Part shown: positions 1-20,000 of the stretch, in pieces
How the letters are laid out: every line of letters starts with the position of its first letter
How positions within the stretch are numbered: position 1 is the stretch's first letter
DNA from: an uncultured virus (IMG/VR IMGVR_UViG_3300010885_015975)
Lineage: Duplodnaviria > Heunggongvirae > Uroviricota > Caudoviricetes
Direction: 5' to 3' (one strand)
Length of the DNA stretch: 20,000 nt
Virus record (IMG/VR): IMGVR_UViG_3300010885_015975
The notes under the pieces: model-generated
Databases searched by the model: none
Told to the model about the DNA's origin: nothing
What the model saw: only the letters and a program-made list of their open reading frames with translations
Program-made: the position numbers and the translations under genes

Positions 1-3000
1 AATCAAGCAATAAAAAATCTTAGAGGTACTGACAATTTTGCTAAAGCTGTTAAAGAACAAAAAGCTGCATTAGAAAATGAACTCATAGAAGATATCAGAA
101 ACATTCTTGAGCTTCCTGATAACTATTCATCTCTAATTATGCCGAATGGTACATTTATTCTCAAGGGTATTGCTGAAAAATTATCAGATAAAGTTTCAGA
201 GTACAATCCTAAGACTAATAAAATGACAGAAAATACTGGAGAAATTAGTCCTACAAGAGTATTAGAAGCAATGTATAACATATACAAACATGAATCTAAT
301 ATTGTAGGTAAGAAAACTCTAGGTCTTGGTGCTATTGAAAACACTTTCAATGTTATTATGAATTCACTTGGTGCTTATATGCCAGATGAATACACTTTAA
401 AGAAAGAGTTGAGAAAAAGTAACATGAGATTAAGAAACAATAAAATGACAGTAGACGGCAAAGAAGTCATCTCTATGTCAGATTTATATGATGTTGATGG
501 TATTAATAAGATAGGAGATGTTATTTCTCAAATGATGAATGGATGGGTGGATGTTGAAAAAGATGCTTGGATTTTCTTTATTCAAGGAAATTATGAGGTG
601 GCTCCAACATTGCTTTACTTAGTTAAAGCTGGTGTACCTGTTCAAGAAGCAATCTATTTTGTATCTAATCCATTGGTAAGAGAGTATGTAGATGAACAAC
701 GTCTTGCTAAGTCTACCTTTGCTGATGTACTTAATAAGAAACCAGATAGTCCAGGTTTAGTAAAATACAAAGCTGCATCTGAAGTTATTAGAAATCATTT
801 TGATAAAGCTGAGTTAGCTAAAAACTCTAGTAATGATGCTAGATACTTGAAAGGACAAGAGTTATTGGATGATCACTTTAAAAACAGAAAAGAAAAAACA
901 TTTACTGAAAGGGAAATGGAAGATCTTATTAACAGCAATGATAAAGATAGTGCAATTGCAAAAGCTATGTTCTTACATTATCTTGAGTTGGAGCAACAAA
1001 TTTCTGGATACACAGCACTTAAAATGAGTTCTAATCCAGATACAGCTACTAAGTCTACTCTTTCTGATGTAGAGCAAAGTGAGGCTAATATTGAAGAGTT
1101 AGAGTTTGATTCAAGAATTCCAAGAGAAATTTTGAATAGTATGATGAATGACTCTATCATTAGTTCTTTCTTTAACGGACCTATGGCCTTAGCTGTAAGT
1201 AGACCATTATTTAAATTAAGATACCACAAGCAGATTAGTGACTATTTAATTGCAAGAAAGAATCAGATTAAAAATGAACTTGAAACAACTTTCCCTGGTA
1301 AGAACATTGAAATGTTTAGCAATGTCTTCAGAAATGATATTGTAAGTTTCATTTTACAGAATGCCCTTAGAAAATACAAAGCTGAAGAAGGATTTATGTC
1401 TTTAAACATGGAGACTAAAATCCCTACTGCACTTGTAAAAGAACTTAAGAGAGGTGCATTTGTTAAAAGTGGTACTTTATATGTAGATGTTAAACAGTTG
1501 CAAAAAGAATTTAAAGCAAAAGCTTGGATTGAAGGATCAGATTCAGAAAATAGTTATGAAGATAGAGGCTTATACCCACTACATCCATCAACATTTATGA
1601 ATAATGAAGAAACAAACTTTAGTGAATATCAAAAATTTGTTTCAGAACGAGAATACTTAAGATCAATATACCCTCTTACAACGGACTACTCTACATCAGT
1701 AGAATTCCAAGAGGAACTAAAAACTACAAAAGAACTCTTACCTGATTTATCTAATGAAAAAGCTGTAAGATATACATATGAAAAACTATTGGCCATAAAA
1801 GCTTTAGATAACTCATATAACTTCTTCAACTTATTCCAAGATAGTGACAATGCTTTTGCTGTAAGAATGTCTAAGTTGTTACAAAATAATCCTGAGCTTG
1901 CAAAAGACTACCCAGTATTGAGTAAATTAAAACTTGATTCAGATAAAACTGAGACTGCATTCAATATCTTATTAGCTGATAAGGATTTTGACAATGATAA
2001 GTCAAATCTTTATAGTAATGATCTTAAAAGATTGGCTGATCCAACTGTACAAAAAGTTAGTGATCCACAAGAAAATGCTAGAATTAGTGACATGTTTAAG
2101 TACTTAAGCACATTTGCTTTCTTACAAACAGGTCTTAACAAAACTAAATTAAGCTTTACAAACATTGTTGACTACACAGACTTCTTAACTATTGTAGAAG
2201 ATGAGGTTGGTAAATTCACAGATGCATTAGATAAAAAAGGATTTACTGTATTAGACAATTTCTATGACCAGTTTATTAGACAAAACTCAGTTACTAATCT
2301 AAATAAAAATAGATTCAAAGACTATTTATCAGGTATGGATTATGCTAATCCTGAAAGAATTAGTCCTACAGTTACACCTACACCGCAAAGAGGTGAGCAA
2401 ACTGCTGAAGAAGACTCTACTAATATGGATACTACAGCTGAAGTAAAAAGACTTGGTTTGAGATCTACAGATAAAGAAGGAGTATTTATGTATAATGATA
2501 GCAATGCTAAAAACATATACTATTACACTAACATAGGTAAGAATAACCCGGATGTAGTGTTCATACACAACACAAGTGTGTATGAAATTAAACCTGAGCA
2601 AATTGCAAAAGGTACTAATCTAGGTGGTGCATCTAACTTTATGTCAGAAATACCTAGCATGTCTATTAATTTTCCAACTAATTTATTTGCAAGTGTTGTT
2701 AATGGTAAACAAGTTGAGCTTAGTCCTGACCAATACCAAACACTAAAAAATATTTGGGAAAAAAGAATTAATATAATCAAACAAATTCAAGATAAAGATG
2801 GTAAAATTGCATTTCCAGAGTATGGATTTGGTGATCCTAACATCATGCCTCAAGAATTATTTGTATATTTAAGTAAGAGGTTATTTGAAGAGTTTCAATA
2901 TGTTAATCCAGGTTCTACTAAGTATGACCAAATGAGAGACTTAGTGAGTGCAAGTCAAGGAATTTCAGATGCTGAAATATTAATACAATTGGAATTAGAA

Positions 3001-3024
3001 GAAGATCCGTTTAAATGTTCATAA
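1..3024 (+). CDS. Giant virion protein, C-terminal part of a crAss-like virion RNA polymerase (5'-partial)
   Basis: Frame 1 is open from base 1 (NQAIKNLRG...LENELIEDIRNILELPDNYSSLIMPNG), so the ATG at 139 is internal. The segments LENELIEDIRNILELPDNY..LI.P, GKKTLGLGAIENT and ISQMMNGWVDVEKDAW..IQGN..APTLLYLVKAG resemble, from memory, the regions downstream of the catalytic DxDxD motif in phi14:2 gp66-like vRNAPs. The catalytic motif itself is not in the window. It sits next to another giant ORF. Confidence 0.75.
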   Translation, partial: NQAIKNLRGTDNFAKAVKEQKAALENELIEDIRNILELPDNYSSLIMPNGTFILKGIAEKLSDKVSEYNPKTNKMTENTGEISPTRVLEAMYNIYKHESNIVGKKTLGLGAIENTFNVIMNSLGAYMPDEYTLKKELRKSNMRLRNNKMTVDGKEVISMSDLYDVDGINKIGDVISQMMNGWVDVEKDAWIFFIQGNYEVAPTLLYLVKAGVPVQEAIYFVSNPLVREYVDEQRLAKSTFADVLNKKPDSPGLVKYKAASEVIRNHFDKAELAKNSSNDARYLKGQELLDDHFKNRKEKTFTEREMEDLINSNDKDSAIAKAMFLHYLELEQQISGYTALKMSSNPDTATKSTLSDVEQSEANIEELEFDSRIPREILNSMMNDSIISSFFNGPMALAVSRPLFKLRYHKQISDYLIARKNQIKNELETTFPGKNIEMFSNVFRNDIVSFILQNALRKYKAEEGFMSLNMETKIPTALVKELKRGAFVKSGTLYVDVKQLQKEFKAKAWIEGSDSENSYEDRGLYPLHPSTFMNNEETNFSEYQKFVSEREYLRSIYPLTTDYSTSVEFQEELKTTKELLPDLSNEKAVRYTYEKLLAIKALDNSYNFFNLFQDSDNAFAVRMSKLLQNNPELAKDYPVLSKLKLDSDKTETAFNILLADKDFDNDKSNLYSNDLKRLADPTVQKVSDPQENARISDMFKYLSTFAFLQTGLNKTKLSFTNIVDYTDFLTIVEDEVGKFTDALDKKGFTVLDNFYDQFIRQNSVTNLNKNRFKDYLSGMDYANPERISPTVTPTPQRGEQTAEEDSTNMDTTAEVKRLGLRSTDKEGVFMYNDSNAKNIYYYTNIGKNNPDVVFIHNTSVYEIKPEQIAKGTNLGGASNFMSEIPSMSINFPTNLFASVVNGKQVELSPDQYQTLKNIWEKRINIIKQIQDKDGKIAFPEYGFGDPNIMPQELFVYLSKRLFEEFQYVNPGSTKYDQMRDLVSASQGISDAEILIQLELEEDPFKCS

Positions 3025-3025
3025 T

Positions 3026-6000
3026 ATGGTATGCCAGGTACAATTAAATTCAATTAAGTTTTTACAAGATAAAGGAGCTACAAATGATGTTAGAAGAATC
3101 ATCAATGAAGATCTTTTTGATAAGTTAAATGATCAGATAACAGCATTAGCTGAAACAAAGTATGGTTTAAAAACTGATGGTACTAAGTTATTTAGTATGA
3201 ACATGTCTGAGCATGTGGATCCACAAAGATCTACCTACTACAGAGATGCTAAGGTTAGAATACTTAGAGCTGAACCTAACGTAAAACTTTTTGAGAGATT
3301 ACAGGACTTGTATAATGCAAGACCAGATGATGCAATGATGATTAAAGATATGCCAAATGCTTTAGATAATCCTAAAGTAGATCAATCTTTACAAAAGATC
3401 AATGGTGTATTATTTATGGATGTTAAACTTGATGAATTACAAAGTCAAAGATCACAAGAAATTGCTGAAGTACTTGCACAAAGACTATCTAAAGGTATTG
3501 GTGCACAATTTGAAAACATTACACAAGAAGAGGCTGCTAACATTTTAAAAAACAGAGCCGTTAAATACAATGGAGAAGCAGCATTCTATTATGCTGGCAC
3601 TGTATATATAGTAGGTGACAATGTAAATGTAAGAACGGTGCTTCACGAATTCTCTCACCCGATATTACAGGGACTGAGAAAAACAAACAACATCCTATTT
3701 CAGAAACTATATGATCAAGCATTAGCTACAGAAGAAGGTCAAGGTATTAAGTACTATGTACTAAATAACTATCCTGAACTAGAAGAGAACTCTGATTTAT
3801 TTAAGGAAGAAGTTCTTGCATATGCTATGCAGTTAAGAGCATTGAATAGAATCAATAATGAACTAGAGACAGAAGGTTACCAAAGTTTCATGAACAAGTT
3901 ATTGGCTGCTATTAAACAGTTGTTGAGAGGCTTGTTTGGAGCAAAGGTAAACGTGGCAAAACTAGATGTGGATACTACATTAGAGGAGTTATCAGATATG
4001 CTCTTAGATAAAGACTTTGAGTTTAAAACTGATAATATTACTGAAGAGGATCTGGTTATGTTCTCACGGAATGTTGTTGACCGAGCAAAAGAACTAAATA
4101 AGTTTTCTAATGCAGAGTCACAACTCAAAGTAGTCAGGGAAATATATGAAACCAATAGAAGAATTCTTACAGAAGCTGAGAACTTTAAAGGAGACAAAGC
4201 TTCAAAAAAATTCTTAAAGGAGTCATTATTTGAAAAGGGAACAAATAGATACTTACGTGAAGTTGTTAGTACACTAAAAGACAATCTTAATGTAGACACT
4301 GAAAGTTTTACAGAAGATGAAATGATTCAAAATGCATTAGATGCTGCTAAAGGGGCCCTAGATGTAGACCTTCAAAGAGCAGTAGCATTGGTAAATACAT
4401 TAGATAATATCAACAGCATGACCCAAAACATGTTACTTGATGTTTCAAGAATCAGCAATACCAATATAAACAATAGAAGTACTATTGCTTTGTTGATGTT
4501 ATACAAACAAAATTCAAAAGCATGGTTGAAAATGATTCAAGCAATTGATGATTCTCTTTCACCAAATGGTCAGTTGATTGAAAGTAATAATCCTTTCTAT
4601 CAAACCTTGAATGAGATAGTATTAAACATTACAAGAATCAATACCAATATTGCAAATATCCTTAAGAACAATAACATACAGTTCTATGTAGAAATTACTG
4701 GATACATGTCTAAGTATATTCAAGATAGACTTAAAGGTAACCTTGGTATTGCATTAAAACAAACTTTCTCTGCAGATCAGTTAGAGAAAGAAGTTGATGA
4801 CTTATATAACAAAGTTGTTCAACAAACTCTTACTGATGCTGATGTGGATGCATTAGTACAGAAAGGTATTCCTGCGGATGTTTTAAAAGGATTTCTCAAG
4901 GAATACAAGGATTTAGTTGTTGATGAAGATAAGATTAGAGCAGCTCTTACAGGAGGAGCTCAAGATGTTAGTTGGTTTAATAGATGGTTAGAAAGCTATA
5001 GTTCAAGTAATGATGTTATAGTAGGACCATTAGCAATGTTTATTCAGAATGAAAGAACCCAGGTACAAAATGTTGTTTGGGAACAATCCATGAAATTCAG
5101 AAAGAAACTAGAAGAGCTTTTACCTAAAGTAGGATTTAGTAAACTAAACTCTATTCAGTTAAGAGACAAGCTTGCATTCAAAGATAAGATACTTTATTTT
5201 GATAAAGAAACCGGTAAACCTATTGAAAAAGAAGTTTACGCTTATCTAGATAAATACAAAGACTATAGATACCACTATGATTTATTAGAGTGGAACATAG
5301 AAGAAGCAAAGAAAACTGAAGATCAAACAAAACTTGCTGATGCACTTATGGAGTTTGAGCAGTTTAAAAGAGATTTCATGTGGCAAGAGTATGTGCCAGA
5401 GTTCTATGAGAAAGATGATATCTTTAAAAAGTCTGAGGTAGGTAAATTAGCATACTTTGTTAGAAAGCAAAAGCTGCAAGCTTACAACAACTTACTAAAC
5501 AGTATGGAGAATGAGTATGAGAGATTTGAAAAATACTCTACTATTCAAGCTGCATTTAGAGAATTCCAACAATTATATTCTCTTACTTATGAAGATGGTA
5601 CTTCTAAAGTAGATGATCCAGAGAATGGAATCTATGACTTAAGTATTGCTGAAGTTTTACAAGAACATAGAGCTGCTACAAAAGGTTTCTATGAGTGGAG
5701 ACCTATTGAAGGATTACTACAAAGTGCATACAATGAGTTTGCAGATTTATTAGAAACTAAAGAAATCTATCCTGGTTCAGCAGACTTTAAAGCTGAGTTA
5801 GAGAAATGGAGAAGACAAAATCTTAGGATGGAGTATGATCCTAGTTACTGGGAAAGTAGAAATGCATTAGTAACAGAACTTAGAGAACTACAAACTAGAA
5901 TGAATGAAGCTACTAAATCTAAATTTGATGTAGCTGAAGCATTCCAAACTATTAATGATCTTATTTATAGTTACAGGGATGAGCAAGGGGAACCTGATAG

Positions 6001-8965
6001 CAATGCTATGGGTCAAACAAGACTTGAAAGAATCAGAGATTTAGAACAATATATTGTAGATTTTAAATTTAGATTTGATTCTTCCACGGGCCTCTCTAAA
6101 GAAGACTCCGAAGAGTTAAGAGAACTATCAGAAAAAGCTAGAAAAGGATTACTACAAGCTGGGTCTGCAGAATCTAAAAGATACATGTATCTATTAGACT
6201 TACTAAATGCACAAGGAATTAGTCCTGAAGATTCAGCTAGAATTCAAGATATCTTCTCTGAGTTATCTGACTTATCTGTAAACATGCCTACTACATATTA
6301 CGTAGAGACATTAAATTACAATTTGTCTAAACAAAATATTAAAGAGTTAGAGATTGATGAGATTGATGACTTTATCAATACTGAAGAGTTTGAAGAAATG
6401 TTAGAAGCTGATGAGGCATTCAAAAGTTGGTTTAACACAAATCATTATGTGATTCAAAAGTATGATAAACCAACTAGAGCATACATTGCTAGATACAAAA
6501 GAACAAAAGCTAATACTGTTTCTATACCTAAAGATGAAAGTAACATCAAGTTTACTAAAATTTTAGATAGAAATGGAGAAGAAGTTGTTCTTATGGGTGT
6601 ACCTAATGCAAGACATTCTAGATATCAGGTTAAAGATGCATACAGAACTATCCCATTTGGTGAAGCAAAATCAGATTATGTAGGTAAGTATATTGATAAT
6701 AAAAATCAATGGTTACCAAGACTTTATGATCCAACTTCAAAATACAGTGCTCGTGACAAAAGATTCATGAATGAAAAGTATTTTCAAATGCAAGCTGCTA
6801 ATAGTAATGAGTTTAAGTTACTTGAAGCAATTAAAGAATATCATTTAGAAAATCAAAAAGGACAAAGTAGTTATAGTAAGTTATATCTTGACATGCCTAG
6901 ATATGCTCTTAAAAAAGGAGACATATACCAAGCAATGCAAAAAGGTGCTTATGGTCAGAGGTTTTCTGAATTAGGGGCAAATGTAAAGGAGTGGTATAAT
7001 CAAGCATTAGGTAAATCTGTAATGGATGCTGAGAATGACTTAAACTATAATCCTGAAAACAACTTAGTAAATACTGATCTTGATGGAAATCAAATATCAT
7101 ACGTACCAGTATCTGGTATCTATAATTTAGACATTGCTGTACAAGATGCTGATGTTTTCCAAGGATTATTTAGATATGCATTGTCTGTACAAACACAAGG
7201 AAAACTTCTAGAAAGTTTACCTCTTGTACAAAGTATCTTAGACACTTTAGAGGATCCTGATAATGCTCCTAAAGAATTAGAGAAGTTTGATAAGAATATC
7301 TATAGTTTAAAAGGGACCCTTACAAATGCAAAGAAAAAGTTTGCAACTAATAATAGACTTGGTCAAGTAAAATCTTTAATTGAAAGAGAATACTACGGTA
7401 AGATGGTTGAGGGTATTGAGGAAACTCACCCTGGATTTGGTAAATGGATAAATCAACTTCAAAGTTTATCTGCTATGGGTTCATTAGCTGTCAATATTCC
7501 TTCTGATTTAAAAAACAAATACGGTGCTTATGTACAGTTGATCATTGAAGGTGCAGGTGCTGAGTTTATTAATCTTAAAGATATTGCATTAGCACGACCT
7601 TGGGCAGAAAGAGCTATGTTAGAATGGTCAACAAAAGGCATCTATCAAACAGGACCTGGAGCTATATCTACACAGTTAATTCAGATCTTTGATCCTACCT
7701 TTAAATCTAAAGACCAATTCGGTAGAGAGATAGAGAGATCATTAGTAAAAGATCTAGTTAATATGGAGTGGATGTACATGCACAGAAAATTTGGTGAGAT
7801 GCAAGTTGCAGTTTCATTATTTGGTGCTTTTATGTATGGACAAAAAATAGATCAAATTCTTGGTGACGGTACTAAAAAATCAATGAGATACATTGAAGCT
7901 TGGGAAAAAGATGATGATGGTATTATTAGGTTAAAAAAAGGAGTACACCCAGGATGGAATAATCTTTCTGTTTATCATGAGTATGTTAAAGGTGAAACTT
8001 TAGCAGAAATTGCTAAAAAGTATTACATAAGTGTTGATGAGCTTAAAGCTAAGAACAGGATTAAATCTGAAGTACAGCTTGAAGATGGTCAAGAACTTAT
8101 TATTGCTAAGTCAGAGTTATTTATGGGACTTAAGAATAGAATTCAAGGTACTTCAAGAAAACTATTTGGTACATATGATGAAATGGGACAACCTGAAGGT
8201 AATAAGTTATTACTCTACAGAATGTTTTTCTTTATGAGAAAATGGTTTACACCTATGTTAATGAATAGAGTTGGTTTTGATACTAAAACTATTTCATGGA
8301 CCGGTGGTGGTGAGAGATATGACTGGGCTACAACATCTTACGGTAAAGGTTTTTACATAACAGCATTTCAAACAATGCTTAAAACTATGAAATCTGGTTT
8401 TAAAAACTATAGTTATTTAACAGAACAAGAAAAAAGTGCTGTAAGAAAAATGGCCGGAGAAGGATTCTTTGCAATTGGTCTTGCTCTATTATCATTAATG
8501 TTGTTTGGATTTGATCCAGAGGATGATGATAAATGGAAAAAATTAAGAGCTAAGTCTGGTGCAATTAATGAAGATAGTTTTAATACTTATGGGTTCTTAG
8601 CAAACCACATGTTACTATTAGCAATGGGTGTTCAAGCAGAGTCTAGTGCATTTGTTCCATTACCTAATATAAAAGGAATAAACTTTGGGTCAGATGACTA
8701 TGTAAAAATGATCACACAAACAACAACATCATGGTATAACACTGTTGTACTTTATATTGATATATTTGGAGACGTGTTAGACTTTGTAACATTTTCAGAA
8801 ATGGATAGATATAAAAGAGATACTGGACCTTATTCTTGGAAACAAGAAGGGGAACTAAAGATTTGGAGTAAATTAGGTAAGATATTTGGTTTATCCGGAG
8901 GTACTGGGGATCCAGTTACACAATTTGAAAATATGGTTAAAAACAGTTCTAAAAGAGGAAGTTAA
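3026..8965 (+). CDS. 1979-aa probable virion ejection/cargo protein with zincin-like HExxH domain, LysM domain and C-terminal hydrophobic helices
   Basis: Long ORF starting 1 nt after the upstream stop. TVLHEFSHP (3644-3658) plus downstream FKEEVLA is a zincin-like signature. A LysM-like segment lies at ~7973-8104. Hydrophobic stretches include GFFAIGLALLSLMLFGF (8462-8512) and GFLANHMLLLAMGV. The body is mostly helical/charged, as in podophage-type ejection proteins. Confidence 0.75.
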   Translation: MVCQVQLNSIKFLQDKGATNDVRRIINEDLFDKLNDQITALAETKYGLKTDGTKLFSMNMSEHVDPQRSTYYRDAKVRILRAEPNVKLFERLQDLYNARPDDAMMIKDMPNALDNPKVDQSLQKINGVLFMDVKLDELQSQRSQEIAEVLAQRLSKGIGAQFENITQEEAANILKNRAVKYNGEAAFYYAGTVYIVGDNVNVRTVLHEFSHPILQGLRKTNNILFQKLYDQALATEEGQGIKYYVLNNYPELEENSDLFKEEVLAYAMQLRALNRINNELETEGYQSFMNKLLAAIKQLLRGLFGAKVNVAKLDVDTTLEELSDMLLDKDFEFKTDNITEEDLVMFSRNVVDRAKELNKFSNAESQLKVVREIYETNRRILTEAENFKGDKASKKFLKESLFEKGTNRYLREVVSTLKDNLNVDTESFTEDEMIQNALDAAKGALDVDLQRAVALVNTLDNINSMTQNMLLDVSRISNTNINNRSTIALLMLYKQNSKAWLKMIQAIDDSLSPNGQLIESNNPFYQTLNEIVLNITRINTNIANILKNNNIQFYVEITGYMSKYIQDRLKGNLGIALKQTFSADQLEKEVDDLYNKVVQQTLTDADVDALVQKGIPADVLKGFLKEYKDLVVDEDKIRAALTGGAQDVSWFNRWLESYSSSNDVIVGPLAMFIQNERTQVQNVVWEQSMKFRKKLEELLPKVGFSKLNSIQLRDKLAFKDKILYFDKETGKPIEKEVYAYLDKYKDYRYHYDLLEWNIEEAKKTEDQTKLADALMEFEQFKRDFMWQEYVPEFYEKDDIFKKSEVGKLAYFVRKQKLQAYNNLLNSMENEYERFEKYSTIQAAFREFQQLYSLTYEDGTSKVDDPENGIYDLSIAEVLQEHRAATKGFYEWRPIEGLLQSAYNEFADLLETKEIYPGSADFKAELEKWRRQNLRMEYDPSYWESRNALVTELRELQTRMNEATKSKFDVAEAFQTINDLIYSYRDEQGEPDSNAMGQTRLERIRDLEQYIVDFKFRFDSSTGLSKEDSEELRELSEKARKGLLQAGSAESKRYMYLLDLLNAQGISPEDSARIQDIFSELSDLSVNMPTTYYVETLNYNLSKQNIKELEIDEIDDFINTEEFEEMLEADEAFKSWFNTNHYVIQKYDKPTRAYIARYKRTKANTVSIPKDESNIKFTKILDRNGEEVVLMGVPNARHSRYQVKDAYRTIPFGEAKSDYVGKYIDNKNQWLPRLYDPTSKYSARDKRFMNEKYFQMQAANSNEFKLLEAIKEYHLENQKGQSSYSKLYLDMPRYALKKGDIYQAMQKGAYGQRFSELGANVKEWYNQALGKSVMDAENDLNYNPENNLVNTDLDGNQISYVPVSGIYNLDIAVQDADVFQGLFRYALSVQTQGKLLESLPLVQSILDTLEDPDNAPKELEKFDKNIYSLKGTLTNAKKKFATNNRLGQVKSLIEREYYGKMVEGIEETHPGFGKWINQLQSLSAMGSLAVNIPSDLKNKYGAYVQLIIEGAGAEFINLKDIALARPWAERAMLEWSTKGIYQTGPGAISTQLIQIFDPTFKSKDQFGREIERSLVKDLVNMEWMYMHRKFGEMQVAVSLFGAFMYGQKIDQILGDGTKKSMRYIEAWEKDDDGIIRLKKGVHPGWNNLSVYHEYVKGETLAEIAKKYYISVDELKAKNRIKSEVQLEDGQELIIAKSELFMGLKNRIQGTSRKLFGTYDEMGQPEGNKLLLYRMFFFMRKWFTPMLMNRVGFDTKTISWTGGGERYDWATTSYGKGFYITAFQTMLKTMKSGFKNYSYLTEQEKSAVRKMAGEGFFAIGLALLSLMLFGFDPEDDDKWKKLRAKSGAINEDSFNTYGFLANHMLLLAMGVQAESSAFVPLPNIKGINFGSDDYVKMITQTTTSWYNTVVLYIDIFGDVLDFVTFSEMDRYKRDTGPYSWKQEGELKIWSKLGKIFGLSGGTGDPVTQFENMVKNSSKRGS
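7973..8104 (+). other. LysM domain within the 1979-aa protein
   Basis: YHEYVKGETLAEIAKKYYISVDELKAKNRIKSEVQLEDGQELII matches the LysM pattern (V..GdTL..IA.kyg.s..eL...N.......l..Gq.L.i). Confidence 0.85.
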
Positions 8966-8967
8966 AA

Positions 8968-9111
8968 ATGGCAAAAAAAATAACAACAGGATTAATAAAA
9001 AAGCATGATAAAGTAAAGGTATCACGTCCTGGGATACATTCAAAAACTAAATCATCTAAACTTAAGAGTTCAAAGAATTATAAAAAAAGATATAATTCTC
9101 AAGGAAAGTAA
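8968..9111 (+). CDS. 47-aa highly basic small protein (missed by the ORF track)
   Basis: ATG at 8968, 2 nt after the upstream stop, TAA at 9109-9111, terminator immediately after. Translation: MAKKITTGLIKKHDKVKVSRPGIHSKTKSSKLKSSKNYKKRYNSQGK (14 K, 2 R, 1 D). Confidence 0.8.
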   Translation: MAKKITTGLIKKHDKVKVSRPGIHSKTKSSKLKSSKNYKKRYNSQGK

Positions 9112-9116
9112 CAAGG

Positions 9117-9150
9117 AAAAAAAAAGGGAACCGTTAAGTCCCCTTTATTT
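9117..9150. terminator. Bidirectional intrinsic terminator between the convergent gene blocks
   Basis: On the - strand: stem AAAGGGGAC, loop TTAACG, stem GTTCCCTTT, then a T run. On the + strand the hairpin is followed by TTTATTT. It lies exactly between the + stop (9111) and the - stop (9149). Confidence 0.85.
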
Positions 9151-9331
9151 AATCTTTTTCTTCACAACAATCACAATCTTCTGTGGTTTCTGTGTCTTGT
9201 ATACCATATTCTTGATCATACCAATCCCTAGCCTCAGCTTTTGTAGGCATAGCATAACATCCACAGTACATAGCTTCTGCACCAGAAAGATAAGCTTCAA
9301 TAAGAAGCTTTTTAATCATTACTTTGTTCAT
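9149..9331 (-). CDS. 60-aa small Cys-rich/acidic hypothetical protein
   Basis: ORF ends at the terminator. It has 5 Cys in YCGCY and DCDCC, and is co-oriented with the upstream operon. Confidence 0.65.
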   Translation of the reverse strand: MNKVMIKKLLIEAYLSGAEAMYCGCYAMPTKAEARDWYDQEYGIQDTETTEDCDCCEEKD

Positions 9332-9410
9332 CTTCTTTTATTGCTACTAGTTTATATTTAGATAAATCAACACCTTGTCTTGTTAATGATGCTTCTATAT
9401 CATCTTCCAT
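9312..9410 (-). CDS. 32-aa acidic micro-ORF (missed by the ORF track)
   Basis: The ATG (9410-9408) overlaps the oxygenase stop as TAATG. Translation: MEDDIEASLTRQGVDLSKYKLVAIKEDEQSND*. It fills the gap and overlaps the start of the next ORF. Confidence 0.55.
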   Translation of the reverse strand: MEDDIEASLTRQGVDLSKYKLVAIKEDEQSND

Positions 9411-10021
9411 TATGCTTCGTTAAAAAAGAATATTTGAAATAGTCTTCCAGTTTCTCTATTGTGACCAAAGTAATCATTACCTGAATGAATCAGGCCTCCA
9501 TCAAAAAGGACAAGTCTATTAAATACATTTCCTACTGTATCCTGTCTTTCAAATGGAGTTGGATCTAGAAATGTATCTTTACTGAATGCATTACCATTCT
9601 CACCAACAGACCAGTCTATCTGCTCATTATGATAAACTTTAGACTGTTTATTTCTATAAAAACTTGTACCTGATTGAGGTGGAGCATCTGGAGTCAAGAA
9701 TAATACACCTGCCCACTTCTGTGCATCACAATGAAAAACTTGTGGTACTCCTCCTATACAAGATTGAAATCTACCATTAATACCTACATTATACCAACCA
9801 AATCCATCTTCAGTTATATCAGCAATTTTAACTTGCATGATCTCTTCAAACTTTTCTTTTAATCCTTCAAATAAAAACTGATCACGGGTTCTTTCACCTA
9901 CAGCTCCTTCTCCTGGAAAGTATGTCTGAGCTAATGCATGCTCTCTTACTGCCATAGGATCTTCATAGAAGTCATCTACTACAAAAAATCTTTTGTTAAG
10001 ATTTGAGTTAATTTGAAACAT
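9410..10021 (-). CDS. 2OG-Fe(II) oxygenase-like protein (DUF6445-like)
   Basis: N-terminal VVDDFYEDP..VR..AL; HxD in FHCDAQKWAGVLFLTP; SGTSFY; NVFNRLVLFDGGLIH (distal His); C-terminal RLFQIFFF (2OG-binding Arg). Confidence 0.8.
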   Translation of the reverse strand: MFQINSNLNKRFFVVDDFYEDPMAVREHALAQTYFPGEGAVGERTRDQFLFEGLKEKFEEIMQVKIADITEDGFGWYNVGINGRFQSCIGGVPQVFHCDAQKWAGVLFLTPDAPPQSGTSFYRNKQSKVYHNEQIDWSVGENGNAFSKDTFLDPTPFERQDTVGNVFNRLVLFDGGLIHSGNDYFGHNRETGRLFQIFFFNEA

Positions 10022-10023
10022 AC

Positions 10024-10410
10024 TTATTCTTGTTTAATAAATTTATTAAGTTCTGGTTTAAAGAATCCAGGGCCCTTTAAGATTTTTCCATCTTCTCTAA
10101 GCACTGGTTTTCCATCATCACCTAACTTACTCATATTACTTGCTTGAATTTCATCAAATACATCTTCTATGATATGCTGCATACCGTGTCTAAGAATTGT
10201 ACCACATAAGATATACAACTGATCCCCTAAAGCATCAGCAATTTCTACTAATGAATTTTCATCACATGCATCTAAGTATTCATCATTCTCTTCTTGCATA
10301 AGAGAGTGTCTAAGTTCATATTCATCTTCAGTTAATGGTCTTGGATATTTACCATTGTTTTGTCCAAATGCATTATGGAACTTTTCTACGGCTTCTAGTT
10401 GTTTTTTCAT
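10024..10410 (-). CDS. MazG-like / all-alpha NTP pyrophosphohydrolase (PRA-PH-like)
   Basis: Motifs LMQEENDEY, EIADALGDQLYI, EIQASNMSK and REDGKILKGP, typical of this family. Confidence 0.88.
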   Translation of the reverse strand: MKKQLEAVEKFHNAFGQNNGKYPRPLTEDEYELRHSLMQEENDEYLDACDENSLVEIADALGDQLYILCGTILRHGMQHIIEDVFDEIQASNMSKLGDDGKPVLREDGKILKGPGFFKPELNKFIKQE

Positions 10411-10414
10411 ATTA

Positions 10415-10422
10415 CAAAGGTA
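10415..10422 (-). promoter_or_regulatory. Candidate Bacteroidota sigma-A -7 element (TAnnTTTG)
   Basis: The - strand reads TACCTTTG-TAAT-ATG, directly after a terminator and 4 nt before the MazG-like start. The motif is short and occurs by chance in AT-rich DNA, so position is the main support. Confidence 0.5.
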
Positions 10423-10452
10423 AAAAAAAAGGGATAGTTTTCACCACCCCTT
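10422..10452 (-). terminator. Intrinsic terminator after the DUF932-like gene
   Basis: - strand AAGGGGTGGT-GAAA-ACTATCCCTT followed by a T run; GNRA tetraloop with G-U pairs. Confidence 0.85.
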
Positions 10453-10472
10453 AATTGATAATTTATTCATCA

Positions 10473-11702
10473 CTAAAAGAAGTCCGGAAGTGAATCTGGA
10501 TCTTCATTAGTTTCTTCATTGAAGTCTAGCTCAAAATTATCTGCTAATGCAAATTCATCTTTAGTGTCTTCAATAATTTCTTTTTCTGTTACTGAAGTTT
10601 CTACAGCTGCATTATGAAATTCTATAGACTCAAATGTATTACCATCTTTATCGGTATATTGCAATATAGATTCTTCAGGTTGCTCTAAAGCTAGTTCTTC
10701 TACTTCTAATTCATCTATAACTTCTTCTTCATCATTTAACTCTTCATTTTCTAGCGCAGCAATAGAGACTTCTATGTCATTATCTACACCATATAACTGA
10801 TGAGCTAATTCATTTTCAGTTAATACTCTTTCTTCTTCATCATTTGCAGCATATCTGATATCTTCATCTATTATATCAGCCTCCATATCGGCAATCTGAT
10901 CTAACAAGTTTGTTTGATTAGGATCTGAATAGACCACCGGTACAACTACCTCTTCTACTACAGGAACAACAACAACTGCTGGAGCCTGTGCAAAGTTATT
11001 AATACTAGAAATAAAGTAGTGTAATATTCTTTGATCCTCCATCCATGTTTTAGGATGTGATGTCTGAAGAGCAATAGTAACATAGTTATAAAAGGCCCAT
11101 AAACTATCTGTATTAGTAAATACATGATAAGGTTTCTTCATTTGATCTCTTACCATACTAGCTTGCTCAGTTGTTAGAATTTCATACTCTGCAAATAGTA
11201 CACCCAATAGCTGTGATTGTTTTCTCTTATTTAGGGAGATTGTTTCCATAGAAGCTTTGTCACTACATAATTGATTGTAGTACATGTGTGCATTAGAAAT
11301 GTAAGAATCTATTGTCTCTTGTGTTTCTGTATCTGCAGTTCCTGTATGTTTTCTAACCCAACTACCTATATCTCCTGAAATCATAACTGAACCAGTCTTA
11401 TTTACATAAGCACCGATTACACATTTAAACTTTACTTGTTTATTATAACTATTTGTCCAAGCAAACATCATAGCTAATTCAGGATCATTATTGTAGTTTA
11501 GTTTATAAACTCCTTGAGCAATCTGCCCATCAGCAGTACATCTGTACTCCTCTTCTAAAACTATAAACCCTGCAGCAGACAGGGCTTGGTGTGCATAATT
11601 AATAATAAACTCATGACTAATTACAGTGTAACTAGCTCCATGTTGTGGCAAATCTATTGATAACAAATTTGCTTTTGTTGTGTGTTGAATTTTCTTTGGC
11701 AT
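10473..11702 (-). CDS. DUF932-like phage protein with long acidic C-terminal tail
   Basis: The N-terminal ~235 aa contain YTVISH, WTNSYNK...F...G, RKHTG and SLWAFYNYVT, typical of DUF932/DUF945-like proteins. The last ~170 aa are E/D-rich and end PDFF. Confidence 0.65.
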   Translation of the reverse strand: MPKKIQHTTKANLLSIDLPQHGASYTVISHEFIINYAHQALSAAGFIVLEEEYRCTADGQIAQGVYKLNYNNDPELAMMFAWTNSYNKQVKFKCVIGAYVNKTGSVMISGDIGSWVRKHTGTADTETQETIDSYISNAHMYYNQLCSDKASMETISLNKRKQSQLLGVLFAEYEILTTEQASMVRDQMKKPYHVFTNTDSLWAFYNYVTIALQTSHPKTWMEDQRILHYFISSINNFAQAPAVVVVPVVEEVVVPVVYSDPNQTNLLDQIADMEADIIDEDIRYAANDEEERVLTENELAHQLYGVDNDIEVSIAALENEELNDEEEVIDELEVEELALEQPEESILQYTDKDGNTFESIEFHNAAVETSVTEKEIIEDTKDEFALADNFELDFNEETNEDPDSLPDFF

Positions 11703-11704
11703 AA

Positions 11705-13609
11705 TTAAAATAAACTTAATTGGTTTGAAAATGGTTCTAGAGAATTTATTTCTTTTCTTATCTTCTCTAGATAGTAATCATAGTTAATATTGTATTCTTC
11801 AAATGGTTTATCTACATAGTCAATCATTAGACTTTGCATCCATTTCCCAGCTTCTACCTGGATTTCTCTATTGTCTGAGTTATTCTTTTTAATAATTTTA
11901 GACCCTGTTTTAGAGACATAATATCTTATTGTGTGTTGTAAAGGTTCTTCTTTATAAAGACCATCTACTACTTTGTGTTCTGTAAACTTCCAGTCTCCTT
12001 TAATTTTTACACCACCACAAAAATCAAAAATGTTTAAATTTTCATTTATAAACTTTTCAGGTTTAACACCATCTACAAAATATGCATGCAATGCTTTAGG
12101 TATTACTAGAAAACTTTTATTTTTATGAAGAGCTAAATCTTTATACTCAAATCTACCTTTACATTTAGATTTACCAGCTTCATTTACTGCAATGTAATTA
12201 TTTACATCACCCAGAACAATCTTAGAATACTTATCATGTTCTAATAAAAGATTAGTCATCTTTTCCCATCTTGCACAAATCTCCATATACTGTGCTTCAT
12301 ACTCTCTTGGGATTAATGTCTCAAGACCATCTGTATTCTGCATTATTGGAGCAGCACCTGGAATCTCTTCACAAATCATCTCATAGAGCATGCTAAGACT
12401 TAGCTGACCATTTATAGTAATACTCATTGTAAATTGAGGATCATACAGAAAACTATTCTCATCATTGCTCAATCCATAGGTTGAATTTAAGATAATCTTG
12501 TATACATAATTTTTAGGATCTGATTTTGGAATCTTCTTTCTTTCTTCAAAGAACCACTCATATAGTTGAGAAAATTCTTCTTTAGGTAAATGTGCTGGTG
12601 CCCAATTGTTTCTAATTGCTAAATTTGGATAAAAACTTACAACATCAGAACTCATAATAATCATATCATCATTTGAGTTGTAAACTTTACTAGGTCTTGC
12701 ACCGTGAATACCACCAAGACCATAATCAGTCTTTACACCTTTATACTGCACAGAATATTTAAAACCTCCTTTAGTTTCTCCGGGATATAAAACCACTTCT
12801 TGAAACTTCTTTAGGAGATTTTGAAACGTAGCTGTCTTGAATTCAATATAAGGTAATATAATATCTTTAAAGACAATTTGATCACGTTGTGTTCTTAATT
12901 GTTTCAAATCATATTTTTTGATACCTGTAGATTTACTTAAGAAATGTAAAAACAATTCTTTAGAAATACGAGGCTCAGAAGCTGAAAACAAATCTATATC
13001 ATATTCTTCTGTTAATGCTTTTCTAAGATTAATTTGCTCTTTACTTAAGTGCATGATCTTCTTAGTAGACTTAACATCATTAATACAATACTTGATGATT
13101 TCGGGAATCTGATAATCTTCTACTTCAGTAGTATGATGTATTGGCATGTCCATTATGTTCTTCCAATCCATTGTATACTGAATCCATTTTAATGAACTTC
13201 TCTTAGCTGGATTATCCCAATGATTAAGTTTAAAGACATCAATTTGTCTAATACTTAAATCTTTAGGACTAAACGTAGCAAACTCTCTGTCATTACTTTT
13301 CTGGATAGACTCTTGTGCTTTCTGATAAATCCATCTTGCAATTTCTTCACCATCCCCATAACCATAAACTAACTGATCTTCATTCCTAAGAATGTGCTCA
13401 GTTATTTGACTGTCAAATGCTAATCCATTAAAGGATATATGCCATTCATTTAAACTTTGATTTCTTTTTAGAAAGTGTATTAAGTCTACAATATCATTTT
13501 TAGACTTGTGACATACAAATATTTCTCGGTATTCAGATTTTACATCTTCAAATACCCCTATGAAACAATTTTTAAGAGTTTCATAGTCCATTACCCAATG
13601 TGTTCTCAT
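11705..13609 (-). CDS. polB: Family B DNA polymerase with 3'-5' exonuclease domain
   Basis: ExoI MDYET, ExoII FNGLAFD, ExoIII YCINDV; polymerase motif A DVVSFYPN, motif B YKIILNSTYG, motif C NTDG. Confidence 0.95.
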   Translation of the reverse strand: MRTHWVMDYETLKNCFIGVFEDVKSEYREIFVCHKSKNDIVDLIHFLKRNQSLNEWHISFNGLAFDSQITEHILRNEDQLVYGYGDGEEIARWIYQKAQESIQKSNDREFATFSPKDLSIRQIDVFKLNHWDNPAKRSSLKWIQYTMDWKNIMDMPIHHTTEVEDYQIPEIIKYCINDVKSTKKIMHLSKEQINLRKALTEEYDIDLFSASEPRISKELFLHFLSKSTGIKKYDLKQLRTQRDQIVFKDIILPYIEFKTATFQNLLKKFQEVVLYPGETKGGFKYSVQYKGVKTDYGLGGIHGARPSKVYNSNDDMIIMSSDVVSFYPNLAIRNNWAPAHLPKEEFSQLYEWFFEERKKIPKSDPKNYVYKIILNSTYGLSNDENSFLYDPQFTMSITINGQLSLSMLYEMICEEIPGAAPIMQNTDGLETLIPREYEAQYMEICARWEKMTNLLLEHDKYSKIVLGDVNNYIAVNEAGKSKCKGRFEYKDLALHKNKSFLVIPKALHAYFVDGVKPEKFINENLNIFDFCGGVKIKGDWKFTEHKVVDGLYKEEPLQHTIRYYVSKTGSKIIKKNNSDNREIQVEAGKWMQSLMIDYVDKPFEEYNINYDYYLEKIRKEINSLEPFSNQLSLF

Positions 13610-13649
13610 AGGCTATTATTCAGTTAAGCTGTTTCCCCTTTTAGTAAAT

Positions 13650-13678
13650 AAAAAAAGGGTGAGCATATACCCACCCTT
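13650..13678 (-). terminator. Intrinsic terminator upstream of polB
   Basis: - strand AAGGGTGGGT-ATAT-GCTCACCCTT followed by TTTTT, 17 nt after the stop of the 118-aa ORF. Confidence 0.8.
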
Positions 13679-13695
13679 CTCAAGTGATAGTAAAT

Positions 13696-14052
13696 TTATG
13701 CTTTTTTAGCTTCTTTCATAAACTTTTTGTAATCAAAACTCTCTGCATTAACTGCAAATGCTTGAATTAATTCTTCTGTTGCTTTTTTATCTTCAACATA
13801 AAATTCTTGAAAAACTTCCAACTTATGTCTTTCTTGTTTCATTCCTTTACTTCCTGTAAGTGGTTGACCGTATTCATCTAATTTTGGCAACATATGTAAT
13901 GTTGTTTTTTTAATATTAGAGATCACTACAAATACATTACTAGTAGGGTCAAAGATACATTCTACATATGGACAGTCTGTGCTAGTAGGAATCATTCTAA
14001 AAGTTTGGCTTTCTTGCCAAGTTGCTTGTACAAGCATCATTGATTTATTCAT
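13696..14052 (-). CDS. 118-aa hypothetical phage protein
   Basis: Tightly packed co-oriented ORF with protein-like composition (CPYVECIFDP, LHMLPKLDEYG); no family recognised. Confidence 0.8.
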   Translation of the reverse strand: MNKSMMLVQATWQESQTFRMIPTSTDCPYVECIFDPTSNVFVVISNIKKTTLHMLPKLDEYGQPLTGSKGMKQERHKLEVFQEFYVEDKKATEELIQAFAVNAESFDYKKFMKEAKKA

Positions 14053-14056
14053 TTTT

Positions 14057-14638
14057 TTATGGTTTTGACAAATTTAACAATTTTTCATTTATATTATCCA
14101 AATCTGCTATTTCAATTACTAAAGTTTCTTTAGCAGTATCTGGTTTGCTGCATAATTCTCCAACTTTTATCAACATCTCAGGCTCAACATCTAAAAGTTC
14201 AGCATAATTATTAAAATACTTTTCTGGTATTAAATAACTATGTATGTATGCATAATTGCCACTGTATTTATCAAAAAAGCCAAGGATTTTTTGCTTTAAT
14301 TCTAAACTTATTTTACTATATCTTCCATTAATTAAATGGAACCAATCATTTTCCATATCGGAAAAATCAAATGTTAATATAGCTTGAGAGTTTACTTTTA
14401 TATAATCACAAAGTCTATTGTGTTTTAACAAAATATTTTTCTCAAATAAAATATACTCATCATCTGTTCTTATATCATATACACATATTAATTTCATATC
14501 CTCAGAGTTGTAATAGCCATCCCAACCAAAATAAGTTTCAACTGGAATAACACTTACACCTCTTTTTATTCCAAGTAGCGGATATAAAAACACCTTGGAT
14601 TTTTGAAAATACTTCTTATAAACAGAATTTAAAGCCAT
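14057..14638 (-). CDS. 193-aa hypothetical phage protein
   Basis: Tightly packed ORF (YFQKSKVFLYPLLGI, GRYSKIS, VGELCSKPD); no family recognised. Confidence 0.8.
   Translation of the reverse strand: MALNSVYKKYFQKSKVFLYPLLGIKRGVSVIPVETYFGWDGYYNSEDMKLICVYDIRTDDEYILFEKNILLKHNRLCDYIKVNSQAILTFDFSDMENDWFHLINGRYSKISLELKQKILGFFDKYSGNYAYIHSYLIPEKYFNNYAELLDVEPEMLIKVGELCSKPDTAKETLVIEIADLDNINEKLLNLSKP
14069..14076 (-). promoter_or_regulatory. Candidate Bacteroidota -7 element TAAATTTG
   Basis: Located 16 nt upstream of the ATG at 14052, with a TTTG ~22 nt further upstream (-33-like). It lies inside the 3' end of the 193-aa gene. Confidence 0.35.
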
Positions 14639-14643
14639 AATCT

Positions 14644-15651
14644 TTATAGTTTTACATTTCCTAATGCTAATTCATATGGAAGATCATATTTTTTGTTATC
14701 ATAATGCCAAGCAACTTTGGAAATTACAGTATCAAAATCAGATTTCCATTTAATTAGTGTTTCTGAAGATACTTGATAAGGATATACCTGATTATACTTG
14801 TCAATTACAATAAATGTAATCTGAAAATTATAATCTGCAAATTCTGTGAAATGATATTTTGCTAACTGTATATAAATAATGGCTTGAATCCAATATCTAT
14901 AATACTCCACAGAATCTGGGAAATCTTGTATGGACTTACCAAGAGTCTTTAAGTCATTAATAAAGATAGTTTTTGTATTGTGATCTATAACAATATTGTC
15001 AAGCATTCCATGAAAGCCAAATGTCTGTTCACTTGGTTCGGCTTTAATAAATAACTCATTGTAAACCTCAATAGTTTTGTCATCTTCATCTTTGTTTATT
15101 TGTAACAGTGCTCTTACTTCCTGATTAGCTTTAAGAACATCTACAGACATTTTACATGCTGCTAATGTTGGCTCATCAACTACTGTTTTATCTAAACAAG
15201 TTTTGAGGAATTCAAAATAATCAATGTTCTCTTGAGTTAAAATCTTGTCAATTCTTTGTTGATCAGTTTTAAGAGCTTGATATAAGTTAACTGTAAGGAG
15301 TTGTGTAAGTATTTCTTGTGAGTAATCAGACAAATTTAAGGTATTATTTCCTAATGACAAGTGATATTTGAAAATATTATCTATAATTTTTTTCTGGCTA
15401 TCTGTTGGGATCTTACCAGGTAAAGTTACAAATTGTTTATCAAAATTGTCCTCCTCCAGTAGAAGGCAGTGTAAGACACGACCTGCTACCAGGTGCGTGT
15501 CTGTACTGTCTTCTCTTTGGTTGAGCACATAATGATTGTAAAACATTACAGGTGAGAACAATAACTTATTAATCCCACTGTAACTAAAGTAAAACTTTTT
15601 TTTGTAAAAAAGTTCAAGTTCATCAGAACCAGTCAAAGTCATTGGTGTCAT
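14644..15651 (-). CDS. PD-(D/E)XK nuclease (RecB / exonuclease VIII-like)
   Basis: FSYSGINKL, GRVLHCLLLE, E(LFI), GMLDNIVID...INDLKT and YWIQAIIY give the canonical motif order for this class. Confidence 0.85.
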   Translation of the reverse strand: MTPMTLTGSDELELFYKKKFYFSYSGINKLLFSPVMFYNHYVLNQREDSTDTHLVAGRVLHCLLLEEDNFDKQFVTLPGKIPTDSQKKIIDNIFKYHLSLGNNTLNLSDYSQEILTQLLTVNLYQALKTDQQRIDKILTQENIDYFEFLKTCLDKTVVDEPTLAACKMSVDVLKANQEVRALLQINKDEDDKTIEVYNELFIKAEPSEQTFGFHGMLDNIVIDHNTKTIFINDLKTLGKSIQDFPDSVEYYRYWIQAIIYIQLAKYHFTEFADYNFQITFIVIDKYNQVYPYQVSSETLIKWKSDFDTVISKVAWHYDNKKYDLPYELALGNVKL

Positions 15652-16897
15652 TTGTTTTTATTTGATTGTTATTTGATTCCGGTTTGTCACAAATGTTGTC
15701 TAAATTTGTTACAACTTCTTCTTCTAGAATATCTTCTACTGTAATCTCAGATTCTTGTTCTTCAATAACTGCTTCTATTTGAATTGGAATTTCTTCTATT
15801 TCTTCTTCAGTTATAGGCTTTTCTACTAATGTAGGGACATAATCTTTTTGTGTCTCATAAGTATAATTTGAATTTAATTTTGCAATATGATCAGGATGAA
15901 CAGTAATAGTTTTTACAGTAAAGTATTCACTGTCTCCAGTGCGTTGGATATCATTACTTAAATACTCCATGATAATTTCTAATTTATCTGTAGTAAACTG
16001 ATCTTTATTCTCTAAACTTTTAGCAATATCATCAATATTAGTACTAAGATAACTTTTATCTTTACCTAGATAACCAATTAAAGATTTGAAATTAACATGA
16101 TTTCTAGTATGTCTATCAGATATCTTACCAGCATATTTATAAAACAAAAGTTCTAAATAAATCAAACTTTCTACATACTTAGAATTAGCCATGATTTCCA
16201 TAGCAAGAACGTGATTATCATTATCTGAACTTTCAAACATTTCTGAAAGATGTTCAAACATATCTTTATCAATTTCAGTAGCATCTTCACCATTTAATAC
16301 ATTCATTACACATGATTCATCTAAAAGTTCTTTACCTAGAATTGAATTATATAAATCAGCATACTCATCTTTAATCATAGATAATCTTTCACTGTATGGA
16401 AAAGCAGCATCTTGAGGAATTTTGTTTGAAATCCAGTCCTTTAAGTTATAGTCTATTGCAATAAGCTCTTTATCATAATACTCCAATGCAGTTTCTATTT
16501 TATCAAGATTGTGATCATCTATATCAGATTTGTATAGTTCAATAAAAGCTTTGAAATCTTCAGTCTTACATTTGTATGACCAATGAGATGTTGTAATATC
16601 ACTTAAACTTTTCTTAGAAGCAAATATAACAGTTGCTTGTTCTATATCTCGTATAGTTCTAATGCCATATTCTACACATACATTTTTAAATTTTACTCTA
16701 GGTACATTTACACCCGGTAAAAAATAGATTTTATCTCCTTTACTAGGGTTATATGGTGTTTTAACTAAGTTAAATAAATCAGTAATTTCTGTATTAAAAT
16801 CTCCTGTTATCATATTGATTTCAAATGTTCCATCAGGAAAACGATCATAGTTTACACTATATCTAGCTACATCGCATGTTATTTTTAGAATATTCAT
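15623..16897 (-). CDS. 424-aa hypothetical protein: possible BRCT-like N-terminal region, central helical domain, acidic tail
   Basis: KGDKIYFLPG...RVKFKNVCVEYGIRTIRDIEQATVIF is reminiscent of BRCT. The central part shares LxxMxxSxDxxNxxxA with the 140-aa ORF. The tail ends NDFDWF. Confidence 0.75.
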   Translation of the reverse strand: MNILKITCDVARYSVNYDRFPDGTFEINMITGDFNTEITDLFNLVKTPYNPSKGDKIYFLPGVNVPRVKFKNVCVEYGIRTIRDIEQATVIFASKKSLSDITTSHWSYKCKTEDFKAFIELYKSDIDDHNLDKIETALEYYDKELIAIDYNLKDWISNKIPQDAAFPYSERLSMIKDEYADLYNSILGKELLDESCVMNVLNGEDATEIDKDMFEHLSEMFESSDNDNHVLAMEIMANSKYVESLIYLELLFYKYAGKISDRHTRNHVNFKSLIGYLGKDKSYLSTNIDDIAKSLENKDQFTTDKLEIIMEYLSNDIQRTGDSEYFTVKTITVHPDHIAKLNSNYTYETQKDYVPTLVEKPITEEEIEEIPIQIEAVIEEQESEITVEDILEEEVVTNLDNICDKPESNNNQIKTNDTNDFDWF

Positions 16898-16910
16898 ATT
16901 TAAAATATTT

Positions 16911-16936
16911 AAAAAGGGAGAGTATTACCTCTCCCT
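16911..16936 (-). terminator. Intrinsic terminator after the AAA+ ATPase gene
   Basis: Perfect 8-bp stem AGGGAGAG-GTAATA-CTCTCCCT followed by TTTT on the - strand. Confidence 0.8.
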
Positions 16937-16993
16937 ATGTTTGTATTTAATTAAAATAATGGGTTTTTAAAGTGGAAATCTTCTACGTTAGAT

Positions 16994-18163
16994 TTATTTT
17001 ACAGCCATCTTCACCACGTTCTGATTCATCATCAATTGTGAGAACTTAGTTTTATTACCGTTAACTATCTCCTTCACCATGTAATATCTTAAATCATCAG
17101 TGAATGCTTTACAATCTGTAGTTAACTTAGCAATTCTATCAATGATAGGTTTACCAATGCTTGTTTTATCAGCTAAAGCAAGAGAATAATTTATAATCCT
17201 GGTTGCAATTACACTGGAAATATCAGCACGGAAATCATCACCTTCCCCTACTGCAGAAGTCAAAGACCCTAAAACATATATTTCATCTTTAGTTAAGATA
17301 TCTGCAGGACTAATAATTCTATCTAGTTTGTTGTTAATAAACATAGTAAACATAGAACTAAAGTCTGGACCAACTGAACCCTCACCAATCATCTGAATTA
17401 GAGGTAAGTCACTTTCAAACTTAGGAATAGAACTGATAGCATTAAAGAATGTAGTAATAGCTCTTGGATTAATTCTTTGAGTTACTAATTCTGGATGCAT
17501 CAACATAAAATTAATACATCTACCGTCAATGTTTGCACTCTCTGCCCACTTAGCCCATACTTCAGAATCATACTTTAACTCAACAGAGATAAATCTAGTC
17601 TTCTGAGCTACATCTAGACTTGTGACATTATAATCACCATTGTCTGGATTAGTAGTCAAGATAACATGCCAGTTCTTAGGTAACTTCCAAGAAACATATT
17701 CTTGTCTATCTAAGATCTCCATAGTTGCTTGCATAAATCTTTGATCAGCACGAGTGTAATCATCTAAGATTAAGAATCCACCCTCTCCTTTACCCTGAAT
17801 CCATTCAGGAGCAGCATGTGACATTCTCTTATCTACAACTTTATAACCTTTTGCACTTGCTGCAGATATCTGAGATTCATTAATCCAAGTAGTCTTACCT
17901 TCAGCATTTGCAATCTGAAATTCTTTTACAGGAAAACCTACTAGGTCACCTAATTCTTCTAACTGAGATAAATTAAGTTTTACAACTTGCATATTCATCT
18001 CTTTACCCAATTGCATAATAGCAGAAGTCTTACCAAGACCAGCATCACCCTCAATATTAATAGCCACAGGAACTTTTCCTTCAGACTGAATGTGTTGGTT
18101 ATTTCCAACCATGTGTTTAATAAATCCTTTTAATTCTTCTACATTTAATTGAACTTGACTCAT
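16994..18163 (-). CDS. MoxR-like AAA+ ATPase
   Basis: Walker A GDAGLGKT, ELGDLVGFP insert, Walker B FLILDDYTRA, sensor-1 LTTNP, Arg finger AQKTRF, NPR sensor-2; adjacent to a VWA gene. Confidence 0.9.
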   Translation of the reverse strand: MSQVQLNVEELKGFIKHMVGNNQHIQSEGKVPVAINIEGDAGLGKTSAIMQLGKEMNMQVVKLNLSQLEELGDLVGFPVKEFQIANAEGKTTWINESQISAASAKGYKVVDKRMSHAAPEWIQGKGEGGFLILDDYTRADQRFMQATMEILDRQEYVSWKLPKNWHVILTTNPDNGDYNVTSLDVAQKTRFISVELKYDSEVWAKWAESANIDGRCINFMLMHPELVTQRINPRAITTFFNAISSIPKFESDLPLIQMIGEGSVGPDFSSMFTMFINNKLDRIISPADILTKDEIYVLGSLTSAVGEGDDFRADISSVIATRIINYSLALADKTSIGKPIIDRIAKLTTDCKAFTDDLRYYMVKEIVNGNKTKFSQLMMNQNVVKMAVK

Positions 18164-18174
18164 AACTTTAATTT

Positions 18175-19485
18175 TTATAATTCTAATTTAATGACCTTTC
18201 CAGGCAAACTATCATTCATACACGATCTTTCTGACAAAACCCATAGAACGTTACCTCTAGGTTTTACATCTGTATAACATTCTCCATCAGTAAAATATAC
18301 CAAACTAGTATATTTACCCAAATGAGCATTAAAATATTCTAAGACAGGATCAAATTCTGTGCCTCCTCTGCCTTGTACACTTAGTTCATGTTTACCTTTA
18401 TAAGGTTCAATAGATCTAATCATTGTGTCACACTGAATAATGGTAATATCTACACCACATTTATAAATATGATGCATTTCTACCATAAACTCCTTTAATT
18501 CAGAATCACTTACAGAACCTGAAGTATCAATACCCAACAACATATGTTGTCTCATTTTTACTTTTAGACCTGGATTTGCATCAAATCTTTTATTTTCTTT
18601 TCGTCTAATCTTTTTAGTATAGACTTTAGTACTAACTCCTGTAAATCTTCTAATATATCCACGCCAATCAAACTTAGGTGGCACTATTTCCTCTATTACA
18701 ATAACTCCATCAATCTCACCAGGTACATTGCCTCTTTTCTTAACAGTCTGTTCCTTGGCATCTGATAAAACTTTTTGTAATTGTTTATTAATTAATTTTT
18801 GTTCAGCCTCACTAAGATTTTCAAACTCATCCCAAGTACTATGGTCAGGCAAATCATCACCGTCACCAGCATCCATTTGATCACAAAGATTATCAAAGGC
18901 TTCAGAACCACTTGTACCAGTTTGGTCTTTCTTATCTTTTGCTTCTTTAAGTTTATCATAATAGTATCTGGCACCTGCTTTTCTATCTAAATTAAGTTCA
19001 ACATAATCATCAATCATGATACCTCTTGAAGGAAGTTTCTTACTAATAGCAAGAAGATCTTCTTGAGTAGCACCATTTTCTTTAGCTGTTTCTAATTCAG
19101 CTTTAACAGACTCTTTAAGTTGTTTGAATTCATCAGAACTTAATTCACCACCTGGAAGCCAGGAAGCATCAATATACTGATTAATTTCCATATCCATAGC
19201 CACATTAGCTAATCTTCTATCACTGAACTTAAATACAGTTGTAAGATGTCCAAATGCAATATGTAATAATTCATGTTTAAGTAAACCTAATCTTTCTAAT
19301 TCAGTTAAACTTGTCCAGAACTCTTCATTTATCACTAATTGATAATTGATACCATTCTTACTAACACCTGCAGTAGGTACTTTTTTATTCCACAGCTTAT
19401 TCAACATAATAAGAAAGAACCCATAATAGGGCTCTTTCAACATTAAATCTTTGGCTGTTTTACTAAGACTCTGTGCCTTGTCCAT
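18175..19485 (-). CDS. Metallopeptidase-like (HExxH) + VWA domain protein (DUF2201-like)
   Basis: PTAGV, LLKHELLH, NVAMDMEINQ in the N-terminus; MIDAS IDTSGS, QCDT, GRGGTEF and YFTDG in the C-terminus. Confidence 0.9.
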   Translation of the reverse strand: MDKAQSLSKTAKDLMLKEPYYGFFLIMLNKLWNKKVPTAGVSKNGINYQLVINEEFWTSLTELERLGLLKHELLHIAFGHLTTVFKFSDRRLANVAMDMEINQYIDASWLPGGELSSDEFKQLKESVKAELETAKENGATQEDLLAISKKLPSRGIMIDDYVELNLDRKAGARYYYDKLKEAKDKKDQTGTSGSEAFDNLCDQMDAGDGDDLPDHSTWDEFENLSEAEQKLINKQLQKVLSDAKEQTVKKRGNVPGEIDGVIVIEEIVPPKFDWRGYIRRFTGVSTKVYTKKIRRKENKRFDANPGLKVKMRQHMLLGIDTSGSVSDSELKEFMVEMHHIYKCGVDITIIQCDTMIRSIEPYKGKHELSVQGRGGTEFDPVLEYFNAHLGKYTSLVYFTDGECYTDVKPRGNVLWVLSERSCMNDSLPGKVIKLEL

Positions 19486-19885
19486 CCTTTAGTTTTATAT
19501 TAATTTCAAATTTATCAGCTGGATATCCCATCTGACCTAGGAAGCTTATCATACTATCTGTAAATAACTCCATAAAGAGTTCAATAGCTTGATTACTTGT
19601 ATTGTTTGCAGTCATTGCAGACAAACATGATCCTGTACTTAACTCACTACCCCCATCTTTAGCAAATGGATTTAATACTTTAGCAATATGCTTATGACAT
19701 TTAGGAGCTTGTTTCTCCCAAATTCCCATATTTCTTTTACCAAACTTGTATAATACAATTAATTCTCCCGAATACTTTTTTACATCAACACCCTCAAGGG
19801 CTTGAAATGCTACTGTTGCATTTTCATCATCTGTTGAACGTAGCATGCTCAACAAGTTCTTTGTTTCTTTTTTGTCAAAAATCAT
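19463..19885 (-). CDS. 140-aa hypothetical protein, probable paralog of the central domain of the 424-aa protein
   Basis: ORF overlaps the VWA gene start by 23 nt and contains LLSMLRSTDDENATVA. Confidence 0.8.
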   Translation of the reverse strand: MIFDKKETKNLLSMLRSTDDENATVAFQALEGVDVKKYSGELIVLYKFGKRNMGIWEKQAPKCHKHIAKVLNPFAKDGGSELSTGSCLSAMTANNTSNQAIELFMELFTDSMISFLGQMGYPADKFEINIKLKDGQGTES

Positions 19886-19886
19886 A

Positions 19887-20000
19887 TTATTTATTTGTTA
19901 AAGTCCAAACTACATCTTGAATTTTTTCAACTATAGTATCTTTAAGTTCATCTGTAAGTGTTTGCAATTTTAAATTGTATATCCACTTATATAATTCTTC
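19887..20000 (-). CDS. 3' end of a hypothetical protein (5'-partial)
   Basis: Open frame from the window edge: EELYKWIYNLKLQTLTDELKDTIVEKIQDVVWTLTNK*, with the stop 1 nt before the next ATG. Confidence 0.65.
   Translation of the reverse strand, partial: EELYKWIYNLKLQTLTDELKDTIVEKIQDVVWTLTNK

Follow-up and report, generated by a model that had tools for sequence, protein, structure and literature searches.

Facing terminal cysteines at the junctions of giant cargo genes suggest a disulfide-joined protein chain in crAss-like phages

The DNA analysed here, a stretch of 20,000 nucleotides referred to as the window, carries the junction of two giant plus-strand genes whose products are almost free of cysteine and place their only two Cys residues face to face, one at the end of the first protein and one at the start of the second. 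Judged from the sequence, this is most likely where the last two members of a three-protein cargo chain (A, B and C) meet in a deep-branching crAss-like phage. The pattern is conserved among relatives, is independent of gene arrangement, and responds to gene fusion and gene splitting. We consider it probable, from these sequences and by analogy with a solved structure, that A, B and C are joined end to end into one thread by disulfides between their termini.

Giant protein B is represented in the window by its C-terminal 1007 aa (positions 1 to 3024, plus strand, in a frame open at the 5' end), which contain one Cys and end in EEDPFKCS. That Cys is encoded by TGT at 3016-3018, the last sense codon but one of the gene. 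At the junction (3022-3028) the stop codon TAA (3022-3024) is followed by one spacer base and by the ATG (3026-3028) of giant protein C, a plus-strand gene at 3026-8965 that encodes 1979 aa. Codon 3 of C, TGC at 3032-3034, specifies its sole Cys, and the facing pair across the junction that the earlier note had reported, one residue per protein, is therefore real. The visible part of B together with C holds 2 Cys in 2986 aa, compared with 31.5 expected, a frequency of 0.07% as opposed to 1.06% in the 11 minus-strand ORFs of the window. With the rate taken from those ORFs, the binomial P for at most 2 Cys in 2986 aa is 9e-12, so that Cys is strongly suppressed in the two giant proteins. The minus-strand proteins, as had also been noted, use Cys normally (36 Cys in 3409 aa, with 2-7 in every ORF). 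The lack of Cys in B and C is not due to base composition, because TGT and TGC occur often in both of the alternative frames (18 and 64 in 1-3024; 37 and 115 in 3026-8965). C is the final plus-strand gene ahead of the strand switch, and its C-terminus, NSSKRGS, is free of Cys, in agreement with the earlier suggestion that C forms the end of a chain.

By orthology, A, B and C are most likely packed in the virion and injected into the host. In complete relatives, A has about 2400-2560 aa and is encoded upstream of the window, B is the middle member of the trio with about 3300-3620 aa and is the orthologue of a virion RNA polymerase, and C has about 1980-2550 aa with a zincin motif, a LysM domain and a hydrophobic tail. 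The part of B in the window is 95.6% identical to residues 2317-3323 of L001's 3315-aa protein. A five-sequence profile of full-length B matched phi14:2 gp66 in hhalign (prob 99.4, E 9.8e-22, 882 columns) and crAss001 gp50 (prob 99, E 6.6e-18), with SGGDFDIDKL aligned to SGSDFDVDKL. DFDxD is the name given to the catalytic motif of gp66-type polymerases in the available text of the preprint 10.1101/2020.03.07.982082; gp66 homology and the motif are both seen for B through its relatives, as the window covers only sequence downstream of the motif. The A profile matched crAss001 gp47 (prob 98.2, E 5.6e-14) over only 153 columns, and the C profile matched phi14:2 gp65 from residue 1 (prob 97.4, E 1.1e-11, 36% identity) in a match limited to residues 1-97.

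Those residues of C (3026-3316, plus strand) form a conserved N-terminal domain that bears Cys3 and is a candidate docking module; it has 12 invariant columns in 16 sequences, and a hypervariable insertion site lies after it. On the other side of the junction, B closes with a conserved C-terminal domain of about 194 aa (2440-3021, plus strand) that ends in the motif EEDPFKC-S. A 22-sequence alignment of this domain showed P396, F397 and C399 to be invariant and an LFVYLS..L block to be invariant or nearly so. The N-terminal parts of both proteins contain an invariant HExxH motif, HEAWH in B (H777-H781 in L001 numbering) and HEFSH in C (H207-H211, plus-strand positions 3644-3658, invariant in 6 sequences); no Pfam zincin family matched C despite the invariant HEFSH. 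The LysM domain of C lies at nt 7988-8104 (plus strand, residues 1655-1693; Pfam PF01476, E 6.6e-6), and a hydrophobic stretch is found around residues 1809-1831, near the C-terminus. Relatives of B and C carry inserts of ART-PolyVal, NADAR, SLOG, GNAT and zeta-toxin-like kinase type. These resemble the domains of polyvalent proteins of phages and conjugative elements, which are giant injected proteins with shuffled enzymatic modules, a concept that concerns domain content and not end-to-end tethering.

Database searches added little to these assignments. The C-terminal domain of B had no match in Pfam, PDB sequences or phi14:2 gp66; PDB sequence profiles gave none for this domain or for the N-terminal domain of C, and one chance-level match for B (E 0.73). 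PHROGs and Pfam returned nothing for A, B or the four genes upstream of A, and for the part of B in the window there was no PHROGs match and only a sub-threshold Pfam match to ChpXY (16.9 bits, with a cut-off of 25). When A and C were searched with tblastn, no similarity was found in 50,697 phage records, and the nearest record, G001, had no match to C. In hhalign, the N-terminal domain of B showed no resemblance to that of C; a repeated coupler is thus not shared by the two junctions.

The B/C Cys pair was present at 35 of 35 visible junctions (30 distinct sequences) in relatives at 40-96% identity, so that pairing in homologous gene pairs, on which the earlier reading depended, was confirmed. 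The chain also continues into the gene upstream of the window, as had been supposed: at 47 of 47 A/B junctions in relatives (34 distinct) A has a C-terminal Cys and B starts M-x-C. Loss of a Cys in close relatives was thus seen at 0 of 82 junctions. At the end of B, the Cys falls among the last 3 residues at all 35 junctions (TGT in 34, TGC in 1), and what follows it is variable (none, S, T, V, E, K, R, DI, EL or TE). At the start of C, it is residue 3 at 34 junctions and residue 4 at one (TGT 28, TGC 7); the start codon is conserved, with M1 and C3 invariant in 22 of 22 aligned homologues. The spacing between B and C ranges from -1 to 6 nt, without a fixed frame of one gene with respect to the other, and the spacing between A and B ranges from -11 to 11 nt. 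Residue 2 is mostly small, with Ile in 12 of the 34 distinct B starts (removal of Met1 exposing the Cys was considered).

The layout is consistent across the block: Cys is C-terminal only in A, N-terminal only in C and at both ends in B, with B ending in DPFKC-x, C starting M-x-C, and all three proteins otherwise avoiding Cys. In five complete relatives, the total for A, B and C is 4-5 Cys in 7757-8647 aa; four of these lie at ends that face a junction, and the outward ends (the N-terminus of A and the C-terminus of C) never carry one. Some observations count against a strict rule. The C-terminal Cys is 9th-11th from the end in crAss001 gp50, bajarodcaudo B2, cr10_1 and L096/L097; avoidance is incomplete, with up to 10 Cys per protein in gut relatives (cr116_1 B1); and in some relatives of the window there is a single additional Cys in the interior.

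Among crAss-like phages in GenBank, a Cys pair was found at 16 of 16 junctions in 11 genomes, where two junctions rely on a start codon further downstream and one on an ORF that is not annotated; the genomes were chosen by eye among 60 of 126 records. Families whose termini show no recognisable resemblance have the terminal Cys too. Four of the genomes (crAss001, DAC15, bajarodcaudo virus 1 and cr116_1) encode A on the opposite strand, and there as well the protein has Cys at its end. Colinearity of the chain with gene order, which the earlier note had envisaged, is therefore not general. In p-crAssphage, the 857-aa gp47 has a single, penultimate Cys and no evident partner, with gp46 free of Cys, and a terminal Cys may accordingly have another use.

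Gene fusion and gene splitting provided natural variants of the arrangement. In the fused polyproteins (p-crAssphage gp44, crAss002 gp33, Fpv1 gp33 and those of Suoliviridae), the same modules stand in the same order in one chain, held by a peptide bond. Six fused genes were examined, and none has a Cys near the inferred former junction, the boundaries being approximate and placed from BLAST offsets. The only Cys of the A-B fusion Fpv1 gp33 (4401 aa) is its penultimate residue; around the inferred boundary of the A-B fusions cr1_1, cr50_1 and cr10_1, Cys is absent out to a distance of about 400 residues; and the B-C fusions lack Cys over residues 2220-3105 (p-crAssphage gp44) and 2140-3119 (crAss002 gp33). 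The N-terminal domain of C was not located in the fused p-crAssphage or crAss002 proteins, nor in crAss001 gp49. According to the available text of 10.1101/2020.03.07.982082, the three cargo proteins are fused in some phages and the fused form is likely cleaved into its components. No protease would be needed for release in the phage of the window, since the join proposed here is a reducible S-S bond.

The converse event was found once at the protein level (n=1), in L033, whose C is encoded as two proteins with a free-standing GIY-YIG gene between them. The first piece ends in DCG and the second starts with MAC, which creates a new Cys pair at a place where five unsplit homologues have no Cys. 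Piece 1 has 396 aa with Cys only at residues 3 and 395, and piece 2 starts MACKHIYKG and continues into an AAA_33 domain at residues 38-169. The cassette may have brought its Cys ends along. A group I intron at this split was rejected, as Rfam at E up to 1 found nothing in L033 9800-11300. A split intein would have an N-half of about 100 aa with Cys or Ser as its first residue and a C-half with HN at its end, before a Cys, Ser or Thr; the two pieces do not fit this layout and no intein Pfam matched at E up to 0.01, and this candidate was rejected as well. Breaks of another kind bear no Cys pair. Two polymerase genes are interrupted by group I introns inside the catalytic motif, between SGSDFD and VDK, with RF00028 halves found by Rfam at the breaks of L113 and L114. 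In L091, A lies in two overlapping frames without Cys, a point against the rule; from the sequence, this break is probably a frameshift error, because in L090 a single uninterrupted frame of 2472 aa has these termini.

Packaging and ejection of orthologues, and a disulfide of the proposed type, have been demonstrated in phages other than that of the window. The orthologues of A, B and C are gp67, gp66 and gp65 of phi14:2 and gp47, gp50 and gp49 of crAss001; they follow the same terminal-Cys rule, and the proteins of the window are much larger. In phi14:2, which grows on Cellulophaga baltica, Cys1797 of gp67 faces Cys3 of gp66, and Cys2179 of gp66 faces Cys3 of gp65. The trio of crAss001, a phage of Bacteroides intestinalis, sums to about 694 kDa by the masses in PMC10172136. 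Both trios were identified as virion proteins by mass spectrometry (GenBank notes; PMC10172136). The available part of the crAss001 atlas places gp47, gp49 and gp50 in virions and describes disulfides in the tail; in that part, disulfides are reported only in the tail and gp57, the cargo is unresolved, and the order of extrusion is said to be likely set by packing and mutual interactions (PMC10172136). For phi14:2, gp66 has been described as a DNA-dependent RNA polymerase that is delivered into the host (10.1101/2020.03.07.982082, available text).

The closest structural parallel is the pre-ejectosome of cyanopodophage A4, in which, according to the accessible part of the report, cryo-EM showed a disulfide between gp27 Cys1715 and gp26 Cys5, with the C-terminal helix of gp27 sitting in a cleft of its partner (PNAS 2025, PMC12002296). 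In the record of Anabaena phage A-4L, gp27 (1717 aa) and gp26 (1114 aa) have one Cys each and are encoded by consecutive genes. Like the pair in the window, they are ejection proteins from consecutive genes that are otherwise free of Cys and carry facing near-terminal Cys, at the third position from the C-terminus and residue 5 in A4 and at the penultimate position and residue 3 in the window. The resemblance is one of architecture and not of family, as hhalign detected no homology (prob 0.07-1.6 for C vs gp26 and for A and B vs gp27). The A4 pair is a single one, located in a pentameric ring on the portal (PMC12002296, accessible part), and involves no RNA polymerase, whereas the crAss block would form a chain with two or three links that includes the polymerase.

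A second comparison is offered by Schitoviridae (N4 gp50-gp51-gp52, DEV gp71-73), where, as in the crAss block, partner proteins are ejected along with a giant virion RNA polymerase. Their ejection operons show strong suppression of Cys, which has been ascribed to passage through the periplasm (PMC11445570), and N4 gp50-52 contain 0 Cys in 4294 aa. The N4 proteins thus lack any terminal Cys, in contrast to the invariant ones found here. Ejection in N4 is sequential and proceeds via protein-protein contacts, and the N4 polymerase is structurally distinct from gp66 (PMC13434306); gp51 is coupled to the N-terminal domain of gp50 by a described interaction, not by a bond. The claim of the earlier note that the pattern was undescribed stands for Crassvirales, for which no prior description was found in a literature search confined to sources other than subscription journals and supplements; the words "cysteine" and "disulfide" have 0 occurrences in the Drobysheva preprint (10.1101/2020.03.07.982082). 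It does not stand more widely, as the A4 pair (PMC12002296) and the Cys suppression of Schitoviridae (PMC11445570) had been published, the accessible part of the A4 report not putting the disulfide pair forward as a general rule.

We propose that the end of one protein would dock onto the start of the next through terminal domains specific to each junction, and that the paired thiols would then form an inter-protein disulfide in the particle to give A-S-S-B-S-S-C, a thread of about 7,760 residues. Such a tether would serve as a stand-in for the covalent gene fusion of other crAss-like phages. It would set 1:1:1 packaging, and each protein would pull the next into the tail channel; the host cytoplasm would finally reduce the bonds and set the polymerase free. 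Particle assembly takes place in a reducing cytoplasm, which is a point against the tether with regard to the timing and place of oxidation. Co-folding of the C-terminus of B (201 aa) with the N-terminus of C (125 aa), each as a 22-row alignment, gave a median score of 0.57, compared with 0.61 for an unrelated control partner (n=1), and weighs neither way on binding.

The terminal thiols might instead join the proteins through a shared metal such as zinc, or cap the zincin sites as a cysteine switch. In the latter form, an idea from matrix metalloproteinases, the catalytic metal would be capped by a terminal Cys, so that the protease stays inactive up to ejection. The invariant HExxH in both B and C, and a zincin-like protease domain noted for gp65 in the available text of 10.1101/2020.03.07.982082, would fit such a role. 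One Cys would be enough for a switch, yet two are kept per junction, one from each protein, and in relatives variable inserts with as many as about 600 residues lie between Cys3 and the HExxH domain of C. The L033 split junction moreover has a Cys pair and no adjoining zincin, and the sole solved case of such an architecture, A4, is a plain disulfide (PMC12002296, accessible part); we regard the metal-based readings as unlikely. We also give little weight to the idea that each terminal Cys acts alone, with the facing layout incidental, whether by anchoring to another particle component (the portal, the capsid interior or a cargo protein outside the trio), by homodimer formation or by modification, the termini being the only places that tolerate Cys. 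It would account for the lone Cys of p-crAssphage gp47, and many disulfides are described among other crAss001 particle proteins in the available part of PMC10172136. The Cys count, however, always fits pairs, and independent anchoring predicts neither the absence of both Cys from fusions nor the gain of both at the split.

That the TGY codons are a nucleotide signal at the junction, for translational coupling, reinitiation or a protein-fusing frameshift, appears very improbable. The 1 nt gap between stop and start in the window recurs at 15 of 30 distinct B/C junctions, as such a signal might require, but the spacing and frame relation are lost elsewhere, TGT and TGC alternate, and the purge of Cys from the rest of both proteins is a protein-level signature. 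The reading is contradicted by the four genomes with A on the other strand, convergent to B, because A has its terminal Cys there as well. Chance under relaxed selection would have a general purge of Cys leave stray residues at the least constrained, extreme termini. The known suppression of Cys in ejected proteins (PMC11445570), complete in N4 gp50-52, does suffice to explain the depletion. The conservation of the terminal Cys, however, contradicts chance: they are invariant while neighbouring residues vary, recur in families dissimilar at those termini, and spare the outward-facing ends in all five full blocks. We consider this reading scarcely credible.

A disulfide tether between A, B and C remains the reading we favour, and it is quite possible, if short of probable, that it extends further. 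CrAss-like phages, and perhaps podophages more widely, would then possess a polyprotein built by disulfides, a thread of more than 7,700 residues with the virion RNA polymerase in it, in which breaks are patched by Cys pairs and junction-specific docking domains, and which provides fixed stoichiometry, ejection in a set order and reductive release without a protease; fusion, splitting and tethering would be interchangeable states in the evolution of one device. CrAss-like phages are the most abundant human gut viruses, and the finding bears on how their cargo of about 700 kDa or more, including the RNA polymerase that starts infection, is packed and delivered. If true, the tether would account for the same modules being fused in some families and separate in others, for the purge of Cys elsewhere in the cargo proteins, and for the protease-free release of the parts. 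The single structural observation in A4 would then become a rule for ejected proteins.

The first 3,024 nucleotides of the window (1–3024, plus strand) hold the 3' part of a gene open at its 5' end, whose product, protein B, ends in ...EEDPFKCS before a TAA stop codon (3022–3024). The next gene (plus strand, 1979 codons, protein C) starts with an ATG at 3026, one base past that stop, and its product begins with MVCQ. An earlier note held that the only two cysteines of this pair face each other over the gene junction, and inspection bore this out: the visible part of B has one single cysteine, its penultimate residue (TGT, 3016–3018), and C has one single cysteine (TGC, 3032–3034), both codons on the plus strand. 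The 11 minus-strand ORFs use cysteine normally, as that note also stated, with 2 to 7 apiece and 36 in 3409 residues in total (1.06%). At this rate 31.5 cysteines would be expected in the 2986 residues of the B part and C, and the probability of finding two or fewer is 9e-12. Since the off frames are rich in TGT/TGC triplets (18 and 64 in the B gene, 37 and 115 in the C gene), the scarcity is a property of the proteins and not of base composition.

To identify these proteins, together with A, the giant protein encoded upstream of B in relatives, we compared them with databases. A and B gave no Pfam or PHROGs match, the only such match of C was a LysM domain (residues 1655–1693), and tblastn of A and C against 50,697 phage records found none. 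Profiles were more informative. The B profile matched phi14:2 gp66 (probability 99.4, E = 9.8e-22, 882 columns) and crAss001 gp50 (probability 99, E = 6.6e-18), with GGDFDIDK aligned to GSDFDVDK; the A profile matched crAss001 gp47 (probability 98.2, 153 columns); and the C profile matched phi14:2 gp65 over its first 97 residues only, from Met1 (probability 97.4, E = 1.1e-11). One report, in its available text, describes gp66 as a DNA-dependent RNA polymerase delivered into the host together with the DNA, and counts the orthologues of gp65, gp66 and gp67 among the virion proteins, noting that they are fused in some phages (10.1101/2020.03.07.982082). The available text of another places gp47, gp49 and gp50 in crAss001 virions, assigns them to the capsid cargo zone, and states that they must partly unfold on exit (PMC10172136). 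The profile matches and these published roles support the earlier label "vRNAP-like" for the first protein of the window. By sequence, the window carries the last part of a crAss-type cargo block, in a lineage without a close GenBank relative. Invariant motifs are HEAWH in B and HEFSH in C, and a hydrophobic segment of C lies near residue 1810.

Flanking the B|C junction, relatives carry differing enzymatic inserts, ahead of the conserved C-terminal domain of B and past residue ~128 of C (L015 1395–4094 and 2–1390, L018 10001–12700, L005 7897–9996, L014 5704–7803, L017 7896–9995, L021 7896–9995, L033 10874–12673). Their Pfam domains are GNAT, ART-PolyVal (twice), DUF7831, NADAR, cpYpsA SLOG and an AAA_33/zeta-toxin-like kinase, and by analogy with polyvalent proteins they look like shuffled injected effector modules; the B and C of the window are short forms without inserts. 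On its minus strand the window also encodes a DUF2201 putative metallopeptidase and VWA-like protein adjoining an ATPase-like protein (18175–19485 and 16994–18163; Pfam E = 6.5e-16 and 6.8e-15, PHROG ATPase E = 3.6e-33), both of them in the replication module and unrelated to the cysteine finding.

Whether the terminal pair is conserved was determined by scanning viral contigs with the 1979-residue C. This gave 40 loci of 40–96% identity, 34 of which contain the B|C junction (it is cut in L008, L022, L030, L035, L036 and L040); with the window, they make 35 junctions and 30 distinct sequences. The pair was conserved at 35/35. The C-terminal cysteine of B is the last residue in 4, second-last in 28 and third-last in 3, and the N-terminal cysteine of C is residue 3 in 34 and residue 4 in 1. 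Residues past the cysteine of B vary freely, the intergenic gap ranges from −1 to 6 nt, and the TGT/TGC codon counts are 34/1 upstream and 28/7 downstream. In 22-sequence alignments, P396, F397 and C399 of the B tail and M1 and C3 of the C head are invariant. Elsewhere in the relatives' B and C, cysteine is nearly nil, at 0 or 1 per protein of 2000–3600 residues.

Upstream DNA was taken from five relatives covering the identity range, and in 5/5 the three giant genes A, B and C are consecutive. A (2398–2558 residues) has no cysteine at its N-terminus, its sole cysteine being the final residue. B (3315–3623 residues) starts with M-A/I-C and ends with DPF-K/N-C plus 0 or 1 residue, whereas C (1977–2553 residues) starts with M-V/A-C; each has 0 or 1 other cysteine. 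The trio thus contains 4 or 5 cysteines in 7757–8647 residues. As the earlier note had remarked of the window, the last protein C lacks a C-terminal cysteine, like a chain end, in all five. Scanning again with an alignment of A recovered 49 loci, 47 of them with the A|B junction (34 distinct; cut in L064 and L081). Tabulated in this way, as the earlier note had proposed, the upstream genes have the pair at 47/47 junctions: the cysteine of A is the final residue in 32, next to last in 8, third from the end in 5 and tenth from the end in the remaining 2, whose stop codon seems to have shifted; that of B is residue 3 in 39 and residue 4 in 8. In L091, A lies in two overlapping frames with no cysteine at the break; L090 has the same A termini in one intact 2472-residue frame, so the break is probably a frameshift error. 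The protein just before A (about 1000–1130 residues, N-terminus MATYLQGVTDYI; L041 7418–10597 and equivalents, first ORF of L054–L102) is cysteine-free in nearly all loci, with no terminal cysteine, and may be a further, untethered ejected protein. The two genes preceding it encode cysteines, which are clustered.

We then examined eleven named genomes, chosen by eye for diversity and annotated splits or fusions among 60 matches listed of 126 records matching crAss001 gp50. The pair was present at 16/16 junctions between separate proteins. In phi14:2, gp67 (A) has Cys1797 of 1797, gp66 (B) Cys3 and Cys2179 of 2180 with no others, and gp65 (C) Cys3 only. In crAss001, gp47 (A) has Cys2339 of 2341, gp50 (B) Cys5 and Cys2404 of 2412, and gp49 (C) Cys5. 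The cysteines of A, B and C are third from the end, Cys5 plus last residue, and Cys4 in DAC15; second from the end, Cys3 plus last residue, and Cys6 in cr116_1; and fourth from the end, Cys3 plus ninth from the end, and Cys5 from a downstream ATG in bajarodcaudo virus 1. Where B and C are fused, A has its cysteine second from the end (p-crAssphage gp45, crAss002 gp32), and the fusion has Cys3 (p-crAssphage gp44) or an internal M-S-C at residues 33–35 of the annotated start (crAss002 gp33). Where A and B are fused, the cysteine is second from the end in Fpv1 and cr50_1 (C, Cys3), fourth in cr1_1 (C, Cys5) and eleventh in cr10_1 (C, Cys5, an unannotated ORF). At these junctions, three GenBank gene models seem to have a wrong start or to be absent: the in-frame M-S-C of crAss002 gp33 lies 32 codons past its annotated start (L110 13088–13190), the bajarodcaudo C gene is annotated as starting 18 codons before M-A-K-S-C, overlapping the preceding gene (L113 17129–17200), and the cr10_1 ORF starting MKIIC after the 4460-residue gene (L117, about 18745) is absent from the feature table. 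In p-crAssphage, gp47 (L108 1588–4161, 857 residues), upstream of the trio, has a sole, penultimate cysteine, and the next protein, gp46, is cysteine-free.

Fused boundaries, located approximately, lack the pair. The Fpv1 A-B fusion (gp33, 4401 residues) has its penultimate residue as sole cysteine, the first 4025 residues of the cr1_1 fusion are cysteine-free, and in cr50_1 and cr10_1 no cysteine comes closer than about 400 residues to the boundary inferred from BLAST offsets. B-C fusions are cysteine-free at residues 2220–3105 (p-crAssphage) and 2140–3119 (crAss002); the N-terminal domain of C was not located inside the fusions. In the polymerase genes of bajarodcaudo virus 1 (L113 13491–14386) and cr116_1 (L114 15618–16459), the stretch coding for the catalytic motif SGSDFD|VDK is interrupted by the two halves of a group I intron with an endonuclease gene between them (Rfam RF00028; E = 1.4e-10 and 5.7e-5 in one genome, 3.5e-6 and 6.7e-7 in the other). 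The pair is absent from both breaks, which are predicted to be repaired at the RNA level; GenBank tables give the exons as separate hypothetical proteins.

At locus L033, C is two proteins on either side of a free-standing GIY-YIG gene (Pfam E = 2.6e-7), and the Rfam search that detected the polymerase introns found none at this split. The first piece (396 residues) starts MAC and ends ...DCG; the second starts MAC, followed by an AAA_33 kinase-like domain. Five unsplit C homologues are cysteine-free over the split site. Three links would hold the L033 chain together: A ...KCNI, B MAC...KCDI, C1 MAC...DCG and C2 MAC.... This is a single case, and the inserted cassette may have brought its own ends.

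Chance is contradicted by retention of the terminal cysteines at 35/35 B|C and 47/47 A|B junctions. A nucleotide signal at the gene junction is also contradicted, because in crAss001, DAC15, bajarodcaudo virus 1 and cr116_1 the A gene lies on the opposite strand, pointing towards B and C, and yet its product still ends in cysteine; a signal in junction DNA or RNA is thereby ruled out. The gene-order-colinear string proposed earlier fits the A-B-C rows of 5/5 relatives of the window but not these four genomes, so chain order is written in the protein ends and not in gene order. A metal-bridged or cysteine-switch contact between termini, and independent anchoring by each terminal cysteine, stand as rivals to a disulfide tether. 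The tether reading is weakened or limited by a cysteine that in some lineages sits 9–11 residues from the terminus, by several internal cysteines tolerated in gut relatives, and by the lone terminal cysteine of p-crAssphage gp47, which has no evident partner.

Parts of this pattern are already known from the available text of two reports. In 191 Schitoviridae, cysteine makes up 0.865% of the proteome versus 0.00075% of virion polymerase homologues, and its suppression in ejected proteins is ascribed to periplasm passage (PMC11445570). Our count for N4 agrees: gp50, gp51 and gp52 have 0 cysteines in 4294 residues (EF056009; L112 14524–27524), against 1.1–1.4% in its DNA polymerase and gp43. A disulfide of exactly the A|B and B|C architecture has been published once, in cyanopodophage A4, where the C-terminal helix of gp27 goes into gp26 and a Cys1715–Cys5 bond forms (PMC12002296); in the A-4L record the two proteins (1717 and 1114 residues, genes consecutive) have that single cysteine each. 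A, B and C showed no similarity to gp26 or gp27, so the A4 pair is an analogue and not a relative. Particles of crAss001 do form disulfides, in the tail and gp57 (PMC10172136, available text). The earlier note's view that the system was undescribed holds for the available Crassvirales literature outside subscription journals and supplements, where we found no description of a terminal-cysteine rule, but not for cysteine suppression or the A4 pair. By sequence comparison, what is new is that the rule extends to a lineage that lacks relatives in GenBank and has the largest proteins, that intron-broken and protein-split genes differ in behaviour, and that the rule does not depend on how the genes are arranged, as the opposite-strand cases show.

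The simplest reading of the pattern is that at each junction two protein termini would dock and then be locked by a disulfide. B and C have unrelated N-terminal domains, so each junction would have its own specificity. The disulfides would make A-B-C one thread, opened through reduction in the cytoplasm, and this thread would be equivalent in function to the fused proteins of other families.
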